Origin: Pseudomonas phage BRkr
Direction: 5' to 3' (one strand)
Length of the DNA stretch: 64,000 bases
Sequence record: LC765218.1
Under the pieces are notes generated by a model. That model made no database searches. It was not told the origin of the DNA and was given only the letters and a program-made list of their open reading frames with translations. Shown here one piece after another: positions 1 to 64,000 of this stretch. The translations under genes and the position numbers were made by a program. Numbering within the stretch: position 1 is the stretch's first letter; each line of letters opens with the position of its first letter.

Positions 1-309
1 ATCTGGGGTAGGGGGAAACGTAAAGATGTTGTAACGAATGGGTTGTACTGCATTGTCCATCTTGGGACCGGTAAGTTCGTCATGGGGCGAAGTAAAACAG
101 TCTCTAAAGATGTAGACCAATTGATCGCACGCATTAAAGGACAAGCTAGCCCTTGGCCTAAGATGAATCGATTGATGGAAGGTGATCCAGAAAACAGTGA
201 TCTGGAATTGTTGGAGTTTCCTGCAAGTCAAGCAGAAGCCAAACAAATCGAAGGTCGCATTCGGATCGCCCTAAAAGAAACGCAGTATAGCTATCTGTTA
301 CTCAATTGA
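1..309 (+). CDS. Hypothetical protein, 5' partial. Reading frame is open from the window edge; the track ORF begins at 43.
   Basis: The frame of ORF 43..309 has no stop codon back to base 1. A hairpin terminator follows at 308-333. Confidence 0.4.
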   Translation: MWGRGKRKDVVTNGLYCIVHLGTGKFVMGRSKTVSKDVDQLIARIKGQASPWPKMNRLMEGDPENSDLELLEFPASQAEAKQIEGRIRIALKETQYSYLLLN

Positions 310-333
310 GGACCTTCGGGTCCTCTTTATTCC
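308..333 (+). terminator. Intrinsic terminator hairpin GAGGACC-TTCG-GGTCCTC followed by TTTATTCC.
   Basis: UUCG tetraloop stem plus a U-rich tail after gene 1..309. Confidence 0.55.
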
Positions 334-346
334 CTTAGGAGCGAAC

Positions 347-991
347 ATGTCTAATGTAGTTGATGTTGCAGGAACTGTATCTGGTATGGCCATTCAACCG
401 AACAACCCTGTATTCGAGATGTCGCATGTACTCGAACAAAAGGTAGCAGATATCCAGAAGGCGATTGTTAATCAATTCGAAGGTAATGACTACGTTATTT
501 ATACGCGTCGTGCTGACGAACTGCCGCAAGCACGTTTCACCATTGGTCTTGGTCGAACCGGGTTACCTGAATTTGTTACCATGGGTCTTACTGAAAAAGA
601 TTACGTGCGTGACATTTTCCGTGCAGCTGCTGTAGCCGCAGATACTGTTGATATTGAGGAACGGGATCTGTACAACGCTGGAGACTGGGCAGACTATCTG
701 AACGAAAAGCTGTTGTCGACCAAAAATCTTCGCTACTACTATCGGTTCATTCCTATTGACTCCGAACAGTTCATGCATGGAGTTGGTTTGAACTGCGGCC
801 GTTTTTATGGACAGAACTCCGACCGTGTACGTGTAGTGCAATTGATTTACTCCCTGGATGGGTATTTCCCTGATGAAGAAGGTTATCCTTCTAATCTCAT
901 CGATCAACCTATCCTCCCGCAAATCCCTTACGGTTACCCGCATCGTGCATCTACACGTTTCGCTGGTACCGATAACCGTTGGTTGAATTGA
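347..991 (+). CDS. Hypothetical protein, 214 aa.
   Basis: Long ORF with a GGAGCGAAC-ATG ribosome-binding site, no overlapping alternative, tight spacing to neighbours. Confidence 0.6.
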   Translation: MSNVVDVAGTVSGMAIQPNNPVFEMSHVLEQKVADIQKAIVNQFEGNDYVIYTRRADELPQARFTIGLGRTGLPEFVTMGLTEKDYVRDIFRAAAVAADTVDIEERDLYNAGDWADYLNEKLLSTKNLRYYYRFIPIDSEQFMHGVGLNCGRFYGQNSDRVRVVQLIYSLDGYFPDEEGYPSNLIDQPILPQIPYGYPHRASTRFAGTDNRWLN

Positions 992-998
992 GGTAAAC

Positions 999-1229
999 AT
1001 GGAAAAGAAATTCAAATGTGGTACGTTCATTCTCACCAATAATCAGGTAAAGAATGCCAAAGGTGAGATCTATATGGAAGCAGATCAACCGGGTCGAATC
1101 ATGGTAGTCGATCCGGCAAAAGCTCCATTGATGTATGGTATTCGTCGAGATGAAACCACCATCAATTACGTGTATGTCACTGAAACTGATATCCGTGTAA
1201 ATCCGGCGTTCCCTCTACCAAGTCTGTGA
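999..1229 (+). CDS. Hypothetical protein, 76 aa.
   Basis: GAGGTAAAC-ATG ribosome-binding site 8 nt after the previous stop. Confidence 0.5.
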   Translation: MEKKFKCGTFILTNNQVKNAKGEIYMEADQPGRIMVVDPAKAPLMYGIRRDETTINYVYVTETDIRVNPAFPLPSL

Positions 1230-1236
1230 GGTAAGC

Positions 1237-1596
1237 ATGGTATTTAACTGGGATACATCGGGAGCGAATAATATTCGTAACCTGATGCTCCCCGTTCAAT
1301 CGCCGTACTACATGAAGGTCTCGACCGAAGATGGTCGGGATCTTTTGTGGTTCGTTCGAAAGCGCGGTGAGAAGATTGCTGAATGGATCACTTCTTATGT
1401 TAATGAGGAGTTGGTCCGGTGGAAAGACTTCAAAACAGCTCAGCTTATGCTGGCACATGTAACCACTCAACCTGACCTACCTAAGTTGATCCTGGCAATG
1501 GGTGAAACTCCGGGTAATTACAAAGTTAAACTTGTGTATCTCCGCGATCATGAGATTGCGGCAAGTACAACTATCTCAATCGCTAAAGAGGAATAA
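1237..1596 (+). CDS. Hypothetical protein, 119 aa.
   Basis: GAGGTAAGC-ATG ribosome-binding site, operon-like packing. Confidence 0.55.
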   Translation: MVFNWDTSGANNIRNLMLPVQSPYYMKVSTEDGRDLLWFVRKRGEKIAEWITSYVNEELVRWKDFKTAQLMLAHVTTQPDLPKLILAMGETPGNYKVKLVYLRDHEIAASTTISIAKEE

Positions 1597-1599
1597 GTC

Positions 1600-2079
1600 A
1601 TGGCCTATAGCCTGGGTATCGCTGTACGTGATAGTTCGGTATTGATCGTCACCAACGATTTCAAATACGAGAACATTGTTCTGTTTAAACCTATCAATGG
1701 CATGAAGATCGAAGGTGCTTCTGTTCATCTGGTATGCATCTGCTTCGGTGACAAAGAGAAGCGTTCTCTGGTTCACGAGATCATGACCAACAACGAACGG
1801 ACCGACTACAGTCGTGAAGACATTCTGGCCATGATGACCGAGCATGGTGTGGAACTTCGCGTTATCGCCGACAAAGTGGTCCATGTATTCCAGAACATCC
1901 GGGATGTGGCTACACACGGGATCATCGATTCCAATACCACTACCTTCTGGTTTGGCGATACGGAGCATCGTAAACTGTTCTTCCCGTATTGTGGTAAAGA
2001 AGGTAAACCTTTCCGTCAAGCTTATCGTGACGAAGAACTCTGTCGTGTATTCGAGTTCGTAACCGTTATCAACCTGTAA
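1600..2079 (+). CDS. Hypothetical protein, 159 aa.
   Basis: AAGAGGAATAAGTC-ATG ribosome-binding site. Terminator hairpin at 2090-2117 follows. Confidence 0.55.
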   Translation: MAYSLGIAVRDSSVLIVTNDFKYENIVLFKPINGMKIEGASVHLVCICFGDKEKRSLVHEIMTNNERTDYSREDILAMMTEHGVELRVIADKVVHVFQNIRDVATHGIIDSNTTTFWFGDTEHRKLFFPYCGKEGKPFRQAYRDEELCRVFEFVTVINL

Positions 2080-2089
2080 CAACATAATT

Positions 2090-2117
2090 GCCCTCCTTCG
2101 GGAGGGCTTCTATTTCG
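2090..2117 (+). terminator. Hairpin GCCCTCC-TTCG-GGAGGGC followed by TTCTATTTCG.
   Basis: UUCG tetraloop stem after gene 1600..2079. Confidence 0.55.
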
Positions 2118-2135
2118 TAAAGAGGAAAATCAAAA

Positions 2136-2516
2136 ATGAAACGTAAACTCGTAGATGTACAAGGTCTTCCCCGGCTTATCGTCGAACGTATCTCCAAACA
2201 TCGCATGCATCACCATAAGGATCGTGGTTGCAGTCCGCTGATTGTATTCGAACTGAATACCGCCCTCACTCGCATGGAAGTTCTTCTAGAGGCATTGTCT
2301 AAGATTGATTTCTATGACATGTCTCTTGTTCATGATCAGATCTTGTTTGACACAGAAGATGGCGATAACATCATCGCTATCTTCACTTCTTTCCAACGTC
2401 AGTTCATTGGACGCAATCCAACGACTGTTCTGCTTTTCGATGCAATTATCGACCTGTGCACTACTCTCCACATTCGCGACGAAGAATGGTGGGTTGAATA
2501 TAGCCGTTTCAATTAA
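2136..2516 (+). CDS. Hypothetical protein, 126 aa.
   Basis: AAGAGGAAAATCAAAA-ATG ribosome-binding site. Confidence 0.55.
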   Translation: MKRKLVDVQGLPRLIVERISKHRMHHHKDRGCSPLIVFELNTALTRMEVLLEALSKIDFYDMSLVHDQILFDTEDGDNIIAIFTSFQRQFIGRNPTTVLLFDAIIDLCTTLHIRDEEWWVEYSRFN

Positions 2517-2533
2517 CCAAAAGGAATATACAA

Positions 2534-3049
2534 ATGAAACATATCGTAGTTTATGGTAAGCAGGGTGTAATCATCGCACGTGATAAAGCCAATGAAGATA
2601 CGGACATCCGTTTCGATTGGGGTATGCGGCGAGAAGGCGAGGAAGATCTTGTAACCTATCGCGGTGAAACCGCGAAGCTTTTGGTTATCCAGTCTGGCGA
2701 TTGGGCAGCAAATGAACTTGTCCGTAATCGTCTAAAAATTCTTGACTTTGGTGGAAATATCATCGATGTCGATATCATCGATGCTCTTACCGATGAACTG
2801 GGGAATCATAAAGGCGATATCTGTGTCGCTCTTTTTACTGACCATTCGGTAACCACATTCACCCGAGATTACTCTGACAACAGTACTAGGGTCATCACAG
2901 ATATCTATCCCGAAACTGGTATGAGTTTCGTTAAGTCTCCTGACGTTGATCTCGATGGACTGGAGGACGCCGATACCCTCGATGAATTCTCCCAGTTGTT
3001 CTGGAAGGATCTTGATCTGATCATTAACGGATGGTACGAATTCAAATGA
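2534..3049 (+). CDS. Hypothetical protein, 171 aa.
   Basis: AAAAGGAATATACAA-ATG ribosome-binding site. Confidence 0.55.
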   Translation: MKHIVVYGKQGVIIARDKANEDTDIRFDWGMRREGEEDLVTYRGETAKLLVIQSGDWAANELVRNRLKILDFGGNIIDVDIIDALTDELGNHKGDICVALFTDHSVTTFTRDYSDNSTRVITDIYPETGMSFVKSPDVDLDGLEDADTLDEFSQLFWKDLDLIINGWYEFK

Positions 3050-3489
3050 GTGCTTTCATTCCTCAATGGCGTCGTGACACCAATAACATCGACCATAAAT
3101 ACGGCTTCGAACTGGCTGCATACGGTAACACCAACGGTTCCGGTATCTATGCTTTCATCGAACGTCACGTCAAATACGTAAACAAGAAAAAGAAACAGGA
3201 ACATGATGAAGTTATTCAAGTAATTCATCTTGGTAAACCGTATATCCGTAACTGGGTACATTACCCGGTAATCAATTCTACTGATCTCGGTTTGTTGTTC
3301 GGTCATGATGATGACATGCTTGACGATGCTTACAACCGTATTCAAACTGCGGAGTACGTATCGGTAGAGTTGATGGAATCTATTTCAAAAGAATATCAGG
3401 TCTATATCACAGCTGTGATTGACGATATCAAATACGTGTTCAGTCCTGAACGCACATTCAAGTCTGATGAGGGTTATGAAAATGGCTAA
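3046..3489 (+). CDS. Hypothetical protein, 147 aa. Start moved to the ATG that overlaps the upstream stop as ATGA.
   Basis: Same frame as track ORF 3031..3489. The ATGA start/stop overlap is typical of this block. Confidence 0.5.
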   Translation: MSAFIPQWRRDTNNIDHKYGFELAAYGNTNGSGIYAFIERHVKYVNKKKKQEHDEVIQVIHLGKPYIRNWVHYPVINSTDLGLLFGHDDDMLDDAYNRIQTAEYVSVELMESISKEYQVYITAVIDDIKYVFSPERTFKSDEGYENG

Positions 3490-4000
3490 GTCTAAGGAAC
3501 AGAAGAAAGCAGAAGCATTGGAACGTGCTCGTCATGCGTATCTGCGTGACAATCTTTACACCTTCTGCGGTTATATGCCTGGCGGTTCTCACTGGATTAT
3601 TGACGGTGATCCGAACGAACAACTTGAAGGGATGTTGGTCCAATGCAAATTGGTGATGGATAAGGTGAAAGAGCTCAAGCTCGAAAATCTGACTGCCAAC
3701 AAATCCATGTGGACCACCATGACAAGTTGGGATCCGCTGCATGTATTTACGTTCCTGATTGGACGTAAAGAAAATTTGTTGGAGTTGATCCGACAAATGC
3801 ATGATGCCCACTGCGCTGAAATGCCCGAGGGTGATCCGTGCCGCCGTGATCTTTACGGTAATGGTTTCGTTCGGGAAGAAGAACTGAATAAGTTCGTTAA
3901 ATGGTTGAAAGTAAGTCATCCGAAGTTCTTCACCACCTACAACTGGATGTCCTATAACGAAATTATCAAACCCGTCCAACCTAAAGTTACAACTGCTTAA
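3482..4000 (+). CDS. Hypothetical protein, 172 aa, N-terminus MAKSKEQKKAEALE.
   Basis: Same frame as track ORF 3419..4000. A GAGGGTT ribosome-binding site precedes ATGAAAATGGCT. The initiation region resembles the one at 5978. Confidence 0.5.
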   Translation: MAKSKEQKKAEALERARHAYLRDNLYTFCGYMPGGSHWIIDGDPNEQLEGMLVQCKLVMDKVKELKLENLTANKSMWTTMTSWDPLHVFTFLIGRKENLLELIRQMHDAHCAEMPEGDPCRRDLYGNGFVREEELNKFVKWLKVSHPKFFTTYNWMSYNEIIKPVQPKVTTA

Positions 4001-4026
4001 TTCCATCAAGCCCTGAGGAAATAGAA

Positions 4027-4482
4027 ATGCCTAAAGTTAATTCCATGCTCGAAAACAAACTCCGTGATCTGGCCAAGGACGAGCGTTACTACGCTGTGCT
4101 GACCGAACTGTTCCCGGCCATGATGCGTACCATGCCGTCTGGTCTGAACTACAAACCTGGTCGTGAAGGTGTTGTCGAGTTCCATCATCGCCTGGCTGAA
4201 CTGAATGACATCGTTCGTGAGATTGATGTCAGTTGGGGTGGTATGCCGATTGAAGACGAACCTTTCGTTAAATTGGCTACCATCGATTCTCTGGTGGTTC
4301 TTTCCACTCCGGCTGGTGTCCGTAAGTATGTTCACCAATGGCGTGATATCTGTAAAGCGCTGGAACTACCGGCAGACTCCGATGTATGGCGTGCACGTCA
4401 ACCTGAAGGGGTTGATATGAAATCTGTCTGGGCTGAGTTCCAGGAGGAACTCATTGCTTATCTACGCGAGGTAGTAGTCTAA
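4027..4482 (+). CDS. Hypothetical protein, 151 aa, paralog of the next gene.
   Basis: GAGGAAATAGAA-ATG ribosome-binding site. Shares the ENKLRDL...YYAVLTELFPAMMRTMPSGLNYK pattern with 4482..4943. Confidence 0.6.
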   Translation: MPKVNSMLENKLRDLAKDERYYAVLTELFPAMMRTMPSGLNYKPGREGVVEFHHRLAELNDIVREIDVSWGGMPIEDEPFVKLATIDSLVVLSTPAGVRKYVHQWRDICKALELPADSDVWRARQPEGVDMKSVWAEFQEELIAYLREVVV

Positions 4483-4943
4483 TGGCTAAAGCAACCACCA
4501 ACCCCATTATCCAGGAAAAACTGAACGAACTGCGATACGATAGCGACTGGCTTTACTACATGTCTATCCAATTTCCGAGTTGGATGTCCATGACGCCCGG
4601 AGCATCGAACTATAAAAACAGCATGACTCCAGATGAGTATTACGCACATATCCAAGCCTGGCGTTCGATGACGGATGATCTGATTCGTGTTCGTGAGGTT
4701 CTTGGTATCAGCATGAGCGGAATGACCAGTGAAACTCTGGTTCATTTGGATGTTAATGAAGTTATGCGTGAGTTCAGTCTGTCGGCTACACTGCGTAACC
4801 ATCGGAACCAATGGAAAGCTAATATGCTTTACCTAGGTCTTGATTGCGGCGACCACCTCTGGCGTCCAAAAGAAAGAGAGCTGGTAGTTGGTCAAACTGA
4901 GTGGGCTCGTTTCCGCGAGGCCATCATCAATGGCGTTTACTAA
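4482..4943 (+). CDS. Hypothetical protein, 153 aa, tandem paralog of 4027..4482.
   Basis: Start overlaps the upstream stop (TAATG). N-terminal half aligns with the previous protein: QEKLNELRYDSDWLYYMSIQFPSWMSMTPGASNYK. Confidence 0.6.
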   Translation: MAKATTNPIIQEKLNELRYDSDWLYYMSIQFPSWMSMTPGASNYKNSMTPDEYYAHIQAWRSMTDDLIRVREVLGISMSGMTSETLVHLDVNEVMREFSLSATLRNHRNQWKANMLYLGLDCGDHLWRPKERELVVGQTEWARFREAIINGVY

Positions 4944-4952
4944 GGAACTAAA

Positions 4953-5546
4953 ATGAAAAAGCTTACTCTGGAAGCCCTCCGAGGCAAACTACATGCAATG
5001 GCTTTTCTGCGGGTCAACTATCATGGTTGGATCATTCAACGTAATCGTGCAGCTGGCTACGATTTGATTAATATCGTTTATGACGATACCACTATCCTGG
5101 TAGGTACAGACGATCCCAAGCGGATTGGTTCTTTCAACAAATGGATGTCGGGTGTAGAGAAAGGTTATCTCGAACCGGTTAATGCCACCATTCGAAAGAT
5201 GTATTTGTCTCCTGAAGCTTTAGTCATGAATGGTGATTCCGAGGGTATGGATCTGGATGATCACCTCGGTTTCATCGGAGACGTACTTGGTAAGAATATC
5301 CAGGTCATAAAAGATGCTCGTCGTGAAAACAGTTTTGGTCATTATGTTCTAAAAGATGACAAGCTGTGGTACGTACACTACATGCCAAGTATCTACAAAG
5401 TCAATACGGGTGAAATGTTGTTCACCTGTTTTGAAGGTGAATACAAAAGTATTCCAGAATATCCGCAAACTTACGCTCCGGTAAGAATGCAGTTCAAGGT
5501 CGAATATAACCTTTCTGGTCGAGTGGAGCATCATGATGGAGACTAA
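4953..5546 (+). CDS. Hypothetical protein, 197 aa.
   Basis: TAAGGAACTAAA-ATG ribosome-binding site. Confidence 0.6.
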   Translation: MKKLTLEALRGKLHAMAFLRVNYHGWIIQRNRAAGYDLINIVYDDTTILVGTDDPKRIGSFNKWMSGVEKGYLEPVNATIRKMYLSPEALVMNGDSEGMDLDDHLGFIGDVLGKNIQVIKDARRENSFGHYVLKDDKLWYVHYMPSIYKVNTGEMLFTCFEGEYKSIPEYPQTYAPVRMQFKVEYNLSGRVEHHDGD

Positions 5547-6042
5547 AAAATCGACAAAGACACGTCGTCAAATCGCTGCATTTAAAAGAGCATTCGAATC
5601 ATGGATGGTGACGATTCGTAAGTTTCATTCTTACTCTGGTAAAGGTACACCAGATGTCAGTGTGATGACCGATCTCCTTCATTGCCATAGGAATCTTCTA
5701 TGTGTAGCGAAAGAAAACGGTATCTACATGGACGTGATGGGAGTAGATCCTGCTAACCACACTGTCTATGAACATGCGAGTTGGTTGCTTTCGTATTCCT
5801 ATTGGGACACGATCGTACATCTGAACTTTCAACTACCAAAGAACAAGTTTAAAATCTGGTCAGAACATCCCGTTAGCGAGAGACGTGCTTTCGGGAAAGC
5901 ACTTAATGTTCTTGCACTGGCTTTCAAACATTACGATGAACACAAAGAACTCCTCCGTGAGTTTAGGGATATTGAAAATGGCAAAAACGCAAAAGCAGAA
6001 AGCGCTGGAAGCAGCAACCCGGAAGCTGATCAAGTTCTATAG
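5533..6042 (+). CDS. Hypothetical protein, 169 aa.
   Basis: Start overlaps the previous gene's end. Long ORF. Confidence 0.5.
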   Translation: MMETKKSTKTRRQIAAFKRAFESWMVTIRKFHSYSGKGTPDVSVMTDLLHCHRNLLCVAKENGIYMDVMGVDPANHTVYEHASWLLSYSYWDTIVHLNFQLPKNKFKIWSEHPVSERRAFGKALNVLALAFKHYDEHKELLREFRDIENGKNAKAESAGSSNPEADQVL

Positions 6043-6424
6043 TGATACGTTTCCGATGTTGATCGTAGCTATCGAAATGTGCGAGGGTGATGGTTCCGAC
6101 CATCGCCTTCGTGCGGTATTCGATGCCTATAAAAAGACCTGTAAGATGGCAGAAGAGGCAGGAGTTGATCTTAGCCTCTATGGGGTCAAGCTAACTGACG
6201 TTGATACATTCACTAGTTTCCGCTGGTTCATCGAAGGTGACTATATTTGGGACATGATCAAGAAGCTCAATAAGGCGAAATATGATCAGGTTTCAGATCT
6301 TCCTCGCCTGACCGAATGGAGTGAGTTAGACGGCCATCAAAAACTTCAGTTCGCTCAAGGTCGTAATTACATCATCGATCGGCTTAAAGAAAAAGCCACT
6401 TGCGACCGATTCAAAAACTATTAA
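5978..6424 (+). CDS. Hypothetical protein, 148 aa, N-terminus MAKTQKQKALEAA. Overlaps the end of 5533..6042 by 64 nt.
   Basis: Same frame as track ORF 5885..6424. The ATTGAAA-ATGGCAAAA initiation region is near-identical to that of 3482. Confidence 0.4.
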   Translation: MAKTQKQKALEAATRKLIKFYSDTFPMLIVAIEMCEGDGSDHRLRAVFDAYKKTCKMAEEAGVDLSLYGVKLTDVDTFTSFRWFIEGDYIWDMIKKLNKAKYDQVSDLPRLTEWSELDGHQKLQFAQGRNYIIDRLKEKATCDRFKNY

Positions 6425-6431
6425 AAGGAGA

Positions 6432-6953
6432 TTGAAAATGACTAAGACTCTTCATGTCGTACGTGTCCGGGACGGTATCGTCGATAGCCTCAATAACGAG
6501 GGTTTGTGGATCGACAAACATGTAAACTGTCTTGAAGACAAATGGGAAGCTTACAAGCAGACCGTTCAGTTTCAAAACATGAACTGGGGTACTCTGTACT
6601 TCGTTAGCGAGGTCGATCCGAGCACTGGTGGTGACCTTACTCCTTATCGTTATCATGAGGTATGGATCTGTCAGCGAGGTGTTGTACAGAAGCTGGATCT
6701 GGTCGGTGATCTCGAAACTGGTATGATTGGTCCTGACCATGTCGTTGCGATTGTAACCACAAACGACGGTATAGAATATGGTTTCGTAAACAGTGTCTGG
6801 GGTGATCGTCTGGATCACAGCCATTACTACGGAGATGCTATTATGCTCCCGTGTGAAAATGCACAAGAGGCAGCAGCAGTAAATCGTATTCTGGAGAAAC
6901 TCTCGAATGGGATTACTCTGTCGGTTCCTCTTGTAATGAAACGGATTAAATAA
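6432..6953 (+). CDS. Hypothetical protein, 173 aa.
   Basis: AAAAGGAGATTGAAA-ATG ribosome-binding site. Confidence 0.6.
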   Translation: MKMTKTLHVVRVRDGIVDSLNNEGLWIDKHVNCLEDKWEAYKQTVQFQNMNWGTLYFVSEVDPSTGGDLTPYRYHEVWICQRGVVQKLDLVGDLETGMIGPDHVVAIVTTNDGIEYGFVNSVWGDRLDHSHYYGDAIMLPCENAQEAAAVNRILEKLSNGITLSVPLVMKRIK

Positions 6954-6966
6954 CGGAGTACTTCCC

Positions 6967-7326
6967 ATGGACTACAAATGGCACGGTAAGATCGTTGTAG
7001 AGATTCACGGTAGTGGTTGCAGCAATGGATCCGGTGTAAGTTATCTGGTACGGGAGGGTTCCAAAAAGCATGATCAACGAGACTATGCTATTATTTCCCG
7101 TATCGGATTCCAAGATACCTTGTTACTCGATGAGCATGAGGTCGAAGACTATCTGAATAACGTAGCTCCTTCGATCGCTCATGCCATTTGGGAGTCCGAA
7201 GGGCGGCCGAGTGATAATCGCATGAATATCCGTGCTCTACGTGTAGACATGGACAGTCTGTTCAATAGGTTCCAGATTTATTCTGGAAGTCCTATCGATA
7301 TGGACGATAGCTACAAGGCCGTGTAA
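6967..7326 (+). CDS. Hypothetical protein, 119 aa.
   Basis: GGAGTACTTCCC-ATG ribosome-binding site. A long perfect hairpin follows at 7324-7372. Confidence 0.55.
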   Translation: MDYKWHGKIVVEIHGSGCSNGSGVSYLVREGSKKHDQRDYAIISRIGFQDTLLLDEHEVEDYLNNVAPSIAHAIWESEGRPSDNRMNIRALRVDMDSLFNRFQIYSGSPIDMDDSYKAV

Positions 7327-7390
7327 GGCTCATAGACGATGGATGTTGTAAAAGGCATCCATCGTATGAGTTTATCAAGAGAAACGCATC

Positions 7391-7906
7391 ATGGACAAAC
7401 CAGAGCTGTTGTATCATGGCTCTCTCTACAAACAGAAGGAACTCATGCCAGGCTTTAAAAGGTCCGGTAAGTTAACAGTGTGGGATGGGGTTGAGTCTAA
7501 CCTAAATCTTTACGCTACCTCTGTCAAACGAGAAGCTGAACTACTTGGAATAGGTAGCGCTGTAGAAAAAGAGTTTAACTCTGATCGCTTCGTTGAGATC
7601 AATGGCGACATATGGATCTTCTCCGATCGATTAATCACACTTGAAGAATTCCTCAAGTTGACGATCTATGTTTACACTATTCCCTTCCGCGATTCAGATG
7701 GATGGCAGAAGAATAATAATCCGTATAACAACATTGATACTGAATGGACTACTCGGAAGACTATCCACAATGTCACAGTTGAAGAGGTAGACCTTCGTGA
7801 AGTTATGAAGGGTAAAGTTGTTACTTCGACTACTGCGCCCATGGATACAGATTTCAAGGTTCTTCTGCGTCGATATCCGAAAGACGTATTGATGTATAAA
7901 TTCTGA
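7391..7906 (+). CDS. Hypothetical protein, 171 aa.
   Basis: Long ORF. Terminator hairpin at 7905-7932 follows. Confidence 0.55.
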   Translation: MDKPELLYHGSLYKQKELMPGFKRSGKLTVWDGVESNLNLYATSVKREAELLGIGSAVEKEFNSDRFVEINGDIWIFSDRLITLEEFLKLTIYVYTIPFRDSDGWQKNNNPYNNIDTEWTTRKTIHNVTVEEVDLREVMKGKVVTSTTAPMDTDFKVLLRRYPKDVLMYKF

Positions 7907-7932
7907 GAGCTCTTCGGAGCTCTCTTTATTTC
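7905..7932 (+). terminator. Hairpin GAGAGCTC-TTCG-GAGCTCTC followed by TTTATTTCC.
   Basis: Perfect 8-bp stem with UUCG loop after gene 7391..7906. Confidence 0.55.
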
Positions 7933-7947
7933 CTCACGAGGTTTGAT

Positions 7948-8184
7948 ATGCTGACAGTTATCTTTAAGAGACATGACAAGCGTCATGAGCTCTGTATTGG
8001 CAATCCTGAAGATCTTATCGCTCTGTTGATTGTATTGCAGAATAGCGATGAGGTCAGTGAATATAAAGTTATTAACTCCGATTCAGGTGTAGTTAAAGAC
8101 TTTAAGATTTCTTTTGGTTGGGGTAATGAGTTCTTTAGTAAGAATGCTCCTGATGGTTTCACCTGGAGCAATAACCTTATCTAA
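7948..8184 (+). CDS. Hypothetical protein, 78 aa.
   Basis: ACGAGGTTTGAT-ATG ribosome-binding site. Terminator at 8226-8259 follows. Confidence 0.5.
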   Translation: MLTVIFKRHDKRHELCIGNPEDLIALLIVLQNSDEVSEYKVINSDSGVVKDFKISFGWGNEFFSKNAPDGFTWSNNLI

Positions 8185-8225
8185 AAAAAGTTAAGGAATT
8201 TTATACTGGATCACCTTGATCTAAT

Positions 8226-8259
8226 GAGGGGGAGATTACCCCTCTTTATTCTTCTTTTA
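8226..8259 (+). terminator. Hairpin GAGGGG-GAGATTA-CCCCTC followed by TTTATTCTTCTTTT.
   Basis: GC stem plus a T-rich tail after gene 7948..8184. Confidence 0.55.
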
Positions 8260-8426
8260 ATATACACTACCTTTAGGTACATCCGAAATGAGTATTAAAC
8301 TCCCAATACAATCCAGCATAATAGTTCCTCGGATAGCAGCTACCTCAAGAGTAGCTGTACCGAGTAAGAATACACTCCCCACCCCCGTTGTATGTAATTA
8401 CTTTAACCAAAAGAGGAAAATGCGAC

Positions 8427-9224
8427 ATGGCTAAATTCATTGGTATCTACGACCGTTTCGATATGGAGAAGGTCAAACAGGTTTTCAAGCTAACTGAACT
8501 TGACGATCTGGAAATCATTCCCTGTAATGGAGAGAACTTGCTGACTGGTGTAGTCGCTTACACTGGTGGTAACATCAGTCGTTATATGGAAGAGCAGCTT
8601 CATCAGGCTAAACTGATTCTGAATGGCCTCGGTATCTATTGCGAACACAATGAAGTCGACGTAGAAGATTCCAGCGCCACTAAGGTATACCTTGGACCGC
8701 ATGGTGATCTGTATCTGCTTTGTAAGAGCCATGTAGACTTCTTCGGAATGTCCCGTGAAGAAACCTGTTCACTGGGTATTGGTGATGGGTTCGCTCGTCC
8801 TGTTCAAATCCGTACCGACAACAACGAACACCTGTTCATTCGTGAGTTCTACTTCATGGGTGAACATAACGCACTGCGAAATGCGCGCCGCTATTTGCAG
8901 CACATCGTTCGCCGGAGTCGTCTCCTGAAAGAATCGGATATGGAGGAGATTTCTCGTCGAGCTGCTGGTAAGGTTACCATCATCGGAATTACTAGCCACG
9001 GTGTTGTCTACGATCTGGTTTCTCCGAAAGCGATCAAACAAATCCACAACATTCAATGGCGTCTGGATCCGATTGCTGAGCGTGTGGCTGGTTACACGAT
9101 CTATCAGGTTACCAGTAAATGCCGTGAACTTCCAGTAGCAACTAAATGGTCTCTGTTGGCTCTGGCTGATCGTGACTATCGTGATGCTATTAACCAATTC
9201 CTCCCGGAACAAGGTACCGAATAA
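8427..9224 (+). CDS. Hypothetical protein, 265 aa. Start reset to MAKFIGIY.
   Basis: Same frame as track ORF 8388..9224. AAGAGGA ribosome-binding site 8 nt upstream of the ATG at 8427. Confidence 0.6.
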   Translation: MAKFIGIYDRFDMEKVKQVFKLTELDDLEIIPCNGENLLTGVVAYTGGNISRYMEEQLHQAKLILNGLGIYCEHNEVDVEDSSATKVYLGPHGDLYLLCKSHVDFFGMSREETCSLGIGDGFARPVQIRTDNNEHLFIREFYFMGEHNALRNARRYLQHIVRRSRLLKESDMEEISRRAAGKVTIIGITSHGVVYDLVSPKAIKQIHNIQWRLDPIAERVAGYTIYQVTSKCRELPVATKWSLLALADRDYRDAINQFLPEQGTE

Positions 9225-9433
9225 TGTACTCTATCGCCTGGAATCAACTCGTTGACGATATTCTCAGTAAAGGCGTACTGCCTGTAACCATGAAAGCTAA
9301 AGCTGAGATGCCTACTCGGGCAAGACCACAGGTGATAACTGCATACGCGGACGGGATCTTCCCCGTCCGTGATATGTCGTGTCTTCCACATTCTCGTAAA
9401 TCGGTTTATTACAAACAAGGAAATGAAGTATGA
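9224..9433 (+). CDS. Hypothetical protein, 69 aa.
   Basis: Start overlaps the upstream stop (TAATG). Fills the gap between neighbouring genes. Confidence 0.35.
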   Translation: MYSIAWNQLVDDILSKGVLPVTMKAKAEMPTRARPQVITAYADGIFPVRDMSCLPHSRKSVYYKQGNEV

Positions 9434-9771
9434 ACGCTATCGAACAAGTAAACGCTGTTGAACATGATGAGTACGTCGATCTGGTTTTCCCGTACATGAT
9501 CGAAGATTTGGCTAACGCTGTCGATGGTGTTAACATCGCTGCATTGGAAGGTTTGGATTATCACATCGATAAGGCCCGCCAATACAAGGAAGAATGGGAG
9601 CAGGCTGGTCTGAGTTTCAACCGTGCCTCTCTGATCTACCTTCTCACCTTCATGCGTGTATTCATTCAGGATACCCCGAAGCACGAATCCTGTCAGTGGG
9701 TCATCAACAACTACAAGACTTATCTGCCGTTCTTGGAACGCGGTGAAGCCATCCATATTTTGGAGGAGTGA
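9430..9771 (+). CDS. Hypothetical protein, 113 aa.
   Basis: AAGGAAATGAAGT-ATG ribosome-binding site. Confidence 0.55.
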   Translation: MNAIEQVNAVEHDEYVDLVFPYMIEDLANAVDGVNIAALEGLDYHIDKARQYKEEWEQAGLSFNRASLIYLLTFMRVFIQDTPKHESCQWVINNYKTYLPFLERGEAIHILEE

Positions 9772-9773
9772 AT

Positions 9774-10334
9774 ATGAAAGGACAAATGCATTTCGCCCAG
9801 GCAGTTTTTGCCGATCAGGTTGTTTTCTTCGGTCGTAAGGATTGCGGTTTCAATACCCATGTCGTTCGCTTCCATGAAAATAACGACAACACTTACCATC
9901 CCCCGCAGGAAGAACGCAAACAGAAAATCAAGTGTATCATCATTGGTGGTGAAGATACTCTGGTTCGTCGTATTCGTGATCTGCTTTGGGATGATGATGT
10001 TGGCCGGTTTTACGATAGCTTTACTTCCGGCCATCTGAGTGAGATCCGCGCGTTGATCCAAGAAACCCATCACGATAACGGCGCTCAAGGTAACTGTCTG
10101 TTCATTAATGAACATCATCACGTTTATGATGTGTTCTGCGGTTATACCTATAATACTTCGATTCCGTTGACGCAGTGGTATCCGGACACTGCTATTGCGA
10201 AATCGTTGTATCATGGGATGGAAACCGGAGAATTGAAGACCGTCAAACTGTCGGGCTATGTGCTTGCAATGGAGCGTGTCGGTTTGCTCGCTGCGTGCGG
10301 GTATGATCGTTGGCGTGTAATTGACTTTGAGTGA
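9774..10334 (+). CDS. Hypothetical protein, 186 aa, His- and Cys-rich.
   Basis: Same frame as track ORF 9768..10334. GGAGGAGTGAAT-ATG ribosome-binding site. Confidence 0.55.
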   Translation: MKGQMHFAQAVFADQVVFFGRKDCGFNTHVVRFHENNDNTYHPPQEERKQKIKCIIIGGEDTLVRRIRDLLWDDDVGRFYDSFTSGHLSEIRALIQETHHDNGAQGNCLFINEHHHVYDVFCGYTYNTSIPLTQWYPDTAIAKSLYHGMETGELKTVKLSGYVLAMERVGLLAACGYDRWRVIDFE

Positions 10335-10339
10335 ATGAA

Positions 10340-10543
10340 ATGACTTATCGTGTTACTGTTCGTGCTAGTGAACGAATTGAAGCTTCAGCCTTGAAAGGGC
10401 GGACTTCTTATCTCTGTGCAGAAAAGGATGAACCCCTAACTCTGCTCGGTCAGATTCCTGGGACTGATCAATTTGTGGTCAGTGTTCAGGATCGTGCACG
10501 TCCTCTGGTATTCAAAGCCAGGGAACATGAACTGAAGTTCTAG
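10340..10543 (+). CDS. Hypothetical protein, 67 aa. A GTG start at 10331 is also possible.
   Basis: Short ORF filling the gap before the hairpin at 10549-10580. Confidence 0.35.
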   Translation: MTYRVTVRASERIEASALKGRTSYLCAEKDEPLTLLGQIPGTDQFVVSVQDRARPLVFKAREHELKF

Positions 10544-10548
10544 AAAAA

Positions 10549-10580
10549 GTAGACCTCTATTCTAACCGTTTAGAGGTCTA
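10549..10580 (+). terminator. Hairpin TAGACCTCTA…TAGAGGTCTA with a 10-bp stem. Its 3' arm overlaps a TCTATATTAC motif.
   Basis: Perfect inverted repeat after gene 10340..10543. Confidence 0.45.
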
Positions 10581-10585
10581 TATTA
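10576..10585 (+). promoter_or_regulatory. TCTATATTAC promoter-like motif 38 nt upstream of gene 10623. Overlaps the 3' arm of hairpin 10549-10580.
   Basis: An exact 10-mer shared by five sites. Confidence 0.4.
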
Positions 10586-10622
10586 CTTTTATGCCGTTAA
10601 GCTTAACCAAAAGGAAAATGCA

Positions 10623-11450
10623 ATGAACTTCAATGAAAGTGTCACAGCTGTCATGAACATTTACGTTGATGATCGTGAAAATAAATATGCGAAATATGTA
10701 GCGCGAGCTGCGCGTGAGGAAATTAAGTCATTCAATCTGAGTGAACTCACCAAGAACCATCGGATGCGTATTTCCGATAACGTGGAACCACATCTTCTTC
10801 GTTTTCATTTGCCGGGAGAACAAACGCAAAAGCTTTACCCGTATCATCAACTGATGCGTCGTCTGGCATATATCGAAGATTTCACCCTTAATGGCGACGT
10901 TAAGGTGGATGTAAAAATCGCACGTAATGTGTATCGTCCACCACACGTCGTAAACTTCACTGAAGGATTCTGGTTCGGTCCTGAAGTTCAGTCGTACAAA
11001 ATTTACAAGAATGCCCGAGGGAGAAAGGCTGAGTTCCGTCCCGGTTACGACGATTTGATCGAAGAAATCTATGTCGTCGGTGAAGGATCCTGGGCACAGA
11101 AATGTGCAGGTGAGCTTCGTCGTATTTCCCGTGAAGGTGGTAAAGAATACCGGTTCCCTATTGAGAAAATTAAAAAGCAGCAATGGCGTTATAAGTTCCT
11201 CCGCGGACAATGCTTTATCATCTTCAAGTGTTATACTGGTCTATTCATTGTGACCTATGAGCAACCTTTGTATCAACGTCACATTGGCGATGAAGAAAGG
11301 AAGAACCACGGTTACATGATCGGTGGGGAATATATTCCCGCACTCACTGAAAACATGCTTTCGATGGCCAACCATGAGATTATCGAGAAGCATCCGATCC
11401 AAAATACATACACTCGTGGAAACTTCAGCTACGTGAGGGAAAAGAAATGA
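10623..11450 (+). CDS. Hypothetical protein, 275 aa. Translationally coupled to the AAA+ ATPase gene downstream.
   Basis: AAAAGGAAA-ATGCA-ATG ribosome-binding site. A TCTATATTAC motif lies 38 nt upstream. Its stop overlaps the next start (ATGA). Confidence 0.6.
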   Translation: MNFNESVTAVMNIYVDDRENKYAKYVARAAREEIKSFNLSELTKNHRMRISDNVEPHLLRFHLPGEQTQKLYPYHQLMRRLAYIEDFTLNGDVKVDVKIARNVYRPPHVVNFTEGFWFGPEVQSYKIYKNARGRKAEFRPGYDDLIEEIYVVGEGSWAQKCAGELRRISREGGKEYRFPIEKIKKQQWRYKFLRGQCFIIFKCYTGLFIVTYEQPLYQRHIGDEERKNHGYMIGGEYIPALTENMLSMANHEIIEKHPIQNTYTRGNFSYVREKK

Positions 11451-12961
11451 TTCAGGAGTTTATGTCCTGGTACAAAGAGATCATGTCGATCAATCCGACA
11501 TTCGCATCTTTAGTCGGTGTTGGTTTGGGTGGCTGGGTGCTTATGATGGCGCGAAGTTTACCTAAGAAAATGTTCAACGCAATTCGGAATCAGGTTGTCA
11601 CATCCCTGATAATGAACAATGGTGGACATGGCCCTAATGAAGAACAGTGTATCGCCTTCATGAAGTGGTTCAAACAACAACCTATTGCCAGGTTCAGTCG
11701 GAAGCTATCGTTGAACTCTATGTGGAATGGTAGTCCCTCTCCTAGCACTGATATCGGTGCTGGTTTTGGTACCCATTTCTTCTTCTACAAAGGGCGCTTC
11801 TTCTGGTTCAATCGCTCTAAGCTGGATAGCTCTGGTACTCATATGGAAAAATTCCAGATTGAGATCCACGGCTTGACTAGGAACACTCAACTACTGTTAG
11901 ATCTTGTAGAGGAATTCCGTGTTAAGGGAGATGATAAAGAAGTCTGCGTCATTCCATGGGAAGGCTTGCGTTGGGGTGATTCTATCCCGATTACTAAACG
12001 CGCGCTGAACACAGTTATCATGAACCGCAAACAAAAAGCGGAGATCATTGGTAAGATTGAAGAGTTCTTCTCTGGACGGGAGTGGTATGAGTCCCGTGGC
12101 ATGCCGTACAAAATGTGCGCTATGCTTTCAGGTCCCCCTGGCACTGGTAAGACATCTATCGGTAAGGCAATCGCTTCGGCGTTTAATAAGAATATTTATT
12201 GGTTGTCTTTAGCCAGTATCTCAGATGAACTGCTTCGTAAAGCTGTTACGTCTATGCCTTCTGGTAGTGTTCTGATGATCGAGGACTTCGATACCAATAA
12301 GGCAGTCCAGAATCGTTCGCTTAAGAAACTGACAGCTGGCGAGGAAGATGAGTTGGATAGCCTTATCACTCAGATGGGGTTGACTAACTATCGAGTGATA
12401 GATAATGGCGGCGGACCCATGTGTATATGGGATATACCCGGTGAAGATTTCAGTGTTGGGTATCAGCAACACAACCCAACTGAATCGCGTCAATACCGAG
12501 ATGTCATTGGAAACAGCTTTGATGCACCGGTGCCGGAAGAACCCCTTTCTAAATACATTGCCGATGACCCAATTATGCTTCGCATATGGGAACTTCATAA
12601 CCGTCGTGCGAATGGAGGTGAAGAAGATACTCGCATGGGTGGCCTAACACTCTCTGGCCTGTTGAATGCCCTTGATGGGGTTGTTCCGTTGGATGGATCG
12701 CTGATTCTTCTAACTACCAACCATCCAGAGCACCTTGATCCAGCATTGGTTCGTAAGGGCCGTGTTGATCATCAATGGGAGATCGGTCTGCTGGAGGATG
12801 CAGAAGTTCGTGATTATATCGAGCTGATGTTCCCGTCTACTCAAGTGGATAAAGGCATTGTGTTCCGTTCAATTGCCGGTTGTGATCTGCAAGCTCTGTT
12901 TGCAGAAAACCGCAATGACGTTAAAGCCTTCATCGAGTCTATCCCGAAAGATATCGTTTGA
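11447..12961 (+). CDS. BCS1-like AAA+ ATPase, 504 aa.
   Basis: Walker A GPPGTGKTS. Walker B-like VLMIEDFD. The LSGLLNALDGV motif characteristic of the BCS1 family. Sensor and arginine region LLTTNHPEHLDPALVRKGRVD. A BCS1_N-like hydrophobic N-terminus. A roughly 100-aa insertion between Walker B and sensor 1. Confidence 0.75.
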   Translation: MIQEFMSWYKEIMSINPTFASLVGVGLGGWVLMMARSLPKKMFNAIRNQVVTSLIMNNGGHGPNEEQCIAFMKWFKQQPIARFSRKLSLNSMWNGSPSPSTDIGAGFGTHFFFYKGRFFWFNRSKLDSSGTHMEKFQIEIHGLTRNTQLLLDLVEEFRVKGDDKEVCVIPWEGLRWGDSIPITKRALNTVIMNRKQKAEIIGKIEEFFSGREWYESRGMPYKMCAMLSGPPGTGKTSIGKAIASAFNKNIYWLSLASISDELLRKAVTSMPSGSVLMIEDFDTNKAVQNRSLKKLTAGEEDELDSLITQMGLTNYRVIDNGGGPMCIWDIPGEDFSVGYQQHNPTESRQYRDVIGNSFDAPVPEEPLSKYIADDPIMLRIWELHNRRANGGEEDTRMGGLTLSGLLNALDGVVPLDGSLILLTTNHPEHLDPALVRKGRVDHQWEIGLLEDAEVRDYIELMFPSTQVDKGIVFRSIAGCDLQALFAENRNDVKAFIESIPKDIV

Positions 12962-13036
12962 CGATATATTGCGGTGGGGAAAACCCACCGCTTTTCTCAA
13001 TTAAATAGAAAATACAAATTCTAAGAGGAGTACCTG

Positions 13037-13726
13037 ATGTACACTAATGATTCCAAGACCGCAGCGTACGAGAATACTCGCCACCTGATCATGAAATACA
13101 TGGCCGACTTCACCAATACCTCAACCCCACCTAAAGTTAAAAAGGGTTGGTATGCTTTGGTCACCCGCGATACTGGGGACGTATGGCTTGCGGAGTCTCC
13201 GTCATTTTCTGCTGTAATGCAACGCTTCCGTTCTGGAAGTATGGCAAACATGCCGGTTGCTATTGATGAAGCAGTAAAGGCTGGTCAAAAACTGGATCTT
13301 TGGTTCTGTACTAAACCGGAGATCAATGTGGAACAACTGCGAGAAGAGTTGGATCAAAGGGATCAACTTCTGCAACGAACTGCGCCACGTAAATCTTCCA
13401 ATGGTAGGGTGTTCGTCATCCGCCATGATAAGTCGGCGGATTATTTCCTGACGAAAACCCGTAATAATAATACCACGGAATATGAAGTACTGACCAAGTT
13501 CATGTACTACATTGGTAAGATCGAACACTCTCACCATTTCCGTTCGAACAAGCTTCTTCAGAGCTTCGTTACTGAACAAGCTGAAGATATCCTGAAATGT
13601 CGGGGTTTCACTATCACCGAGGTAGCTGAGTTCAAGTCGATTGATGAAGCAATCGAGATCATGGAAAACTTCACCATCGATTCCCCTATGGGTCGATGCT
13701 TGAATCAAAGCTTCACTCGTCATTAA
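13037..13726 (+). CDS. Hypothetical protein, 229 aa.
   Basis: AAGAGGAGTACCTG-ATG ribosome-binding site. Hairpin terminator at 13735-13782 follows. Confidence 0.6.
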   Translation: MYTNDSKTAAYENTRHLIMKYMADFTNTSTPPKVKKGWYALVTRDTGDVWLAESPSFSAVMQRFRSGSMANMPVAIDEAVKAGQKLDLWFCTKPEINVEQLREELDQRDQLLQRTAPRKSSNGRVFVIRHDKSADYFLTKTRNNNTTEYEVLTKFMYYIGKIEHSHHFRSNKLLQSFVTEQAEDILKCRGFTITEVAEFKSIDEAIEIMENFTIDSPMGRCLNQSFTRH

Positions 13727-13734
13727 AATGTACT

Positions 13735-13782
13735 GAGGCTACATAATCTAGTGAGTGCTTATGTAGCCTCTAATCTCTTTTA
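13735..13782 (+). terminator. Long hairpin GAGGCTACATAA…TTATGTAGCCTC followed by TAATCTCTTTT.
   Basis: 12-bp perfect stem after gene 13037..13726. Confidence 0.5.
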
Positions 13783-13803
13783 AGAATTAATAGGAATAGC
13801 TCC

Positions 13804-14505
13804 ATGTCGACAAAGATCATCAATCTTCCCTTCGTACAACTGGTCCTGAAACGCATCAGTGATTATACGTTGAATCATCAGTCTGGTTTGGATGATGTAC
13901 CGCATCTGTGCGTAAAGGTAAAACATAACAACGGTTATGCCTGGTTTGGCGTTAACATTCTCAACCACGAAACTCGGGCATGGTCCAGTTTCGAGGTCGA
14001 TGAAATGAAAGCTCGTTTCCTCGAAGCAATCAACAAACTGTGCGATGTAATCGAGATCGTTACAGATGTATCACGACTGATGGAATCTATCCAAGATGTT
14101 GTAACTGGTCGTAAGCGTCCCACCTTCTTTGGTGGTCATGGAAACGACATGATCCAAATGCACACGATCAATAACGTGCAGTTGGATGTATATCGCGAAG
14201 ACATCAATTCAGACACCATGTCTTACGGAGGCTTTGCAGCTGAAGTTCGAATCAATGGTCAGGACTATCCTCTGTTCCTGTATCATCGTGGCGTTATTCT
14301 CTATCACTACATCAATGAGGTAGATGCCAAACGACTGATCGTAGATTCGTTGACCAACAACTTTGGTGAATTGTTTGAGAATTATGAAGTTGATGAACAA
14401 CATGTAAATGTATTCCGTGTAGTTGAACGCACGCGGAATAAAAATCGTAATGAGGCGGACAGTAGAACCATCCGTTCTCTGACCGATAGCCGACGGAGCG
14501 CATAA
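13804..14505 (+). CDS. Hypothetical protein, 233 aa.
   Basis: Long ORF. Start 20 nt after the hairpin tail. Confidence 0.6.
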   Translation: MSTKIINLPFVQLVLKRISDYTLNHQSGLDDVPHLCVKVKHNNGYAWFGVNILNHETRAWSSFEVDEMKARFLEAINKLCDVIEIVTDVSRLMESIQDVVTGRKRPTFFGGHGNDMIQMHTINNVQLDVYREDINSDTMSYGGFAAEVRINGQDYPLFLYHRGVILYHYINEVDAKRLIVDSLTNNFGELFENYEVDEQHVNVFRVVERTRNKNRNEADSRTIRSLTDSRRSA

Positions 14506-14927
14506 TGGCTTCTCAACTCATTGTTGTCGATCTCACTAAAGGTGGGCAAAAAGTCGACTTCAGTGAGTTGACTAGAGAGCCCACTGATAGTCTAATGTTC
14601 TATGTTGGAGAGGAACATGAGGCGGCCCATCTACATCAATTCTCCTATAACCCAGAATTCAGTAACTGGCAGAAACTAGAGTTCTGTATTTTCTGGGATC
14701 GTCAACATCGTCCTACAGCGGAAGATCCTCGTGTTGAAACTGACACTGAGTTATACATCCGTAAATTATGTAGACAATACGAAGTTGCCATCGATGGGTA
14801 CATGTTAGGTGTTAAGCACTTTGGACAACGTACTATCGTTGAGTTCAAAATGAAGGAAGAGATAGCTACTCCTCTAACTTTAGATTGGACAAAGGTCGAA
14901 CCTCCACCTAGGGAGGTAATCGTTTAG
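14505..14927 (+). CDS. Hypothetical protein, 140 aa.
   Basis: Start overlaps the upstream stop (TAATG). Confidence 0.55.
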   Translation: MASQLIVVDLTKGGQKVDFSELTREPTDSLMFYVGEEHEAAHLHQFSYNPEFSNWQKLEFCIFWDRQHRPTAEDPRVETDTELYIRKLCRQYEVAIDGYMLGVKHFGQRTIVEFKMKEEIATPLTLDWTKVEPPPREVIV

Positions 14928-15098
14928 TTAAAGGTTACGCACTATCATATGCGTTTCCTGATCCTTTACGATAGCTCTTTTACAATTTGGTTAAGCTGGG
15001 CTGAAATCCAGCGATCGACACGATGGGTTAGAGTCCCATCACCTTTAGGGGTCTTCCATCGGCTGATCCCTGTGACTAGTGTCACAACCAACCTTGAG

Positions 15099-15133
15099 CT
15101 CCCTCCCCTTGATCGGGGGAGGGGTTTATTTTG
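15099..15133 (+). terminator. Canonical rho-independent terminator CCCTCCCC-TTGATC-GGGGAGGGG followed by TTTATTTTG.
   Basis: GC-rich 8-9-bp stem plus a T-tract. Confidence 0.65.
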
Positions 15134-15157
15134 TCTCTCGTCAATAGGAACCTTCAA

Positions 15158-15625
15158 ATGGCAGTAACTCTTAAATTCCCTTTTATGCCGTCTCTTGAGC
15201 CAGCTGAGCTTACGGCTGTCATTCGCGATATCTATCTTGATCAATGCGCGGAGAAAGGCACGACTCCTCATCCCGAAGCATTTGAGCATCAGCCGGTTGT
15301 CCATGTAACGAATATGGTACATGGCGAGGGAGAAGATGTTCACTGGGCAGAAGATAGCGATAGTGAGAATCTACATATCTGCTTTACCTGCCCGCTGACT
15401 GGCGCACTTGCTAAGGTCGTCCAGCCTCTCAATTACACTGCCCCTATGAACAAGGTGTGTGTACGTCTCTGGATTGAGCATATGCTGCTCACCATGTTGG
15501 AACTTTTGCTGTTTACTCAAATGCAAGAACAAATTACAATAATGTCCAATGCAGCAAGCGAACGACGTACTATCATAACCAAATCCATCCATGCAAAGAA
15601 GGAGCAACTCGATGCAGCTCAGTGA
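15158..15625 (+). CDS. Hypothetical protein, 155 aa. Start reset downstream of the terminator at 15099-15133.
   Basis: Same frame as track ORF 15131..15625. AGGAACCTTCAA-ATG ribosome-binding site. Confidence 0.5.
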   Translation: MAVTLKFPFMPSLEPAELTAVIRDIYLDQCAEKGTTPHPEAFEHQPVVHVTNMVHGEGEDVHWAEDSDSENLHICFTCPLTGALAKVVQPLNYTAPMNKVCVRLWIEHMLLTMLELLLFTQMQEQITIMSNAASERRTIITKSIHAKKEQLDAAQ

Positions 15626-16142
15626 TCTACGTATCCCCACTGAGATCATTCCTATTGGTCTGTGCTGTCTTTGGGCGCGCGAACAATACGTTGATCCAAA
15701 TGGCAATTATCTATTCACTACCAAAGAGGTTATTAGAGGTATCCATCTGGATAAGATGGTGGAAGAGTTTAATAAAGCTATGCGTGAACATTTCTATCAT
15801 AGCAACCACATCGAGATCACTCTCCATGGTATCGAAATCAAAGATAACAAAGTCCATTACTTTCATCAAGAACCTGCTGTTGAGTTCTATGATAAAGTGA
15901 AAGCACAGTATTGCAACGTTGAGCTGGCTCGTTATGATGCTGACGTAATGGACAAAGACCTGTTCTTTGATATGGTGTCGAAAGAAATCGCTGACCTGAG
16001 TAAGATGATCATGCAGCATATCTACTTTAAGTTTGACCGAGTACAAGCGGAGACCTGGTCTCGTTACCTGCTAGCACGTGGATCTAATAAAAGAAACGGG
16101 GCTGGTCTTGAGTCAGTTGACGTAGAAGTTAAACTCTCGTAA
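15612..16142 (+). CDS. Hypothetical protein, 176 aa.
   Basis: Same frame as track ORF 15591..16142. AAGGAGCAACTCG-ATG ribosome-binding site. Confidence 0.5.
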   Translation: MQLSDLRIPTEIIPIGLCCLWAREQYVDPNGNYLFTTKEVIRGIHLDKMVEEFNKAMREHFYHSNHIEITLHGIEIKDNKVHYFHQEPAVEFYDKVKAQYCNVELARYDADVMDKDLFFDMVSKEIADLSKMIMQHIYFKFDRVQAETWSRYLLARGSNKRNGAGLESVDVEVKLS

Positions 16143-16538
16143 AAGAATACTTGAGTTGTAATGATATACGAGGACTAATGTCCCAACAGAACAGAGGTCA
16201 CCCGGATCATCTCCCCTAAGGCTCCCCGTCGCCATATTAGGGTGCCGCAGTGACCTCACCTTATTCCCACTAGCTTTCGGTGTAAGTGGGCTCTCTCCGC
16301 ATAAGATCGGAGAGACTAACAGCGATCCATGCCAAAGGATCAAGCCGAAGCAGGTATATTGACTTGGCCGTCTTTATATCTGAAGTTACGACGGTTACTA
16401 CCTCCAGTTGAGAGGGGTATCCCCGAGTGGCGTTACCTAACCAGATGGGTGCCGACCCGTAATCGGTGCCTTAGCTGGCCAGCTTTCTGGTAAGGTAATC
16501 TAACGAATAGCCCGCTCCGTTGAGGAGCGGGTTTTATT
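16143..16538 (+). ncRNA. Candidate structured noncoding RNA locus of about 400 nt. It is ORF-free and locally GC-rich, and ends in a canonical intrinsic terminator.
   Basis: No plus-strand ORF of 60 aa or more between 16143 and 16571. Inverted repeats GAGGTCAC...GTGACCTC and CTCTCTCCG-CATAAGAT-CGGAGAGAC. A GCCCGCTCC-GTTGA-GGAGCGGGT stem plus TTTTATT at 16510-16538. Confidence 0.35.
16510..16538 (+). terminator. Canonical rho-independent terminator GCCCGCTCC-GTTGA-GGAGCGGGT followed by TTTATTCC. Ends the structured noncoding locus.
   Basis: 9-bp GC stem plus a T-tract. Confidence 0.65.
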
Positions 16539-16571
16539 CCGTCTCAGCTTGTAAACAGGAGAATATAAAGA

Positions 16572-17249
16572 ATGACTATTGTCATATGGGATGGTAAGGA
16601 TCTTTTGGTTGATCGAGTTACTACGATCACCCAGAGCGATATCACTGGAGAGGATGGTACACCACAACCATACTACGTGGAACTGGACAAGTCCAAGATC
16701 TATCTTGCTTCTGAGAACAAATGGGAAGCTAAAGTCTGGGGTCGAGCTATAAAAGCATTTACAATGGTTGGTGATACGGAACATCGTCATTGCTGGCTGA
16801 ATTTCTTGGAGACAGGAGATGATGTACATAGTCTAGCAGAGACCGCAAAGAATTTCCAACACCTGCTTACGCCTAATGCCGAATACATCCTCATCGATGA
16901 AGATAATGTTCTTCATGTGTTCGAATCAACCCATGACATGTTTAGGAGCAATTATTATTCCACGCCTGCACGTAAACCAATCATCTTTGGATGCGCTGTA
17001 GCAGTTGAACTGCTGAATAATGTATTCACTTCATCTGAGAACAAACTGAGTCCGTTGGAATGTATGGTTCTAGCGCAAGCGCATTATCCCGTTTTGGGTA
17101 GGCGGTTTGACCACTGGAATGCTGAATCTAATATACTCACACGTGACAACGACCTTAGTGATCGTGCACGTCATTGGGTTGCTAGTCGTGCGGTGAAAAA
17201 GATTTCGGTTAACTCTAAACCACGCCCAGTTAATATCGTAAATAGGTAA
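16572..17249 (+). CDS. Hypothetical protein, 225 aa.
   Basis: AACAGGAGAATATAAAGA-ATG ribosome-binding site. Confidence 0.6.
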   Translation: MTIVIWDGKDLLVDRVTTITQSDITGEDGTPQPYYVELDKSKIYLASENKWEAKVWGRAIKAFTMVGDTEHRHCWLNFLETGDDVHSLAETAKNFQHLLTPNAEYILIDEDNVLHVFESTHDMFRSNYYSTPARKPIIFGCAVAVELLNNVFTSSENKLSPLECMVLAQAHYPVLGRRFDHWNAESNILTRDNDLSDRARHWVASRAVKKISVNSKPRPVNIVNR

Positions 17250-17254
17250 ATATA

Positions 17255-17383
17255 ATGCGCAACCTCCCTGAAGAACGGCTTAAACGTCGTCAACGTGATA
17301 TGCGTAAAGATAAGCTACAACGTGGATTGATGTGGTCGTTCATCAGTGTCGTTGTCGTTGTATCTATTATCCAACTCTTTTAA
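17255..17383 (+). CDS. Small hypothetical membrane protein, 42 aa (…LMWSFISVVVVVSIIQLF).
   Basis: Below the ORF-track size threshold. AATAGGTAAATATA-ATG ribosome-binding site. One predicted transmembrane helix. Fills the gap between adjacent genes. Confidence 0.35.
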   Translation: MRNLPEERLKRRQRDMRKDKLQRGLMWSFISVVVVVSIIQLF

Positions 17384-17390
17384 AAGGTAA

Positions 17391-17930
17391 TTGAAAATGT
17401 CCCAACATGAAATCGCTATTGCAAAAGAACTCTTCACCTTCAAAACTTTCGTTGAACGTATGGTCCACGCCGCAAAGCTTCTTGGTATGACCTGGCAGGT
17501 TAAAAGACGTAATGCTACCGGTGATATCGTTCACACTGAAGTAACTGGTAACGAAGGTGGTCTTGCTATCGTAGCTGACCATGAAATCGCAATACCGATC
17601 TACGGCGAACAACTCCTTCTAAATGAAGGTGAAACGCCATGGCTGATCGATGAAAAAGATCCTGCATTCATTGAGGTCAATCGCATACTGACTGAATACA
17701 ACCGTGTCATCACTGCGCCGCTGTATAAGTCGATGCGGGATATCCTCCCATTCTCCAAGCTTCTTGTTGATCGTTTTCCAATCTACAATGACCATCCCCA
17801 ATTTGCTACTTACCTGGCGGTAAATCCTCTCAATGAGACCGACGGTTATCGTATCAATAAAGATGGTAAATTCGCTTGGTGGACTGGTAGCGGTAAACAT
17901 CGTATTTACGATGTGATTGAATTCAATTAA
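17391..17930 (+). CDS. Hypothetical protein, 179 aa. Last gene of the plus-strand block.
   Basis: GGTAATTGAAA-ATG ribosome-binding site. Followed by a convergent hairpin terminator. Confidence 0.6.
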   Translation: MKMSQHEIAIAKELFTFKTFVERMVHAAKLLGMTWQVKRRNATGDIVHTEVTGNEGGLAIVADHEIAIPIYGEQLLLNEGETPWLIDEKDPAFIEVNRILTEYNRVITAPLYKSMRDILPFSKLLVDRFPIYNDHPQFATYLAVNPLNETDGYRINKDGKFAWWTGSGKHRIYDVIEFN

Positions 17931-17935
17931 CAGCA

Positions 17936-17980
17936 TAATGTCCTCTCCTTCGGGAGAGGACTTATGTCTTATTTTTTTTT
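17936..17980. terminator. Bidirectional convergent terminator CATAATGTCCTCTCC-TTCG-GGAGAGGACTTATG followed by T9. It lies between the plus-strand early block and the minus-strand block.
   Basis: UUCG-loop hairpin with a T9 tract. Separates convergent genes 17391..17930 and 17979..19139. Confidence 0.65.
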
Positions 17981-19139
17981 ATTCCATCAGCTTCCAGCAG
18001 ATATCGATATTAGATAGTAACCAGTGGTCATACCAAAGAATAGTAGCTCCAGTGGTATTCTGCCTAACGTACTTAGATGCTTTGTTATTAGATAGTGCCA
18101 CAGCTGTATACGCATCTTTCTTATTTATCATGTCGTATTTAACTTGTAAGTTAGATGCCGTACGTAAAAGTTTATTGTTGTTCATAGGTGTAAATAAGTT
18201 ATCAAACATCCATTGATCCATAATGAATGGTCGATAGGTATGCCCTTGATAAACAATATCACGACCTTGTTCAACTAAGCCTTTAAACCTACTATCACTT
18301 TTAATTTGCGGTGTTATATAAGTACCATCGAGCGTACCTGTAACAGCTGAAAAACCTGGATCAAAATCATTATTACCGAGAACGGTTACATACTCTTCAC
18401 TAGATAAGTTATTCTCATCGAGAGCACTTGCAAATAAACGGCGATATAAGTAATTATATTCACTGTCTGTAATTACGCGTACTACATACTCGTAACCATC
18501 TTTTGTTAATCGTGCTTTCCCTTGTGGGTATTCACCTAGATGGCTCGCTGTCTCTGGTGTATTTGTATTAACTAAGTCGTTAGCATACGCAGCACCTGCT
18601 ATGTAGAGATCTCTAAAGGATGCCCGTACAAGAGGTCTAGTTGGAACAAGTAGTACTTTGTTATTGTAGATACATTTCTCTAAGCGACCATTTGTTTTAT
18701 CACTTGGCACTATTCCATTATCCGCTCCACCCATAGCACTGACAATTTCATCAGTCCAGAAAGGTGGTGTATCAAATGTACCGTAGCGTCCTTGTAGAGA
18801 GTCTCCACGAATAACAAAATCAGGGAAACCTGGTTTAATTTCTAGACCAGTATTCCTTCGAGCTGATGTGGGGTATAGGGAACTGTATCTTGTTGTTCCA
18901 CGATACTCTAAACCAACCATGTAATACACTAGTCGATCATCATCTACTGTATCATCTCTGAAAGATAATGTGCCACGAAATACAGTAATCAAAGGTTCAG
19001 GTAAATTGTATTCTGTGAACCTATTATAACTTCGATAAATATTGATCGTATAATTTTCACCCATCGGGAGATTATTATAGTCAGCTAGATTGATAATAAT
19101 CATTGTGTGTCTAAGCCACCGTAAGTTAAGATTGGCCAA
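17979..19139 (-). CDS. Hypothetical protein, 386 aa. N-terminus MANLNLRW is shared with the upstream gene.
   Basis: Long minus-strand ORF with no competing ORF. Confidence 0.6.
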   Translation of the reverse strand: MANLNLRWLRHTMIIINLADYNNLPMGENYTINIYRSYNRFTEYNLPEPLITVFRGTLSFRDDTVDDDRLVYYMVGLEYRGTTRYSSLYPTSARRNTGLEIKPGFPDFVIRGDSLQGRYGTFDTPPFWTDEIVSAMGGADNGIVPSDKTNGRLEKCIYNNKVLLVPTRPLVRASFRDLYIAGAAYANDLVNTNTPETASHLGEYPQGKARLTKDGYEYVVRVITDSEYNYLYRRLFASALDENNLSSEEYVTVLGNNDFDPGFSAVTGTLDGTYITPQIKSDSRFKGLVEQGRDIVYQGHTYRPFIMDQWMFDNLFTPMNNNKLLRTASNLQVKYDMINKKDAYTAVALSNNKASKYVRQNTTGATILWYDHWLLSNIDICWKLME

Positions 19140-20080
19140 ATCAAAGCATGATTAACAGCTGTCTCTAATTCAGGTTCTTCCGATCTGTACGTTACCGGCA
19201 TTATTAAGTTAGCCGGATCAGTCGGGGAATCAGGAATATTTTTCGTCCAGTGTAATAGAGTTCTATCACTGTATTGTTGACCAGGACCAATTGATGGGAT
19301 GGATGTAAGTATAGTCCCGCTCAGTTCCCCTTGTGTGAAATGTGCAACGTTGCTATAGAAAGAGAACTTACCCGTTTTATTCGGGTTTATTTTCTGCCCT
19401 GTTACGTTACCATAAACCGTATCGATAACTCGACCGTACATTTCAGAAATAACATCGATCATATTTGCCAATGGAATAAATGTTCCATCTTTCATGTCAA
19501 GGGCTTGAGGGAATTGAACAATCCATCTATGACCACCTTTATTAACAGCTATCCAGCCTCCGTCTAGTAATGTCTTATAATTTTCATTCTCTTTATCAAC
19601 TTCATTATTATACGCTATCGGATATTCTAAGATATATTTAGATATACCGCGAATTCTATATTTATGCAAGTTGATGTTAGGCGGTGTTACTGGTGCAGGA
19701 ACAGTTATTCCGATCGCACTCCGAAGATCATCCAACGTAGGAATAATAGTCGATGAAATTTCATTGTGAGTACAATAGCCAAAATGTGCGTCACCAAACA
19801 CAGTTCTACCTAGACCAGGACCTGTGTCATTTTCACCTGAGAAACTAAATATCTTTGACCATGCTTCTTTATGATTATCCAAGGTAGTTTTAAGTCTATA
19901 TGTGTAAGTAGTAGACTCATCTAGCCCTTGATCTTGATAGCGTTCATCCGATGTTGGAACGGTAGCAATTAGAATACCTTCCCATTCGGCTAATGGTGCA
20001 TTACCTTCCGCTCTGTAGATACTTGTAAACGTTGGTTTATCCGGTAATGGATCCACCCAACGTAAATTGATGTTAATCAT
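19100..20080 (-). CDS. Hypothetical protein, 326 aa, N-terminus MININLRW.
   Basis: Long minus-strand ORF. Overlaps the downstream gene start by 40 nt. Confidence 0.6.
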   Translation of the reverse strand: MININLRWVDPLPDKPTFTSIYRAEGNAPLAEWEGILIATVPTSDERYQDQGLDESTTYTYRLKTTLDNHKEAWSKIFSFSGENDTGPGLGRTVFGDAHFGYCTHNEISSTIIPTLDDLRSAIGITVPAPVTPPNINLHKYRIRGISKYILEYPIAYNNEVDKENENYKTLLDGGWIAVNKGGHRWIVQFPQALDMKDGTFIPLANMIDVISEMYGRVIDTVYGNVTGQKINPNKTGKFSFYSNVAHFTQGELSGTILTSIPSIGPGQQYSDRTLLHWTKNIPDSPTDPANLIMPVTYRSEEPELETAVNHALIWPILTYGGLDTQ

Positions 20081-20328
20081 TGCTCTTCCTCAACGTCTGC
20101 TCGGTCAGCAGGTAATACGGTTGTAAAAGATAAGGCAATTGGGATAATACCATCTGTCTCATTAAACAGATCAGTTATCGGAAGTAGTATTTCTCTACCG
20201 TCGATTGTTAATAATGCTTCAAACATAAATATCTCACTATAGTTGACGGCATACACGAAGCCATTAAAATGACTCCGCGCATGCGTACTACATATCTACT
20301 GAGAAGATACACCTTCATATCATACCGG

Positions 20329-20361
20329 CATAAAGCCTTCCCCAACGGGAAGGCTTTTATG
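20329..20361 (-). terminator. Hairpin CATAAAGCCTTCCC-CAAC-GGGAAGGCTTTTATG. Identical to the copy at 40984-41016.
   Basis: Member of the conserved hairpin family. Lies after gene 20362..20538. Confidence 0.5.
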
Positions 20362-20538
20362 TTATTTATTTCTACGGGTTATCCGATAACCAAGTGCACC
20401 GAGATCAACTCTGAAAAACCCTTTACCTTTATTGAAACCACCACCAACTCTAACCATACGATCGCCTTTCGGCATCTCTATTTCAGTTAGTTTAAATGTA
20501 CGAGTGAAAGCTACATACTTGTGAACCAGTGTACTCAT
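20362..20538 (-). CDS. Hypothetical protein, 58 aa. Start reset to MSTLVHKY.
   Basis: A GAGGTGATT-ATG ribosome-binding site on the minus strand immediately after the upstream stop at 20546. Confidence 0.4.
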   Translation of the reverse strand: MSTLVHKYVAFTRTFKLTEIEMPKGDRMVRVGGGFNKGKGFFRVDLGALGYRITRRNK

Positions 20539-20545
20539 AATCACC

Positions 20546-20806
20546 TCAATGTAAAACGTTCGAACCGTCATGCTTATGGCAATCGCAGGTACAGAGTTCT
20601 TGCTCAATTCCACCTATGATTACAAACGTAGCCTTAGCTACAGGTACATCATGTTTCTTAGCATGCCATACAGCTAACTCATCTGTACGTTCTTTCTGAA
20701 CGATATCGTCTACAACGCCAAATATCTTTCTTAATACATCGATGTTAAAACTACCATCACGATTGATGTAGTTCATATAGACGGCATTACAACATGCGAA
20801 AGCCAT
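20546..20806 (-). CDS. Hypothetical protein, 86 aa, Cys-rich.
   Basis: Minus-strand ORF in operon packing. Confidence 0.5.
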   Translation of the reverse strand: MAFACCNAVYMNYINRDGSFNIDVLRKIFGVVDDIVQKERTDELAVWHAKKHDVPVAKATFVIIGGIEQELCTCDCHKHDGSNVLH

Positions 20807-21105
20807 TACTGTTTACTCCCTGTATAGAACAATGGACGCAAATCAGTTTGATAATACTCGTCCTTCACGTGTGTAAAGTTCTTATCAAAGCTTTCTGTTT
20901 TATAGGAAGTTCTCAATCCGTTAGGCCATACAACGAGCATATCACCAACTTCAAAGTCAGTGATCAGAGACTCGAATTCATTAGGGGTAATGGTATCACC
21001 GCCCGTCTTAACGAACCGACTAGCTATAAATCCACTCCCCCAATCAGAAGACATCCAGGCACCAGCTTCTGTGATAAGTTTTGCACGAACTAGAGTTTTA
21101 GTCAT
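20806..21105 (-). CDS. Hypothetical protein, 99 aa.
   Basis: Minus-strand ORF. Start and stop overlap its neighbours. Confidence 0.5.
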   Translation of the reverse strand: MTKTLVRAKLITEAGAWMSSDWGSGFIASRFVKTGGDTITPNEFESLITDFEVGDMLVVWPNGLRTSYKTESFDKNFTHVKDEYYQTDLRPLFYTGSKQ

Positions 21106-21283
21106 ATTTGTTTCCCCAGTTTACTGTTTTGTTGAGAAGAGTAGCACTTGGCTTTCTATTCCGAATTTGTCTTTTAATAGATTCGTTTAGCTCTTCCATT
21201 GTTTCTCGAACTTTAGCCAATCGTTCCTTTTGTTCATTTGTAGGAACACTACTAGCTATACCCTGCAAAGCTTTTAGTGACAC
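21098..21283 (-). CDS. Hypothetical protein, 61 aa.
   Basis: Short ORF between the HNH gene and the downstream gene. Confidence 0.4.
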   Translation of the reverse strand: MSLKALQGIASSVPTNEQKERLAKVRETMEELNESIKRQIRNRKPSATLLNKTVNWGNKYD

Positions 21284-21336
21284 GTCTTTACCCTAGATAA
21301 TGTTTAACCATAGGATCTGGTCTTTCAGTATATTCA

Positions 21337-21900
21337 TCATTGTATTTGGATTGAAGTCTCATAACCGCCAGACGTCTTGTACGACCTGAATCTTTTTGGA
21401 ACTGGTATATCGTAACGACGGCACCATTTTCTAACAGCGTTATCTGATACGCCGTATTTCTTCCCAATTTTAGTTAATGGTAAAATATGTAGATCGGCAA
21501 TGAGCTGATCTTTATCGGGTCGCTCCACTTTACGATTACCTTTACCCGTGCATTCAAGGCTACAATAATATTCTTGCTCTGTACTAAGTACAGAACCACA
21601 ACATCTACAAAGTTTAGTGGGGTACTTAGTTGGATCTATACCCATCCTCCGCATCCATGCATGTAATTTAACATGCATTGCATCGGGAAGGATTAGTAGA
21701 TTTTCTGGGTGATTATTGGACCTGTTCTCATCCAAGTGATGTACAACTTCATCGTCATATAAAGGACGACCCAATACTTCCTCGGCTACGACTCGATGTT
21801 CATAAACCCACCCCCACATATTCTTATTCTTCTTAGCTTCTGGGTGATCCGGCCTATAAAGCAAAATATATCCGTTCAGTTCTCTCGAACGCTCTTCCAT
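21337..21900 (-). CDS. HNH homing endonuclease, 187 aa.
   Basis: HNH motif VVHHLDENRSNNHPENLLILPDAMHVKLH. A Cys-rich zinc-binding region. A C-terminal helix-turn-helix-like basic tail. About 60% identical to 29604..30161. Confidence 0.8.
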   Translation of the reverse strand: MEERSRELNGYILLYRPDHPEAKKNKNMWGWVYEHRVVAEEVLGRPLYDDEVVHHLDENRSNNHPENLLILPDAMHVKLHAWMRRMGIDPTKYPTKLCRCCGSVLSTEQEYYCSLECTGKGNRKVERPDKDQLIADLHILPLTKIGKKYGVSDNAVRKWCRRYDIPVPKRFRSYKTSGGYETSIQIQ

Positions 21901-21975
21901 AATTCATTGCTCCAGGTTCAATCAATTATACAGCATATTGCAACTGGACCCAACCAGTTGCAATACATTAGAGAC

Positions 21976-22053
<78 letters not shown>

Positions 22054-22119
22054 GAAATTTGAATTGAGTACTGGAATCTACATCACTGAATACTCTCGTA
22101 TACTATTAGACACGAAGTA

Positions 22120-23700
22120 TTATTTTATTTCGTATTCGACTACGGGTGTTGTTTTAGATACATCACCACCAAATCGATAGACTCCATCGGATACAACTAA
22201 CATCTCTTCATACGAAGAAATAGCTGGGAAGGTATCTCCGATTAGTTCTGGCTCTTTATTAAGTTGCACCAAAGCTAATCGTGTTCCGGAGTTATTCGTC
22301 ACATAGATGTTATTACCGAATATGATTCCTCTATACGTCGAATATTTGTTGGCAGGCGCATTCAAAGGAATGACTTCAGTTGTACTAAAATCAGAACTAA
22401 TCTTTACGTAGTCCGTTGGCGAGATGTTTGTCCCACCTATTGTTAATCTACCTTGAGATGCAACGATAACTAATTCACCATTATCGTTAAATCCTAAATT
22501 ATGATGCCATAATTCAATTGGTAGAACATCAGCAATCATGCCGATTTCATATGTCGTAAGGTTAACTGTTATAATGTTCTTATGGATTTTATCACTGCGT
22601 CCAGAGAAACCACCAACAATGTACAGTATATCGTCTTTAACTATACTAGCTGTACGTTCGATGTAATATGCATCGACTAAACCTGGAATAGCAGCTAGCT
22701 TTTTAGTTTCCCATGTGTCGGTAGCTATCGTGTAAATATAAATAGTCGGACCAGTAGACAATGGGTTACCATGCAAAATCAACTTACCATTATTGTAAAC
22801 CATATTGGTTGTAGTTGTCTCGCCTTGGAACGGAACTGTAGATGGTAACTTGGTCCATGTTTTAGTATCTCGGTCTAACCGATGTAAGTCGGACATGAAC
22901 GTAGTAGGTCCTGTTGTATATCCACAGGCCATGTAAATATCGTTGTTATCCGAATCATACGCGAGTACTGGCATCCCACGTTGCGGCGGTGGATTTACAG
23001 TCGACAATACAGAGGTAATACCTTTAAGTTCCTTTGGCGGAATATATTCAAGTACCGGTCGCCATCCACGATAACTAGTAGCTTCTGTTGGCGGATGACC
23101 ATCGTAAATATAAAGGCCATTCTTTGCCTGAGGATGAGTTGTCGATGGTGAAAACTGTAGGTAATTACCATTGGTATTTCTATTAGCCGCCCAGTTATAA
23201 CTTCCGTTTCCGGCGCCTATAAGTTGTTCATCTGTGTACTTTGCCCAACTTCCTTTAGTTGTAACATTGCCAAAAATATCCCACAATTCAGAACCTTCAT
23301 TACCTTGAGTAGCGATATCCGAATAAGGATTTACTCCAGCATTCATTAGACGAACTTTAAACATGTTCCCATCGATTACAATAACTTTACTACCATCTAT
23401 TAAACCAGCCTCGTCAAGTTGGTTTGGACTAATGGAATGGAGAATAGCTGTCTTCGAATAATAAAGAATAACATTATTTCTAGATACTTTAATCCAACCA
23501 GCATCTGTATTTATAGTACCAATGGAGTCAAGCTCAACAAGTGTTCTTAACTGAGGGTAAGTTATAAACTTGTCGCTTGTCAACTCACCATACAGACCAA
23601 GTGTCGAATCACCTTGTTCAAAGGTAGATGGACCCGGTAGTTTATTTCCTGTAGCCTTAATGAGTGCAGACAATAATGATTCGAACATAATTTTATCCAT
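22120..23700 (-). CDS. Kelch-repeat beta-propeller protein, 526 aa. It has an N-terminal fibre-like module (MFESLLS…GDSTLGLYGE…GWRPVLEYI) followed by Kelch blades.
   Basis: Repeated blade motifs of the form hhYhhGG. N-terminal 35 aa and a GWRPVLE motif are shared with the 216-aa protein at 43297..43947. The MFExLLS N-terminus is shared with all Kelch paralogs. Confidence 0.75.
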   Translation of the reverse strand: MDKIMFESLLSALIKATGNKLPGPSTFEQGDSTLGLYGELTSDKFITYPQLRTLVELDSIGTINTDAGWIKVSRNNVILYYSKTAILHSISPNQLDEAGLIDGSKVIVIDGNMFKVRLMNAGVNPYSDIATQGNEGSELWDIFGNVTTKGSWAKYTDEQLIGAGNGSYNWAANRNTNGNYLQFSPSTTHPQAKNGLYIYDGHPPTEATSYRGWRPVLEYIPPKELKGITSVLSTVNPPPQRGMPVLAYDSDNNDIYMACGYTTGPTTFMSDLHRLDRDTKTWTKLPSTVPFQGETTTTNMVYNNGKLILHGNPLSTGPTIYIYTIATDTWETKKLAAIPGLVDAYYIERTASIVKDDILYIVGGFSGRSDKIHKNIITVNLTTYEIGMIADVLPIELWHHNLGFNDNGELVIVASQGRLTIGGTNISPTDYVKISSDFSTTEVIPLNAPANKYSTYRGIIFGNNIYVTNNSGTRLALVQLNKEPELIGDTFPAISSYEEMLVVSDGVYRFGGDVSKTTPVVEYEIK

Positions 23701-23852
23701 TGAAAAGTGACTGTTTACAGAGGGGTGGCTGTATAGAACTTCACGTTCCTACTCCCTTTCCGTCTAAGGCCTCCCCATTATAGGTACTTACCAAAAGACT
23801 AAATCATACAATTTGCAACATAAAGCCCGCCTTTCGGCAGGCCTTATTAAAA

Positions 23853-23938
23853 TGGTAGGAGCAGAGGGACTCGAACCCACAGTGCCTTACGACGGCTGGA
23901 CCTAAACCAGCTGGCTATACCAATTCGCCTATGCTCCC
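23853..23938 (-). tRNA. tRNA-Leu with anticodon TAG, 86 nt, type II with a long variable arm.
   Basis: Acceptor GGGAGCA/TGCTCCT, anticodon stem-loop GCTGG-TTTAGGT-CCAGC, T-loop TTCGAGT with one T-T mismatch in the T-stem, and an ACCA end. Confidence 0.7.
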
Positions 23939-23996
23939 ATGTAAAATAGCGCTTAACGCTAATTCTTACATATAATCACTATACCAGTATTTCTTT

Positions 23997-24935
23997 TCAC
24001 GGGTTTTCTGGATCGTAAACCCACAGGTCATTATGATAGACACCATTTGTATAACCACCAGATAAATAAATCTTACCGTTATAAACTTCCATATTGGCGT
24101 AGAACCGAGTAGGCGGCATCTTACCAGGAGGAAGAATTATATTTGACCATGTGTCAGTTTCAATATCGTAAACACTGAAAATATGATCGTTATTAATAGT
24201 GTTAGGAGTAGAACTTGTACCAGATTGACCACCGAATACATAGATCTTATTGTTAAGAGCTACGGCAGAATGTCTGTTCCTATTTACAAGACCATTCTTG
24301 TGGGGTGTCCATGTATTGTTGTCGACATTATAACTTCTGAATGTGGCAACTGACGTATTAGCTGTTTCATAGCCACCTAACGTGTAGAGGCGTCGACCAT
24401 GACTTGTTAAAGTCGCATAACGAATTTGATAAGGTGGTGTCAAGTTAGCTACTGTGAAGTTATCGGTATTATAGCTCTTAAATTCATACATAATACCTTG
24501 TGCACCGTTACCACCAAATAGGTACACCTTATTATCAATAGCTGACATGCAATGACTGTTACGTACGGCCAATCCACCATTAGAGCGTGTTACAGGTGTA
24601 ATTGTCTCACCATCAATCGTAAACTCAATCATCGTGTTTGTATCAGCAGAACCAGTGTATCCACCGAATACATAAAACTTGTTATCAACTAAACCACCAG
24701 CTGCACGTAAATTAACGTTTGCTCCTGCCGGTAGTTCTTTCCATTCGTCTGTTAAGAAATCATAGACGGATACAGTATTGAACGCGTTAGTGGTAGCACG
24801 TCTACCACCGAAGATATAAAGTTTGTCTCCTACGACAACAGAGGTTGACTGGTTTCTTCCGACGTCGGGTCCCTGTAGCTGAACCCAACCTTGCTTACTT
24901 TTATATTCCCCAATTCCTAACAATGCTTCAAACAT
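23997..24935 (-). CDS. Kelch-repeat beta-propeller protein, 312 aa.
   Basis: N-terminus MFEALLG. Five to six blades with LYIFGG, FYVFGG, VYLFGG, LYTLGG, IYVFGG and IYLSGG motifs. Confidence 0.75.
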   Translation of the reverse strand: MFEALLGIGEYKSKQGWVQLQGPDVGRNQSTSVVVGDKLYIFGGRRATTNAFNTVSVYDFLTDEWKELPAGANVNLRAAGGLVDNKFYVFGGYTGSADTNTMIEFTIDGETITPVTRSNGGLAVRNSHCMSAIDNKVYLFGGNGAQGIMYEFKSYNTDNFTVANLTPPYQIRYATLTSHGRRLYTLGGYETANTSVATFRSYNVDNNTWTPHKNGLVNRNRHSAVALNNKIYVFGGQSGTSSTPNTINNDHIFSVYDIETDTWSNIILPPGKMPPTRFYANMEVYNGKIYLSGGYTNGVYHNDLWVYDPENP

Positions 24936-24962
24936 AACGATTACCTTTCGTCAAAATCATAA

Positions 24963-24992
24963 CATATAACCTCCCCGAAGGGAGGCTTTATG
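24963..24992 (-). terminator. Hairpin of the family, CCTCCC-CGAA-GGGAGG with ATAA/CTTTATG flanks. The loop is UUCG on the minus strand.
   Basis: Lies after gene 24996..25298. Confidence 0.5.
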
Positions 24993-24995
24993 TTT

Positions 24996-25298
24996 TTAAT
25001 CTTGATTAGCTAACCATTCTTTAAGAAGAGCAACGAAATTGACAGGCTCTTTTACAATTTGACCATTTCGACAAACTGGTACTTTTTCAATATTCGGGTC
25101 ATCCATAATTGGTCGATACCATTCCTGGAATTTCTTATTCAGGTCCCGACTAAAAATTTCCGTAATGAGTGCGCCAAGTCCATCGTCTTGGAACGGAGCG
25201 GTTTCGTACATTTTTGTTCCTCTGTAGTTATAGCAAGTTTTACAAGGGCTAGCCGGTGGGTTACCCAAGCTGTAATGAAATCTCCACGTGTAGTACAA
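24996..25298 (-). CDS. Hypothetical protein, 100 aa, with a CKTC (CxxC) motif. Overlaps 25139..25498 in another frame.
   Basis: ORF ending at a hairpin terminator. One of the two overlapping ORFs may be spurious, or the pair may be one frameshifted gene. Confidence 0.35.
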   Translation of the reverse strand: MYYTWRFHYSLGNPPASPCKTCYNYRGTKMYETAPFQDDGLGALITEIFSRDLNKKFQEWYRPIMDDPNIEKVPVCRNGQIVKEPVNFVALLKEWLANQD

Positions 25299-25498
25299 TC
25301 GTAGCTTACATGTGCTTGATATTCAGGATGGTTAATATTGAATTTATCTATGACCTTAGACCGTAGATAGTCTTCGGCTGCTTTTGTTGACATCCCTTCT
25401 ATATTTGGGAATTCTTCAATAAGTAGCTCTGACAACATTTTATTTCTTGAAGCTAGGTCTATATCAGCCTCAGTATGACATGGCATGAAAGCTGTCAT
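25139..25498 (-). CDS. Hypothetical protein, 119 aa.
   Basis: Start abuts the upstream ORF at 25501. Overlaps 24996..25298. Confidence 0.4.
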   Translation of the reverse strand: MTAFMPCHTEADIDLASRNKMLSELLIEEFPNIEGMSTKAAEDYLRSKVIDKFNINHPEYQAHVSYDCTTRGDFITAWVTHRLALVKLAITTEEQKCTKPLRSKTMDLAHSLRKFLVGT

Positions 25499-26172
25499 GG
25501 TTACCTCTTTACATCCTTTGACATACTGTTATATAGCCCAGTATAAAACGACATAAAACTCTCCTTATCGGAGAGTCGTATATCGGATATCAAAACCAGT
25601 CTCTTTTTGATCATGACATCCATCGTGAGGTGACAGTTAGTGGAACTGAAGAGACACCTTTCCGTATGGTCGGCCCAATCGACTTCCCTCAATCATCGGC
25701 TTACCACTATTAGCCTTTGGTTTCCAGGTGCTATAAATGGTCACATCGAAATACTACAGTCTACTGGGCCTAATGTGAGATGTTTCTACAGGCAGCTTTC
25801 GATGAAGTAACTTTGTTCGTTACATACTGTAACCAACAGAGTATTTTTTTTAATCTAACGTACAGAGTACACCGATTAAACGGAACGGGCAGGTCAAGAC
25901 CCACCAAATAGCTTCAAATACTGCACCAATTATTTCACCAACTACATTGAGGGCTTGTCGCCCTTTATGCTGTTTTTCTTTTTTGACATCGGTCATTATT
26001 AACAAACCATAATTGGTACTTCAAGACCATTGCGTTCACAATGTTCTTCAAGTTTACGTTGAGCTTGGTTGAACTTAGCTAGTTCTTCAAGAGTTTTCTT
26101 TTGGTTATCAGCAAGTTGTTCTGGACTCTGACAATCGCGAATTGCTTTTATAGAAAGATTAGGAATCATAGG

Positions 26173-26709
26173 TCACCCGAAAGATTTACGTGCATCTGCT
26201 TCATTATCAAACAAACGACAACCCCAGATATAAGCTGCATCCAGTTCACCCCGGAAACAGTCTTTAACTTCTTTACTAGCTGTCTTCATGTAGTTATCTA
26301 CTGCATCTAAGAAAGAGTAACCTTCAGCTTTACCTACAAAGCTAGCTATACTGGATTCACCAGTAGCTCGATGACCTTCTTGCCAAATCTCATACTCTTT
26401 CTTCTTAAGTACAGTACCACGTTGTTCTTCTAAGACTTTCATTACTTGATCAAAGTCTTCATAACCCATGCGACTGAGACGAGCAATGAGACTTTGCTGT
26501 GCTTTACCATCTAACAACGTCTCATGCATCTCTTTGGTGGCTTCTAGGTACACGCCGTTTTGGAGGAGGATCAAGAAGTCATTAAACTTCATATATTCAC
26601 CACCCTCGTTATCTAAGACCATCTTAGTCTCATTGACAGTGTCCTGTGGACTCAATAGAATCTTAGGCACTGCGGGCGACCAACGTTTAATCAAACTTAA
26701 TGCTGACAT
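26173..26709 (-). CDS. Hypothetical protein, 178 aa. Start reset to MSALSLIKRW.
   Basis: AAAGGAAATAAC-ATG ribosome-binding site on the minus strand. The track's upstream extension overlaps the terminator hairpin. Confidence 0.55.
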   Translation of the reverse strand: MSALSLIKRWSPAVPKILLSPQDTVNETKMVLDNEGGEYMKFNDFLILLQNGVYLEATKEMHETLLDGKAQQSLIARLSRMGYEDFDQVMKVLEEQRGTVLKKKEYEIWQEGHRATGESSIASFVGKAEGYSFLDAVDNYMKTASKEVKDCFRGELDAAYIWGCRLFDNEADARKSFG

Positions 26710-26734
26710 GTTATTTCCTTTTGTAATAGTTGAC

Positions 26735-26765
26735 ATAAAGCTCTCCCCGAAGGGAGAGCACTATG
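26735..26765 (-). terminator. Hairpin CATAAAGCTCTCC-CCGAA-GGGAGAGCACTATG downstream of tRNA-Tyr.
   Basis: Family member between the tRNA at 26772-26860 and gene 26709. Confidence 0.5.
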
Positions 26766-26771
26766 ACGCAT

Positions 26772-26860
26772 TGGTGGAGAGGACTGGACTCGAACCAGTA
26801 ATGCCCGATACGGACGGCTGATTTACAGTCAGCTGGGGTTACCAATTTTCCTATCTCTCC
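26772..26860 (-). tRNA. tRNA-Tyr with anticodon GTA, 89 nt, type II.
   Basis: Acceptor GGAGAGA/CCTCTCC, anticodon stem-loop GCTGA-CTGTAAA-TCAGC, long variable arm, T-arm ACTGG-TTCGAGT-CCAGT, and an ACCA end. Confidence 0.75.
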
Positions 26861-26904
26861 GAAATCTGGTATAGTCTTACATAGTATTACTATACCAGTA
26901 TTTA

Positions 26905-28752
26905 TTAAATTCCAAGACGATAGAACTTGTCTGTAATTGTATTATTACTGGCTCCAGTTAGACCACCGCCAACATATGCTGTGCCATTAATAAATCCACC
27001 ATAGCCATCATTCACACCGTTTGGTAGTTCTGGTAGTTTACGCCAAGTTCTCGATTGGATATTATACGCATTGGCTTTTCTACGTTTGTCTTCGTCAACA
27101 CCGCCAATGTATATAATTTCTTCATCGTTAGTCAGCATTACACCGTAACTGTTAACACCTGGCCCATCGGTAGTCGGTAGAGACTCCCATGCAAATGTAT
27201 TCATATTCATTCGATCAAATCGACCGGATTGCGAACCATTTACAAATCCACCATAGACATACATGTACTCGCCGACAACAACCGCTCTATGTGAAGATCG
27301 TTGGATACCACCTTGCGCGACTCGTTTTGACCACATGTTAGATGCAATATCGTAGACGAACAACGCGTCAGATTCATTATTCCCGCCAAGCAAATAGAGC
27401 TTACCATTATAATGAACCATCGTAGCTTGTGTTCTAAATACTGGATTAGATGAACCCGGAGAAGCGGGTGTAATAGCCGTCCAATCATTGGTCGCTACGT
27501 TATAACGCCAGAAATCCGCTGATTGGTTAGATCCACTGAATAGGTACATATGTGTATCATTTGCAGCTGCACACATATTGGCACGTGCACTCGGACTTAA
27601 ACCAGATCCAGTGAATAGACCGTTCCATGTATTAGTCTCAGGATTATATTTATTAAACGCGCCTCTATATGCACCTGTACTTGTATACCCGCCGAACATA
27701 TACAGTTCATCATCTATTACAACCGCAGTGGAACCTCGACTATCATAAGGTGCGTTTGCCATTACTTCCCATTCAGTTTTACTTGGAGGGATAGGAATAG
27801 TGAATTTATAGATAGCTGCTTTCGTTCTTTCAGGGGTGTTAAAAAGGGCATCATCGATAACAATGTCCGAACCACCGATCAGATACAGATCGCCATTCGA
27901 TGGATTTAATGCGACTGATGTCCCATGGACCTCACCAATATTCGTCTCAGTAACAACAAATTGTTTTTCGGCGATATAATAACGAACACAATGAATCTTA
28001 CCATCTTTAACGATAGTGTAGTTAAAAGTCCCGTTCCAGTACTTACCACCTTGATGACCACCGTGGTAGTCTGTAGAGTATGAATGGTACAATGTCCATG
28101 TATTAATAGCACCGGTGTATTTATAAACATCTTGGTTAACAACCCAACTGCCAGAGATGTTCTTCCATCCACCCATCACATAGAAATTCCCTTTATGGCA
28201 GAATGCATACGCTCCAGATAGAATAACAGGGCACCGGGCACTCATTACTTCTCGAACGTTATTCGATAGTCTATAGCGAATCAAAAGATCTGTTGCATGT
28301 TCCAGTACCCAAATAAATTCACCGCCATCCCAATCGCCGATACTGTTATAAGTGGATGTATTCATCAACTGATTACTAATAAGATTATCATTAGGTACAG
28401 TTGGATTGATCATCGTGATGACGTTTTGTGTCCAAGAAGCGCCACGACGCCCACCGAACATGTAAAGTCTATCGGATGTTGGAACAAATACACCCGCCGT
28501 ATGACAAAGTGAATAACTATTTTGGACAGCTGTTTTACTGATTTGAGTACCAGTGCTATCAAAAATTCTGATGTTATTATCAGTTGTACTTCTTGATGGG
28601 GCACCACTATTAATATTTAATAAACCATTTCTGAAATAGGGTACCGATCCAACCAATCCAACATCCAGTTGTCCAAACAATGTTGGTTGGTTATACGGTA
28701 TCATTTCCACTGGCTTAGCTTGCCCAGCAGCTGATAACAATAATTCAAACAT
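26905..28752 (-). CDS. Kelch-repeat beta-propeller protein, 615 aa, probably two propellers.
   Basis: N-terminus MFELLLSAAG. At least ten blade motifs (LYMFGG, FYVMGG, LYLIGG, LYMFGG, MYLFSG, LYLLGG, MYVYGG and others). The 45-nt 5' leader is conserved with gene 30471..31478. Confidence 0.75.
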   Translation of the reverse strand: MFELLLSAAGQAKPVEMIPYNQPTLFGQLDVGLVGSVPYFRNGLLNINSGAPSRSTTDNNIRIFDSTGTQISKTAVQNSYSLCHTAGVFVPTSDRLYMFGGRRGASWTQNVITMINPTVPNDNLISNQLMNTSTYNSIGDWDGGEFIWVLEHATDLLIRYRLSNNVREVMSARCPVILSGAYAFCHKGNFYVMGGWKNISGSWVVNQDVYKYTGAINTWTLYHSYSTDYHGGHQGGKYWNGTFNYTIVKDGKIHCVRYYIAEKQFVVTETNIGEVHGTSVALNPSNGDLYLIGGSDIVIDDALFNTPERTKAAIYKFTIPIPPSKTEWEVMANAPYDSRGSTAVVIDDELYMFGGYTSTGAYRGAFNKYNPETNTWNGLFTGSGLSPSARANMCAAANDTHMYLFSGSNQSADFWRYNVATNDWTAITPASPGSSNPVFRTQATMVHYNGKLYLLGGNNESDALFVYDIASNMWSKRVAQGGIQRSSHRAVVVGEYMYVYGGFVNGSQSGRFDRMNMNTFAWESLPTTDGPGVNSYGVMLTNDEEIIYIGGVDEDKRRKANAYNIQSRTWRKLPELPNGVNDGYGGFINGTAYVGGGLTGASNNTITDKFYRLGI

Positions 28753-28820
28753 GAGTATGCTCTCAAGTAAACCATTTAGTTCATAAGATAATCAGTTTGA
28801 ATAAGTTGTAGGATGTATTG

Positions 28821-29477
28821 CTATTTCGTTATGGTTAACTCAACTTTTAAATACGCTCCGGGACTTGGAGGGTCATTAGGTTCAATAACCCGGAACGTTA
28901 TCGTATCCCCATATTTTTCTTTAATAGCCGATTCGAACGCATATATCGAAACATATTTATTATCTACAAAAATGTCGAAGGTTAGAACTGGTGGAATTGT
29001 CCTATATTCAGGGCTGGCCGGTGCCATATTTTCAGTTAAATAGATTAATGCTTCAGTTACACGTGTATCAATTTGGTATAGTAAATCATCTAACATTTCT
29101 ATATTGGTTAATCGTCCAACATTTCTATCATCCTTAATTATTTTATCGGCCAACTGTTTAGGTACAGGTGATAAAATAACATGTTTTCCTTTATATGCTT
29201 CAGCATGAGGTAATGGATCTTCTATTAAAAATACATTAATAAATCCAAATCCATCATACTCAATATCGTGTGTAGATGTATTTATGCCTAGTGACAGTAC
29301 TCCCTCACGTAACATATAGCCTTTAGCTAACACCTCATATGAATCAAGTGTTCTATGATATTTTGATCCATCTTCTATATGAGGACCACCATGGGTTCTA
29401 TGTCCTACAGCATTTATAACCTTAACTTCCATAAGGTTACTGTCATCTAAAAACAGGCCTTTTGATCTATTCAACAT
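28821..29477 (-). CDS. Hypothetical protein, 218 aa, with a GHRTHGGPH motif. Possibly a metal-dependent hydrolase.
   Basis: Long minus-strand ORF between a Kelch gene and a tRNA fragment. Confidence 0.55.
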   Translation of the reverse strand: MLNRSKGLFLDDSNLMEVKVINAVGHRTHGGPHIEDGSKYHRTLDSYEVLAKGYMLREGVLSLGINTSTHDIEYDGFGFINVFLIEDPLPHAEAYKGKHVILSPVPKQLADKIIKDDRNVGRLTNIEMLDDLLYQIDTRVTEALIYLTENMAPASPEYRTIPPVLTFDIFVDNKYVSIYAFESAIKEKYGDTITFRVIEPNDPPSPGAYLKVELTITK

Positions 29478-29526
29478 TTTCAGTATCTCCTATAACTCCG
29501 ATATTGGAGTATAACATCACGGCATA

Positions 29527-29551
29527 AAAGAGTAGCCAATGGCTACTCTTT
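29527..29551 (-). terminator. Hairpin AAAGAGTAGCC-AAT-GGCTACTCTTT directly downstream of the tRNA 3' fragment. It is a duplicate of the 30214-30237 hairpin.
   Basis: 11-bp stem. A paralogous tRNA-plus-hairpin module. Confidence 0.5.
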
Positions 29552-29557
29552 TGAATT

Positions 29558-29590
29558 TGGCTCCGCGACCTGGACTCGAACCAGGGACCC
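29558..29590 (-). tRNA. A 3' tRNA fragment (variable loop, T-arm, acceptor 3' strand and GCCA). It pairs with the 5' fragment at 30341-30374.
   Basis: The reverse complement reads GGGTC-CCTGG-TTCGAGT-CCAGG-TCGCGGA-G-CCA. The acceptor 3' strand TCGCGGA is perfectly complementary to TCCGCGA at the start of the 5' fragment. Confidence 0.5.
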
Positions 29591-29603
29591 AGTATATTTT
29601 TTT

Positions 29604-30161
29604 TTATTGTGTGGGGACCAAGGTGCTAATACCCCCATTAGCACCGACCCTAATAAACCTAGCCGGAATATTGATCTTGTATGCTCGGCACCATTTACGA
29701 ATAGCGTTATCGGATACTCCATACTTCTCTCCTATTTTTACAAGTGATAGCAATGTAACATCGAGGGCAAGTTGTTCTTTGGATGGTCGATCCACCTTAC
29801 GACGACCTTTGGCTGAACACTCGGGGCTACAGAATGTTATCAGTCGGTGACTAATGACAATACCACAGCCAGCACAAAGCTTAGTTGGATAGTTCCTAGG
29901 ATCAATACCGAGCCGTTTCATCCAACCATGTAACTTCATGTGTTGTGACTGAGGGAGAATCAATAAGTTCTCTGGATGGTTGTTAAGCTTATTCTCATCC
30001 AGATGATGAACTTCCTCGTCATCGTAAAGTGGTCTACCTAATGTGTCTTCTCCAACCACTCGATGTTCGTAAACCCATCCAAACATTTTAGGGTTAGCTA
30101 TGGCTTGACGATGTTCGGGTAAATATAATGCCCTATAGCCGTTAATTATTTTCTCTTTCAT
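29604..30161 (-). CDS. HNH homing endonuclease, 185 aa, paralog of 21337..21900. It lies between the two halves of a split tRNA gene.
   Basis: HNH motif EVHHLDENKLNNHPENLLILPQSQHMKLH, a Cys cluster, and a basic C-terminal tail. Confidence 0.8.
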   Translation of the reverse strand: MKEKIINGYRALYLPEHRQAIANPKMFGWVYEHRVVGEDTLGRPLYDDEEVHHLDENKLNNHPENLLILPQSQHMKLHGWMKRLGIDPRNYPTKLCAGCGIVISHRLITFCSPECSAKGRRKVDRPSKEQLALDVTLLSLVKIGEKYGVSDNAIRKWCRAYKINIPARFIRVGANGGISTLVPTQ

Positions 30162-30213
30162 ATCGAACCTAGGATATATAAATAGATCGCTAGTTCGATC
30201 TATGTGACGGAAT

Positions 30214-30237
30214 AAAGAGTAGCCGGAGCTACTCTTT
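30214..30237 (-). terminator. Hairpin AAAGAGTAGC-CGGA-GCTACTCTTT directly downstream of the GTT tRNA.
   Basis: 10-bp stem. Homologous to 29527-29551. Confidence 0.5.
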
Positions 30238-30242
30238 GAAAT

Positions 30243-30329
30243 TGGCTGGTAAGGTAGGATTCGAACCTACGATGGGCTTTCGCCAACGGATTAACAGTCC
30301 GCCCCCTGCTACCGCTCGGGTACTTACCA
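30243..30329 (-). tRNA. Atypical tRNA, 87 nt. It has a long Ser-like variable arm but anticodon GTT, which would read Asn codons.
   Basis: Acceptor TGGTAAG/CTTACCA (7/7), D-arm CCC-GAGCGGTAGCA-GGG, anticodon stem-loop GCGGA-CTGTTAA-TCCGT, variable arm TGGCGAAAGCCCATC, T-arm GTAGG-TTCGAAT-CCTAC, and a GCCA end. Confidence 0.6.
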
Positions 30330-30340
30330 AGAAAACTATC

Positions 30341-30374
30341 CAGTCGCTTGCTCTACCGACTGAGCTATCGCGGA
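30341..30374 (-). tRNA. A 5' tRNA fragment (acceptor 5' strand, D-arm and anticodon 5' stem). It pairs with the 3' fragment at 29558-29590.
   Basis: The reverse complement reads TCCGCGA-TA-GCTC-AGTCGGTA-GAGC-A-AGCGA-CTG. No matching anticodon 3' stem (TCGCT) occurs anywhere between the fragments. Confidence 0.5.
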
Positions 30375-30470
30375 AGAATTATTAACAACTTCTTTCTTGT
30401 AGAAAAATCACAAGTAACTGAATTACAGTATTTCACTACATATTATTACAATCTGAGTTAGATAGTTATT

Positions 30471-31478
30471 TTAATCAATGGCTAATGGTGCTAGTTTTAC
30501 CTGATAGATACCTGATAACAATTGGCTTTTTAACATATATGCTCCACCACCAACTGGCATTTTAGATCCACCTGCAATGATCATGCTATTATCTGGTCCT
30601 TTGGCTATAGATGAAATATTAAGGAATCCAATACCTAGTTCAAATGGTTCAGCCCATTTCCGGCGCCTAATATTAAAACGCTGTGCAAACATTTTAGTTA
30701 CACCGCCGACATCAACTGCATTAAGGTAATTAAAATATTCCCCATCTACATAACCATTACCTTGCCATATTGTTGCTTTGTCAGCAGGTATTATTAGCCA
30801 TGGTGTTAGTTCCCATACAAGTGTAGTAACATTGTATCTATAGACTTCTAAGTTTGGTATGTTCTTAGTATTATCCCAGCCACCAAAATGGTAGAAATAA
30901 CCATTATAATAAAATAATTGTTGACCTGACCTAGGTCCACCGCTATAGTCTTGACCGCCGAGCCAGTTCTTAGTCGATGGTTTTAATCGCATGGCGTTTG
31001 TACCAACTGGATTAACACACATAATAAGATCATTGCCATCAGACGCTGACGCAGTTCCCCATAATGCACCAGGACCACTATAACGCTCAACGCGACTACC
31101 TGTGCTTATATCAAAATGTTGTATAAAGTTAGAAGTACCTGTACCCCCATCACCTGCTGCGTTCCATCCAGTAATACCACCATAAACAATAAAGTTATTT
31201 TTATGTAATGTACCAAATCCAAGTGATACACCCGGTAAAAATGTACCAGATGCTGTTGCGCTTATCTCTGTAAATGGGTTTATAGTGAACCGTCTGAAAA
31301 CAGTTGCTGCTGATTGTCCTTCCGTATGATGTCCGGATCCAACATATAACGTATTTCCATCTACGTACGACATCGTACCTGCCAATGCTACCGGTAGGTC
31401 ACCTAATTTTATAATTTCACTAAATCCAACCAAGGGTGTTTCATCGCCTAAACCTGATGATAATAGTAATTCAAACAT
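30471..31478 (-). CDS. Kelch-repeat beta-propeller protein, 335 aa.
   Basis: N-terminus MFELLLSSGLG. Blade motifs LYVGSG, FIVYGG, FYHFGG. The 5' leader is conserved with gene 26905..28752. Confidence 0.75.
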   Translation of the reverse strand: MFELLLSSGLGDETPLVGFSEIIKLGDLPVALAGTMSYVDGNTLYVGSGHHTEGQSAATVFRRFTINPFTEISATASGTFLPGVSLGFGTLHKNNFIVYGGITGWNAAGDGGTGTSNFIQHFDISTGSRVERYSGPGALWGTASASDGNDLIMCVNPVGTNAMRLKPSTKNWLGGQDYSGGPRSGQQLFYYNGYFYHFGGWDNTKNIPNLEVYRYNVTTLVWELTPWLIIPADKATIWQGNGYVDGEYFNYLNAVDVGGVTKMFAQRFNIRRRKWAEPFELGIGFLNISSIAKGPDNSMIIAGGSKMPVGGGAYMLKSQLLSGIYQVKLAPLAID

Positions 31479-31560
31479 GAGTGTGCTCTCAAGTAAATCA
31501 TTTTAGATCATAGGATAACCTTTGCGGCTCAGATATTTATTTTATTATAATAGACAGCAT

Positions 31561-31596
31561 AATGCCTCCCTTAAATAGGGGAGGCATTATGCTTTA
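31561..31596 (-). terminator. Hairpin AATGCCTCCC-TTAAATA-GGGAGGCATT downstream of tRNA-Met.
   Basis: 10-bp stem plus a T-rich tail on the minus strand. Confidence 0.5.
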
Positions 31597-31602
31597 TTAA
31601 TT

Positions 31603-31679
31603 TGGTGGGTCCAGCAGGACTTGAACCTGCGACCAAGCGATTATGAGTCGCCTGCTCTAACCAACTGAGCTATAGACCC
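31603..31679 (-). tRNA. tRNA-Met with anticodon CAT, 77 nt, elongator-type. It could instead be Ile2 if lysidinylated.
   Basis: Acceptor GGGTCTA/TGGACCC with a 1-72 base pair, anticodon stem-loop GGCGA-CTCATAA-TCGCT, T-arm GCAGG-TTCAAGT-CCTGC, and an ACCA end. Confidence 0.8.
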
Positions 31680-31723
31680 TAATTCATTATCTACATATTA
31701 GTATACATAGGGCTCTTATGACA

Positions 31724-32071
31724 TCATGGACGGTCAGTCCAGTGCTTGAAATAGTTACCATCATTAGGGCGGCCATGTTTGGTAAGAATATTTTTAAGTT
31801 CTTCGCCAGACAACTTAATTCTATCGCCTACTGGACTATCCAGTTCAGGACAGGGTTCAGTCTTACGTGTGATGATTAGATTGTCAGTTCCATCTTTGAA
31901 GATAAAGATAAACTGAGTTTCATTATCACTAATCTTTTTCTTAACGCAATGTTTTACTTCTGGATGTTTCTTGTGGATAGCTACAAAAGATTCAACAAGA
32001 GTCAGTTTCATAAACTCAGGACTAACAAATGTGAAATATACAGCGTTCTGTGTTGGGGTTAGATGATTCAT
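31724..32071 (-). CDS. Hypothetical protein, 115 aa.
   Basis: Minus-strand ORF abutting 32074..32361. Confidence 0.5.
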   Translation of the reverse strand: MNHLTPTQNAVYFTFVSPEFMKLTLVESFVAIHKKHPEVKHCVKKKISDNETQFIFIFKDGTDNLIITRKTEPCPELDSPVGDRIKLSGEELKNILTKHGRPNDGNYFKHWTDRP

Positions 32072-32073
32072 AT

Positions 32074-32361
32074 TTACTCCGTATGTTTGAGATAGGTTTC
32101 AACTGCTTTAAGACCTTTATTAAAGAACATGGTTTCAACATAAGTAATATTACTTATACTCTCCTCGATAAGTTCCCATTTGATACAACGTGTAATAGCG
32201 TTGATTGTAATATCTAATCCGTTTGGGAATAGGGTTACTTCATCAGTAAGGCGAATCCAATCGGGAGCTTTCGCTCCATTACGTAAGCGGGGACTAAACG
32301 TAAGATTGTAGAGTTTCTGCAATGGTTCTTTTAGTAGCGCTTTTTGTTCTTGGTGTTCCAT
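32074..32361 (-). CDS. Hypothetical protein, 95 aa.
   Basis: Minus-strand ORF in operon packing. Confidence 0.5.
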   Translation of the reverse strand: MEHQEQKALLKEPLQKLYNLTFSPRLRNGAKAPDWIRLTDEVTLFPNGLDITINAITRCIKWELIEESISNITYVETMFFNKGLKAVETYLKHTE

Positions 32362-32370
32362 GCGTTTCTC

Positions 32371-32592
32371 TCAAAGACATTTGAATATAAAAATAGAATA
32401 CTCGTTATGATCAGTAACTTTCAAAACGTTATCCGTTCGTAGTATCTCGTGTCTACGGTATTTGTTTTCCAAAATGTCTAAGTGTGATATGCATTGTTCT
32501 TTATTTTCAAAATGAATGGTCGATTCTTTTGTAGATGTAATTCCAAACCAGCCAACATGTATTGCCAGAACAAACATTGTCGCGATGTTCAT
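32371..32592 (-). CDS. Hypothetical protein, 73 aa. Truncated from the track ORF because its upstream part overlaps tRNA-Pro and a hairpin.
   Basis: Internal Met at MNIATMF. The track's N-terminal extension covers tRNA 32648-32723, so it cannot be coding. Confidence 0.35.
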   Translation of the reverse strand: MNIATMFVLAIHVGWFGITSTKESTIHFENKEQCISHLDILENKYRRHEILRTDNVLKVTDHNEYSIFIFKCL

Positions 32593-32647
32593 GTTTATTA
32601 TCCCGATGCAATATAATACCCTCCATAACGGAGGGCTTATATTTAAA

Positions 32648-32723
32648 TGGTCGGAGTGGAGAGACTCGAACTCCCGACATCCTGCTCCCAAAGCAGGCGC
32701 GCTACCAACTGCGCTACACTCCG
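32648..32723 (-). tRNA. tRNA-Pro with anticodon TGG, 76 nt.
   Basis: Acceptor CGGAGTG/CACTCCG, D-arm GCGC-AGTTGGTA-GCGC, anticodon stem-loop CCTGC-TTTGGGA-GCAGG, T-arm GGGAG-TTCGAGT-CTCTC, and an ACCA end. Confidence 0.8.
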
Positions 32724-32729
32724 TAAATT

Positions 32730-32815
32730 TGGTACCCGGTGTCGGACTCGAACCGACACGGCTTTCGCCGAGAGATTTTAAGTCTCTTGTGTACTACCAA
32801 TTTCACCAACCGGGC
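32730..32815 (-). tRNA. tRNA-Leu with anticodon TAA, 86 nt, type II.
   Basis: Acceptor GCCCGGT/ACCGGGT, anticodon stem-loop AGAGA-CTTAAAA-TCTCT, variable arm CGGCGAAAGCCGTG, T-arm GTCGG-TTCGAGT-CCGAC, and an ACCA end. Confidence 0.8.
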
Positions 32816-33054
32816 ATTTCTTCTCTATAAATAGAGGCTCCTCAGTATTATTCAACATAAAGCCTCCCAGTGGGAGGCGATATGCTCATCAACACAACAA
32901 GGAGAAAGATACAACTTACCAACTGAAAGGAGGGGATCACAACAGGGAGTCTTACTTCCTAGAAGCCAGCTGGAAGGGTTGCTGGCTCCGGCGCGCTGTG
33001 ATCCTAGTAAAGATGAGGAGTGACATCTCTACATATCATTACATAGCTGGTAAG

Positions 33055-33783
33055 TTATTCTTCTTCGCTAACGAAAGCAATACGCTCTTCGATATTTTCC
33101 AGAGTTATTACTTCATCGAAGTTCTCAGTAGAAACACTTGTGAAATTATGTTCTTTATCAATTTGCGCTAGTCCAATCTGCATCACTTTGCGAGCGTCTG
33201 GGCTAAGTCCATCAATACCTGCTGCTTCAATAGCAGCTTTATATCCAGTGAGGGTAGTAAGAGAAGACATGTTCTTTTCCTCTTTTTTGTTTCTTACATG
33301 AATGAAGATTATAGGTCCTTCAGATTTATACATTTCAAAACCTGGAGTTAGGATAATCTCATTATTAATATTTTTAGCTACATAACCACCACGGATAACC
33401 TTGCTGATATAACTGTTCAAACCAGCACCGCCATCAGCGAAGTATTTCATGTCCTGTAGTTGTATTTCAGTGATACTTTTTAGTGTATAAAGATAAAACA
33501 CCTCTCCACCGAATTCTACAAGCATCCAATCAGGACCATATTTGTAACTCTTTACATTAGATCTTCCGGAGCGATTGTAGTAAGTCCACATATCGTCCGT
33601 ATTATTAATAAGCTCAGTTATGGTTGGTGGTTGGATAACGTTATCTGTATCTGGTTCTACCCATACATCGTAAGGACGATCCGCGCGTGGATTGTTAACT
33701 TCATCAAACAACTGATTGATGAGGTCATCCATTTCCGCTTCGAGTGATATCGCGTATCGCAGCAAAAGGTTAATGTTAGGCAT
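33055..33783 (-). CDS. Hypothetical protein, 242 aa. Start reset to MPNINLLLRY.
   Basis: AAAGGTAACAATC-ATG ribosome-binding site. The track's upstream extension overlaps the hairpin at 33810-33839. Confidence 0.55.
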   Translation of the reverse strand: MPNINLLLRYAISLEAEMDDLINQLFDEVNNPRADRPYDVWVEPDTDNVIQPPTITELINNTDDMWTYYNRSGRSNVKSYKYGPDWMLVEFGGEVFYLYTLKSITEIQLQDMKYFADGGAGLNSYISKVIRGGYVAKNINNEIILTPGFEMYKSEGPIIFIHVRNKKEEKNMSSLTTLTGYKAAIEAAGIDGLSPDARKVMQIGLAQIDKEHNFTSVSTENFDEVITLENIEERIAFVSEEE

Positions 33784-33809
33784 GATTGTTACCTTTAGAA
33801 TTGACATAA

Positions 33810-33839
33810 CATAAAGCCCTCCCGAAGGAGAGCTATATG
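33810..33839 (-). terminator. Family hairpin CATAAAGCCCTCC-CGAA-GGAGAGCTATATG. A C-A mismatch on the plus strand becomes a G-U wobble on the minus strand.
   Basis: Strand-specific pairing supports minus-strand function. Lies after gene 33841..34254. Confidence 0.5.
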
Positions 33840-33840
33840 T

Positions 33841-34254
33841 TTACATTACTTCTCGGGTACCATCTACCATTTCAAGAACTGTAATCGTTTTACCGACCTC
33901 TGGTTTCTTGTTAGCAACAGTTTGCACCAGATGTTGCTTTCCATCAGCTTCGATAATCATTTTACACTGGAATGTTTCAGTAGCCCCTATCTCGTTTCCG
34001 ACAGCACCGCCAGCGGCGCCTCCAACGAGACCACCAATCCAGCCGCCTGATTTACCGAAGATAGCTCTACCCAACATTGCACCGCCAACTGCACCTGCTG
34101 TACCGCCAACAGTTGCACCAACGATACTGTTATCTTTAGTAACCAGTTGACACTCAGACTGCTTTACGATACCAGTGGTAGAAGATTTGATCTCCCCTGC
34201 TGCAAATGCAATTAGAGGGAACATTAGAGTTACAGCAAGAGTGATCTTTTTCAT
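33841..34254 (-). CDS. Secreted glycine-zipper protein, 137 aa. Signal peptide followed by a Gly-zipper of the GxxxG type, in the OsmB / 17-kDa-antigen family.
   Basis: N-terminal MKKITLAVTLMFPLIAFAAGE signal peptide. A Gly-rich segment GATVGGTAGAVGGAMLGRAIFGKSGGWIGGLVGGAAGGAVG. Its start overlaps the nrdB stop. Confidence 0.6.
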   Translation of the reverse strand: MKKITLAVTLMFPLIAFAAGEIKSSTTGIVKQSECQLVTKDNSIVGATVGGTAGAVGGAMLGRAIFGKSGGWIGGLVGGAAGGAVGNEIGATETFQCKMIIEADGKQHLVQTVANKKPEVGKTITVLEMVDGTREVM

Positions 34255-35411
34255 TACAGGAAATCCACATCAAATTCGTCTTTCTCACCACGGGTGTCAA
34301 GAAGGTTAACCATGTAGTCACCTTTCTCTGCTTCTTGTGGAGAGGCTTGAGTTGCCGAAATGTCGAGATATTCTACCATGAACGGCAGTGGGTTATCTTC
34401 AGGGAATTCCAGAGGAACACCAGTAAGTTCCAGGTATTCTGCCGAATGCTTTTCCAGAGTCTCCGGAATAATATTCAGGAAAGTACCAGCAGCGTTACCA
34501 TTAAACAGAACCCATTGGAACAGTTTTTGTGCGTTAACGCCAGCCAAGCTACGACCTTCGGAGAACAGGTATTTAACCCAAGTAACTTCAGTCCGAATGA
34601 TTTCCCAGAACAGTTCAACGATTTGTGGTTTACATTGCTCATAAGCAGTCATACCACGTTCAGTTTTCAGAAGAGCCTTGATGACTTCTTGTCCGTATTG
34701 GGCATGGATCTCGAATTCATCTTGAGCGATCTTCTTAACCGCTTCACCGATTTGTTGGAACAGGCCAGTTTTACAAATAGCAAAAGTCACTGCAAACGAT
34801 GCCATGAACTGAATACGTTCCAACATATAAAGTGCAATGAAGAACATGAAGATCTTATTGTAAGTTTCCTGGTTGTTGGGTACTTGCTTCAATGCATAGG
34901 CGTGAGATGTATCGTGTGCTTCACCCATTACACGTGCAACAGCAACCATGCGTTCCTGTGCTTCTTCAACGCGCAGGATTTCATCGAGAATAACACGCGG
35001 ATTCTTAAACGAACCCCGGACAATCTCGGAATAAGTAAGGGCGTGAACATCTTCGTTATCATTGATTCGAACATAACCAGTCCAAATCCTAGAGTCAGTC
35101 ATTACAGGACCAAGAATATTCACAATTGCTCGACTAGCTACAGAGTCAGCTTCCCATTGCCATGCAAGGGTTTTGATCATCATGTCGTAAGTCGATTTAT
35201 TGCATGTTTCAAATTCGATAAGACATTGTTGGAAGTCGAATTCCAATTCGTCCCAGTCAAGCTTACGTAGACGTTTGTAGAGAGACCATGGTACAGGGAA
35301 GTGAGTATGAATAGAATCTAGGAGTCCAGGTTCTTGACCAAGGATAATTTCAGGTACGTCATAGTCGGTCTTTTCTACGTTAAAGATTTTCTTGGGGAGC
35401 TTGTCAGTCAT
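34254..35411 (-). CDS. nrdB: Ribonucleotide reductase class Ia beta subunit, 385 aa. Start reset to MTDKLPKK; the track used a TTG 51 nt upstream.
   Basis: Length and iron-centre and tyrosyl-radical-region motifs typical of NrdB (…MASFAVTFAI…EAVKKIAQDEFEIHAQYGQ…). AAGGAAACTGAA-ATG ribosome-binding site. Paired with nrdA upstream. Confidence 0.85.
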   Translation of the reverse strand: MTDKLPKKIFNVEKTDYDVPEIILGQEPGLLDSIHTHFPVPWSLYKRLRKLDWDELEFDFQQCLIEFETCNKSTYDMMIKTLAWQWEADSVASRAIVNILGPVMTDSRIWTGYVRINDNEDVHALTYSEIVRGSFKNPRVILDEILRVEEAQERMVAVARVMGEAHDTSHAYALKQVPNNQETYNKIFMFFIALYMLERIQFMASFAVTFAICKTGLFQQIGEAVKKIAQDEFEIHAQYGQEVIKALLKTERGMTAYEQCKPQIVELFWEIIRTEVTWVKYLFSEGRSLAGVNAQKLFQWVLFNGNAAGTFLNIIPETLEKHSAEYLELTGVPLEFPEDNPLPFMVEYLDISATQASPQEAEKGDYMVNLLDTRGEKDEFDVDFL

Positions 35412-35517
35412 TTCAGTTTCCTTGTTGATGTCAAAATTGCTTACAATTGATATGGTTATCAAGTAAAATTATAATAACATCTTGTTAGAATATTAAAGGG
35501 CAGCTAAGAGCACGATC

Positions 35518-36465
35518 ATGTTTGAATTATTGTTATCATTACCGAAGAGAGCACCGAAGCTGACATACACCTACGATTTAGTGACATTAACACCAAGACC
35601 AACAATAGCTAATCATGCCACGGCCTGTGAACATGCTGGAAAATATATGTTGGTGGTGGACTTAACGCATCTACTCGTTCTATAAACAACTTCGATATTT
35701 ACGATATTGAAAATGATGCATGGACAGTTGGTGCAGTACTACCTGGTCAAAGACGATCGGGTGTAATGGCAGCTGACGGTAATCGCGTTATTTACGTCGG
35801 TGGGTATAACCAAGGTGGTAACCCAGTAGGACCGTTCTCTACAATCTACACTTACAATACAGCTAATAATACTTGGGGAACTTCAAACACGAGCGACGTA
35901 GCGCGATTTGAAGCTACAGGTATCCCGTTAGCAGGTGGACAGGTTATTGACTACTCTGGTTGGTCTGGTACGACAATGTTACCCAACGCTAGTCGTATTG
36001 ATGTTAATCCAACTGGTGGTGTTAGTACAACCCCATTACCAAATATACCGGCAGCTTATAGAACCCGTTATGCTGGTTCGTGCCGTAATGGAAATGACAT
36101 TTATATTGGTGGTGGATTAGACTCTGCTGGTTCTCCAGTAGATACATTCTTTTTACTATAGCCCCGTCACGAATACATTTAGGGCACTTGCACCGTTGCC
36201 AGTAAAACTAAATGCGGTTCAGTTGATGTGGCATAACAATGAAGTTATTGCTTATCTAGTAAATAGTGGTATATGGGCATATAACCCTGGTTCAAATGAA
36301 TGGAGACCTGTAAATGAAACTCCATCTGGAAATGTACATGGTTTATCGACCGGTGTACAAGTTAATAACGAACTATATCTAATCGGTGGTTTTGATACAG
36401 CTCGTCATGGATACCTTTCTAAGATTGTACCAACCTTGGTAGCAATAGATGACGTTCCAGTGTGA
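35518..36465 (+). pseudogene. A Kelch-repeat paralog on the strand opposite to the nrdA-nrdB operon, disrupted by two homopolymer frameshifts.
   Basis: Three consecutive open segments: frame 1 35518-35685 (MFELLLSLPKRAPK…ACEHAG), frame 0 35631-36161 (KIYVGGGLNAS…IYIGGG…DTFF), frame 1 36142-36465 (YYSPVTNTFRALAPLP…LYLIGGFD). Concatenated they give a protein of about 330 aa that aligns to the other Kelch paralogs. Shifts fall at an A4 run (35640-35643) and a T5 run (36150-36154). Confidence 0.6.
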
Positions 36466-36468
36466 CAT

Positions 36469-36498
36469 CATAAAGCCCTCCCCTAAAGGGAGGGCGAT
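36469..36498. terminator. Family hairpin CATAAAGCCCTCCC-CTAAA-GGGAGGGCGATAT between the convergent Kelch pseudogene (plus strand) and nrdA (minus strand).
   Basis: 7-bp GC stem at a convergent junction. Confidence 0.5.
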
Positions 36499-36504
36499 AT
36501 ATCG

Positions 36505-38790
36505 TTACAGAGTACAGGCACCGCCAGCACATCCTTTCGAACCATCGTTATTTTCAAACGCAGATTCAAGAGCAGCCAGGGACAGGTTAGCAGAAGTCTC
36601 GGTATTCATGTAGTATCGAGTCTTCATACCAAGCTTAACTTGCAGGAAGTAGTCGCGAAGCATTTCGTTGGAGCTAATCTTCTCATCGCCGATAATCCGA
36701 CGATACAGGTCAGCAGAAATACCTTGGTCGGTCCATTTCTGGAAGATAGCGTAAGCTTCGATCATGTCCTTAGTTGGAATATCATAAGCCAGTTCGTACT
36801 TATACGCTTTGTCGTCTCCAAACGGGGCAGCCCAGTTAATCAGGTTATTGTTGTCCGACTTATTGATAACCAGACGACGAACCGGGTAAATAGAGTTAGC
36901 ACCACCTACCGCTTTCGAGGAGGCTTCACCTGGCATGTATGCAACAAGTACCGAGTGGCCGATACCACCGTTAGCAATGATTTCCTTACGAAGTTTCTCC
37001 CAGTTGTAAATGTTCTCAAACCCACCTGGTACGATTTCATCTACATTTCGTTTGTAGGTATCAAGAGGCAGCCAACCTTCAGGCCACAGAGTCTTATGTA
37101 TCCACGGTGCAAGACCACGTTCTTTAGAGATCCGCAGTGATGCCTCGATCAGGTGATACATGTGGCGTTCTGCAACAAAGTGCATCTCGCGCTTACCGGC
37201 CTCAGAAGAATACGCCAGACCGGCGCGGGCCATGTGTGTAGCAAGACCCATGATACCAACCCCAGCACTCATACGCTGTTTGGCAGTGAAACCGAGATGA
37301 GGGAAAGCATATTCTGCATTGAGGATACAATAATCAATCATCTTCAGTGCATAGTAAGCCGCTTTACGATAAGTTGCTGCATCAGGGATATTGTCAACAA
37401 CGATTGCTGCGAGAGAACAGGTAGCAATCTCACCTCGACCATGGTCTTCCTCAGAATAGAGGTCACGCATGTCGTAGTAAGGTTTGGTTGGTTCAGCAAT
37501 TTCCATGCAGAGGTTCGAACTATGAATCGGCTCTTTAAACGGAGTATGGCGATTCATTTCATCGATTTGAGCAGTATATGCAACACCAGTTTCATAGGCT
37601 TCGTTAAGAACCGTTTTTAGAAGATCCCGTGCATCGATGTATGTCTTAGTGAAATTCGGATCTGCTTCATACTTCTCGTAGAGTTCTTTGAACTTAGCTT
37701 GATCTTTACCGTAGAATGCTTCGAACAGGTCAGGTGCAGTATACGGGTTAAATACGAAGACCTTTTCATTCTTAGCTGCTTTAGCTGCGAACAGAACGTT
37801 ACCCATTGCTGCATAGTGAAGATCACGATTCTTACGGTCTTCAGTAGAGCGAGGGTTACGGAGTTGAGAGATCATATCCGCTTCTGGGTCAAAGAGACTA
37901 TAGAAGCTAGTTACAGCACCGCCGCGACCATTTTGCAGGTTAGCTCGAACAGCCTTACCCATTACATCGATGTAAGGTTTCTTACCTTGGTGAACGATGA
38001 GACCGTTACGTACAGGATCCCCAACAGAACGGGACATGATGTTTACACCAATACCAGCCGAAGACTGGGTCATGATGTTCGCGATGTAGTCTCCGATAGC
38101 CAACGAAGTACCGTTGTCGCCAGAAGCGAAGAGGCAGCAAGAAGCAAAGCCCCGCAGTACAGTACCAAGATTAACGTAGTTAGGAGTCGGCGCCGACAAT
38201 TGTTTTTGAGAGAACAATTCATAATAGTTCTTCACATGTTCCAGCCGCTCAGCTTTAGGTTCTTTCTCAGAAAGAGCCATTGCCATCCGCATGTATGTAA
38301 ACTGCTGAGTTTCATACTCTTTTCCAGACACGCGATTACGAAGGGAATACTTACCACGGATATGATGGAGAGCGAAATGGGGGGAATTGAAATCAAGATC
38401 ATGATTAATCATCTCCTGGATAGCCTGATATTCATCATCGCTATAATCCAGTTTGATCATTACTCCATCTTCATGCATTTTGGCATGAAGTTGTTTTACT
38501 GTCGGAATACCGTCCAGTCCATAGATTTTCTTACGCAGAAATACTGCGTACAGACGACCAGCCATTAGGTAATACGACCAGGTCTTACGATTAAGACATT
38601 CTTCGATCAGCCAACCCTGGAACTCCTGAGATGTAACCTTTTTGGGCTTACCGCTTACAGCACCTAGTACGATACTACCCCAGTCAACTTTGTTGCCCAG
38701 ACGTGCCGCTGCCCACTCACCCCAGCCATTTGCTTTCTCGTTATCGAAGGGTTGTTCAGTGCCATCCAGTTTGATAATAGTTTCAATCAT
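36505..38790 (-). CDS. nrdA: Ribonucleotide reductase class Ia alpha subunit, 761 aa.
   Basis: ATP-cone-like N-terminus, catalytic-site region …SNLCMEIA…, radical-transfer tyrosines, and a C-terminal redox Cys pair GCAGGACTL. Size matches NrdA. Confidence 0.9.
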   Translation of the reverse strand: MIETIIKLDGTEQPFDNEKANGWGEWAAARLGNKVDWGSIVLGAVSGKPKKVTSQEFQGWLIEECLNRKTWSYYLMAGRLYAVFLRKKIYGLDGIPTVKQLHAKMHEDGVMIKLDYSDDEYQAIQEMINHDLDFNSPHFALHHIRGKYSLRNRVSGKEYETQQFTYMRMAMALSEKEPKAERLEHVKNYYELFSQKQLSAPTPNYVNLGTVLRGFASCCLFASGDNGTSLAIGDYIANIMTQSSAGIGVNIMSRSVGDPVRNGLIVHQGKKPYIDVMGKAVRANLQNGRGGAVTSFYSLFDPEADMISQLRNPRSTEDRKNRDLHYAAMGNVLFAAKAAKNEKVFVFNPYTAPDLFEAFYGKDQAKFKELYEKYEADPNFTKTYIDARDLLKTVLNEAYETGVAYTAQIDEMNRHTPFKEPIHSSNLCMEIAEPTKPYYDMRDLYSEEDHGRGEIATCSLAAIVVDNIPDAATYRKAAYYALKMIDYCILNAEYAFPHLGFTAKQRMSAGVGIMGLATHMARAGLAYSSEAGKREMHFVAERHMYHLIEASLRISKERGLAPWIHKTLWPEGWLPLDTYKRNVDEIVPGGFENIYNWEKLRKEIIANGGIGHSVLVAYMPGEASSKAVGGANSIYPVRRLVINKSDNNNLINWAAPFGDDKAYKYELAYDIPTKDMIEAYAIFQKWTDQGISADLYRRIIGDEKISSNEMLRDYFLQVKLGMKTRYYMNTETSANLSLAALESAFENNDGSKGCAGGACTL

Positions 38791-38944
38791 CTCTATTTTT
38801 CCAGTTGTTTATTGCGTAAAACGTAAATTGATGAATTCTAACATAACTAAAACCACGCAAGTATTTTTACGATCATTTAGTTTTAAATAAGTTAAAATCT
38901 TCTAACAGCATACCATACAACACCTAAAAAGAAGAACTACTCAG

Positions 38945-39340
38945 ATGGAAAAGGATATGCTATTTATTTCAATCTGGAGAATACAAATGCCTTATTATCA
39001 AGCTATTCTACCACTCGTAGAAGCTCACCAATGGTTTAAAAATGGCGACCATCCCATGGACCGCACCGTTAATGGAATTAACGAAGGGGCTATCGTTGGA
39101 CGGCATATTAGCCATGGTAGTGTACAAGGTGGAATGATCTGTCCTGACTGTAACTGTAAGATGGCCCTTCATGGGATCCTTAAAGTTCGAACTGACGATA
39201 GTCCCGCTGTTGTTTGTCCAGGTGACTATATTGAGTTTATTCGGGATGACAAGAAACGTATTCTGAGTTACAGGCTTCATCATAAAAAAGAATTTGAAGC
39301 GATCTTTGAAAAAGTTGTTACCAATGGAGTTAAGAAATGA
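38945..39340 (+). CDS. Hypothetical protein, 131 aa, with a CPDCNC…HG motif.
   Basis: Plus-strand ORF opening the frd-containing cluster. Confidence 0.5.
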   Translation: MEKDMLFISIWRIQMPYYQAILPLVEAHQWFKNGDHPMDRTVNGINEGAIVGRHISHGSVQGGMICPDCNCKMALHGILKVRTDDSPAVVCPGDYIEFIRDDKKRILSYRLHHKKEFEAIFEKVVTNGVKK

Positions 39341-39918
39341 CCGCTGTTAATTACCCGTTTGTAGATACCATGGATAAATTTGATAAGATCACAAAAGGTC
39401 TTATTTTTGAACATCAAGCCGAGGGTGAGAGCGAAACGATGATTTCGCATGAACTCTCTATTCTTGATAATGACGGTGTTGTTCATTCACTTCATTTCAG
39501 TCAAATCACTAGCCTCATTGATACCATCACTGGTAAGCACCCTTCACTCGAACTCCCGCCACAACTATTCCTTATCACGCAATATCTGCTAGAGGATCTT
39601 AAGGAAGTTGGAGAGAAAGGATTTGTAATTACCGAATATTTTATCGATGTCCTTCCCACTGGTAATAAAGCTATTTTCCGTGGTACGCTGGCACATAAAT
39701 CGACAGTTGATGGACATCCTGACTTTGATCCGTCTTCCACGATTAGTAAAAAAGAGTTTGAGTTCTCTCTTAATCAATTCAGTATTCTACAGCAGATTGC
39801 TTTGAGTCATTGCATCGCTAATCTACACGAGGAGTGTGCTGGGTTCCGTGGCACTTTCGATGTGGAATATACTTTCCATTGGACGCCCTTTGCCTTTAAC
39901 GTTAAATTCTCCGAGTAA
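39337..39918 (+). CDS. Hypothetical protein, 193 aa.
   Basis: Start overlaps the upstream stop (ATGA). Confidence 0.55.
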   Translation: MTAVNYPFVDTMDKFDKITKGLIFEHQAEGESETMISHELSILDNDGVVHSLHFSQITSLIDTITGKHPSLELPPQLFLITQYLLEDLKEVGEKGFVITEYFIDVLPTGNKAIFRGTLAHKSTVDGHPDFDPSSTISKKEFEFSLNQFSILQQIALSHCIANLHEECAGFRGTFDVEYTFHWTPFAFNVKFSE

Positions 39919-39929
39919 GTGAGTTAATC

Positions 39930-40454
39930 ATGCCCACCCTAGCAATGATCTTTGCTGTATCCACGAATGGCATTATTGGAATCAATGGGAGTATTCCATG
40001 GCATATTCCTGAAGACTTTAAATGGTTTAAAGAAAAGACTTTAGGGCATGCTGTTGTAATGGGGCGGAAGACTTGGGAATCGTTAGGAAATAAACCTCTT
40101 CCAGGTCGGACTAACTATGTCCTTTCTTCAGATAGTGATAACTTGAAGGGAGATGGATATATCCATGTTAAGTCTTTAGACGAAGTACTAGAATTATCCC
40201 AAAATGAAAAGAAGGTTTTTATCATTGGTGGTGAAAGACTATTTAAAGATGGTATCACTCGTTGTAGTGAGTTCTATCGCACGATTGTTGATATGGACAT
40301 TGATTGTTCTTCCGATGACGTAACTGACGTTGCTAAGTTCGAGGAATATATTGATCCAATTAAATGGCGATTCATTTCCTGTCAGAAAGGTGTAACTAAC
40401 GCTCCCCGTAATCCAGGTCTTGGATATAGTTTGCAATACTGGGCAAGACGTTAA
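39930..40454 (+). CDS. frd: Dihydrofolate reductase, 174 aa.
   Basis: N-terminal DHFR signature MIFAVSTNGIIGINGSIPWHIPEDFKWFKEKTLGHAVVMGRKTWESLG plus …FIIGGERLF…. Length is typical. Confidence 0.8.
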   Translation: MPTLAMIFAVSTNGIIGINGSIPWHIPEDFKWFKEKTLGHAVVMGRKTWESLGNKPLPGRTNYVLSSDSDNLKGDGYIHVKSLDEVLELSQNEKKVFIIGGERLFKDGITRCSEFYRTIVDMDIDCSSDDVTDVAKFEEYIDPIKWRFISCQKGVTNAPRNPGLGYSLQYWARR

Positions 40455-40485
40455 CCCAATCCTTTGTGGTTAACGGAGATTGTAA

Positions 40486-40980
40486 ATGAGTAGCTATACT
40501 AAGTTTAATGCCAAGATGTCTATCCAGTATGACGATGATGCATCTGTTATTCTGGGTGATGACTACTGGCGGATTATGGAGACCTTTCAATACGACATTG
40601 GAAGTGAAGGCTCTGGTAAATACGCAGTTGTTAATAAATGTTTCCTAACAGATGGTGCATCTATTCCACGGCCAGTACGTTGGTTGATCCCTCGATTAGG
40701 TAAGCATGGTCAGGCAGCAGCGTTGCATGATAAGCTTTGTGAGACATACACTATCTTCCAGATGGTAGATGGGAAAGAGACAGAAGTTAAGGTAACTCGA
40801 AAAGAGATAGACCATATCTTCTATGAGGCGCTAAAAGTATCTAAGGTTAATCCAATTATCCGTGGTTTGATTCGTGCAGGTGTGGATAGCTACCGAATTG
40901 TTACACGTCCCTCTAAACCGAATGTTAAGAAAGAGAAACGTCGACTTGAACAACAATGTTCTTTAGGTCAAAGAGCTTAA
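40486..40980 (+). CDS. DUF1353-like hypothetical protein, 164 aa.
   Basis: The …FLTDGASIPR… motif is recalled as characteristic of the DUF1353 family. Followed by a convergent hairpin. Confidence 0.5.
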   Translation: MSSYTKFNAKMSIQYDDDASVILGDDYWRIMETFQYDIGSEGSGKYAVVNKCFLTDGASIPRPVRWLIPRLGKHGQAAALHDKLCETYTIFQMVDGKETEVKVTRKEIDHIFYEALKVSKVNPIIRGLIRAGVDSYRIVTRPSKPNVKKEKRRLEQQCSLGQRA

Positions 40981-40983
40981 CGG

Positions 40984-41016
40984 CATAAAGCCTTCCCCAA
41001 CGGGAAGGCTTTTATG
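40984..41016. terminator. Family hairpin between convergent gene 40486..40980 and terL. It is an identical copy of the 20329-20361 hairpin.
   Basis: The 33-nt identity with 20329-20361 extends to an exact GGCATAAAGCCTTCCCCAACGGGAAGGCTTTTATGTT 37-mer at 20327-20363 and 40982-41018. Confidence 0.55.
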
Positions 41017-41023
41017 TTGTCAC

Positions 41024-43210
41024 TTACCGTCCATAGAATCCAAGTGAATTGAAACTACGTTCTTGTTGGAAACGAGAAGTACGGACACGTCTAACACGAT
41101 CATCACGTACTTGTTTCAACATGGCGTCGATACCAACACCGGTTGTTTCTTCCATGTTAATACTCTTCGAAAGATTACGAAGACGCATCTCAAGCTTGGT
41201 AATTACGAATGGATTTGTCTCACCTTTTAGCTGAGCAATCAAGTCCTCGAACTCACCTTTGTTTTGCTTCTCTTTATCTTCACGATATTTTTCCAGAGCA
41301 GTTAACTCTACGTCACGAGTAACAGCACGGGAGAAAATTGTTGCTGGATTAATACCGTAATAAGAAAGGTTCTGTCCACGAATACATACCCAGTGCGCCA
41401 ACAGCATGGAAATTACCATGTCGTCGTGATTATCACGAGTGTGGTCAATTCGCCCATTCTTAATTGTCAAAGCAAGTAGTTCTGTAATCAGCGTCTTATC
41501 CGCCATTCTCCGGCTACCGTAATCCATTGAACTCGGTAATGCTTCAAGGAACAGGCTGTTACGAGAATACCGACCGGAACCTGAGGTGTTGAAACCAAAG
41601 TAACGTTTGAATCGATCATAGAACGAAGCAGGTCGTTGAGACAACGGAGTCTGAATATCACGGAACTCAGATTCTAGTACCGTGTGTTCATCTACGATTC
41701 TATTAAAGATTCGGCGGAACGGATCTATCCCAGCTTTATGCAGTTGCATTACAACGAAGTCAATGAGAGCAGTGCCCATCGATTTACGTTCAGGTACCCA
41801 TGTAATCGTCGGATAACGAATTAATAGATTACCGACGAATGCAGCAATAACAGGAACAGAGGTTTCATTATAACAACCAGCTGCTACTACTTCGTGTGTC
41901 TCCACATCGAATATAACCATACCAGTGGCGTCATTACCCGATCCTAAAAGTTCACTTGGGTCCATGCCCATCATAAAGCGACCTTCAGCCATTCTCTGGT
42001 CAACTTCATGTTTAGGGATATACCAGCGAATGGTGTAACCGTCTGGCGTGATCTCGGTCCAAATTGGTTCACGTTCAGATGATTTTAGCTGCTTCTTATG
42101 TTCGGGTGATAATGGAGAACCTTCACCACCAACAGTCCAGATATTGAAGAAGTCTCGGTCAGCGATCTCGCCAAAAGAACTAGACTCTTTAAGTTCCTGG
42201 AACAACCATTCATCTGTACGACCTAACTGCCTATGGTTAAAAGCTCCGTAGATGATAGGTTTCTGATCAGCCTTGGATCCTTTCTCCATTACCAACACTG
42301 CCATACGTTGGTTCACTAGATCGAACATTGTTTCAGACCAGGTATGTCCACCTGTCATGAACTTGTAAGCAAATGCTCCATCGCGAGTGGTAATGTTGCC
42401 AGCAGTTGTTGTAAAGATGTTTCCGTATGGTTGACCTTGACGCTTGGCTTCGGCACGGGCGGCTGAACCAGAGGCCAGGGCTACAGGAAGAGAGATCTCA
42501 ATCAAGTTAATATACGCAAATTCGTCGAACTGCATGATAGGTACTGTAAGACCACGACCAAGTTTGTCGGCAGCAATCTTATCGTTACGACCAACTGCGG
42601 TCTTATAACGGTTACCTAAACGAATACACGTCATCAGCTCGTTATTGTCCACGTCATTTGGATTAGCCCAGTGAATGTAATCAGGTAATAGATCTCGCAT
42701 TACCTTTAGACGTTCAATGTTCGCTGTTCGAAGTTTATTATCTTTAGTGATCAGGTTGATCGTGGTGTTCTCACCCCAGATATACATCATACCCGTCATC
42801 AAGATGTCAGTTGAAACCGATTTACCAGTCTGTCGTGGTTGTAACAGACCAAAGTCTAAGTGGTTAAAGAAGCACCAGAAAAGTGCAATGTTACCACGGT
42901 TAGCGCGGAAAGGGTTTGGGACGTTACCAGATGTCGCTGGGACACGGGCAACTTCACGGAAGTAATACCAAGGATTGTATTTACACTCCAAGGCAATCTT
43001 CATTTTTGTAGCATCGTCTAGATCTGGATCATAGGGATCTACTCCCTGAAGATCAGGCTGGAGTAATGCTAAAATGAATTTCCAGTTTGCTATTTTAAGC
43101 TCATCTCTATAAAGAGCTGCTAATTTTAAGAATGTTTTATTTGACGTTTTTGTATCCGCTATTGCTGTTGGGAACTTCTCCCAATCATCGCGGAATAAAA
43201 TAAGTTCCAT
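41024..43210 (-). CDS. terL: Terminase large subunit, 728 aa.
   Basis: ATPase Walker A LQPRQTGKSVST. Walker B-like MQFDEFAYI. C-terminal RNaseH-like nuclease region (…MVIFDVETHEV…). Size consistent with a jumbo-phage TerL. Confidence 0.75.
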   Translation of the reverse strand: MELILFRDDWEKFPTAIADTKTSNKTFLKLAALYRDELKIANWKFILALLQPDLQGVDPYDPDLDDATKMKIALECKYNPWYYFREVARVPATSGNVPNPFRANRGNIALFWCFFNHLDFGLLQPRQTGKSVSTDILMTGMMYIWGENTTINLITKDNKLRTANIERLKVMRDLLPDYIHWANPNDVDNNELMTCIRLGNRYKTAVGRNDKIAADKLGRGLTVPIMQFDEFAYINLIEISLPVALASGSAARAEAKRQGQPYGNIFTTTAGNITTRDGAFAYKFMTGGHTWSETMFDLVNQRMAVLVMEKGSKADQKPIIYGAFNHRQLGRTDEWLFQELKESSSFGEIADRDFFNIWTVGGEGSPLSPEHKKQLKSSEREPIWTEITPDGYTIRWYIPKHEVDQRMAEGRFMMGMDPSELLGSGNDATGMVIFDVETHEVVAAGCYNETSVPVIAAFVGNLLIRYPTITWVPERKSMGTALIDFVVMQLHKAGIDPFRRIFNRIVDEHTVLESEFRDIQTPLSQRPASFYDRFKRYFGFNTSGSGRYSRNSLFLEALPSSMDYGSRRMADKTLITELLALTIKNGRIDHTRDNHDDMVISMLLAHWVCIRGQNLSYYGINPATIFSRAVTRDVELTALEKYREDKEKQNKGEFEDLIAQLKGETNPFVITKLEMRLRNLSKSINMEETTGVGIDAMLKQVRDDRVRRVRTSRFQQERSFNSLGFYGR

Positions 43211-43262
43211 GACCGTTTCCTTAAAGAAACAAAAGGTTCATACCTTTAGGGTTAATTTACGA

Positions 43263-43291
43263 CATAAAGCTTCCCCCGAAGGGAAAGCTTC
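43263..43291 (-). terminator. Family hairpin CATAAAGCTTCCC-CCGAA-GGGAAAGCTTCTG between gene 43297..43947 and terL.
   Basis: UUCG loop on the minus strand. Confidence 0.5.
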
Positions 43292-43296
43292 TGTAT

Positions 43297-43947
43297 CTAG
43301 ATTAACTCTAGTACTGGGCGCCAACCATAACCTACGTTAGGTTGAGATGGTGCGTTCTGCCCCCACCCTGTTACGCCATTAGGTCCACCACGTAAGACTT
43401 TGAACCTAGGAGACCCAGTGTTACCATTAGTGGGTGTCCATGTCCAAATACCGAGGTTACTTGGATGTACAAATCCAAGATCCTCATTACTTAAATTTTC
43501 CCAGAATGTTCCAGTTGGATCATTCGCGGATACACGGTACATCAGCTGACCCCACTCCGAGTTGGCTGGGGAACCACTTGCACCGCCTGACAGATAAGAT
43601 ATCTTACAATCAATATCTTTTACTTTAGATGAATTAGTATTGAAGTTATTAATGGCCAAAACTAATTGATCAAAGGACATTGAATGACGGATAGTCTTTG
43701 TAGAGACTAAGAGTCGTCTGTCATTTAAAGAGAACATTAACCAATCTACATCTGTTTGATCTGGCATTCGCGTTCCATACGGATTACCAGAAAAACCGTG
43801 TACATCGTTCATTTGTTCAGCGCCAATGAAATCGGCAGCTGTAACTGTACCAAAATAACCTAGTGTCGAATCACCGGCTATCAGTTCAGTAGGTAAAACA
43901 CTTGGTTTAGCTCTTTTAGAGTTGACCGATAGTAAAATTTCAATCAT
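43297..43947 (-). CDS. Fibre-like protein, 216 aa. It shares an N-terminal module and a C-terminal GWRPVLE motif with the 526-aa Kelch protein.
   Basis: MIEILLSVNSKRAKPSVLPTELIAGDSTLGYFGTV… aligns to MFESLLSALIKATGNKLPGPSTFEQGDSTLGLYGEL… of 22120..23700. Ends …GYGWRPVLELI. Confidence 0.6.
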   Translation of the reverse strand: MIEILLSVNSKRAKPSVLPTELIAGDSTLGYFGTVTAADFIGAEQMNDVHGFSGNPYGTRMPDQTDVDWLMFSLNDRRLLVSTKTIRHSMSFDQLVLAINNFNTNSSKVKDIDCKISYLSGGASGSPANSEWGQLMYRVSANDPTGTFWENLSNEDLGFVHPSNLGIWTWTPTNGNTGSPRFKVLRGGPNGVTGWGQNAPSQPNVGYGWRPVLELI

Positions 43948-43973
43948 GGTCCAGCTCCTATTTGTTACATACT

Positions 43974-44005
43974 AAAACGACATAAAGCCGTCTCTAATGA
44001 GACGG
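43974..44005 (-). terminator. Family hairpin CATAAAGCCGTCTC-TAATG-AGACGGCACTATG.
   Basis: 8-bp stem with CATAAAG/CTATG flanks. Confidence 0.5.
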
Positions 44006-44014
44006 CACTATGCC

Positions 44015-45679
44015 TTAAGCGCGTTTCAGTACTGGAATACCGGTCATCGCCAATTGAAGATCAGTGTCGTATTCACGACGAATCCATTGGATGTAGAGAA
44101 GCTCTCCATCGGCAAGATCGTTATTAACACGCAACTTATCTTTCCATTGTTCAACACTGAACTCGTATTTGTTATGCAAGAAATGCAATACAAAGTGAGT
44201 TGGTGTAGGTGCCACAATTTCAGAGTCCGGATTTACAAGAGGCTCGGCTGCTTCATACATCTTCCGCAACCATGTTTCTTTGGTATTAGCTCCGTTCTGG
44301 AGACGTAGATCCCAAGCGTTGGTTTGGATGTATTCCAGATCGGCTTTCAGACCACGTCCATAAGCTGCGTCTACATCAGGACGAGTGTAGATTTCCCAGT
44401 TAGCATCACGGTTTTCACCAGATGTCAGGAGTGCAACTTGGAATGTAGTAACGAATCGATGTGGTGCGAAACGACCATCGACCTTGTTCAGGTTAACAGC
44501 GTAGGTAAGCGTTTGTAGATTACCATAACCCTTCGGATTGAATGGTGCTGAGTTAACACCAAGTTCAACCAAAGAAGTAACGTTGTAGAAACGTTGGCGA
44601 TCCAAGTTGTAAAGCCAGAATTCCAGACGGTAACCAGCAGTAACGTTTTGCCATACTGGATAAACGAATAGACGACATTCGTAAGCTCCATCGGCAGCAG
44701 TTGTACGGGCAATGTAGTTTTCTGTAATCCGACGATTTGCTGTTGGTGTCAACGCATAGGAAATTTCATCTTCTGCTAACTGGTAAGCAAGAGTAAGCGG
44801 GAACTCCTGTCCAATCTCAGTAGCGATATAGTTTTCCATGCCAAACAAGAACATTGTCGAGTTATCGATACCGCGACGTACTTTAGAACCACCACGATAG
44901 TTAATCATACCAACCATCGGAAGAGATTCAACGTTTACGTTCAGCGGGAATTCAATAACCTTAGGATCGGCAGCAGACAGGAACGGACTCTCGATCTCGA
45001 TACCGGCAATGTACTTCTTCGAATTATCAGACTGTCGAATTGCTTTCGTGTTTTGTACGAGCAACTGTGCTATCGACACAACCCCGCCAAGGTCATCGTA
45101 GGCCACCAAGGTGCAACGCTCACCGTCATCCATCTCCTCGGCTGTAAAACCAACCATAGGGGCCTTAATGACGTTCTGAGAGCCATTACCGACGGTTACT
45201 GTCTCAACTGGAATAAGTGGACCCGTGTAATCACCAGAGGGGGTGAAGAAAGCAGAGATGATCTTACCAAATTCTTCAGAGATATCACTACCCTTAAAGA
45301 CTTTGTAACTAGCAACCATCGAGCCATAAAAATGCAGACGTTTATCGGGTGCGAGAGTATGTGGAATAACGCTGGTATCAAGGAACAGACGGTAGCTTTC
45401 GGAGCTATAGCCTGGACCTACGCCCACCAGTACGTTTTCTTCGCCGTCGGGGTCAACTTTGGTTGGAGGATACCATTCTTTAAGAGTAGCTACGTGAGTA
45501 CCCTCTTCGACATCCTCAACTGTGAACCAGCCATTCTCGCGGTCCCAAACGAGGTCCCCAATATTGGGGACCCACTTATTTACTTGTCCAGCTTGCTGGA
45601 CGATATCTTTGCGGTTCCAAACCCACCAACCCCTATTAGGGTCCATGTAGTCGGAATTCCCGTATGGTACAGGAAGCAT
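44015..45679 (-). CDS. Hypothetical virion structural protein, 554 aa.
   Basis: Large ORF in the structural module upstream of terL. Translationally abuts 45681..48377. Confidence 0.55.
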
Positions 45680-45680
45680 G

Positions 45681-48377
45681 TTAAGTCCTCGTTAGGTATA
45701 CGAATGGCGCGATGTCCATAGGGCGCTGTAAATACAACTTCAGTACACGAATGTAGAAGTCATACTGATCAGTATCTAACCCAATAGGATCACTATGCCA
45801 ATGTGGATAAACTACCACATGGTTGGTGTTGTAGTCTGTGTTTAGGATATCAAATGGAACCAACCACTCGTAGGATGCCATAACCCGAGCAATATCCATC
45901 TCGTTGTAACGACCATTAACAAGCGGTGGCTTCAGCGTACCCTTAACAATGTCATGGAGAACTTTGTTAGAGAATGCCGAATATACCACATAACGACGTG
46001 TAACCGAGTCAACTTGATCGCGTGTTCTCTTAGGGAAATACGCTGTCATGTAATCGGAAACTTGTTTATCACGTTCGTCATCTGCGATACGTGCTTGCTG
46101 ATCAGTATCGTAAACATCACGGAAAGTGGATTGCGGTGTTTGGATTTGGAAGGGTGCTCCATTTCGTTCATCGGTAATCAGAAGAGAATTATTATCCTCC
46201 TCAAACACCAAATCTTCACGGGCGCGGTAATGTCCATCTACAATGATCCTTTGCATTTTGTGCGTATGGATATCGTAAATACCATTATTGGAAAGAACAT
46301 TATACTCTACCCAACCAACTTCACCAGGTTTATAACGCTGAAGATCAGGAGTACAGTAACCGGTACCTCGTACAAGAACGGTATTAATACCATCGACCAA
46401 ATACTCATGGTTATTCAGTACAGTCATAATACCTTTATCAAAGTAATCGAGACCATTTATGATCGGTCGATTATTTAAGAAGATATCTAGTTGTCCGAAT
46501 GGGATCTCCATGAGCTTGTTGATTAGTTCACCGTTATGCTCTTCCCAGTTATCGATTCCAAATCGAATAATACCCTGGTCTTTAGTAAACCGCATTTCCT
46601 TCAGGTAGAAGTAGTTATCCATACGGACATAACCGTACCATTCATTTGGTAAAGCAGTCCATGTCCATTTAGGATGTTCAATATCAGTTGTATCATGGAA
46701 ACCCCAATCATTTCGATTAGGTAGGTCAGTGATATCAATCCATTCGTTGGTTGGTACACCAGCCCAGACTTTACAGACGTAAAGACGGAAGTTATAACCT
46801 TCCGAAAGATCGACTGTTCCATTACCAAATACACCATGAAGATTGGTATCACCTTTACCAGTAATACATTCTACCATCTTACATTCGGTTTGATTTACCA
46901 CGCGGTATCGGCGCCCTGCGACATGATGGTAATAACCCAACAAAATCCCTTTCGAATCATATTCGAAAACAGTAGCATTTTCCCAATAGTTGTATGGAAG
47001 ACTTGCATATACTGTACCTTGGTCAACATGGACCTTGGTTGGATTATGTGCCTGAATATCTGCGGCTTTATGGTAACCGAATACATCGCCGGCAAAATTC
47101 TGGGCATCGATCTTACCCTGAGATATCTCATCAGGATCTTGGAAAGCGATAGGGTAGATTACATCTGGATCAGCGGACATGAATTGAACGTAAGCCGATT
47201 GTTCAAGATTCTCTGCTCTCCATAATGGGCAAGTAGCGTCTGCTCCAGTCATGGCCCTAAGGATATTATCCGAGGATAAACGATAGAGTTCTTGAATGCG
47301 GCCAACATCGGCTACCAGAGGTCGTTCGTATCCAGAATGACGAATGTAAAGGCGAAGGAACTTATCTTCAATACCTGTCCATTTGTCAGAAGGCCAACGC
47401 GATGGATCATTTGCATGGCGTGGGTCTTCAGGGTGACTTGTGATGAAAGACTGAATTCGATCAACAGGAGCCGAATAGTCTTTATGCGTCAACATTCGAA
47501 GCCAATTACCTTCATTGTGGTGATACATCACACCACTGAACCGACCAGGCAATGAACCCCTTTTGCAAAGATAAACATCTAGATCGTCGAAGTACTCAAT
47601 CGTGTTGACATTCTTATCGTCGTAGTGAAGGATATATTTCCTTTCTTTATCGAGCGTAGAATTGAATGTTTTAAGATCACGTAGATCTAAATCGACTACA
47701 CGTTTAATACTTGGATCAAGGATGAATTCACAGTAATCACCCGGACCAGCTGTTACTAACGATATCTCTTGTACGAACCTACCGTTAACGAAGTACTGGG
47801 GGTAACCGCCTTTAGTTTCAATCAAGTCCATAATTTGAATTTGGAATTGACGAAGCTCTTCGTTAGAGTTAGGTGTCAAAGTCATCACATCGATATAACG
47901 GGCTGCTGCTATATCGCTACGATCAGAGTTGAAATACGCGTTGTGATAAACATGGAGATATGGATTATTCTCGGCTTCGTCCAAATCAGGGAAGCGATCA
48001 TTTCGTCGAATAGCTACAAGCAAGTTTTGCGTTTGGGTTACCAGGATATATGTTTCAGAACGTGGGAACTGAATTCCATTACTGACATAAACTTCCGCGA
48101 GAGTATGTACCTCTTTACCCAGTTGCTCAAGGCTGATCCAGTTATTCAACAGCTTTGGAATACCAAGATGGCGAGGAATAACCTGACCGATTTGGTAGAT
48201 ATGCCAGAAGTCACGAGTAGAGATTTGTGGAAGTTTATAACGTTCGTGCTCCACCACGTAACTACCCCGTACACCGTAGCGGGGAGTTAATTGACGGAGC
48301 TTATATACGAACTGTCGATCCTGAGTAGGGTTACACCAAACGTTCTCAATTGCGTAGCGCAATAGATAGTCGTTCAT
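45681..48377 (-). CDS. Hypothetical large virion protein, 898 aa. A portal or large structural protein is a possibility but is unverified.
   Basis: Longest ORF in the window. Located in the structural module. Confidence 0.55.
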
Positions 48378-48387
48378 TAATCACCCA

Positions 48388-49323
48388 TTACTGATGCAGA
48401 CGTGTGAATTGCTCGGAAACCGCTTTGAAAACGAGGTCAGTAAAGACTTTAAGCTCGTTTCCACGAGCTAACGATTCTACTCGTTGAGTAATTACTGTTT
48501 TACGGTATGAGCGTTCTGCAATTGCCATGTAAAGCAATGCAATGAAAGTCGGTAAATGTTCGAGGGCTACACCCACGTTTTCACGGGAGTTTACACCGAA
48601 CCAAGAAGTCGAGATCAATGCAAAAAGATCCCCAAACTTCAATTCACCGGTACGCTGTTGACGGGAGTTAACTGACATCTCATGAATGAGGTCAGAGGCA
48701 TTCTCCAGCTTACCCATCGTTGCGGCAACATCGAGTACAAATTCTGGCGGCACCGAAGTGCAGCGAGAAATAATCGGTGCAAATTTCTCACGCTCTTCAC
48801 CCGGTTGACGAAGTTCAGGGGTGGACATGGCGTAATAGTAATAAGCCGTAATGACAAAGAGTGCCATCTGCGATTCGATCGGTAGATTGTAGCGTGTAAT
48901 CAATACACCGCTAACCCAACGATGGAATACTTTTGCAGGTAGGTCCGATAAGCGATTAAAGAAAGCTTCGTCGCCAGAAAGCAGGCGATTGTTCAAAGCT
49001 AGACGAACGCATTGGAACTGCCAGTCGTTTTGAGCGATCAAAGAATACTTCTGAGATCGAGCGTCAAACTTCATGTATTGGCGGCTATCAATAAGAAGCC
49101 GTGGTTTATTGGGTTCGCCCACATTGATAATCTGAGTGAAGTTCGGAATTGCTTCGTGTTCTTCACGAGGTGTTACGAACGCAGAGTTCATTAACTGATT
49201 TCCACCGGGTGTTTCTACCAGGGGGAATGGCAAATCAATTTCTGCCCGACGGGCTGCTGCGATCACCTGTTGATATTTAGGATAGATCCCACAGACTGTT
49301 GTTTGATACGGTAGCGAAAACAT
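48388..49323 (-). CDS. Hypothetical protein, 311 aa.
   Basis: Minus-strand ORF heading the structural operon. Confidence 0.55.
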   Translation of the reverse strand: MFSLPYQTTVCGIYPKYQQVIAAARRAEIDLPFPLVETPGGNQLMNSAFVTPREEHEAIPNFTQIINVGEPNKPRLLIDSRQYMKFDARSQKYSLIAQNDWQFQCVRLALNNRLLSGDEAFFNRLSDLPAKVFHRWVSGVLITRYNLPIESQMALFVITAYYYYAMSTPELRQPGEEREKFAPIISRCTSVPPEFVLDVAATMGKLENASDLIHEMSVNSRQQRTGELKFGDLFALISTSWFGVNSRENVGVALEHLPTFIALLYMAIAERSYRKTVITQRVESLARGNELKVFTDLVFKAVSEQFTRLHQ

Positions 49324-49454
49324 TACCGTTTTACTCCTTTCATGGGTAGGGAAAAATAACTATCACAGCCAACTATGAACAATATTTATGATTGACTGTT
49401 AGTTAACACTCATAACATCGAGTTTAAAGCTCCACATCTGGGAGAAACATAAAG

Positions 49455-51548
49455 ATGTCCACGTACTACAACGCTGTTCCTAAGGTTGTGTTTAACGGGA
49501 TTCGAGATCGTAGCCGTCGGGCGTTCATTCGTCCCGAGATTACTTTCGCCCAACACACTCCTCTGCTTCGTCTCTTCACTGAGACTGGCCCAACTGAAAC
49601 CACTTATGTAGGTGATTCCGAAGATGGCTTCGCGTCTATCTTTGGTCAAAGCTCTCTTGATCCACGCAGCAAGTATTTTAACCAGCAATCGCTGCTGGCG
49701 CTGAACCTGCTTGGTCAAGGTAACGGTTTCTATGTTAAACGCCTGAAACCCGAAGACGCTGGTAACCCTGCTCGAATCACTGTGGCCCTGGAAATGGTCC
49801 AAGACATGATTCCTGCTTCTGTGACCCGTCTCAGTGGCTTTAACTATCCTGATGCTGTAACTGACACTGGTAACGGTCCGATTGCTTCTGGTACCGATAC
49901 TGTTGAAGGTTATCGTGCACGCATCGTTCTGATTGCTGATAACCAATCCGAAGTGGGTACTCAACGGCGCCTGCCGGGTACCATGGTCTCCGGTATGGAC
50001 GGTAGTCAGTCCACTGTATATCCGCTGTTCGAACTACCCGCTTCGTTCTTCGGTCAGCCCGGTAATAACCTGGGCATGCGTATCTGGGCACCGACTCAGC
50101 TCGATCCGGATGGCTACGATGAATTCACCGGCCAGCGCTTCAAGACTCGTCTGTATCGTGTTCAATTCGTTGAACTCATGGACGGGACAAGCACTCCGAT
50201 CATCATCAAGACCAAGACCGATGAAGACTACGTCAACGTATCGTTCGACGAAGGTGTTTGGTCGGAACAGTATGATCGTGATCTAACCATCGATGAAGTT
50301 CTTATCGATCAGTATAACGACGACGGTATTGAGTCGGGTATGTCCCCGCTTTATAGCCCGTTCTCGCAGTGCTATGTATATCGTGACAACGTAGAACTCG
50401 TTCGCGAGATTATCTACGATGCAGAGACCCGTGTAAACCCGGCAATCAATGCACATATCGATGCACCTGGTCAGATTGACTTCCTCACTATGCTTGGTGA
50501 AGATGGTGACCCGTATCAATCCATCAAACTGGAAGGTCCGATTGAAGGTGGTGTGCTTCTAGGTAAGAACGCTACTGTCTACGCCCAAGGCGGTAAAGAC
50601 GGTACCACTACCCTGGATGAATACGTCAAGCTTGTTGACATCGAGAATACCAACTTTGGTAAGCTTGGTGATCAGTACGAAAACGTTGCGCTCTATCAAT
50701 TCGGTATCCTGTACGACACCGGTCTGCCGATGGCCTCGAAATATAAGGCAATGCAAGTATTGTCTGCTCGTCGTGACGTACAGTACTTCTTCACTACCTT
50801 TGTTGAAGGTGAGACCCGTCTTCCGACGGCATCTGAAGAAGTATCCCGTGTACAGGCTCTGATGACTCGTCTGAAGGCTTTCCCGGAAGCTACCCTGTAT
50901 GGTACCCCTGTGTGCCGTGCGATGATTGTAATGCAATCTGGTAAGCTTGTTGGCGGCGGTTACAATAAGTTTGTTCCGCAGTTGCTCGACGTTGCCATGA
51001 TGTGGTCGCGTTATGCTGGTGCTGGCACCGGTATCCTACGTGCAGGCGCTGAAATGGACGTTGATCCGAATAACCGTGTAACCATGGTTAAGAAGCTTAA
51101 CGTACCGTTCTTCAATGCTCGTACATCGGCTAACCTCTGGGCCAATGGTGCAACTTACTCTACTTCGTACGACCATCGTTCGAATTACTACCCGTGTCTG
51201 CGTTCGGTATATCTGGACGACACATCGGTACTGCTTAGCCCGATCACTGTGAATATCTGCTGCGTAATCATGCGGTTGATCCACAAGATCCATGCTAAGT
51301 TCTCGGGTAACGCTTTCCTGACTAAAGAACAGCTTGTTGAACGTTGCGACCAAGAGATCCTTGATCGTACTCGTGATCTGTTTGGTGGTCGTGTAGACGT
51401 GATCCCGCGTACCGAGATCACCGGTATTGATGAGAACAATGGCACCAGCTGGACTTGCACTGTGACTGTTGCGGCTAATAACCCGCGCACCACTCTGAAC
51501 TTCCAACTGGAAACCGTTCGCCGCGAGAACGTTACCGAGCAGCAATAA
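49455..51548 (+). CDS. Putative tail sheath protein, 697 aa. A major capsid protein or another major virion protein is the alternative.
   Basis: The C-terminal region (…[48 protein letters not shown]) resembles the conserved sheath C-terminal domain. Followed by a 291-aa gene, the same size pair as the phiKZ sheath and tube. Confidence 0.5.
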
Positions 51549-51580
51549 GCTCGGTAACTACTCATTTTTGAGGAATCGAA

Positions 51581-52456
51581 ATGAAACGTTATAATGACCC
51601 GATGGCTCCTCAGTCCGGCTACGGTGCAGGTGGTTCCAAGAACACCATCAACCTGGCTCAGGCTGGTACGGATGTCTTTCGTCCTGATCTGGCTAACCTT
51701 GCGAGTAACACTCCTTACGTTAGCCGGAACCTCGTCCCGTTCCTTCTGGAAGCTCCACGCTTCTTCCAATACGCTAGCAATAGCCGGCAACTAGTTCGTT
51801 CGCTTAAAGCCCTGGTAGAGAACCATGTTCGTACTATCGATGGTCTACAGCAGACTGTAACTGTTGATACCGCAGAAGCTCCTTGGGGTGGTTCTGGTGA
51901 AGCCATCCAGGCTGCCACCAACGTTACCCGTGCTCGTTCGACTCCGTCGTTGGGTTGCTGGGAACTGCAAGGTCGTGCTATCCAGCGTTACCTGAAATGG
52001 TGGATCACCTACGGTATCGGTGACGAGAATACCAAGATCCCGCGTATCGTTGCAGAAGGTAACGTTCCGCCGGAGAAATACGATGCTACCTTCTACGGTG
52101 CCACGATTCTATTCGTTGAACCAGACCCGACTTTCCAAGACGTTGTTAGCGCATATCTCTGCACCAACATGTTCCCGCTGTCGACTGGTCAATGGGAGAG
52201 CCGTAAAGACGCCGCACAGATCGGCCAGAACCTTGACCTCAGTATTGAGTTCTCGGCGATGACTGACGTATCTGAAGGTGTTACCATGTATGCTCGTCAA
52301 CTGTTCCGTACACTGAACATTAAAGGGATGAACCCGAACGAACAACGTGGTTGGATTGAATCCATCTCTGCTGACGTACGTGCCGCCAACATTGGTCTGC
52401 GTGATCAGCTGGAGAAATCCGCTACTAACCGTGTAACCTACGATGGTGCTGACTAA
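51581..52456 (+). CDS. Putative tail tube protein, 291 aa.
   Basis: Immediately downstream of the sheath-like gene with an AGGAATCGAA-ATG ribosome-binding site. Size matches the phiKZ-type tube. Assigned by position only. Confidence 0.4.
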
Positions 52457-52668
52457 TGGCTAATCCCCTTAAGCTAGATGATGCTTCGACGCAAACTCCC
52501 GCTCAAGGGGGTTCCGTTGAAAGGTACAACGATTTGATCTCTGCTGATGTCGCTGCTGAAGATAATGGTCTTTGGCACCGTATTAATCGAGTAGCTGCTT
52601 CTGTAGCTACCGATGCAGATAACATCGCTCGTGGTTTACCCGTAGAAGCAAACGCACAGTACGCTTGA
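52456..52668 (+). CDS. Hypothetical protein, 70 aa.
   Basis: Start overlaps the upstream stop (TAATG). Terminator follows at 52674-52698. Confidence 0.4.
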   Translation: MANPLKLDDASTQTPAQGGSVERYNDLISADVAAEDNGLWHRINRVAASVATDADNIARGLPVEANAQYA

Positions 52669-52673
52669 TATAT

Positions 52674-52698
52674 GGCCCAGCTTCGGCTGGGCTTTATG
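52674..52698 (+). terminator. Hairpin GGCCCAGC-TTCG-GCTGGGC followed by TTTATG after the sheath/tube operon.
   Basis: UUCG loop with a 7-8-bp GC stem. Confidence 0.6.
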
Positions 52699-52725
52699 TC
52701 GGCTTGTATTTAAATATATTAAAAA

Positions 52726-52735
52726 CCTATATTAC
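52726..52735 (+). promoter_or_regulatory. CCTATATTAC promoter-like motif 36 nt upstream of gene 52771.
   Basis: The TATATTAC core is shared by all five sites. Confidence 0.4.
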
Positions 52736-52770
52736 AAATGTGAATTCAATACCACAATAGGGATCTACAA

Positions 52771-53130
52771 ATGCACCTCAATAAAGAACTTCTCAAAGAA
52801 CTGTTCACTGTTATCGAAGACAATATGCGCACCAAAGGTGAGTACTTCGATAAACAAGTCCGTATCAGTACCTTCGGTGAACTGGAGATTCGTACCTTCG
52901 CCGGATCGTTCATCTTCTACAAAGCTGGTACCTCTGAACAGTATGCCATGTTCAGCGTGGAGTTCGATGCTACTGGCAAGATCATTCGTTTCATTGCACC
53001 AGCGCTGCTGCGTGCCACTATCTACTGGGATATGGTAGAAGACGAGAACTCAGAACCAGAATACCGTAAGGTCGATATCGAAGAGATGTTGATCAACGCT
53101 GTAACCAACCATTTCAAAACCGCTAAGTAA
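52771..53130 (+). CDS. Hypothetical protein, 119 aa.
   Basis: A CCTATATTAC motif 36 nt upstream. ORF with ribosome-binding site. Confidence 0.55.
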   Translation: MHLNKELLKELFTVIEDNMRTKGEYFDKQVRISTFGELEIRTFAGSFIFYKAGTSEQYAMFSVEFDATGKIIRFIAPALLRATIYWDMVEDENSEPEYRKVDIEEMLINAVTNHFKTAK

Positions 53131-53141
53131 GGAACATCGAA

Positions 53142-53507
53142 ATGCGTAAACTGTTCATCGCTGTGGTATCCACTATTGCATTACAAGTCGCTGTCGCTGA
53201 TCCGTTCAATCCGGTGGAATACGATGCCCAACTCTACGCTGAAATGGTAGATAGTTCTGATCTGATCTACTGTAACAAAGGTATCTGTAATTATGTCGAT
53301 AATGGTGACTTGTTCACCGAATTTGACATGCCGCCACCTGATGGTTACACAATCGCTTTTCCTAAAGGCAAATACAGTGAACATGAAATCAACAAATATC
53401 GACCACTGTTAACTGAGTTTTATCAAACCCTGGTAGCACTGAAGACTGGTGACTGCACTGGTCCTCTGAGTGAACAGACTAAACGTACCCTTAAATGCAT
53501 ACGGTGA
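53142..53507 (+). CDS. Secreted Cys-containing protein, 121 aa.
   Basis: Signal peptide MRKLFIAVVSTIALQVAVA-DP. GGAACATCGAA-ATG ribosome-binding site. Confidence 0.55.
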   Translation: MRKLFIAVVSTIALQVAVADPFNPVEYDAQLYAEMVDSSDLIYCNKGICNYVDNGDLFTEFDMPPPDGYTIAFPKGKYSEHEINKYRPLLTEFYQTLVALKTGDCTGPLSEQTKRTLKCIR

Positions 53508-53510
53508 GTT

Positions 53511-53714
53511 ATGGCCATAACAATTCCCTACACCCGACTGGCTTCCTTTAAGAACCTCGACAAGAATCTACGTTGGGGTCAAGCTTTCCATAGTCACATG
53601 GAACTTCACAAAATCACCAATCCGGAAGATAAGGAGTGGTGTGATAAACTATGGAATGCTGATGATCGGACTGCCGCTGATCTTCTCGCATCTGTAGTTG
53701 ATTACAATAACTAA
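53511..53714 (+). CDS. Hypothetical protein, 67 aa.
   Basis: Short ORF in operon packing. Confidence 0.4.
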   Translation: MAITIPYTRLASFKNLDKNLRWGQAFHSHMELHKITNPEDKEWCDKLWNADDRTAADLLASVVDYNN

Positions 53715-53929
53715 TGATCGCTTTCGGTTTAGCTAGTCTGTTCTTTATTGCAATGATTTTAAATATCGGATATCTCTATTCGACAAAGCAATATGAACAT
53801 GAAAAGCTAGCTAGGTGTGACTCAGTTACATTGAAACGATCTAAGTGGTGGATACGCGTATTCAAAGGCGGGAGAAATACATTACTCGCTTTGTTCGTTG
53901 TAATCCTGGCAGACCACTTATTCAAGTAA
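53714..53929 (+). CDS. Small membrane protein, 71 aa, with two predicted transmembrane segments.
   Basis: Hydrophobic MIAFGLASLFFIAMILNIGYLY and LLALFVVILADHLF segments. Start overlaps the upstream stop. Confidence 0.45.
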   Translation: MIAFGLASLFFIAMILNIGYLYSTKQYEHEKLARCDSVTLKRSKWWIRVFKGGRNTLLALFVVILADHLFK

Positions 53930-53934
53930 CACGA

Positions 53935-53977
53935 CATAAGCCCTCTCCTTCGGGAGAGGGCATTTATGTTTTTTTTT
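53935..53977. terminator. Bidirectional hairpin CATAAGCCCTCTCC-TTCG-GGAGAGGGCATTTATG followed by T9, between convergent genes.
   Basis: 10-bp stem, UUCG loop, T-tract. Confidence 0.65.
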
Positions 53978-53979
53978 CT

Positions 53980-55224
53980 TTACCTGGAATAATAATTCCT
54001 GGTCATAGCTCGAAGAATAATGTAAAGCATGATCCCAGTACGGGTAGCTGCAATAACAGCTGGGTTCTTAATCTTCGTTGCTTCTTTCACCATTGCTTCA
54101 CCGGTGTCCCGCATAAAGAGTACACGTGGATCTTCTGAACGCGAAGCCATCAGCTTAGCACGGATCTTCACGATAATACCGTTTAGGTCGGTATTACGCT
54201 GTACAGAGGTTTTAATCGACTGCATGTAGTCAAACGCGTAGAGCAGACATTCATCAACTAGTTTCTCTAGATGACCCATTCTCGGTTGACCATAATTTCG
54301 CGACATGTACTGTAGCGATTCCACTAGAAGCTTTGGAGGCATAGCTGCCATTGAGTTCTCAATCACACCCAACAGCTCAGGTCTAATAAAGTTCTGTTCG
54401 TTGTTAACAACACCATGCATGTAGCGAAGATAACCCGAATAACCGTTAACTTTATCTCTTAGTATTTGATCTCCATCAGTATTGACACCAATGTCAGAGG
54501 TCATAACCAATCTAGAACCAGATTGTAAAGTACGGATATAAACTTCGTAGTATTTATTGATCAATTCACGAATACGTGACTGCGTGTCAGTTACAACGCG
54601 TTTCGACATATAACCGTCTTTATCCTCGATCTTATCATGAAGATACGAGTAATAAATATTCGAAGTGTCGTTCGAAGAAATCCCCTCGGAACGTTCACGA
54701 ATTAATTTTCCCCAGCTACCAATAGCTTTAATATCAAACTTGTAGTTAAGAGCAGCAAATGTCGCTTCGGCCACTTCACGCCTAGCCGGATATTTAAATC
54801 GTCTAACCAATAGAGATGTTAGATATTTAAAATGTAGCACCATGAAAGCGCATGTAATTGCTTCTTGTTTGATATTCAACGGAATGTCATTACGTTTATT
54901 CAGTTGGATCGTAAGATAACCTGGAATATGGTTGAATGGATCAGATGCCACAATGTGTGTAGGATCGATACCTTCAGCTTTAACGAAATCGTGACGGAGT
55001 AGATCGTCATCTACACGTAGCACGTCATCAAACCAAATCTCACGGTCAGTATCATAGAAGCGAACTTCTTGAACACCTAGAAGAACTCCACCAAAAAATG
55101 CAGAGTGATCTTCATTACGGTTCATGTAACGGACGGTGTAGTCGATGATTCGTTTGCAAAGGTCTCGGTCAAACTTGACATCTTCGAAATGCTTGTCAAG
55201 AACTTGACGAATAGTGAGAGCCAT
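53980..55224 (-). CDS. Hypothetical protein, 414 aa. The only minus-strand gene in this plus-strand block.
   Basis: Long ORF bounded by a bidirectional hairpin at 53935-53977. Confidence 0.6.
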   Translation of the reverse strand: MALTIRQVLDKHFEDVKFDRDLCKRIIDYTVRYMNRNEDHSAFFGGVLLGVQEVRFYDTDREIWFDDVLRVDDDLLRHDFVKAEGIDPTHIVASDPFNHIPGYLTIQLNKRNDIPLNIKQEAITCAFMVLHFKYLTSLLVRRFKYPARREVAEATFAALNYKFDIKAIGSWGKLIRERSEGISSNDTSNIYYSYLHDKIEDKDGYMSKRVVTDTQSRIRELINKYYEVYIRTLQSGSRLVMTSDIGVNTDGDQILRDKVNGYSGYLRYMHGVVNNEQNFIRPELLGVIENSMAAMPPKLLVESLQYMSRNYGQPRMGHLEKLVDECLLYAFDYMQSIKTSVQRNTDLNGIIVKIRAKLMASRSEDPRVLFMRDTGEAMVKEATKIKNPAVIAATRTGIMLYIILRAMTRNYYSR

Positions 55225-55274
55225 GGTTATACCTCTTTGATTAATCAGATCATTGCGCTAAAAAATATCTTAGA

Positions 55275-55284
55275 TCTATATTAC
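55275..55284 (+). promoter_or_regulatory. TCTATATTAC promoter-like motif 40 nt upstream of gene 55324.
   Basis: Exact 10-mer repeat. Confidence 0.4.
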
Positions 55285-55323
55285 ATGCAAGCTAAACATT
55301 CCGTTAAAAAGAGGTTTTGCAAT

Positions 55324-56328
55324 ATGTCCAATGTTGTTGTAAAAGAAGAAGCTGTAAAACATGAAGAACCCAAATTCACCTGGGAAAACTGGTCAGCTAA
55401 ATATGTTGGTCTTGATCTGATCGAACCTGGTGTTCATGGCAACCTACTGGTAAGTGATTGGTATAATACCGGCTATGAAAATACCCAGGTTTCTGTAAAT
55501 CAATGTCCAAGACTAAATCAGTATATCTTCGATCTTAATACCCGAAAGATGATTGGTGCTATTGGCATCATTCGTAAATACGGGGGTGGTTATAATGGAT
55601 TCGGTGAAGAGGATGGTTATTACGAACCTTACCGTAATTCCAGTAATTCTATTGTTCTACGGAGCACCGATTTCACCAAGGTGTCGGTAAGTAAAGAACT
55701 AGCCACGCTTTATGGCGAGTATGCTGAGAAGAGTCCGGCTGGTAGTGAGCTATTGAAGCTCCTTGCTAAGGTATCAGACGAATTGGCCGGTAAAGGTTAT
55801 GCATTGAATTACCTTCACTCTGAACAGCAAGCAAACCGGACTATTGACGCAAAGCCTTACGCAAACGTCCGGATCGATTACGCTGGTAGTGATGTAATGG
55901 TGCAGCTCGATTCCACCATTGGTGAAGCTTCAAATGGCATCGTTGATAAACTGGCTCCCCTGTACCCTGACAATCTGTATGTTCTTGAAAACTACAGTTA
56001 TTCGCATCGGCGTGTGGATGTCGTTAGTCAGGTTGGTGGCATTCTTAAACGTAAGTACACAATTTGTCATTTTGAACATTACTCTGTAATCGACCAGCAA
56101 ACGGCATTCGTTGAACCTCTTACTCAAGAGCGCATTGAACAACTGCTAGTTAGTTACGCAAATCAACCTTCTAGTATTGATGCAAAAGAAATCATGGATA
56201 CTCTCCATGTCCTCGGTGCCACTAAACTGGTATCTGTTTCTAAGTCCATTCGTCATTACGAGACTATCATTAGTCTCCGTGCCATTGACGATAACAAAGA
56301 CGAAGTAACCATCACCATTGATTTCTAA
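55324..56328 (+). CDS. Hypothetical protein, 334 aa. Start reset to MSNVVVKEE because the track start overlaps the minus-strand gene.
   Basis: AAAAGAGGTTTTGCAAT-ATG ribosome-binding site. A TCTATATTAC motif 40 nt upstream. Confidence 0.55.
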   Translation: MSNVVVKEEAVKHEEPKFTWENWSAKYVGLDLIEPGVHGNLLVSDWYNTGYENTQVSVNQCPRLNQYIFDLNTRKMIGAIGIIRKYGGGYNGFGEEDGYYEPYRNSSNSIVLRSTDFTKVSVSKELATLYGEYAEKSPAGSELLKLLAKVSDELAGKGYALNYLHSEQQANRTIDAKPYANVRIDYAGSDVMVQLDSTIGEASNGIVDKLAPLYPDNLYVLENYSYSHRRVDVVSQVGGILKRKYTICHFEHYSVIDQQTAFVEPLTQERIEQLLVSYANQPSSIDAKEIMDTLHVLGATKLVSVSKSIRHYETIISLRAIDDNKDEVTITIDF

Positions 56329-56337
56329 GGAGTTATC

Positions 56338-56964
56338 ATGTCTCAACCAACCCTGCGTAATGAAGAAGTAACTTTCAAATCCCCAAGTAAGTCTGACGTT
56401 GTCGCACTGTATCTGGATGGAATGATGCGCAATGTTGGTTCCCGCTGGAAGTATGAGCAAGATGGGAATGTATTCCGTTTCTTGATTAATGGTGAGTATG
56501 CCAGTGACTGCATTGAAGTTTACGATAGTTCGACTATCGAAATTCCCATGTCCGCTGTTGATCTAACTCCCACGGAAATTCATCGCCTTTGGTTAGGCTC
56601 TGGTAGCATGTCTACCTTTGCATTGTCTAAAGCGATGGCTGTTATCACGGATATCGAGATCACCGCAAATAGTCTTCACCAGAAGACTGCTGTTCGAGCT
56701 CGATTCAGTTATGATGAACTCTCTGAAACTCATTACATCCAATGCCAGAACGTTCTGTTCGTTGTAAAGGCATATGTGGATGAGACATACATGATTCCGA
56801 ACGAGGCTGTGTTTGCTTACATGTCAAATGTAGCTGAACGTGAGATGGACGAGACTGATATCATCCGTCTGAAGCTGGATAAAGGTCTTCTTGTCATTGA
56901 ACTTAATGGGGTTGATTTCAAAACCATGCTCTGGCCAGAAGCATTCGTTAAAGTGTTTGGATAG
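56338..56964 (+). CDS. Hypothetical protein, 208 aa.
   Basis: AAGGAGTTATC-ATG ribosome-binding site. Confidence 0.55.
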   Translation: MSQPTLRNEEVTFKSPSKSDVVALYLDGMMRNVGSRWKYEQDGNVFRFLINGEYASDCIEVYDSSTIEIPMSAVDLTPTEIHRLWLGSGSMSTFALSKAMAVITDIEITANSLHQKTAVRARFSYDELSETHYIQCQNVLFVVKAYVDETYMIPNEAVFAYMSNVAEREMDETDIIRLKLDKGLLVIELNGVDFKTMLWPEAFVKVFG

Positions 56965-56967
56965 TTC

Positions 56968-57354
56968 ATGTTAGAGATTGGTGAAATTCGACATGAAGTA
57001 ATTGGTGAGTTCATAAAGGTCGAGAGGACACATGTTGTCCTCCCTGACTATCTTGAATCTCTTCTCGATTACGAGGGTAATATACGAACGTTGTTAACCA
57101 GTAAAGCTTTCGCTTGCACTAGGAAAGCCTATGGTATTTGGTTTGATGGTGATTTGCGTGGTTATGCTATTCTCTATACACCGGAGATGCATTTGGACTG
57201 TCTGTATATAGCAGAGTCAGCCCAAGGTATGGGGTATGGTGAACAGCTAGTACGATACATTCAAGCCAAGAAAGTTTTTGTACACAAAAAGAATGAAGCA
57301 GCTATAGCGCTTTATAAGAAAATTGGTTTAGTCATTGAGTTTGATGACGAATAA
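56968..57354 (+). CDS. GNAT-family N-acetyltransferase, 128 aa.
   Basis: Motif A region …LYIAESAQGMGYGEQLVRYIQ…, as in GCN5-related acetyltransferases. Confidence 0.7.
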   Translation: MLEIGEIRHEVIGEFIKVERTHVVLPDYLESLLDYEGNIRTLLTSKAFACTRKAYGIWFDGDLRGYAILYTPEMHLDCLYIAESAQGMGYGEQLVRYIQAKKVFVHKKNEAAIALYKKIGLVIEFDDE

Positions 57355-57462
57355 ATACTGAGATCCAGTATTTAATACAGGTTAGATTTCCCTGTTGTCT
57401 ATTTTGCATGAACGTTGCAAACGTTTTTTTGCATTCCGCAAAGACAACATAAAGGTGAAATC

Positions 57463-57810
57463 ATGTACTTCGGTATTTTTGAAAATGAGCAAGATGTAAT
57501 TTCTGAGTTCGGTCTGACTAATGGTGAACTTGATAATGCTACCATTCTTTTTGCGTGGTATGAATACGAGGATTACTCGGGTAGTGCTTTCGTGCTCTTT
57601 GAGCGCGATGGTAAATACTACGAGGTCCACGGTTCACATTGCAGCTGCTATGGGCTCAGTCCGGGCAGTGGTGGTGATAATCAATGGGATCCCGAAGAAT
57701 GTTCCGTAGAGTCCCTGAAAAAGACTACTCAGAATAGCTACTACCTCCATGGGGTTCGCCCCGCTTGGGAGAAGTTTCTTGCTTCCCTGGATGAACAGGT
57801 GAAATCTTAA
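57463..57810 (+). CDS. Hypothetical protein, 115 aa. Start reset to MYFGIFENEQ.
   Basis: AAAGGTGAAATC-ATG ribosome-binding site. Same frame as the track ORF. Confidence 0.45.
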   Translation: MYFGIFENEQDVISEFGLTNGELDNATILFAWYEYEDYSGSAFVLFERDGKYYEVHGSHCSCYGLSPGSGGDNQWDPEECSVESLKKTTQNSYYLHGVRPAWEKFLASLDEQVKS

Positions 57811-57820
57811 CCTGGCATTG

Positions 57821-57860
57821 GCCTCTCCTTCGGGAGAGGCTATATGTCGCCTTTTTCTTT
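57821..57860 (+). terminator. Hairpin GCCTCTCC-TTCG-GGAGAGGC followed by TATATGTCGCCTTTTTC.
   Basis: UUCG loop after gene 57463..57810. Confidence 0.55.
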
Positions 57861-57897
57861 TATCATGTGAACGCCAAATATAATTGAAGAGGTGCGT

Positions 57898-58659
57898 ATG
57901 AGTTGTTGTGCTCAGAGAGAAATCCCGGATACATCGATTGACCTGGATGGACTAGGTAGCGATTGTGATGTTTGGGCCCATCTCAAAGACATGTTTGATT
58001 ATCTCAAAGAAGAACGAGCTGGTGCCATTCCATGTGATATGACCCGGTATAGCGTTCAACATTCTTTGGTTGATGCCATGACGTACTTATTCGTTATCAC
58101 CGATCATCTGACTGGTGAAACGATTGAATACACCGTTGTAAAAGAATTTACAAAAGAAGGCCCGCAGGAAGCGTTTGAACGTGATTATCGTGAAAGAGAG
58201 CTACGGTATAACCGTGGTATCGTTCGCGCACTAGAGGATCATTTAGAGGCCCTACAAGAAGCACATCCAGATGATGGATATAAGCTTCGGAGGACCAAAG
58301 ATGGTTATCGTATTTTCCGACCAATCCAAAAAGATTTGGGTGTTGTTGTATTCAAGGTAGATTATGAAGTTGAAGATGGTCCTGTGATCATGCCTAGAAT
58401 TGCATCAGCAACAGAATTTCCGGATGTCCCCGGTGAGCTTGGTAGATCTATTGAACTACTGATTAAACGTTTTAGTAAACTCGGGGTCGTGTTCGAGGAA
58501 GAAGTGAAAGACGAACACGTAAATGATTACCGTGAAGTATCGTTAACTGGACGCGCATTCCGATCTCCATGGAACCATATGAAGATTACGATCAGTTATC
58601 AAGAGATCGCGTTGGATGATGACAAACTTCGCCGTTATCACGAATATTACACAATCTAA
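57898..58659 (+). CDS. Hypothetical protein, 253 aa.
   Basis: GAAGAGGTGCGT-ATG ribosome-binding site. The track used a GTG 6 nt upstream. Confidence 0.55.
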   Translation: MSCCAQREIPDTSIDLDGLGSDCDVWAHLKDMFDYLKEERAGAIPCDMTRYSVQHSLVDAMTYLFVITDHLTGETIEYTVVKEFTKEGPQEAFERDYRERELRYNRGIVRALEDHLEALQEAHPDDGYKLRRTKDGYRIFRPIQKDLGVVVFKVDYEVEDGPVIMPRIASATEFPDVPGELGRSIELLIKRFSKLGVVFEEEVKDEHVNDYREVSLTGRAFRSPWNHMKITISYQEIALDDDKLRRYHEYYTI

Positions 58660-58668
58660 GGATTTAAC

Positions 58669-58974
58669 ATGGCAACACAATTTGAAGTTACCTTGGAAGA
58701 AATAAAAGCCGAACTAGGTACCCCTCTAGAAATCGTTCCAATGGTCCTACATAAGCTTTTTCAACTTCCCTATGACTTACCCTATCCAAGTAAGATTCTC
58801 TTCGAAGAACAACGTCTGGAGAGCAATAAACCACGTCTACTGATCCGTAATAAAGATAGTATCGTAATCGGTATCGCTTTAGAACCTACAGTTGACAAAG
58901 CCTCTATCTTAACTTACATTAAGAAGGCTGCTCCCACAATAATGGATCTTCGTCCATGGGTTGAACGCGAGTAA
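58669..58974 (+). CDS. Hypothetical protein, 101 aa.
   Basis: AAGGATTTAAC-ATG ribosome-binding site. Terminator hairpin follows. Confidence 0.5.
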   Translation: MATQFEVTLEEIKAELGTPLEIVPMVLHKLFQLPYDLPYPSKILFEEQRLESNKPRLLIRNKDSIVIGIALEPTVDKASILTYIKKAAPTIMDLRPWVERE

Positions 58975-58981
58975 TATAAAC

Positions 58982-59019
58982 GCCTCCCTTCGGGGAGGCT
59001 TTATGTTGTATTTGTTTTT
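58982..59019 (+). terminator. Hairpin GCCTCCC-TTCG-GGGAGGC followed by TTTATGTTGTATTTGTTTTT.
   Basis: UUCG loop plus a T-rich tail after gene 58669..58974. Confidence 0.55.
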
Positions 59020-59022
59020 AAA

Positions 59023-59032
59023 TCTATATTAC
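59023..59032 (+). promoter_or_regulatory. TCTATATTAC promoter-like motif 35 nt upstream of gene 59067.
   Basis: Exact 10-mer repeat preceded by AAA. Confidence 0.4.
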
Positions 59033-59066
59033 TAAAATGATATTCAATCACTAAATAGGAGTTACG

Positions 59067-59852
59067 ATGAGCAATATTGATTTTAGTTTTAACGCAAAAG
59101 AATTAGGGCTCACCAAAAACCATCTAGACACCATCTGGTTCGATATTACAGGTAATGGCGCCTTGGATGCGTACAACATCCGTGTACAGGTGGAAAGCCA
59201 CAGTGGTTGGAGTAAACCAACTGTCACGTTCGAAGGACGAGATCGTTCTTACTTGAACGTACGTGGATTGAATTCTTCTTTCAATGAGGAATCGTACGTT
59301 GCCCATGTTAAGTCTTTGTTGCGTGACGTTTACATTGAAAAATGTGGGTGGATCGAACAACGTATTCAACGTGCGTATCGTGATGTAGTAGATGAGTTCT
59401 CTGACCGTGGCTTCTTGTCTAATACTACTGGTGTGTACCAGGTGATTACAGACGCCTCTGATAAACCGGTTAATTTCCAGATCATGGGTTTGGTATCGTC
59501 CTATGTATTTGGTGATCTCGATGAAGAGACTGATTCTATTCGTAAACTGGAAAACAATAATGTCTTACATTATCCGCAATGGGTTCGTCCAGAGGTTCTG
59601 CGTTTTGCGGAGGTAGCTAAACGACGGCTTGAATGGTTGACTGGTAGCAAGGGTGTCAAATCGTTCGTACACGTAATGAAAAACGATGCGAATGAATACA
59701 CCCGTTCTGTTGTTATCGCAGTTGATGATGTCGAAAGTATCTATCATGGAGTTGCAGTTGGATTCATGATGCATCCTATCCGTTACTTTGATATGGATAG
59801 GCTGGCTTGGGATCCTAAGTTTGTCTCCATGATCAAGCTTAGTAATCGTTAA
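59067..59852 (+). CDS. Hypothetical protein, 261 aa.
   Basis: TAGGAGTTACG-ATG ribosome-binding site. A TCTATATTAC motif 35 nt upstream. Confidence 0.6.
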   Translation: MSNIDFSFNAKELGLTKNHLDTIWFDITGNGALDAYNIRVQVESHSGWSKPTVTFEGRDRSYLNVRGLNSSFNEESYVAHVKSLLRDVYIEKCGWIEQRIQRAYRDVVDEFSDRGFLSNTTGVYQVITDASDKPVNFQIMGLVSSYVFGDLDEETDSIRKLENNNVLHYPQWVRPEVLRFAEVAKRRLEWLTGSKGVKSFVHVMKNDANEYTRSVVIAVDDVESIYHGVAVGFMMHPIRYFDMDRLAWDPKFVSMIKLSNR

Positions 59853-59854
59853 GG

Positions 59855-59898
59855 CATAAAGCCCTCTCCTTCGGGAGAGGGTTATTCCACTTTATTTT
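59855..59898 (+). terminator. Hairpin CATAAAGCCCTCTCC-TTCG-GGAGAGGGTTATTCCACTTTA followed by T7.
   Basis: 10-bp stem, UUCG loop, T7 tract after gene 59067..59852. Confidence 0.6.
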
Positions 59899-60171
59899 TT
59901 TCGCGGGGCCGGCCGCGCATAAGTAACTTGTTGTTAAAGAATAGATATCTTTAATAAAGAGTATTTTCCTTATTAAATGCTTTTTCTTTAAAAGAAATTT
60001 TATATAAATAGTAATTATATGTGGGGGGGACCCTTTGGGGGGGTCCCATATATAATTTCCTTATTCTTTAGTACGGGGTAGGGAAACAAAAACGACTATG
60101 TCGCAAAACTTGGAAGAGGGTGTCGTGGGGCTACAAAGCCCCATCCACCCAGTAGTAAAAATTATTTCAAA

Positions 60172-60181
60172 TCTATATTAC
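60172..60181 (+). promoter_or_regulatory. TCTATATTAC promoter-like motif 40 nt upstream of gene 60221.
   Basis: Exact 10-mer repeat preceded by AAA. Confidence 0.4.
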
Positions 60182-60220
60182 TTAGTTGAATATTAACTCG
60201 TAAAACTGGAAAAACCGAAA

Positions 60221-60442
60221 ATGAAAACATTGCTCCCTGATTCTTTGTTCTTGGTTAACAACGACGAAGACGTCCATGAGTTGATCAAACAGATGTACAT
60301 TAAGTTCAAAGTCGACATGGTCTCCCCTAAGACGATTCTCTGTTCTTATCCGTCAGTGATAATGGCAACGGTTAGTAAAGAGTATCAATCTCCAACGACC
60401 CTGATTATTCGTGTGGTACCCATTTCTGAAATTCTAACCTGA
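60221..60442 (+). CDS. Hypothetical protein, 73 aa.
   Basis: A TCTATATTAC motif 40 nt upstream. Short ORF. Confidence 0.4.
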   Translation: MKTLLPDSLFLVNNDEDVHELIKQMYIKFKVDMVSPKTILCSYPSVIMATVSKEYQSPTTLIIRVVPISEILT

Positions 60443-60452
60443 GGAAGTACAA

Positions 60453-60581
60453 ATGAGCGCTATCAATTACAACCGCCTGATGCAACATGCTATCGACAAC
60501 GGTGGCAAATTGGAACTGGTTATCCATGCAAGTGGTAACGGGTTTACTTTCTTGGTCCTTCCTAAAGAGGAATCGAAATGA
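60453..60581 (+). CDS. Small hypothetical protein, 42 aa (MSAINYNRLMQHAIDNGGKLELVIHASGNGFTFLVLPKEESK).
   Basis: Below the ORF-track threshold. GAGGAAGTACAA-ATG ribosome-binding site. Its stop overlaps the next start (ATGA). Confidence 0.35.
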   Translation: MSAINYNRLMQHAIDNGGKLELVIHASGNGFTFLVLPKEESK

Positions 60582-61342
60582 AATCTATTGGCGAAGCACT
60601 TCCAGCCATCAAAGATATCTTCAAGAACTTCCTGGTTATTGAAAACGTAGATGAAATCACCTTTGGTGCAGTTAACCCAGTTACCAACGATATCTTTCTG
60701 AAAGTATCGGAATGGAACGTAACACAGGAAGACTTCGAACTGACTTACAAACCTAGTGAGACAAATATTGAAATCACTAAACAGAATCTAGGTTCGTTCT
60801 TCAGTGTAATTGGTCAACGTAATACAGTTCATCAATTGGGAGAACATTATCAGAAGCTTATTGAACTGATGATTGCTGAAGGATATAAATTCTTCGATGT
60901 CCAAAGTTCTTGGAGCTTCGATACCGGTGTTCATTCGGTTAGTTATTATAAACCCAGTGAGTGGATCAAACAGGAAATCGGTCGTATTACTTTCTACAGT
61001 AATGATCGAGTATATCAGCTTCTAGTTCCTGAGAATACGTCATCTGCGATTAAACATGTCGAAGTTGATGAATACTGTCGTCCAAAGACAATCACGTTCT
61101 TGGATCTGAATACACTGAAGGTTAGTGAACGACACGAGTTTGACTTCGAGTCAATTCCGAAGATTTATCGGATAACGCCGACAATCAGGAATTTTGCTAA
61201 TCTGGATAGTGTATCCATTGTTAACACCATGGTTCACGATAACTGTACGGTAACCTTGATGGTAGGTTACTATCTTGGAGTCGATGTTCAGGTTAAAGTC
61301 TATCTCAATTCGTTCAAAGACCAAGAGCTAGTTCTTAGCTAA
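60578..61342 (+). CDS. Hypothetical protein, 254 aa.
   Basis: AAGAGGAATCGAA-ATG ribosome-binding site. Confidence 0.55.
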   Translation: MKSIGEALPAIKDIFKNFLVIENVDEITFGAVNPVTNDIFLKVSEWNVTQEDFELTYKPSETNIEITKQNLGSFFSVIGQRNTVHQLGEHYQKLIELMIAEGYKFFDVQSSWSFDTGVHSVSYYKPSEWIKQEIGRITFYSNDRVYQLLVPENTSSAIKHVEVDEYCRPKTITFLDLNTLKVSERHEFDFESIPKIYRITPTIRNFANLDSVSIVNTMVHDNCTVTLMVGYYLGVDVQVKVYLNSFKDQELVLS

Positions 61343-61488
61343 CAAATACCGGAGTTACGGTTAATATGTGTGACAATGGAGCGTTTGATAGTATTCATTT
61401 TGGGATGAACAGCAAGACTGTGCTCAATGAACAAGAACGCGACACGCTAGTTACAATTCAAGAAGGTTAATCAAGAGGAAACGTGGAA

Positions 61489-62436
61489 ATGACTAAAGTA
61501 AAAACTCGTGTATACTGCTGTGGTGGTGCTGGTCTGAATATTGGTGTAAACCTTCAATGGCATCCGGATCTGGTATACATTGACACCTGCGATAAGAACG
61601 TAAGTTCTAGTCATGATATCGATCGTGTCTTTTTGACCGAGGGTACTCGTGGGGCAGGTAAGAACCGTGCATTCATCATGCCTAAGGTTCGCCATCAGAT
61701 TGCACCTTTCCTTGAACGATATCCAGCTGGCGATTTCAATATCGTCCTGTTTTCTATGGGCGGTGGTTCTGGTTCTGTTCTTGGTCCGCTGATTGTATCG
61801 GCTCTGGCTAAAGCTGGTGAAACTGTAATTCCGGTCGTTGTCAGTGGTATTGAATCTACTGAGGTTCTGCAAAACGATATCGATACCATGAAGACTCTGG
61901 AAGGTATCGCTGCTGCAACCAACACCCCGATCAACATCTGTCCGATCGAAAACGTGAACGGCGTTCCGTATTCCGAAATCGACAAAGATGCGGTATTTGC
62001 TGTCCATGCTCTGATTTACCTGTCTAATCAGAAACATGAACGTCTCGATGTACTTGATCTGGATCACTGGGCACGCTTCACTAGTAAGCATAGTTACATC
62101 CAACCGCAACTGTGTGAACTGCATATCCATACTTCTCGTCAAGAAGCAGCTTCTGTCCCTGAGATGATTTCTGTCGCATCCCTGTACACAGATGCTTCCA
62201 AAGAAGTAGCTTATGGTAATCCGTTTGTTCGGACTGTGGGTATCGCATCCCCTGACGACGAAGACGCTCTGTCTGAGCAACTGCACTTCGTTATCAACTC
62301 GGTTGGTATCCAAGAGCGGATTAAGTCTCTCCTGGATCAAAAACAGGAACATCATCGTCAGCAAGTTCGTTACACCCAACGTGCTGCGATCGTTGATATC
62401 GATGACAACCGTTCTGATGATGGTTTCGTCCTCTAA
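61489..62436 (+). CDS. phuZ: Phage tubulin/FtsZ-family GTPase, PhuZ-like, 315 aa.
   Basis: Tubulin signature FSMGGGSGSVLGP, the GGGTGSG-type T4 loop. N-terminus MTKVKTRVYCCGGAGLNIG…DTCDKN. Acidic C-terminal tail …DIDDNRSDDGFVL. AAGAGGAAACGTGGAA-ATG ribosome-binding site. Confidence 0.8.
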   Translation: MTKVKTRVYCCGGAGLNIGVNLQWHPDLVYIDTCDKNVSSSHDIDRVFLTEGTRGAGKNRAFIMPKVRHQIAPFLERYPAGDFNIVLFSMGGGSGSVLGPLIVSALAKAGETVIPVVVSGIESTEVLQNDIDTMKTLEGIAAATNTPINICPIENVNGVPYSEIDKDAVFAVHALIYLSNQKHERLDVLDLDHWARFTSKHSYIQPQLCELHIHTSRQEAASVPEMISVASLYTDASKEVAYGNPFVRTVGIASPDDEDALSEQLHFVINSVGIQERIKSLLDQKQEHHRQQVRYTQRAAIVDIDDNRSDDGFVL

Positions 62437-62442
62437 ATAACT

Positions 62443-62469
62443 GGGGAGCTTCGGCTCCCCTTTTATTCC
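62443..62469 (+). terminator. Hairpin GGGGAGC-TTCG-GCTCCCC followed by TTTTATTCC after phuZ.
   Basis: Perfect 7-bp stem, UUCG loop, T-tract. Confidence 0.6.
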
Positions 62470-62484
62470 GTCTGGAGGTTTCAT

Positions 62485-62725
62485 GAGTTGGATCTTAGCT
62501 ACCATTGTCTCTACAGGAGCTATTGGCGAATTACCTGTAGTTAAAGAAGAAGAAGTTTCTGTGTCTTCCATTGAGGTGTGTAGAGCCATCATCGACCAAC
62601 ACAGTTCTTTGTATACCCGGAATAATTGGAATATCAGTTACCACCGTGGCGATAACAGTGAACTCCACGTTATAAACATGAATCGAACGACAAAGATTAT
62701 ATTTGTTTGTAAGGAGAAGAAATGA
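62485..62725 (+). CDS. Hypothetical protein, 80 aa.
   Basis: GGAGGTTTC-ATG ribosome-binding site after a hairpin. Confidence 0.4.
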
Positions 62726-63144
62726 TAAAGCTTACACCGGAACGTCTTATCAAACTGGCCGTTGATTGCACTGAAGTATTGATGCGAACTGTGGCACAGA
62801 ATGACCGTATTACCATTGGTGAACTCGCTATTAACTGCGACGTCTGTAATAACACAATGCGCAGTGCATTGAAAGCTTTGCTCTCTGACTCCGAGACAAG
62901 GGCTGCACTCCAAGTACTGTTTTATTATATCCAAGCAGAGGATACTTTCTACAAACAGGAAGATCTACCGGACGATGAGTTTATTCAAGCTCTGAGTGGA
63001 ACTGACCTTTATCAAAGGGATATAATGGACAGTGCCCGCATTTGGGCTACGTATGCCAGGCGCGATGCTATTGAAATGCATGAACATCGTAAAGCCGTAG
63101 GTGAACGAGCTATAGAACGTTATCAAGGTTATATGAAGCCTTAA
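62722..63144 (+). CDS. Hypothetical protein, 140 aa.
   Basis: Start overlaps the upstream stop. AAGGAGAAGAA-ATG ribosome-binding site. Confidence 0.5.
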   Translation: MIKLTPERLIKLAVDCTEVLMRTVAQNDRITIGELAINCDVCNNTMRSALKALLSDSETRAALQVLFYYIQAEDTFYKQEDLPDDEFIQALSGTDLYQRDIMDSARIWATYARRDAIEMHEHRKAVGERAIERYQGYMKP

Positions 63145-63220
63145 TAACCGTCCAATCTTTTGTATCAATTAACAACAGTAAGGAATCAATAATGAAACCT
63201 GATTAAACCTCTAAGGAGGA

Positions 63221-63718
63221 ATGATGGCTAAGACAGCAGCGAAAAAGCTCGATGAGCTAATGGCAGCTGAGCTTAACCTCGAACTCTCCAATTACACAGC
63301 GATGTTACACCATGCCGTCACCTTAGTCGGCGTTCTTGAAGGCTTTGTGTTTGTATATGACAAGAATGGAGTCACATGTTACGACAAAGTTGATGCGTGG
63401 TCTGAAGTCAATGGAATGCGTTTGAGGATAGCTCGGTTCCAGTCTAATCCAATGGTCGAGGATAGGCTTGCTAAAAGGATTTACAAACGTTGGTATGTTC
63501 ATGGGGGTGGAATGTTAATTCCATTGAACATTACTAAAGTAGATGACCTAAAAGAAAATTTCTATTTCAAGATTGATGACAACCCCGGTCATTGTACATT
63601 CACCATTTTTACAGAGGATGCTCCGTTTATACGTAGTAAGCCATTGTTATTTAACAGAAAGAGTCATCCCGGATGGGGTGTAACATTAACCGAAACATGT
63701 AAAGAAAAAGTGGCATAA
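63221..63718 (+). CDS. Hypothetical protein, 165 aa.
   Basis: TAAGGAGGA-ATG ribosome-binding site. Hairpin follows. Confidence 0.5.
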   Translation: MMAKTAAKKLDELMAAELNLELSNYTAMLHHAVTLVGVLEGFVFVYDKNGVTCYDKVDAWSEVNGMRLRIARFQSNPMVEDRLAKRIYKRWYVHGGGMLIPLNITKVDDLKENFYFKIDDNPGHCTFTIFTEDAPFIRSKPLLFNRKSHPGWGVTLTETCKEKVA

Positions 63719-63747
63719 ATGCTCTCCCTTAGATGGGAGAGCTTATG
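63714..63747 (+). terminator. Family hairpin CATAAATGCTCTCCC-TTAGAT-GGGAGAGCTTATG.
   Basis: 9-bp stem with CATAAA/CTTATG flanks. Confidence 0.5.
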
Positions 63748-63763
63748 TCCATGGGAGATAGAA

Positions 63764-64000
63764 ATGTTTAACGATATAGCTACCCTGATCCAGATCTGGA
63801 GACTTCTCGGCCGTCAGCGTTCTGCATGTATCGACCCTAATACCAAACGGCATGTTCAATTGTGGTATGCGCCAAATAAAAATTCTATCCTGATGCAAGG
63901 GACGGATCCAAATAAGCGGTTGTGTCCCGATGTTATATTTGAACTTGATCCTCTCTCGAAACGGCTTGATCGTATCAACTGTCTTTGGGCTGAAGATCAG
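63764..64000 (+). CDS. Hypothetical protein, 3' partial. Reading frame runs off the window end.
   Basis: GGGAGATAGAA-ATG ribosome-binding site. No stop codon through base 64000. Confidence 0.4.
   Translation, partial: MFNDIATLIQIWRLLGRQRSACIDPNTKRHVQLWYAPNKNSILMQGTDPNKRLCPDVIFELDPLSKRLDRINCLWAEDQ

Follow-up and report, generated by a model that had tools for sequence, protein, structure and literature searches.

A covarying structured noncoding RNA locus conserved in phiKZ-like jumbo phages of Pseudomonas

The noncoding gap and its expression signals

The 64-kb window analysed here, i.e., the whole stretch of 64,000 nucleotides, belongs to a Pawinskivirus-like (PS119XW/PA1C) Pseudomonas jumbo phage and is 95-100% identical to PS119XW, PA1C, HHBS36_1 and phiHQ. 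Within it, positions 16143-16571 separate the TAA of one gene (16140-16142) from the ATG of the next (16572), raising the question of what this gap encodes. An initial annotation, made from the letters alone, had suggested that the gap is a noncoding RNA gene carrying its own terminator, pointing to the lack of plus-strand open reading frames (ORFs) of 60 aa or more, to GC enrichment and to inverted repeats. The first point is confirmed, the plus-strand ORFs within the gap being only 22, 41, 54 and 25 aa long; the minus strand carries a 76-aa ORF with a TTG start (16113-16343) and a 109-aa ORF (16500-16829) that mostly overlaps the next gene. The GC enrichment is real but modest, at 0.495-0.515 over 16100-16599 against 0.37-0.45 in the coding flanks, and the stretch 14900-15500 is as GC-rich as the gap. 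All the repeats named, together with the strong terminator, are present in 16143-16571: GAGGTCAC (16194-16201) with GTGACCTC (16250-16257; spacing 48 nt), TCTCTCCG (16292-16299) with CGGAGAGA (16308-16315), and CCCGCTCC (16511-16518) with GGAGCGGG (16524-16531), the last pair followed by TTTTATT at 16532-16538. A fourth repeat, TTACCTAACCAGA (16433-16445) with TCTGGTAAGGTAA (16486-16498), had been missed. The plus strand folds with a minimum free energy of -148.9 kcal/mol (z = -5.0 against dinucleotide shuffles, none of 100 shuffles being as good), and folding of the minus strand of the gap gives z = -3.5.

The gap opens with a promoter-like block on the plus strand, AAGAATACTTGAGTTGTAATGATATAC (16143-16169), composed of an A-rich run, TACT (16148-16151) and then GTAATGATATAC. 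By its sequence, the block fits the published description of phiKZ middle promoters, i.e., an A-rich repeat followed by TACT centred 22 nt upstream of the transcription start site (PMC8244752), and the predicted RNA start lies about 22 nt past the TACT centre, near 16171-16172. It is almost unchanged in PhiPA3, 201phi2-1, Viktualia, Psa21, RVTF4, D6 and phiKZ. The same motif is found 20-45 nt upstream of the tRNA-Thr, tRNA-Leu and tRNA-Tyr genes on the minus strand of the window, and in 201phi2-1 a tRNA gene is driven by middle promoters (PMC11512511).

At the other end of the gap, the intrinsic terminator claimed earlier stands as described, with its GTTGA loop and TTTTATT tract: GCCCGCUCC-GUUGA-GGAGCGGG(U) followed by UUUUAUU (16510-16538, plus strand). 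A GC-rich hairpin followed by UUUAU ends every member of the RNA family described below, and its stem shows compensatory changes. With the promoter motif setting the 5' end and the terminator the 3' end, a discrete noncoding RNA of about 370 nt (~368 nt, ~16171-16538, plus strand) is predicted. The terminator lies 33 nt ahead of the downstream start codon, and the junction CCGUCUC...AGGAG (16539-16571, with AGGAG at 16557-16561) leads directly to the ATG at 16572. Since 16539-16571 shows no promoter motif of its own, expression of the next gene would depend on read-through. The same layout of terminator, TTTATTCCGTC and Shine-Dalgarno sequence (SD) is also seen at 62440-62485 and, after a tRNA gene, at 30206-30240; given this recurrence elsewhere in the window, it is a general feature of the phage.

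A covarying core and its 3' domain

The predicted RNA begins with a hairpin, GGAC-UAAU-GUCC (16172-16183, plus strand, as are all elements below), which reads GGAA-ACAU-UUCC in PhiPA3, a compensatory C-G to A-U change, and GGAG-UGAAUG-CUCC in 201phi2-1. It is followed by a conserved core (16184-16267) that scores 77.4 bits with covariance model R1 and is the single R1 match in the 64-kb window. The core is a rod of four helices, namely helix 1 (16194-16201/16250-16257), helix 2 (16203-16205/16245-16247), helix 3 (16214-16219/16237-16242) and helix 4 (16220-16222/16231-16233). An internal loop, AUCAUCUC (16206-16213), contains AUCUC, invariant in all members (alignments A2 and A4), opposite a UG bulge at 16243-16244. 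The apical 8-nt loop, UCCCCGUC (16223-16230), contains CCCGUC, invariant in the same alignments, and the helix that closes it covaries, being GGC/GCC, UACC/GGUA, GCU/AGC, CAAG/CUUG or GCG/CGC. Directly after helix 1, all members carry a single-stranded tail, ACCUUAUU in the window (16258-16265) and CCACCUAUU as the family consensus; rod, AUCUC, UG bulge, CCCGUC and CCACCUAUU tail are all found at 16184-16267.

Compensatory changes affect 16 of the 20 core pairs among 13 distinct sequences. In total, 88.8% of the core cells are paired, compared with about 44% when the partners are slid, and none of 500 shuffles is as good, a control that is inflated by relatedness because all members come from one phage lineage. 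Invariant AUCUC and CCCGUC loops mounted on freely varying helices are the signature of a specific recognition surface, and the core loops would most likely present this surface to a protein. Complements of the loops, GGGAGATG and GACGGGNA, which could mark targets in trans, are not enriched within the 64-kb window.

Past the core, a hairpin CCCAC...GUGGG (16266-16290) carries an invariant CUUUCGG in its loop, and its PhiPA3 counterpart, CCCUC...GAGGG, is compensatory. The UUUCGG of this loop could pair with CCGAAG at 16345-16350, both motifs being invariant; for the 201phi2-1 clade, RNAalifold predicts that they do. The hairpin UCUCUCCG-8 nt-CGGAGAGA (16292-16315) has an identical stem and a different loop in PhiPA3, and the hairpin GAUCC-AUGCCAAA-GGAUC (16324-16341) is kept there with a different sequence, GCAGCU-CGCCA-AGCUGC. 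A conserved block follows, AAGCCGAAGC (16342-16351), whose CCGAAGC does not vary among the window, PhiPA3, 201phi2-1, Viktualia, L325 and L367.

The next hairpin, CAGGUAUA...UAUAUCUG (16351-16382; helix 11 of the full-length alignment), has four pairs that differ at both positions when the window group is compared with PhiPA3, and its counterpart within the 201phi2-1 clade varies between CACUG/CAGUG and CGCUG/UGGCG. In the segment 16382-16431, which holds the conserved GAAGUUAC, GUUAC (16385-16389) pairs with GUGGC (16427-16431) around a variable hairpin; the counterparts are GUUAC/GUAGC in PhiPA3 and, by compensatory change, GUUAU/AUAGC in Viktualia and L367. Finally, a branched helix, UUACCUAACCAGA/UCUGGUAAGGUAA (16433-16498), encloses two hairpins, one of which is AGCU-GGCC-AGCU, the palindrome AGCTGGCCAGCT (16473-16484). 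In HPP-Temi, CUGGA/UCCAG replaces CCAGA/UCUGG of this helix; in PhiPA3 it reads CGUUUUCCU/AGGAAAACG, with CACUGGCCAGUG replacing AGCUGGCCAGCU; and within the 201phi2-1 clade CUGAC/GUCAG is found versus CUGGU/ACCAG. Over the full-length Pawinskivirus/PhiPA3 alignment, 19 of 123 pairs are changed on both sides and 93.5% of the cells are paired, versus 37-45% when slid. The comparison with related phages that the initial annotation had suggested thus reveals helices kept by compensatory substitutions, in the core as well as over the full length.

The 3' domain is homologous to that of the 201phi2-1-like phages. Model R2, which was built solely from 201phi2-1, L325, Viktualia and L367, matches 16342-16506 end to end (16.1 bits, E ~0.005 in 176 kb, these E-values being rough), and its top matches are the window and phiLBG22; it recovered neither PhiPA3 nor HPP-Temi. 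The 250-nt 3' domain is retained by Pawinskivirus, PhiPA3, 201phi2-1 and Viktualia, but phiKZ, Psa21, D6 and RVTF4 have lost it.

Family distribution and known RNA classes

Poor conservation among relatives had been named as an outcome that would speak against an RNA gene; instead, phiKZ-like phages of several genera conserve the region. The core is present in 17 distinct phage sequences, among them PhiPA3, phiKZ, Psa21, RVTF4, D6, 201phi2-1, Viktualia and uncultured contigs. The phiKZ-like relatives carry a short form of ~120 nt, consisting of core and terminator only; the forms in PhiPA3, 201phi2-1 and Viktualia are longer (390-500 nt) and include a homologous 3' domain. The predicted phiKZ member (~120 nt) lies between gp288 and gp289 (~AF399011 263174-263291), and the predicted 201phi2-1 member lies at ~EU197055 287058-287543. 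Genera as far apart as Pawinskivirus and 201phi2-1 share the long form.

In ~2.6 Mb of loci, model R1 misses no relative and has no other match at E <= 1; it yields no matches in 1.4 Mb of unrelated DNA, and finds members outside its training set (L321 at 45 bits, L367 at 66, L325 at 49 and L360 at 30). Among the 240 matches listed by loose pattern scans, including ATCTCYC..CCCGTC..GNTGC in metagenomes and CCGAAGC..GAAGTTA in viral sequences, R1 identified no family member in the 200 to which it was applied, and a cruder pattern-and-helix filter flagged nothing family-like in the other 40 (L161-L200). As far as found, the family is limited to Pseudomonas phiKZ-like phages. Judged by these sequence comparisons, it is a family outside Rfam 15 that is conserved among the nucleus-forming Pseudomonas jumbo phages of the phiKZ type.

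The Rfam scan proposed in the initial annotation (Rfam 15, 4227 models; window and eight related loci) detects no non-tRNA family at the gathering threshold. The best relaxed-filter match in 381 nt, Thr_leader, scores 21.8 bits against a gathering threshold of 55 and rests on the terminator hairpin. In agreement with the earlier statement that no tRNA or tmRNA lies here, ARAGORN reports nothing in 14900-16600 and seven tRNAs elsewhere in the window; likewise, no group I core is seen, the Rfam models giving no Intron_gpI or group II match even at E <= 10, and the ribozyme once listed as an option finds no support. A self-splicing intron was rejected, since the upstream ORF has its own TAA (16140-16142), the downstream ORF starts at an ATG with a separate SD, and the element has its own promoter and terminator motifs. 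PhiPA3 conserves the RNA and the downstream gene but not the gene upstream. A 5S rRNA or 5S mimic, prompted by CCGAAG, GAAGUUAC and GAGUGGCG in 5S order, was rejected because local alignment of seven long forms with E. coli 5S gives z-scores near zero (-0.5 to 0.9 against dinucleotide shuffles), the Rfam 5S model has no match at the locus, and the covarying GUUAC/GUGGC pairing is unlike the 5S topology. A group I intron, RNase P RNA, SRP RNA, 6S RNA, a T-box and CRISPR-repeat mimics, suggested by motifs picked out by eye, were discarded as none is supported by Rfam; the T-box-like AGGGUGGUACC of 201phi2-1 is not conserved in Viktualia or the window. No tandem repeats, as expected of a ToxI-like type III antitoxin, are found in 14800-16700 (minimum score 30).

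Large phages are known to encode stable RNAs other than tRNAs. The species 1 and 2 RNAs of T4 are encoded beside tRNA genes, and the present RNA is, like them, a phage-encoded, apparently stable non-tRNA with the expression signals of tRNA genes; unlike them, it lies outside the tRNA cluster (~5-16 kb away, on the other strand), is much longer and has a defined conserved core. GOLLD and ROOL are large structured phage-associated RNAs represented in Rfam. The long form resembles them in being phage-carried and several hundred nucleotides long with many covariation-supported helices, yet it has no match to their Rfam models, is smaller, and has a short form that keeps the 5' core only.

Closest in lineage and layout (promoter, short structured RNA, intrinsic terminator, gene) are the noncoding RNAs published for phiKZ and 201phi2-1, in which abundant short terminated 5' RNAs are documented (PMC10914365; PMC11512511). 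There, ONT-cappable-seq yields 17 candidates in phiKZ, derived from 5' UTRs or prematurely terminated (PMC10914365), and 11 sRNAs in 201phi2-1, including a conserved sRNA005 (PMC11512511). The ~120-nt phiKZ member may be among the 17. The lists took RNAs <250 nt, so long forms of 370-500 nt would have been excluded. Intergenus conservation is noted for one RNA, which lies upstream of the tail gene gp182/gp277 and not at the present locus, for which the main texts describe no family, structure or covariation.

Possible roles of the RNA and of the downstream gene

The gene downstream of the RNA (16572-17249, plus strand) encodes a 225-aa homologue of phiKZ gp289 and PhiPA3 gp355. At 13 of 18 loci a gp289-like gene lies downstream of the RNA on the same strand, 67-1500 nt past the core, with no intervening promoter. 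The protein has no Pfam or PHROG function and only two database homologues, its profile retrieves only HslV from the PDB (E = 1.2), and its AlphaFold single-sequence model is unusable (pLDDT 36). A conserved N-terminal Met-Thr/Ser, together with the faint HslV similarity, gives a hint of an N-terminal-nucleophile hydrolase. Neither gp289 nor PHIKZ289 is mentioned in the literature searched.

The proposal of a noncoding RNA gene with its own terminator gains support from the covarying conservation, from the lack of a conserved reading frame and from the upstream promoter-like block, and we are highly confident that the gap holds a real, selected, structured noncoding RNA element. For its mode of action we favour, at an even chance, a middle-promoter-driven, terminated, stable and protein-binding structured RNA, with read-through expressing the gp289-like gene. 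The phage non-virion RNA polymerase would start at the middle-class promoter (16143-16169), a class shared with the phage tRNA genes, transcribe ~368 nt and mostly stop at 16510-16538, releasing a stable RNA capped by the 5' hairpin and the 3' terminator hairpin. The RNA would act in trans; its four-helix rod would present the invariant AUCUC and CCCGUC loops, most likely to a protein, the 250-nt 3' domain would be an accessory module, and polymerases that read through would express the gp289-like gene, whose SD comes directly after.

Less probable, though a serious competitor, is that the RNA serves the gp289-like operon in cis, as its 5' leader (attenuator). The ligand of the core would then be a metabolite or a protein, perhaps the gp289-like product, and binding would set passage through the terminator or downstream translation, the short RNA being a by-product. 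The same-strand gp289-like gene at 13 of the 18 loci fits such a leader equally well, as does a terminator 33 nt before a start codon with no promoter motif between; many premature-termination events in 5' UTRs are reported for phiKZ and 201phi2-1 (PMC10914365; PMC11512511), and the anti-SD-like CUCC of the invariant loop could in principle pair with a downstream GGAG. The locus resembles terminator-type riboswitches and leaders in its conserved 5'-UTR structure followed by an intrinsic terminator, its covarying core upstream of a gene being of the kind expected of a sensor; however, mutually exclusive terminator and antiterminator pairings are not seen, and the six-frame comparison shows no leader peptide at the locus. 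In the nine short forms no antiterminator was found and no pairing competes with the terminator, whose 5' arm, with the 3' arm withheld, has 0-4 (once 8) of its 10-14 nt paired. Core and terminator fold independently in these forms, which favours constitutive termination, and the long forms show no conserved complementarity to the terminator by eye. Moreover, L045 keeps the RNA without a gp289-like gene nearby, and 201phi2-1 and L367 keep the long RNA with no such gene within 3.5 kb, arguing that the RNA is not merely the leader of that gene. A conserved accessory domain of 250-380 nt far exceeds the needs of an attenuator, and the terminator-TTTATTCCGTC-SD layout is generic in this phage.

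If the protein-binding RNA we favour acts in trans, its long form (370-500 nt, about a dozen helices) might be a dedicated RNA of nucleus-forming jumbo phages, serving as subunit or scaffold of a ribonucleoprotein (RNP) or as a decoy for a host factor; we regard this extension as doubtful. The gp289-like protein would be a possible partner in such an RNP.

It is improbable that the core is a processive antitermination RNA which folds as the transcript emerges, binds the phage polymerase and makes it resist the following and later terminators. The put RNAs of phage HK022, 70-90 nt long with conserved internal loops, lie after a promoter and before a terminator and act on the host polymerase. 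In size, in its structured core with invariant loops, and in its position between promoter and terminator, the present core resembles put; but it shares no sequence or model similarity with put or with other antitermination RNAs in Rfam, carries a large 3' accessory domain, and would act on a phage multisubunit polymerase. In addition, only one copy is present in the 64-kb window, although terminators between co-directional genes are common, and the downstream operon is short.

Very improbable is a coding region after all, whether for small proteins or as the remnant of a decayed gene. This reading can draw on two plus-strand ORFs (41 and 54 aa), a 76-aa minus-strand ORF and automated GenBank calls (HHBS36_1 CDS0035, HPP-Temi CDS0041/0042 and Viktualia CDS0139). 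However, six-frame tblastn finds the close relative HPP-Temi similar in every frame alike, and all its matches to PhiPA3, 201phi2-1, Viktualia and L026 are short and weak (best E ~0.001); frames are broken by indels between relatives, the substitutions compensate base pairing, and PS119XW, PA1C and PhiPA3 have no annotation here. The frameshifted gene that the initial annotation had allowed for is thus not found, since no reading frame is conserved beyond nucleotide similarity. A DNA-level element, i.e., a replication origin, packaging site or protein-binding site, has an equally slim chance: it would suit a stretch rich in inverted repeats, including the palindrome AGCTGGCCAGCT (16473-16484), but many conserved pairs are G-U or U-G and hence A-C mismatches on the opposite strand, the plus strand folds better (z of -5.0 versus -3.5), and the element is always oriented as its flanking genes and framed by promoter and terminator.

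The phiKZ-like phages build a nucleus-like shell, carry their own RNA polymerases and are phage-therapy candidates, and little of their RNA biology has been charted: for phiKZ and 201phi2-1, dozens of short terminated RNAs have been published without families, structures or functions. One such RNA now appears as a family with a covarying core, two size classes and a gp289-like gene as its consistent genomic partner, with members in seven or more named phage groups and in several uncultured contigs. It gives knock-down or deletion, pull-down and structure-probing work a concrete target, antisense oligomers and Cas13a having both been applied to phiKZ-like phages, and provides a covariance model for annotating new genomes. 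The small CDS calls that several GenBank records place over the RNA are probably spurious. If the long form were indeed a trans-acting RNP component, it would join the short list of large structured RNAs.

An ORF-free, structured gap

From the upstream stop codon (TAA, 16140-16142) to the next start codon (ATG, 16572), no plus-strand ORF outside the range of 22-54 aa is present, in agreement with the initial annotation, and the GC enrichment that it had reported is also seen (~0.50 in the gap vs 0.37-0.45 in adjoining coding sequence). The three inverted repeats already named were found again (16194-16201/16250-16257, 16292-16299/16308-16315 and 16511-16518/16524-16531), together with a fourth, a 13-nt pair at 16433-16445/16486-16498. 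The terminator is confirmed as well, with TTTTATT at 16532-16538 directly following its hairpin. The plus strand folds at -148.9 kcal/mol (z = -5.0; minus strand, z = -3.5). ARAGORN bears out the absence of tRNA and tmRNA genes at the locus, where an Rfam scan returned zero matches at gathering and relaxed thresholds alike and no tandem repeats were found.

Six-frame peptides match the close relative HPP-Temi equally in all frames, and give only short, weak matches (best E ~0.001) to PhiPA3, 201phi2-1, Viktualia and the related locus L026; with no frame favoured in this search, a hidden protein gene in the gap is very unlikely. GenBank records place small hypothetical CDSs inside the RNA in HHBS36_1 (CDS0035, L001 3185-3310), HPP-Temi (CDS0041/0042, L003 2667-2884) and Viktualia (CDS0139, L008 1086-1367), and the gap is left empty in the PS119XW, PA1C and PhiPA3 records. 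Because the six-frame search shows no protein-level conservation, these CDSs are most likely gene-caller artefacts.

A covarying core and an accessory 3' domain

Over 501 bases around the locus, the window shares 95-100% identity with the Pseudomonas phages phiHQ, HHBS36_1, PS119XW, PA1C and phiLBG22 and 89% with HPP-Temi, whereas identity to PhiPA3 (78%) is limited to a 160-nt stretch. By these identities, the window is that of a Pawinskivirus-type, phiKZ-like jumbo phage of ~300 kb. The structured RNA proposed initially holds up in relatives: its core is common to several phiKZ-like phages, with base pairs kept by compensatory changes. The PhiPA3 gp354-gp355 gap (416 nt, ORF-free, at the same position) is alignable over its full length, showing conserved blocks plus compensatory changes. 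The genes upstream of the RNA are homologues of phiKZ gp287 and gp287.1, and synteny of the gp287 homologues traced shorter versions in phiKZ (gp288/gp289 interval), Psa21, RVTF4 and D6 and longer ones in 201phi2-1 and Viktualia. A pattern scan of IMG/VR yielded five further uncultured jumbo-phage sequences and a second scan three more; the Logan contig L321 was reached through a protein search.

In the core model (plus strand), helix 1 (16194-16201/16250-16257) and helix 2 (16203-16205/16245-16247) are followed by the internal loop AUCAUCUC (16206-16213), which faces a UG bulge (16243-16244), then by helix 3 (16214-16219/16237-16242), helix 4 (16220-16222/16231-16233) and the apical loop UCCCCGUC (16223-16230); a single-stranded tail, ACCUUAUU, occupies 16258-16265. 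Alignments of the members show little or no variation in AUCUC, CCCGUC and the tail, against free variation in the helices. A covariance model built on this 5' element, which all members have in common, recovers every known member, with no other match at E <= 1 in ~2.6 Mb, a search space that took in 200 of at least 240 chance matches to looser patterns; four members left out of training were still detected (30-66 bits). Across 13 distinct sequences, compensatory changes occur at 16 of the 20 pairs in the model, and 88.8% of core cells are paired, vs 40-47% with partners slid by 1-3 columns. The observed covariation was matched by none of 500 shuffles, a control that is generous because all members come from a single phage lineage; the slid control and the count of pair types per position are unaffected by this.

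The family falls into two size classes. The short form, core plus terminator (~120 nt), occurs in phiKZ, PA7, Psa21, RVTF4, D6 and several uncultured phages. In the long form, found in the window group, PhiPA3, 201phi2-1, Viktualia and the related loci L325, L367 and L026, a 3' domain of 250-380 nt separates core and terminator; the L321 RNA is intermediate in size. The 3' domains have the blocks CUUUCGG, CCGAAGC, GAAGUUA, GUGGCG and CUGGCCAG in the same order. Covariation is seen in the helices CCCAC/GUGGG vs CCCUC/GAGGG and GUUAC/GUGGC vs GUUAU/AUAGC, in AGCUGGCCAGCU vs CACUGGCCAGUG, and in a branched helix at 16433-16498 (UUACCU..CCAGA, CUGGA, CGUUUUCCU, CUGAC or CUGGU, each with its matching partner). 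In the alignment of Pawinskivirus and PhiPA3 long forms, compensatory changes are present at 19 of the 123 pairs predicted, and pairing holds in 93.5% of cells, vs 37-45% when slid. A second model, built from the 3' domain of the 201phi2-1 clade alone, aligns over its whole length with window 16342-16506 (16.1 bits, E ~0.005 in 176 kb), with this stretch and phiLBG22 as top matches; since PhiPA3 and HPP-Temi were not recovered in that search, homology of the 3' domain across clades is supported but not strongly.

The 201phi2-1-type long forms have an extra insert of ~100 nt between 5' hairpin and core (201phi2-1, L013 6088-6190; Viktualia, L008 1040-1130; equivalent stretches in L367 and L325), with two further hairpins, e.g., CCCGUGAU...AUCACGGG and UCACUGCUCUGGUAGUGA. 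The RNA of such phages comes immediately downstream of the gp287.1 homologue, a slot taken in the window by a second ORF-poor, GC-rich, structured stretch (14928-15130, +; terminator 15100-15124), which lies two genes upstream of the RNA and directly 3' of the gp287.1-like gene. This stretch is kept in HPP-Temi, PhiPA3, D6, Psa21 and RVTF4 and reduced in phiKZ and L321. Its features include a conserved 5' block, UCCUUUACGAU.GCUCUUUUACAAUUU, and a hairpin resembling the T arm of a tRNA, which reads GAUGGGUUAGAGUCCCAUC in the window (15023-15041), GUUGGGUUCGAGUCCCAAC in PhiPA3 and GUAAGGUUAGAUUCCUUAC in D6. Compensatory changes affect 10 of its 19 predicted pairs, ARAGORN and Rfam make no call on it, and a 72-aa CDS is annotated over it in HHBS36_1. 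The stretch probably represents another noncoding RNA family of this phage group.

Expression signals and the downstream gene

The 27-nt block directly past the upstream stop codon, AAGAATACTTGAGTTGTAATGATATAC, is conserved in every member and shows the published features of phiKZ middle promoters, in which an A-rich run is accompanied by TACT centred 22 nt upstream of the start (PMC8244752). This spacing would put the RNA start near 16171; both transcript boundaries are predictions. Three further copies of the promoter motif AATACTnnnnnTGTAATnnTATA occur in the window, each 20-45 nt upstream of a minus-strand tRNA gene: 22099-22121 (tRNA-Thr), 23969-23991 (tRNA-Leu) and 26880-26902 (tRNA-Tyr). 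The tRNA-Thr copy also has the TATACGAG start. In line with these copies, a middle promoter is reported to drive a 201phi2-1 tRNA gene (PMC11512511). The stable RNA genes of the phage seem to share a single promoter class. Elsewhere, TTCCGCGATAGCTCAGTCGGTAGAGCAAGCGACTGG at ~30330-30375 (-), immediately upstream of an 87-nt tRNA-Asn gene called by ARAGORN, resembles a tRNA 5' half (acceptor strand, D arm and start of the anticodon stem) with no 3' half called; it may represent a fragment of a tRNA, a tRNA that is split or holds an intron, or a gene that was called wrongly.

Directly after the terminator comes UUCCGUCUC, with the AGGAG of the next gene 18 nt further on. Junctions of this type recur at other gene boundaries and behind a tRNA gene; the arrangement is a general design in the phage and not peculiar to the RNA locus. 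Terminator hairpins followed by TTTATTCCGTC, with a Shine-Dalgarno sequence and start codon immediately behind it, lie at 62440-62485 (+) and 30206-30240 (-); such sites separate co-directional genes or come after a tRNA gene. Genes past such junctions would need read-through, which suggests leaky or regulated termination as a general expression strategy in this phage.

The 225-aa product of 16572-17249 is homologous to PhiPA3 gp355, phiKZ gp289 and proteins encoded in Psa21, RVTF4, D6, Viktualia and L321. Of 18 loci, 13 have a gp289-like gene downstream of the RNA in the same orientation and two are too short to tell; no such gene lies within 3.5 kb of the RNA in 201phi2-1 and L367, or in the 2.2 kb at hand for the related locus L045. 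L321, an AT-rich relative, has two tandem copies (5317-5988 and 6001-6675). Pfam and PHROG gave no function for the protein, and the best and only PDB match of its profile is the protease HslV (E = 1.2). All gp289-like proteins begin Met-Thr (Met-Ser in PhiPA3), with Asp7, Asp14, Gly57 and Gly67 invariant. Such a pattern would suit an N-terminal-nucleophile hydrolase, which is a lead and nothing more.

Function and place among phage RNAs

We favour a stable noncoding RNA that would be released at the terminator, since its expression signals are of tRNA type, it has both 5' and 3' hairpins, its large accessory domain is conserved and it persists without the gp289-like gene; the finding of no antiterminator in the short forms fits this as well. 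Displayed on the covarying rod, the invariant loops would serve as a site of recognition, most probably by a protein, and read-through past the terminator would serve the next gene. The facts also fit a cis-acting leader controlling the gp289-like operon, for which the strong synteny with that gene speaks, yet this synteny has exceptions and no switch structure was found. Three further readings are less likely: an antitermination RNA resembling put, an element acting as DNA, and a coding region.

No Rfam family matches any homologue of the RNA. Its closest counterparts in the literature are the RNA candidates of phiKZ and 201phi2-1 that derive from 5' UTRs by premature termination (PMC10914365; PMC11512511), and the short form in phiKZ may be among the 17 candidates published for that phage (PMC10914365). 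As far as we found, the literature holds no prior description of the family's structure, its long form or its link to the gp289-like gene. We place the family with those phage noncoding RNAs that arise through a promoter-proximal terminator; within the family, the long form is more unusual than the short one.

Follow-up and report, generated by a model that had tools for sequence, protein, structure and literature searches.

The window, a stretch of 64,000 nucleotides (nt) of Pseudomonas phage BRkr (LC765218.1), contains two fragments of a tRNA-Asn gene on its minus strand, recognised by reading of the sequence and by homology. The 5' fragment (30341-30374) is class-I and host-type, has the sequence TCCGCGA-TA-GCTC-AGTCGGTA-GAGC-A-AGCGA-CTG and covers positions 1-34 of a tRNA-Asn(GTT): the acceptor 5' strand, the D-arm, the anticodon-stem 5' strand and C32, U33 and G34. 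It shares 32 of its 34 nucleotides with chromosomal Pseudomonas tRNA-Asn, and in the comparison loci L001, L002 (phiKZ) and L008 its homologous counterpart is positions 1-34 of an intact gene. The 3' fragment (29558-29590; GGGTC-CCTGG-TTCGAGT-CCAGG-TCGCGGA-G-CCA) covers positions 44-76, with the variable loop, T-arm, acceptor 3' strand, G73 and CCA; it is identical to the chromosomal tRNA-Asn throughout (33/33), and its T-loop TTCGAGT is of the type found at locus A of phiKZ. The acceptor strands of the two fragments pair over 7 of 7 base pairs (bp), and for the fragment cores of 22 and 24 nt, 0 matches each are expected in shuffled sequence. By sequence, both fragments derive from one and the same class-I tRNA-Asn(GTT) gene, here in a phiKZ-like jumbo phage. 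An earlier note on this DNA had described both pieces, their acceptor complementarity and a gap of about 750 nt holding a GTT tRNA, a hairpin and a 185-aa HNH gene; every element was found at its coordinates with the sequences as given, and the gap is exactly 750 nt (29591-30340).

Within the gap lies a complete tRNA-Asn(GTT) of 87 nt (30243-30329, minus strand), predicted by ARAGORN and scoring 54.2 bits with the Rfam tRNA model. Its D-stem has 3 bp and its variable arm is long (GGC-GAAA-GCC); U1-A72 and G73 are present, CCA is encoded, and the cloverleaf folds within its sequence context. The nested tRNA is structurally sound and evolutionarily constrained: in an alignment of its family from six phages of Pseudomonas, Proteus and E. 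coli, 100% of the pairs are formed, 12 of 23 show compensatory changes and all three pairs of the extra arm covary. The short D-stem and paired extra arm in the ARAGORN drawing are those of a class II tRNA; the bacterial class II identities (Leu, Ser or Tyr), on the other hand, do not apply. As the anticodon GTT and G73 are present in all six members and U1-A72 in the four from Pseudomonas phages, and as U1-A72 and G73 are also found in class-I tRNA-Asn, the predicted identity is Asn. It is the only tRNA-Asn in the window and is presumed to be a working one. The earlier note was thus right about a complete GTT tRNA, though not an ordinary tRNA-Asn, given its class-II-like long variable arm. 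Members of this family also sit in arrays built of Asn, Thr, Met and Lys tRNAs; an exact-pattern search of IMG/VR for the nested tRNA gave 0 matches.

The gene that follows (29604-30161, minus strand) encodes a protein of 185 aa with the nuclease domain of a homing endonuclease (Pfam HNH_3, E = 1.3e-10; PHROG 15471, labelled 'HNH endonuclease', E = 5.5e-53). The N-terminal HNH_3 domain is followed by a zinc-ribbon-like linker (CxxC...CxxxC) and a C-terminal helix-turn-helix-like module with the motif ...RPSKEQL...IGEKYGVSDNAIRKWC.... Differences between window and phiKZ fall on the three codon positions as 14/12/70, indicating past purifying selection on the gene. It occurs in 16 records of Pseudomonas jumbo phages and is absent from most Phikzvirus genomes. 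In IMG/VR, 79 of 80 loci encoding relatives of the HNH protein or its C-terminal module are located in phage tRNA arrays, defined by tRNA genes within 2.5 kb and mostly on the same strand as the endonuclease. About a dozen of these relatives lie inside split tRNA genes, at the anticodon loops of unrelated tRNAs, where the endonuclease ORF is regularly framed by a 5' piece with acceptor and D-arm and a 3' piece with T-arm, acceptor and CCA; in some, the ends of the insert add at least 20 bp to the anticodon stem. The habit of residing within tRNA genes is not universal, since the homologue of Vibrio phage 11895-B1 has no tRNAs nearby and that of Bacillus phage PBC2 lies between tRNA genes. The C-terminal module is a putative DNA-binding module common to HNH, GIY-YIG and PD-(D/E)xK heads, and its conservation appears to flag endonucleases dwelling in tRNA genes in many uncultured phages. 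Two other relationships were considered and dropped: a resemblance to I-HmuI, as phmmer gave no match to PDB sequences at E<=1, and identity of the C-terminal module with that of SegB, as T4 is not among the tblastn matches in phages.

Several hairpins accompany these genes. Repeat analysis found two copies of a AAAGAGTAGC...GCTACTCTTT hairpin. The first (30214-30237; AAAGAGTAGC-CGGA-GCTACTCTTT, 10-bp stem) comes directly after the nested tRNA as a terminator-like module end. The second (29526-29552; AAAAGAGTAGCCA-T-TGGCTACTCTTTT, 13-bp arms) also stands behind the intact locus-A tRNA-Asn in phiKZ, PaSz-1 and FBPa36; to judge by this placement, it is the terminator-like hairpin native to the tRNA-Asn module. 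The same hairpin therefore stands after each tRNA 3' end, in support of the duplicated tRNA-plus-terminator modules that the earlier note had described. An 8-bp hairpin with a T-rich tail (ATAGATCG-AACTAG-CGATCTAT; 30182-30203, minus strand), detected by a scan for terminator-like structures and among the repeats, lies upstream of the HNH start, and a T-arm-like CCTAGGTTCGA is present in the region preceding the HNH ATG. Sequestration of the start codon by a hairpin was rejected, the fold of the start region being not significant (z = -0.78). The strong hairpin previously noted before a run of ten A residues exists as well (GGTGCTAAT...ATTAGCACC, 29622-29645), with a run of nine; it is probably no terminator, since its place is within the HNH ORF and its counterpart in phiKZ is weaker. 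The motif GATTGTAATAATATGTAG (30436-30453, minus strand), located about 60 nt upstream from the 5' fragment, is conserved between the window and phiKZ, the remaining upstream region being 68% identical. A similar motif, TGTA(A/T)AATA(C)TATGTA, stands before the tRNA-Asp/Asn module in L001 and L002 and precedes the tRNA-Asn of phage Phabio. The motif is the likely promoter of the tRNA module; tRNA expression in phiKZ needs the non-virion RNA polymerase (PMC12571901).

Comparison with relatives lacking the HNH gene, a check proposed in the earlier note, recovers the ancestral gene. An intact 76-nt tRNA-Asn(GTT) occupies the same locus in fMGyn-Pae01 and PaSz-1 (intact genes at 3686-3761 in L001 and about 4187-4264 in L008), and an intact tRNA-Asn gene is found in 37 Phikzvirus records. 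phiKZ and PaSz-1, about 99.5% identical over approximately 5 kb apart from a 774-nt indel and one substitution, provide a clean presence/absence polymorphism. In phiKZ a single clean insertion of 774 nt parts the anticodon loop between positions 35 and 38, and near the site the flanks differ by a single substitution, at position 28, 8 nt from the junction, which is the one marker there for co-conversion. The insert is composed of a linker, an 87-nt tRNA-Asn(GTT) with a long variable arm, a hairpin and the gene of an HNH_3 endonuclease. On its two sides the pieces complement each other exactly to one gene and overlap by 2 nt. Because this holds in flanks that otherwise match the intact allele, two independently truncated tRNA copies are rejected. 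The relatives and the clean insertion support the proposal, already made in the earlier note, of a tRNA disrupted by a homing-endonuclease cassette. The window, phiKZ and Psa21 have homologous copies of the nested tRNA, the hairpin and the HNH gene, and the cassette is thus a single unit in these three lineages. Two tRNA-Asn loci (A and B) lie about 2 kb apart in a mosaic region, and the left junction is identical at both. A point against homing by the cassette is that genomes of the phiKZ type retain an intact class-I tRNA-Asn at the second locus next to it; a +1 frameshift has deprived their HNH frame of its ATG, which fits an inactive enzyme without being proof of one. The T-loop change G57T in the phiKZ 3' half was rejected as a sign of decay, since the intact PaSz-1 allele carries it. 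In phiKZ the dinucleotide TA is present at both junctions; an origin as a transposon was discarded, there being neither terminal inverted repeats nor a transposase.

In the window the interrupted gene has decayed further. The 5' junction GATAGTTTTCT (30330-30340, minus strand) corresponds in alignment A1 to positions 35-37 plus the phiKZ linker CGATTTCAT; positions 35-37 are altered and the junction is scrambled. At the other end, the spacer after the HNH stop codon (29591-29603, minus strand; alignment A1 columns 879-911, against L002 3455-3505) is a deletion scar, where 33 nt kept in phiKZ, including positions 38-40, are missing between microhomologies (ACT...ACT); the ACT left at the scar may be positions 41-43. 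This deletion accounts for the lack of a 3' anticodon strand, which the earlier note had also described as not found. When the halves are joined, those of phiKZ are called as tRNA-Asn and those of the window give no tRNA call; the anticodon arm in the window was destroyed by the deletion and the changes at the junction, and its halves can no longer be assembled into a functional tRNA. Across relatives the 5' relic takes the forms AAATGACTGTTA, AAATGGCTGTTA, AAGTGACTTTTA and AAGCGACTGGATA, with different point changes within positions 27-37 in four lineages, so that decay is concentrated in the anticodon arm. Between window and phiKZ, identity is 58% over positions 27-34 plus linker, against 95-96% in the adjacent tRNA parts. 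Psa21 has a degraded 5' relic, and the sequence downstream of its HNH gene showed no 3' half. At locus A of fMGyn/T2P the 5' half is kept with the nested tRNA and hairpin, and both the HNH gene and the 3' half are absent, a form that would be the expected product of recombination between the hairpin copies. Essential tRNA elements have thus been lost and decay progresses among relatives, as in a pseudogene or relic.

Searches for a way of rejoining the halves gave no candidate. Rfam scans of the window (28500-31500), phiKZ (L002) and Psa21 (L004) returned no group I or II intron at E<=10, only tRNAs and noise, and those of the inserts of six IMG/VR loci found neither intron nor ribozyme. The phiKZ junctions 35/36, 36/37 and 37/38 are preceded by A, T and A, respectively, and not by the terminal G of a group I intron; in the window the 3' junction itself is deleted. 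ARAGORN, run on the window and phiKZ with intron options of 0-1200 nt and relaxed thresholds, made no split-tRNA call, and at -ps80 its calls were spurious only. Unlike split tRNAs of the Nanoarchaeum type, the window halves are not complete, and no leader or trailer with complementary sequence that could form a joining motif was seen. The checks by ARAGORN and by intron models suggested in the earlier note therefore revealed no split or intron-containing tRNA, in agreement with its own remark that this is not a clean group I intron; its alternative of a tRNA split and reassembled is not supported for the window.

From these observations we consider it likely that a mobile cassette of approximately 0.75 kb interrupted a class-I tRNA-Asn gene in its anticodon loop and that the halves are what remains of it. 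In the 5' to 3' direction the cassette would comprise a short linker, the long-arm tRNA-Asn(GTT), the terminator-like hairpin and a free-standing HNH gene. The position of the HNH gene suggests that its enzyme would cut tRNA-Asn genes free of the cassette, and that the break would be repaired from a cassette-bearing genome, homology arms being provided by the tRNA halves or by the duplicated hairpin. Such repair would spread the endonuclease together with its tRNA cargo, and the nested tRNA would replace the function of the gene destroyed. This tRNA may also be selected cargo, a variant insensitive to defence nucleases that target tRNAs. Cleavage specificity and homing are inferred from the arrangement of genes. 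The 5' fragment would now be a transcribed leader before the nested tRNA, and the 3' fragment a 3' trailer of the HNH gene. The halves themselves are probably dead leftovers, the decaying relic of an invasion by a homing endonuclease and not a spliced gene.

The halves might instead be non-decoding and yet kept, as a tRNA-like scaffold or processing signal for the endonuclease transcript (for RNase P and 3'-end processing, or for stability), or as the homology arms or recognition context that the selfish cassette would need for its spread. We regard this as unlikely, even though between window and phiKZ positions 1-26 (96% identical) and 44-76 (88%) are better conserved than the remnant with its linker and the DNA upstream, and positions 1-26 are conserved between lineages like the presumed working nested tRNA. 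Repeated invasion of working tRNA genes by the cassette would be expected to leave the exons conserved; for the 5' fragment the conservation could reflect invasion of already conserved genes, gene conversion from copies in the host or in phages, or retained function. The single acceptor difference is compensated (C5-G68 vs T5-A68); both alleles, however, occur in chromosomal Pseudomonas tRNA-Asn, so that the covariation may predate the insertion. Retention is also favoured by the IMG/VR endonuclease ORFs framed by tRNA pieces, some with greatly extended anticodon stems. Against it, processing of the nested tRNA in the window would sever the 5' fragment from the HNH message, fMGyn/T2P keeps a 5' fragment without its 3' partner, and Psa21 lacks the 3' half.

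Ordinary recombination among tRNA-plus-terminator modules, with the HNH gene as a passenger that never targeted tRNA-Asn, is very unlikely. The region is certainly a mosaic: besides the two loci and the duplicated hairpins, whole modules are deleted in phage 124.01, tRNA debris is found in HPP-Temi and Psa21, and the window joins sequence from upstream of locus B to a 3' half and hairpin of the locus-A type. The phiKZ-type HNH frame without a start codon and the PBC2 homologue located outside any tRNA gene would fit a passenger too. This account is contradicted by the exactly complementary phiKZ pieces, overlapping by 2 nt in flanks otherwise identical, by an endonuclease family that lives in tRNA arrays and repeatedly in anticodon loops, and by the purifying selection on the HNH gene. 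Hardly credible is an intron, of group I or any other kind, whose removal would join the halves into a mature tRNA-Asn: the insertion does lie in the anticodon loop, where group I introns of bacterial tRNAs are located, pairing of the acceptor strands is preserved and the joined phiKZ halves are recognisable as tRNA-Asn, but no group I or II model matches at E<=10 in the window, phiKZ or Psa21, no G precedes the 3' exon at any of the three possible phiKZ junctions, the bona fide tRNA and the hairpins take up the noncoding space and leave no room for a ribozyme core, the window halves with positions 38-40 deleted and 35-37 altered no longer make a tRNA, and in relatives the 3' half is lost altogether.

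Interruption by a homing-endonuclease cassette has parallels among known systems, and by analogy the window locus is a new variation on the homing endonucleases of tRNA clusters, such as T4 SegB and the T5 HNH enzymes. SegB is a free-standing GIY-YIG homing endonuclease of the T4 tRNA gene cluster, absent from close relatives, whose recognition site includes the conserved tRNA T-psi-C motif; it spreads itself and neighbouring tRNA genes, its cleavage and homing have been shown, and its homologues are statistically associated with tRNAs (PMC2330249; PMC13096335). Both are free-standing endonuclease genes among phage tRNA genes and missing from close relatives. The window enzyme, however, is of the HNH_3 type, and its cassette lies inside a tRNA gene, which it inactivates, whereas SegB lies between tRNA genes; the window cassette moreover carries an isoacceptor replacement, and cleavage and homing, demonstrated for SegB, are inferred for the window HNH. 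The hegA-E/F-Tfl enzymes of T5 are likewise HNH genes among tRNA genes, tRNA pseudogenes and tRNA-like stable RNAs in the annotation of NC_005859, where several heg ORFs overlap tRNA ends. That annotation contains no split tRNA with a nested isoacceptor, and no T5 heg gene was among the tblastn matches of the window HNH at E<=1e-8.

Some tRNA group I introns carry homing endonucleases, for instance I-Ssp6803I in a cyanobacterial tRNA-fMet. In Patescibacteria, group I introns occupy position 35/36 in the anticodon loops of tRNA-Asn and tRNA-Asp (PMC13011429). As with such introns, the tRNA-Asn in the window is interrupted in its anticodon loop, at position 35/36 or immediately beside it, the insert contains an endonuclease ORF and the outer gene is missed by standard tRNA finders. 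It differs in the absence of a ribozyme (no Rfam match, no terminal G and no space for a core) and in that the insert holds a complete tRNA gene, and splicing cannot restore the window copy. Nanoarchaeum and some algae have split or permuted tRNA genes whose halves are separated and have complementary acceptor strands; each half is complete to the anticodon loop, and the two are joined via a bulge-helix-bulge by the archaeal or eukaryotic splicing endonuclease and ligase. The window halves are also separated in the genome with complementary acceptor strands; in contrast, they lie on one strand approximately 750 nt apart, part of the anticodon arm is missing and they decay in relatives.

A further parallel concerns antiphage defence. 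The tRNA-Lys, tRNA-Thr and tRNA-Asn of T5 bypass PARIS AriB, a tRNA-cleaving defence (PMC12409363; PMC11464382). The nested tRNA combines the anticodon of an AriB target, Asn(GUU), with a body that differs strongly from that of the host tRNA, and its family recurs in arrays with the same kinds of tRNA (Asn, Thr and Lys) besides Met. The T5 tRNA-Asn is, however, outside the long-arm family: the candidate was checked and is a class-I tRNA of 78 nt. By this analogy the long-arm tRNA may resist defence nucleases; we know of no defence system acting on Pseudomonas tRNA-Asn in such a setting. The co-occurrence of the cargo family with Thr, Lys and Met variants makes the link to tRNA-targeting defences testable.

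A broader reading, in which the locus is a self-compensating gene-replacement element and belongs to a wider guild of tRNA-gene endonucleases, is offered tentatively and as a whole is less likely than not by some way. The HNH enzyme may cut the host-type tRNA-Asn genes of competing phages and perhaps the chromosomal gene of the host, whose sequence is identical; repair may then install a long-arm tRNA-Asn that escapes tRNA-cleaving defence nucleases. The guild may be large and undescribed, with HNH, GIY-YIG and PD-(D/E)xK heads on one module of zinc ribbon and helix-turn-helix that binds tRNA genes. Its endonucleases may reside in anticodon loops without a ribozyme, the split tRNA or a nested tRNA-like fold serving as a scaffold for message processing, and in some elements the outer tRNA might be rejoined in a protein-dependent manner.

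The interruption of tRNA-Asn by the cassette accounts for a feature that is not annotated in phiKZ and related phages, which serve as models of nucleus-forming jumbo phages; in the literature on phiKZ tRNA-Asn, gp296/PHIKZ296 and tRNA-like introns with endonucleases, we found no account of the split gene. One tRNA-Asn gene of the phiKZ group would have fallen victim to a homing endonuclease, and the unusual tRNA-Asn of 87 nt in the annotations would have come in as its cargo. An endonuclease would thereby have inserted into the anticodon loop of a tRNA without a self-splicing intron, the cost being offset by the isoacceptor carried along, which extends the view of endonuclease-driven tRNA gene traffic derived from SegB and T5. 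In uncultured phages, roughly a dozen split tRNA genes are missed by tRNA finders at default settings.

The phage that carries the window is a phiKZ-like jumbo phage of Pseudomonas; its nearest relatives are PA1C, phiLBG22 and phiHQ (99-100% identity). Both tRNA pieces proposed in the earlier note are present on the minus strand with the sequences it described: a 5' fragment at 30374-30341 (TCCGCGA TA GCTC AGTCGGTA GAGC A AGCGA CTG) and a 3' fragment at 29590-29558 (GGGTC CCTGG TTCGAGT CCAGG TCGCGGA G CCA), and the distance between them, put at about 750 nt, is exactly 750 nt. For both fragment cores, a shuffled-sequence test gives 0 expected chance matches. The interval holds an 87-nt nested tRNA-Asn(GTT) at 30243-30329 (ARAGORN; Rfam tRNA, 54.2 bits), followed by a 10-bp hairpin at 30214-30237 and an ORF of 185 aa at 29604-30161 (Pfam HNH_3, E 1.3e-10; PHROG 15471, E 5.5e-53). 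The reported duplication of the hairpin is borne out by a second copy past the 3' fragment, at 29526-29552. Two details need correction: the supposed A10 run after a hairpin has 9 nt, and the GGTGCTAAT...ATTAGCACC hairpin, which does exist, lies within the HNH coding region. A bacterial genome scan identified both fragments as parts of the ordinary chromosomal Pseudomonas tRNA-Asn(GTT), TCCG[C/T]GATAGCTCAGTCGGTAGAGCAAATGACTGTTAATCATTGGGTCCCTGGTTCGAGTCCAGGTC[G/A]CGGAGCCA (identity 33/33 for the 3' and 32/34 for the 5' fragment). The acceptor alleles C5-G68 (window) and T5-A68 (phiKZ) are both found in chromosomes, so that the apparent compensatory change alone is not proof of selection on the split gene.

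Phages resembling phiKZ have up to two loci for class-I tRNA-Asn: locus A, which adjoins tRNA-Asp upstream of the PHIKZ298 homologue, and locus B, downstream of PHIKZ297. An intact class-I gene occurs in at least 37 Phikzvirus records; PaSz-1 has both loci intact and fMGyn-Pae01 has an intact locus B, which supplies the ancestral tRNA that was to be sought in relatives lacking the HNH gene. In phiKZ, locus A is intact and locus B is interrupted. Across 5 kb, phiKZ and PaSz-1 are about 99.5% identical except for one substitution, at tRNA position 28, and one insertion of 774 nt after tRNA position 35-37, the exact point being blurred by a TA dinucleotide. When the phiKZ halves are joined in silico, ARAGORN calls a tRNA-Asn(GTT). 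On this genomic comparison, the fragments are a single class-I tRNA-Asn gene split by a single insertion, as the proposed disruption by a homing-endonuclease cassette implies.

The insert is homologous end to end among the window, phiKZ and the more distant Psa21, with the same order of short linker, long-variable-arm tRNA-Asn(GTT), hairpin and HNH gene, and alignment thus establishes the cassette as a conserved unit. Identity between the window and phiKZ is 68% in the upstream DNA, 96% in positions 1-26 of the 5' fragment, 58% in positions 27-34 plus the linker, 95% in the nested tRNA, 82% in the hairpin and spacer, 83% in the HNH gene and 88% in the 3' fragment. The left junction (…TTACGATTTCAT-TGGTAAG…) is identical at locus A of fMGyn-Pae01, T2P and relatives, where the native hairpin comes straight after the nested tRNA and both HNH gene and 3' half are absent. 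This form would result from recombination between two hairpin copies such as those in the window or, alternatively, from repair in which the 5' half and the hairpin served as arms. Phage 124.01 (locus L131, about 1660-1680) has a deletion of the whole locus-A tRNA-Asp and tRNA-Asn module that reaches to the hairpin's 3' side, and the nested long-arm tRNA is the only tRNA-Asn left in the region. Two paralogous Kelch-repeat proteins (PHIKZ298-like, both starting MFELLLS) bracket the cassette region of the window at 26905-28752 and 30471-31478 (minus strand); they suggest, along with the mixture of locus-A and locus-B features, that recombination between tRNA-Asn copies reshaped the region. Further tRNA-like pieces lie beside the tRNA-Asn module in HPP-Temi (L007 2925-3010, 5'-fragment-like GCGGGTAGCTCAG) and Psa21 (L004 2080-2244, weak matches of 19-23 bits), and in Y1-MI (L005 1600-1680) a long-arm tRNA-Asn is followed by a T-arm/acceptor fragment and then a tRNA 5' fragment.

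The nested tRNA is predicted to fold as a cloverleaf in its native context, with a 3-bp D-stem and an extra arm GGC-GAAA-GCC, and keeps the tRNA-Asn features U1-A72, G73 and a CUGUUAA anticodon loop. Pseudomonas phage Y1-MI, the T5-like Proteus phage Stubb and Escherichia phage EscoHU1 carry homologues. Across six sequences of the family, pairing is 100% at all 23 pairs, and 12 of these show compensatory changes, including 3/3 of the extra arm, a covariation pattern that demonstrates constraint on the nested tRNA. It is the sole tRNA-Asn that ARAGORN finds in the 64-kb window, and no intact class-I tRNA-Asn of the PA1C clade or Psa21 was among the matches listed in two BLAST surveys. Long-arm tRNA-Asn(GTT) also occurs in metagenome arrays made up of only Asn(GTT), Thr(TGT/GGT/CGT), Met and Lys(TTT) (loci L218, L220, L221 and L222), three of the four on contigs of 0.5-1.9 Mb (1.86 Mb for L218). 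In composition, these arrays are much like the tRNA set that the PARIS nuclease AriB attacks; tRNA variants of phage T5 relieve the toxicity of this effector (PMC12409363). The resemblance to AriB-cut tRNAs suggests, as a lead only, that the nested tRNA may be useful cargo. T5's own tRNA-Asn is an ordinary class-I tRNA, unlike the long-arm one.

Between the window and phiKZ, the HNH gene differs at 14/12/70 sites in codon positions 1/2/3, a distribution that indicates purifying selection. Close homologues are confined to the PA1C clade, ten phiKZ-type records and Psa21; phages of Bacillus, Salmonella and Vibrio have more distant ones. All phiKZ-type records examined have an extra A in an A-run (L002 2905-2925 in phiKZ; 3905-3925 in L131 and L132), which puts the HNH ATG out of frame, with a TGA ahead of the HNH frame; PHIKZ296 is for this reason annotated from an internal Met. 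Most of these frameshifted genomes keep an intact class-I tRNA-Asn at locus A, and in the window type and Psa21 the frame is intact and no class-I tRNA-Asn was detected. The pattern fits, and does not prove, an enzyme that would cut class-I tRNA-Asn genes. Just ahead of the HNH start codon (CCTAGGTTCGAT-ATG), window 30162-30179 resembles a T-arm 5' strand plus T-loop and is partly complementary to the upstream hairpin region; predicted structure there is not significant (z -0.78).

Of 80 IMG/VR loci encoding relatives of the HNH protein, 79 are housed in tRNA arrays. These relatives have in common a C-terminal zinc-ribbon and helix-turn-helix-like module (…RPSREEL..LIR..F..IG..YGVSDNAIRKWC..Y.LP), to which Pfam has no match in the window protein. 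The module stands alone or is fused to HNH_3, other HNH (L156, L165), GIY-YIG (L146, L152, L187) or PD-(D/E)xK (L164, L191) heads, so at least three unrelated nuclease heads are represented among the L137-L216 proteins, nearly all in tRNA arrays. In roughly a dozen loci (L137, L139, L162, L164, L166, L168, L169, L170, L178, L179, L191, L205/L208/L211 and L210), the ORF interrupts a tRNA gene within its anticodon loop; the genes affected include Lys(UUU), Pro(UGG), Arg(UCG) and Thr(UGU). Their non-coding flanks are just 12-130 nt, no Rfam intron model matches them, and the joined exons give good tRNA scores. The closest relative of the window HNH (L137, 43% identity) is one of these. Locus context thus shows an endonuclease family that dwells in tRNA genes. 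Several of the split-tRNA ORFs are degenerate, with exons still intact. The inserts in L137 (501-1102), L162, L168, L169 and L170 are bounded by a tRNA-like fold, with a 7-nt acceptor strand and D-arm-like TAGTTTAATGAAAAA at the 5' end and a T-arm (AAGTTCAAATCTTAT), complementary 7 nt, discriminator and CCA at the 3' end; in L137, a Shine-Dalgarno sequence and AUG lie within a hairpin. With such ends, the endonuclease message might have a natural tRNA scaffold. In tRNA-Pro(UGG) elements (L164 1937-2814, L191 1937-2841, also L178), the insert 3' end pairs with the anticodon loop and insert 5' end, so that the anticodon stem gains more than 20 bp (against shuffles, z -5.3 and -5.8). A full-length ROOL RNA (L178 3379-3968, 320 bits) lies in a phage tRNA array, and a sub-threshold twister-P1 ribozyme match (L162 903-954, 46 bits against a gathering score of 67) lies near tRNAs.

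By analogy with T4 SegB (PMC2330249, PMC13096335) and with the HNH genes of the T5 tRNA region, the HNH enzyme would cleave cassette-free tRNA-Asn genes, repair of the cut would copy the cassette in, and the nested tRNA, which may be under selection in its own right, would offset the loss of the split gene. Of the two fragments, the 5' one would now serve as leader RNA preceding the nested tRNA and the 3' one as trailer of the HNH gene; a conserved TATG-containing motif upstream of the 5' fragment is probably a promoter. In phiKZ, tRNAs depend on the non-virion polymerase (PMC12571901). That the halves keep a non-decoding role, as scaffold, processing signal or homology arms, we regard as improbable: positions 1-26 and 44-76 stand out from their surroundings by their conservation, and the IMG/VR relatives frame their ORFs with tRNA-like ends or a long anticodon-stem extension, but these observations are accounted for as well if conserved tRNA genes were invaded repeatedly or were converted from copies in the host. 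Recombination of a passive kind, the HNH gene being a passenger, agrees with the mosaic region; it is at odds with the exact complementarity of the phiKZ pieces and the family-wide tRNA association, and we give it very little credence.

Compared with phiKZ, 33 nt that lay between two ACT triplets are gone from the window, including sequence ending in positions 38-40, which explains the absence of the expected anticodon 3' stem noticed earlier. The 5' junction of the window is CTGGATAGTTTTCT, against CTGTTACGATTTCAT in phiKZ. ARAGORN recognised no tRNA in the joined window halves, contrary to the idea of a tRNA "split and reassembled", and the window copy, judged by what it has lost, is unable to yield one. 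Lesions elsewhere are at position 28 (phiKZ), 28 and 31 (6B and 124.01) or 34 (fMGyn and T2P); Psa21 has a degraded 5' relic only, with no 3' half seen downstream of its HNH gene. The differing lesions in one small region make the split tRNA-Asn look like a decaying relic. Even at E<=10, Rfam group I and II intron models had no match in the window, phiKZ or Psa21, and no G precedes the phiKZ 3' exon, in agreement with the earlier view that this is not a clean group I intron; the non-coding space of the insert is filled by a real tRNA and hairpins, and ARAGORN in intron mode found no split tRNA. The missing anticodon arm rules out a spliced or rejoined tRNA in the window, and in phiKZ one is unlikely, as no intron signature is present. 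Two truncated tRNA copies are ruled out by the single phiKZ/PaSz-1 insertion and the tRNA call on the rejoined phiKZ halves.

We found no description of the split tRNA-Asn gene in the literature searched, and RefSeq annotates the nested tRNA and HNH gene only. Elements of this general kind, with a homing endonuclease placed among the tRNA genes of a phage, are known; new are the anticodon-loop insertion without a ribozyme, the isoacceptor of unusual architecture carried by the cassette, and the predicted tRNA-gene-associated DNA-binding module common to several endonucleases. Other phages also have long-variable-arm versions of normally class-I tRNAs: Caulobacter phage CcrColossus has a 90-nt Lys(CTT) (L135 300-389), and T5-like phages have an Asn(GTT) of 83-85 nt (EscoHU1, L134 280-362; Stubb, L006 1500-1584).

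Follow-up and report, generated by a model that had tools for sequence, protein, structure and literature searches.

A long-variable-arm tRNA-Asn(GUU), probably functional and carried by a putative HNH homing cassette, in a phiKZ-like Pseudomonas jumbo phage

The 64,000-nt stretch of DNA analysed here (the window), which derives from a phiKZ-like Pseudomonas jumbo phage, encodes a tRNA with a long variable arm that is best explained, with good though not complete confidence, as a functional phage tRNA-Asn reading the codons AAC and AAU, as a member of a phage-specific tRNA family and as the cargo of an HNH endonuclease cassette. Long variable arms in bacteria are, according to the textbooks, confined to tRNA-Leu, tRNA-Ser, tRNA-Tyr and tRNA-Sec, and an earlier note on this DNA had considered a tRNA-Ser scaffold that inserts Ser at Asn codons or, as its second alternative, an unusual class II tRNA-Asn. 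It is the second alternative which is borne out, as the tRNA is class II-like and its anticodon that of Asn, and the anticodon-based annotation 'tRNA-Asn' is probably right, though isotype models may flag a mismatch. No earlier description of a long-arm tRNA-Asn or of phage class II-like tRNAs was found in the literature. The features of the locus are collected in Table 1.

Table 1. Features of the long-arm tRNA-Asn locus, with positions counted in the window
Feature	Position	Strand	Basis and remarks
Invariant 23-nt block ACTCAGATTGTAATAATATGTAG	30436..30458	(-)	candidate phage promoter, located upstream of the split gene
5' half (positions 1-34) of a canonical 76-nt tRNA-Asn	30341..30374	(-)	exact pattern match, none in shuffles
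11-nt spacer GAUAGUUUUCU	30330..30340	(-)	between 5' half and long-arm tRNA; left end of the insert
Long-variable-arm tRNA-Asn(GUU), 87 nt	30243..30329	(-)	ARAGORN, Rfam; phiKZ homologue is PHIKZ_t02
Variable region UGGCGAAAGCCCAUC, 15 nt	30271..30285	(-)	1 unpaired nt, GGC-GAAA-GCC hairpin, 4 unpaired nt
Terminator-like hairpin AAAGAGUAGC-UCCG-GCUACUCUUU	30214..30237	(-)	read from sequence; directly 3' of the long-arm tRNA
HNH endonuclease gene, 185 aa, PHIKZ296 homologue	29604..30161	(-)	ORF, Pfam
3' part (positions 44-76) of the same canonical gene	29558..29590	(-)	pattern match (1 mismatch); absent from shuffles
Terminator-like hairpin AAAAGAGUAGCC-AUU-GGCUACUCUUUU	29526..29552	(-)	of the original canonical tRNA-Asn gene; read from sequence

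Read from 30329 to 30243, the RNA starts with UGGUAAG UA CCC-GAGCGGUAGCA-GGG G GCGGA-CUGUUAA-UCCGU and continues with UGGCGAAAGCCCAUC GUAGG-UUCGAAU-CCUAC CUUACCA G CCA, such that G73, the U1-A72 pair and the CCA end are encoded; the stems, loops, hairpin and GCCA end that the earlier note had listed are all confirmed in the sequence. ARAGORN calls the gene as an 87-nt tRNA-Asn(gtt), and the Rfam tRNA model RF00005 scores 54.2 bits (E=6.9e-09; gathering score 29) with the extra arm counted as an insertion in the alignment. U33, the anticodon loop CUGUUAA and a 7-bp acceptor are present, as are all cloverleaf features of RF00005, the acceptor/T arrangement is the standard 7/5, and the D arm has a 3-bp stem and an 11-nt loop starting GAGCGGU. 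The variable region comprises 15 nt with a hairpin against a class I norm of 4-5 nt (it is GGGUC in the canonical phiKZ tRNA-Asn), and four bases (U-A-G-C) lead from G19 to position 22 where the canonical phage tRNA-Asn has two. The minimum free energy fold of the one sequence is the cloverleaf with the GGC/GCC hairpin at a z-score of just -2.0, so that a lone sequence constitutes weak evidence for the fold.

With respect to expression, the terminator-like hairpin following the tRNA is kept in phiKZ with compensatory changes, a hairpin of the same type follows the phiKZ gene t03, and at 30203->30182 a terminator scan gave a further hairpin, which is followed by a U-rich tail. The 23-nt block upstream of the locus is the same in the window, PA1C, phiKZ, 6B and PA7 amid diverged adjoining sequence, which makes it a candidate phage promoter for the 5' remnant of the canonical gene and the long-arm tRNA. 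A promoter scan gave no sigma-70-like promoter on the tRNA strand, an absence that is expected as the phage uses its own RNA polymerases. In the phiKZ transcriptome literature six tRNAs are covered, along with two start sites associated with tRNAs, but PHIKZ_t02 is not singled out.

Judged by sequence comparison, the long-arm tRNA-Asn(GUU) is a widespread phage-only family which includes the genes of T5 and phiKZ. Cultured carriers are T5 with an 83-nt long-arm gene, Proteus phage Stubb, Serratia phage X20, phiKZ and the P. syringae phage Psa21, and a pattern scan found the tRNA on 73 viral metagenome contigs of IMG/VR (52 distinct sequences). The same scan of species genomes was positive for 3 of 185,579, all three being MAG contigs with tRNA arrays on two, and a cellular origin of the long-arm tRNA was rejected on this result. 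As the scan pattern demanded GTT, the GAAA loop and a TTCGAATCC T-loop, the family statistics are conditional on that pattern. A GC-rich member, L059, gave no BLAST match in cultured phages. That such a gene is unusual for a phage tRNA, as had been claimed, does not hold in view of a large phage-specific family to which the T5 tRNA-Asn belongs.

The parsed set of 59 distinct long-arm sequences carries the support for the fold, with every stem, the extra hairpin included, covarying. Pairing is close to complete (~100%) in the acceptor, anticodon and T stems and involves many pair types, G73 is found in 57/59, and the extra-arm pairs adjoining the GAAA loop are paired in 100%, 100% and 87% with 4-5 pair types each (n=55), values which 0/2000 shuffles matched. 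In tRNA arrays that hold separate Ser and Tyr genes the long-arm gene takes the Asn slot, and in 53 of 72 stretches no other Asn gene is present. A BLAST search with the complete tRNA retrieved matches annotated as Asn, a few as Lys and one as Tyr, but none as Ser. Identity amounts to 100% with phiHQ and 95-97% with phiKZ-type phages; between window and phiKZ 4 of the 87 positions differ, each of them unpaired, while spacer and flanks diverge far faster, and in Psa21 the extra arm (from GGC/GCC to UGC/GCA) and the T stem have changed in a compensatory manner.

The description of the gene as nested within a disrupted tRNA locus proved correct, as the two parts of a canonical tRNA-Asn gene flank it. 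The 5' half is broken in the anticodon loop and aligns to the intact phiKZ t03 and to PA7 copy 2, the 3' part holds the variable loop, the T arm, the 3' strand of the acceptor, G73 and CCA, and the two pair with each other (acceptor UCGCGGA of the 3' part with UCCGCGA of the 5' half), while positions 35-43 are missing in the window and present in phiKZ. The hairpin downstream of the 3' part resembles the one 3' of phiKZ t03. An insert of ~750 bp, consisting of the long-arm tRNA and the HNH gene, thus sits within the anticodon loop of the canonical gene; in phiKZ it measures exactly 774 bp and lies between A37 and A38. PA7 copy 2 represents the intact target, its 120-nt upstream flank being identical to phiKZ and its downstream flank 1 nt different, and KTN4 is without that copy. 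The spacer at the left end of the insert, GAUAGUUUUCU, has diverged from the phiKZ spacer CGAUUUCAU.

The protein encoded in the insert matches Pfam HNH_3 (E=1.3e-10, 41.2 bits; cut-off 24.8) and is 88.6% identical to its phiKZ and 66% to its Psa21 homologue, both encoded directly downstream of the long-arm tRNA. On the unrelated contig L032 a 42% homologue likewise follows a long-arm tRNA-Asn. In tblastn searches with the protein a homologue adjoins the tRNA in 3 of 73 metagenomic loci; the tRNA-HNH link is therefore not general. The HNH protein is likely the homing enzyme of the cassette, with cleavage of the target suggested by the insertion polymorphism. A free-standing cassette, in which the HNH gene is joined to the spacer, the terminator and, as cargo, the long-arm tRNA, would have entered a canonical phage tRNA-Asn gene in its anticodon loop at 37/38, wrecking its target yet providing a substitute tRNA-Asn; the promoter of the interrupted gene probably drives transcription of this substitute, and RNase P probably frees it. 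Among Pseudomonas phage records ~25 have the long-arm tRNA and 93 match the canonical tRNA-Asn; matching to the canonical sequence turned up no intact copy for PA1C, phiLBG22 and phiHQ, and in the lineage of PA1C and the window the phage seems to have no tRNA-Asn gene other than the long-arm one. For annotation, disrupted tRNA-Asn is the fitting label for the two fragments that remain of the split gene.

Should the cassette be young and spreading selfishly, the tRNA might be kept as a nonfunctional or dispensable hitch-hiker. That phiKZ also retains the intact canonical t03, that many close relatives are without the cassette and that the transcriptome literature is silent on PHIKZ_t02 would fit, but this reading is quite unlikely. 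The tRNA changes far more slowly than spacer and flanks, with substitutions sparing the stems; the compensatory changes occur in Psa21, where the HNH protein has diverged to 66% identity; most of the 73 metagenomic arrays carry the long-arm tRNA without an HNH neighbour; and in the PA1C lineage no intact canonical tRNA-Asn was found.

The features for charging fit asparagine identity. Bacterial Asn identity resides in the anticodon and G73 (PMC9976931), and the long-arm tRNA combines GUU with G73. P. aeruginosa arrives at Asn-tRNA via an AspRS of the non-discriminating type (ND-AspRS) and GatCAB (PMC2330236), in hosts that lack AsnRS the bacterial GatCAB requires U1-A72 (PMC9976931, PMC2330236), and this pair is present in the long-arm tRNAs of the window, phiKZ and Psa21. 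On the other hand, a supernumerary D-loop base in tRNA-Asp and tRNA-Glu acts as an antideterminant for bacterial GatCAB (PMC9976931, PMC2330236), and the D-loop of the long-arm tRNA has two extra bases after G19, so that its transamidation might be inefficient. Over the family, U1-A72 characterizes the versions from Pseudomonas phages and G1-C72 those from phages of E. coli, Proteus and Serratia, hosts that possess AsnRS. The 1-72 pair thus seems to track the charging route of the host, a link behind which stand few host genera. A point against is the C at position 10 of the long-arm tRNA, G10 being one of the AspRS elements of E. coli and yeast. As proposed, the host ND-AspRS would recognize GUU and G73 and attach Asp, which GatCAB, needing U1-A72, would turn into Asn on the tRNA, whilst G73 would keep out TyrRS and LeuRS. 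The T5 tRNA-Asn(GUU) contributes to rescue when the PARIS nuclease AriB cleaves host tRNA-Asn (PMC12409363).

A role of the RNA independent of translation, be it as decoy or inhibitor of a host tRNA nuclease or tRNA-binding factor, or as a tRNA that is charged with Asp and poorly amidated, is considered similarly unlikely to the hitch-hiker. The authors of the PARIS study suggest that overexpressed viral tRNAs might competitively inhibit AriB (PMC12409363), and in other tRNAs an enlarged D-loop is known to act as an antideterminant for GatCAB; against this, the complete set of tRNA features (7-bp acceptor, CCA, G73, U33 and CUGUUAA) is kept, the 1-72 pair follows the host charging route and the long-arm tRNA holds the Asn slot in arrays.

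The earlier note had taken the arm as Ser-type and the anticodon as a single GCT-to-GTT change, and neither is supported. On the same contigs phage tRNA-Tyr has a 3-bp arm stem with 3 unpaired nt and phage tRNA-Ser a 4-6 bp stem in a region of 18-19 nt, with 0-1 unpaired nt in 26 of 36; the arm of the long-arm tRNA-Asn, a 3-bp stem and then 4 unpaired nt, falls outside the range taken for tRNA-Ser (4-7 bp, 0-1 unpaired). With the anticodon masked, the best similarity scores are <=69 for long-arm Asn, 49 for Lys(CUU), 37.5 for Tyr and 27 for Ser, and bacterial class II tRNA-Tyr is the top neighbour outside Asn and Lys. G2-C71 and G73 of the set conserved in tRNA-Ser are present, whereas the 1-72 pair is U-A in place of the G1-C72 conserved in bacterial tRNA-Ser (PMC9976931). 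The geometry of the arm, the 1-72 pair and masked similarity led to the rejection of a Ser-type scaffold, and the rejection of a one-off anticodon mutant follows from the family survey, in which BLAST gave no Ser matches and GUU is kept across phage genera along with compensatory stem changes.

Arm geometry and masked similarity rather suggest that the scaffold is closest to bacterial tRNA-Tyr. Shared with the class II tRNA-Tyr are a D arm CCCGAG(C/U)GG...GGG with G13-A22, the bases G34 and U35, and a variable stem of just 3 bp, after which come 3-4 unpaired bases. In place of the tRNA-Tyr identity set of A73 (which is essential), G1-C72 and GUA stand G73, U1-A72 and GUU, with U36 where tRNA-Tyr has A36, and TyrRS should therefore not accept the long-arm tRNA. 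Bacterial tRNA-Ser and the allo-tRNAs, which have Ser identity but non-Ser anticodons (PMC5389517), have in common with it G2-C71, G73, a variable arm that is long and an anticodon mismatched to the scaffold class, but its arm is shorter than that of tRNA-Ser and of other geometry, it lacks G1-C72 and has low Ser similarity, and its 12-bp acceptor branch is split 7/5, not 8/4 or 9/3 as in the allo-tRNAs (PMC5389517).

A Ser mistranslator, charged by SerRS via the long arm and G73 and inserting Ser at AAC and AAU, is accordingly a very unlikely description of the gene. The long arm, G73, G2-C71 and C11-G24 are common to tRNA-Ser, and some serylation is therefore conceivable; the D arm of E. coli tRNA-Ser likewise has a 3-bp stem and an 11-nt loop starting GAGCGGU. 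SerRS disregards the anticodon and depends mainly on the long arm (PMC9976931). Yet arm length and geometry are those of tRNA-Tyr and not of the tRNA-Ser on the same contigs, U1-A72 stands in place of the conserved G1-C72, and masked similarity to Ser (27) is below that to Tyr (37.5) and to long-arm Lys and Asn (49-69), such that the short 3-bp arm, the four unpaired 3' bases and U1-A72 would make a poor SerRS substrate. In addition, GUU is kept across genera with the Asn slot filled beside genuine Ser genes, and the T5 homologue helps to restore growth and phage infection after cleavage of host tRNA-Asn (PMC12409363). As Asn codons constitute 5.8% of the phage codons and the gene is apparently the sole phage tRNA-Asn, systematic Asn-to-Ser substitution would harm nearly all phage proteins, and Ser misincorporation by the long-arm tRNA is unlikely.

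Splicing of the 750-774 bp insert as a group I or other intron, which would restore the canonical tRNA-Asn with the long-arm tRNA as an intron-borne extra, was rejected as extremely unlikely, as despite the precise phiKZ insertion in the anticodon loop at 37/38 without loss of exon bases and the group I introns known at 35/36 of bacterial tRNA-Asn genes in Patescibacteria (PMC13011429), Rfam finds only tRNA and no intron family at E<=10 in window and phiKZ, the 3' junction is without a preceding G and the junction bases are wrong for group I (which has U before the 5' site), the ~110 nt of the insert outside tRNA and ORF are too short for a catalytic core, and the lack of positions 35-43 in the window and the decayed T-loop of the 3' half in the phiKZ reference indicate that the halves decay as pseudogene fragments.

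Returning to the functional tRNA-Asn, its extra arm is most likely an adaptation, the role of which is speculative. At the RNA level the arm could shield the tRNA from defence nucleases that cleave tRNAs, among them PARIS AriB, which cuts at 40/41, beside the point from which the arm emerges; at the DNA level it could render the gene immune to endonucleases aimed at tRNA genes. Among the three PARIS-neutralizing T5 tRNAs, two have extra arms, those for Asn and Thr(UGU). A joint reading, which is offered tentatively and as possible rather than probable, is that phages keep 'armoured' tRNAs and that the phiKZ-type element represents a new kind of selfish cassette. The armoured tRNAs would be of isotypes that are normally class I (Asn, Thr-UGU, Lys, Met, Trp, Cys, Ile) to which a short GNRA-capped arm has been added, whereas the cassette would home into a tRNA anticodon loop and offset the damage by a resistant tRNA of the same isotype, not by splicing.

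A conserved, phage-specific long-arm tRNA-Asn, which even the model phages T5 and phiKZ possess, would imply that class IIb-type recognition, by AsnRS or by ND-AspRS with GatCAB, can tolerate an extra helix, and makes the tRNA a candidate for the escape of phage tRNAs from tRNA-targeting immunity. The locus equally displays a putative homing cassette in occupied, unoccupied and decayed states, and a cassette that carries its own substitute tRNA would be an alternative to splicing, the solution of introns to the same problem.

Among known systems, the T5 tRNA-Asn(GUU) shares with the long-arm tRNA of the window the anticodon, G73, a GAAA-capped 3-bp extra hairpin, the UUCGAAU T-loop and the location in a phage tRNA array, but departs from it in the 1-72 pair (G1-C72), the D arm (4-bp stem, 7-nt loop) and the variable region (13 nt), and is without a surrounding HNH cassette or split target gene. 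In the PARIS study the extra arm of the T5 tRNA-Asn is unmentioned and cleavage of this tRNA lies outside the assays (PMC12409363). The direct orthologue is PHIKZ_t02 of phiKZ (NC_004629, annotated 'tRNA-Asn'), 95% identical and in the same cassette with PHIKZ296 and the split gene. In phiKZ, however, the split gene is complete (1-37 and 38-76) and t03 provides a second, intact canonical tRNA-Asn, while the lineage of the window has lost positions 35-43 and an intact canonical copy was not found.

T4 SegB is likewise a phage endonuclease acting on tRNA-gene DNA which drives its inheritance together with adjacent tRNA genes (PMC2330249). SegB is, though, a GIY-YIG enzyme encoded between tRNA genes, whereas the HNH gene of the window sits within a split tRNA gene and its cassette, unlike SegB, brings along a structurally different tRNA of the isotype of the target. 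The group I introns of Patescibacteria (PMC13011429) resemble the locus in the interruption of the tRNA-Asn anticodon loop by a mobile insert, but are located at 35/36, splice themselves and are mostly without endonuclease genes; the insert of the window type, on the other hand, lies at 37/38, has no detected ribozyme and carries a whole replacement tRNA.

The 87-nt gene on the minus strand of the window is a class II-like tRNA-Asn, which has neither the class I architecture of tRNA-Asn nor the full set of identity features of tRNA-Ser or tRNA-Tyr. All structural elements that the earlier note had listed are present in the sequence (UGGUAAG UA CCC-GAGCGGUAGCA-GGG G GCGGA-CUGUUAA-UCCGU UGGCGAAAGCCCAUC GUAGG-UUCGAAU-CCUAC CUUACCA G CCA), ARAGORN calls the gene tRNA-Asn(gtt), and the Rfam tRNA model scores 54.2 bits (gathering score 29) with the extra hairpin handled as an insertion. 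The observation is confirmed and its interpretation partly supported.

Single-sequence folding recovers the cloverleaf and the hairpin with a z-score of only -2.0, so that the real support for the fold comes from comparison. The window matches jumbo phages of Pseudomonas aeruginosa that are phiKZ-like (99% for phiLBG22, 97% for PA1C, ~86% for phiKZ). The phiKZ orthologue PHIKZ_t02, annotated as tRNA-Asn, shows four differences over the 87 nt, each at an unpaired site (position 26, one base in the variable-region 3' tail and two D-loop bases), and the spacer and upstream DNA beside the tRNA are strongly diverged. In the P. syringae phage Psa21 (genus Tepukevirus), in which identity of the adjacent HNH protein is down to 66%, the fold is kept: the extra-arm stem reads UGC/GCA in place of GGC/GCC, and both sides of two T-stem pairs are altered. 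Such comparisons are strong evidence for a functional RNA in which selection also acts on the extra arm.

The earlier note regarded the gene as an unusual phage tRNA, yet it belongs to a family. Besides phiKZ, BLAST with the tRNA alone found long tRNA-Asn outside Pseudomonas phages in T5 (83 nt), Proteus phage Stubb (85 nt) and the T4-like Serratia phage X20 (84 nt), and, in Caulobacter phage CcrPW, a tRNA-Lys(CUU) of 90 nt that is built in the same way. A pattern that only a long-arm tRNA-Asn can satisfy (GACTGTTAATC, 5-10 nt, GAAA, 6-14 nt, GGTTCGAATCC) matched 73 viral contigs in IMG/VR, on 72 of which ARAGORN calls tRNA-Asn(gtt) (52 distinct sequences, 81-89 nt). In a collection of 185,579 species genomes from bacteria and archaea the pattern occurs on only three contigs, all from metagenome-assembled genomes and two with tRNA arrays. 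The search pattern fixes the anticodon, GAAA loop and T-loop, which are therefore not independent observations in the family statistics; in the 59 distinct long-arm Asn sequences there is hardly an unpaired position in the acceptor, anticodon and T stems, whose pairs are of many types, and 57 of the 59 carry G73. Next to the GAAA loop, three base pairs form in 100%, 100% and 87% of 55 sequences, each drawing on four to five pair types; as none of 2000 shuffles reached this pairing and a fourth pair is at chance, the conserved element of the extra arm is a short hairpin of three, sometimes four, base pairs.

Some metagenomic phages carry tandem tRNA-Asn genes, canonical plus long-arm or two long-arm, ~6-8 nt apart (Table), and L017, one of these contigs, also has two 91-nt long-arm tRNA-Lys genes (UUU, CUU). 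The phage contigs with long-arm tRNA-Asn also encode tRNAs of at least 81 nt, with an extra variable arm, among normally class I isotypes: Thr(UGU) 16/43, Met 10/74, Trp 7/35, Cys 5/26, Ile(GAU) 4/30, Lys 5/78, His 3/32 and Asp 3/54. Long-arm Thr(UGU) is found in 92 T5-like records; the window tRNA-Thr(UGU), of 78 nt, shows a smaller deviation from canonical length, a 2-nt insertion at the T-stem start (CGAucGGG; Rfam alignment).

Coordinates of the features discussed (window unless a comparison stretch is named)
Feature	Stretch	Position	Strand	Remark
Long-arm tRNA-Asn, 87 nt	window	30329->30243	minus	ARAGORN
Canonical tRNA-Asn, positions 1-34	window	30374->30341	minus	
Spacer, 11 nt	window	30340->30330	minus	
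Terminator-like hairpin	window	30237->30214	minus	3' of long tRNA
HNH ORF, 185 aa	window	30161->29604	minus	Pfam HNH_3, E=1.3e-10
Same tRNA-Asn, positions 44-76	window	29590->29558	minus	own terminator hairpin next
Invariant 23-nt block	window	30458->30436		upstream of split gene
tRNA-Leu(UAA)	window	32730-32815		
tRNA-Thr(UGU)	window	21976-22053		
PHIKZ298-like genes	window	26905-28752; 30471-31478	minus	
Split tRNA-Asn halves	L002	3745-3778; 2929-2961		compared with window halves
HNH ORF	L032	1166-1720	minus	
Intact canonical tRNA-Asn	L085 (PA7)	4170-4245; 6296-6371		
Tandem tRNA-Asn	L060	5983-6069; 6075-6148		
Tandem tRNA-Asn	L017	7658-7746; 7752-7827		
Tandem tRNA-Asn	L021	4225-4313; 4321-4405		
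Long-armed class I tRNA	L084 (T5_ev212)	6134-6220		
Long-armed class I tRNA	L012	4406-4492		also many IMG/VR loci, L009-L079

A Ser-type scaffold is not supported: arm geometry, similarity and the D arm all point to a Tyr-like scaffold. Among phage tRNAs on the same contigs, the variable region has a mode of 15 nt in long-arm Asn, 14 nt in tRNA-Tyr and 18-19 nt in tRNA-Ser, with stems of 3-4, 3 and 4-6 bp followed on the 3' side by 3-5, 3 and 0-1 unpaired nucleotides and with G, A and G or U as discriminator, respectively; the 1-72 pair is G-C in 31 of 36 phage tRNA-Ser. With the anticodon masked, similarity to the window tRNA reaches 69 for long-arm Asn, 49 for the Caulobacter long-arm Lys and 37.5 for Tyr, well above Ser (27) and Leu (26), and phage tRNA-Tyr has the same D arm, CCCGAG(C/U)GG...GGG with G13-A22. 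An origin from a remoulded tRNA-Tyr gene by A36 to U, A73 to G and G1-C72 to U1-A72 is plausible. The variable-arm hairpin of the window tRNA-Leu(UAA), GGCGAAAGCC, is identical to that of the long-arm tRNA-Asn, which could be due to shared ancestry, recombination or coincidence.

Bacterial Asn identity depends on the anticodon together with G73; Tyr and Leu require A73, G73 being an antideterminant for TyrRS and LeuRS, and bacterial tRNA-Ser has conserved G1-C72 and G2-C71 and an arm whose size and orientation are read by SerRS (PMC9976931). In P. aeruginosa Asn-tRNA is formed indirectly by a non-discriminating AspRS and then GatCAB (PMC2330236); bacterial GatCAB needs U1-A72 and is blocked by G1-C72 or a supernumerary D-loop base (PMC9976931; PMC2330236). 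U1-A72 is found in the long-arm tRNA-Asn of the Pseudomonas phages (window, phiKZ, Psa21) and G1-C72 in those from phages of E. coli, Salmonella, Proteus and Serratia. The latter four hosts possess AsnRS. This pattern, from few host genera, fits an adaptation to the host Asn route; two extra bases after G19 in the window D-loop are a possible problem for GatCAB and count against it. The sole tRNA-Asn of T5 is its long-arm gene. The PARIS nuclease AriB cleaves host tRNA-Asn(GUU), and both cells and phages are rescued from PARIS when T5 tRNA-Asn(GUU) is expressed along with the Lys and Thr tRNAs of T5 (PMC12409363), which lends functional support to the likely Asn identity. In metagenomic arrays the long-arm gene occupies the Asn slot alongside separate Ser(GCU/UGA) and Tyr genes and has no second Asn gene beside it in 53 of the 72 stretches fetched. 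Insertion of Ser by the window tRNA, as the earlier note considered, would be very costly because Asn accounts for 5.8% of codons across the long ORFs of the window.

The suggestion that the gene is nested inside a disrupted tRNA locus proved correct: two halves of a canonical tRNA-Asn, with complementary acceptor strands (UCCGCGA / UCGCGGA), flank the tRNA and the HNH endonuclease gene. In phiKZ and phage 6B the layout is the same and the split gene complete, the 5' half extending to ...CUGUUA (position 37) and the 3' half starting from AUCACU (position 38). PA7 has an intact 76-nt tRNA-Asn at exactly this site between homologues of PHIKZ297 and 295.1, with flanks identical to phiKZ, where the insert is exactly 774 bp; KTN4 lacks this gene copy. 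The long tRNA is present in ~25 Pseudomonas phage records and a canonical tRNA-Asn match in 93. Such an occupied/unoccupied polymorphism would be expected of a homing-endonuclease element. An intron was rejected as the nature of the insert, with no Rfam intron family at E<=10 in the window or phiKZ version, no G preceding the 3' junction, only ~110 nt outside the tRNA and ORF, and decaying halves.

Between two ACT repeats the window copy has lost 33 nt, positions 38-43 among them, and the T-loop of the phiKZ reference split gene is mutated. The tRNA-then-HNH unit recurs in Psa21, where the 5'-half remnant has decayed, and on the unrelated contig L032, with an HNH protein 42% identical in the zinc-finger/HTH region. 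The L032 ORF lies directly downstream of a long-arm tRNA-Asn and shares with the window HNH only this C-terminal region (aa 65-163); what is linked to tRNA-Asn genes may thus be the DNA-binding module and not the nuclease domain. An invariant 23-nt block, kept in the window, PA1C, phiKZ, 6B and PA7, is a candidate phage promoter for the remnant and long tRNA. No intact canonical tRNA-Asn of PA1C, phiLBG22 or phiHQ is among the best 60 matches, reaching down to ~80% identity, and the Asn function in the window lineage seems to have passed to the cargo tRNA.

PA7 has two identical intact copies of the canonical gene ~2 kb apart and KTN4 only one, so the copy number of the presumed homing target varies among phiKZ-like phages. 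The split halves co-vary by lineage (C5-G68 in the window and PA1C, U5-A68 in phiKZ), which suggests either separate homing events into distinct alleles or gene conversion by an intact copy. The cassette region is flanked by two PHIKZ298-like paralogues that share the start MFELLLS; the shorter has weak Pfam Kelch matches near the cut-off, and each lies just upstream of a tRNA gene (tRNA-Tyr; split tRNA-Asn).

Genomes of the phiKZ type already list the gene as tRNA-Asn, and its T5 homologue has a published biological role; an incomplete literature search, which does not prove absence, found no description of an extra arm in tRNA-Asn, of the family confined to phages or of an HNH cassette that carries a tRNA. 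A speculative role of the arm is protection of the RNA from AriB. This nuclease cleaves the 3' strand of the anticodon stem between positions 40 and 41, a second AriB monomer grips U16-U17 of the D-loop in an AlphaFold 3 model, and a U16-to-C change lowers cleavage (PMC12409363). The extra arm starts immediately 3' of this strand and nucleotide 17 is absent from long-arm tRNAs; T5 tRNA-Asn keeps the host cleavage-site sequence UAAUC|C, so any resistance would have to lie elsewhere in the molecule. AriB targets include both Thr(UGU) and Asn(GUU), and T5 tRNA-Thr(UGU), another anti-PARIS tRNA, is long-armed (87 nt). On the DNA level the arm shifts the T-arm sequence ~10 bp from the anticodon stem and could shield the gene from endonucleases reading tRNA-gene DNA, T4 SegB being one that reads it via the TΨC motif (PMC2330249).
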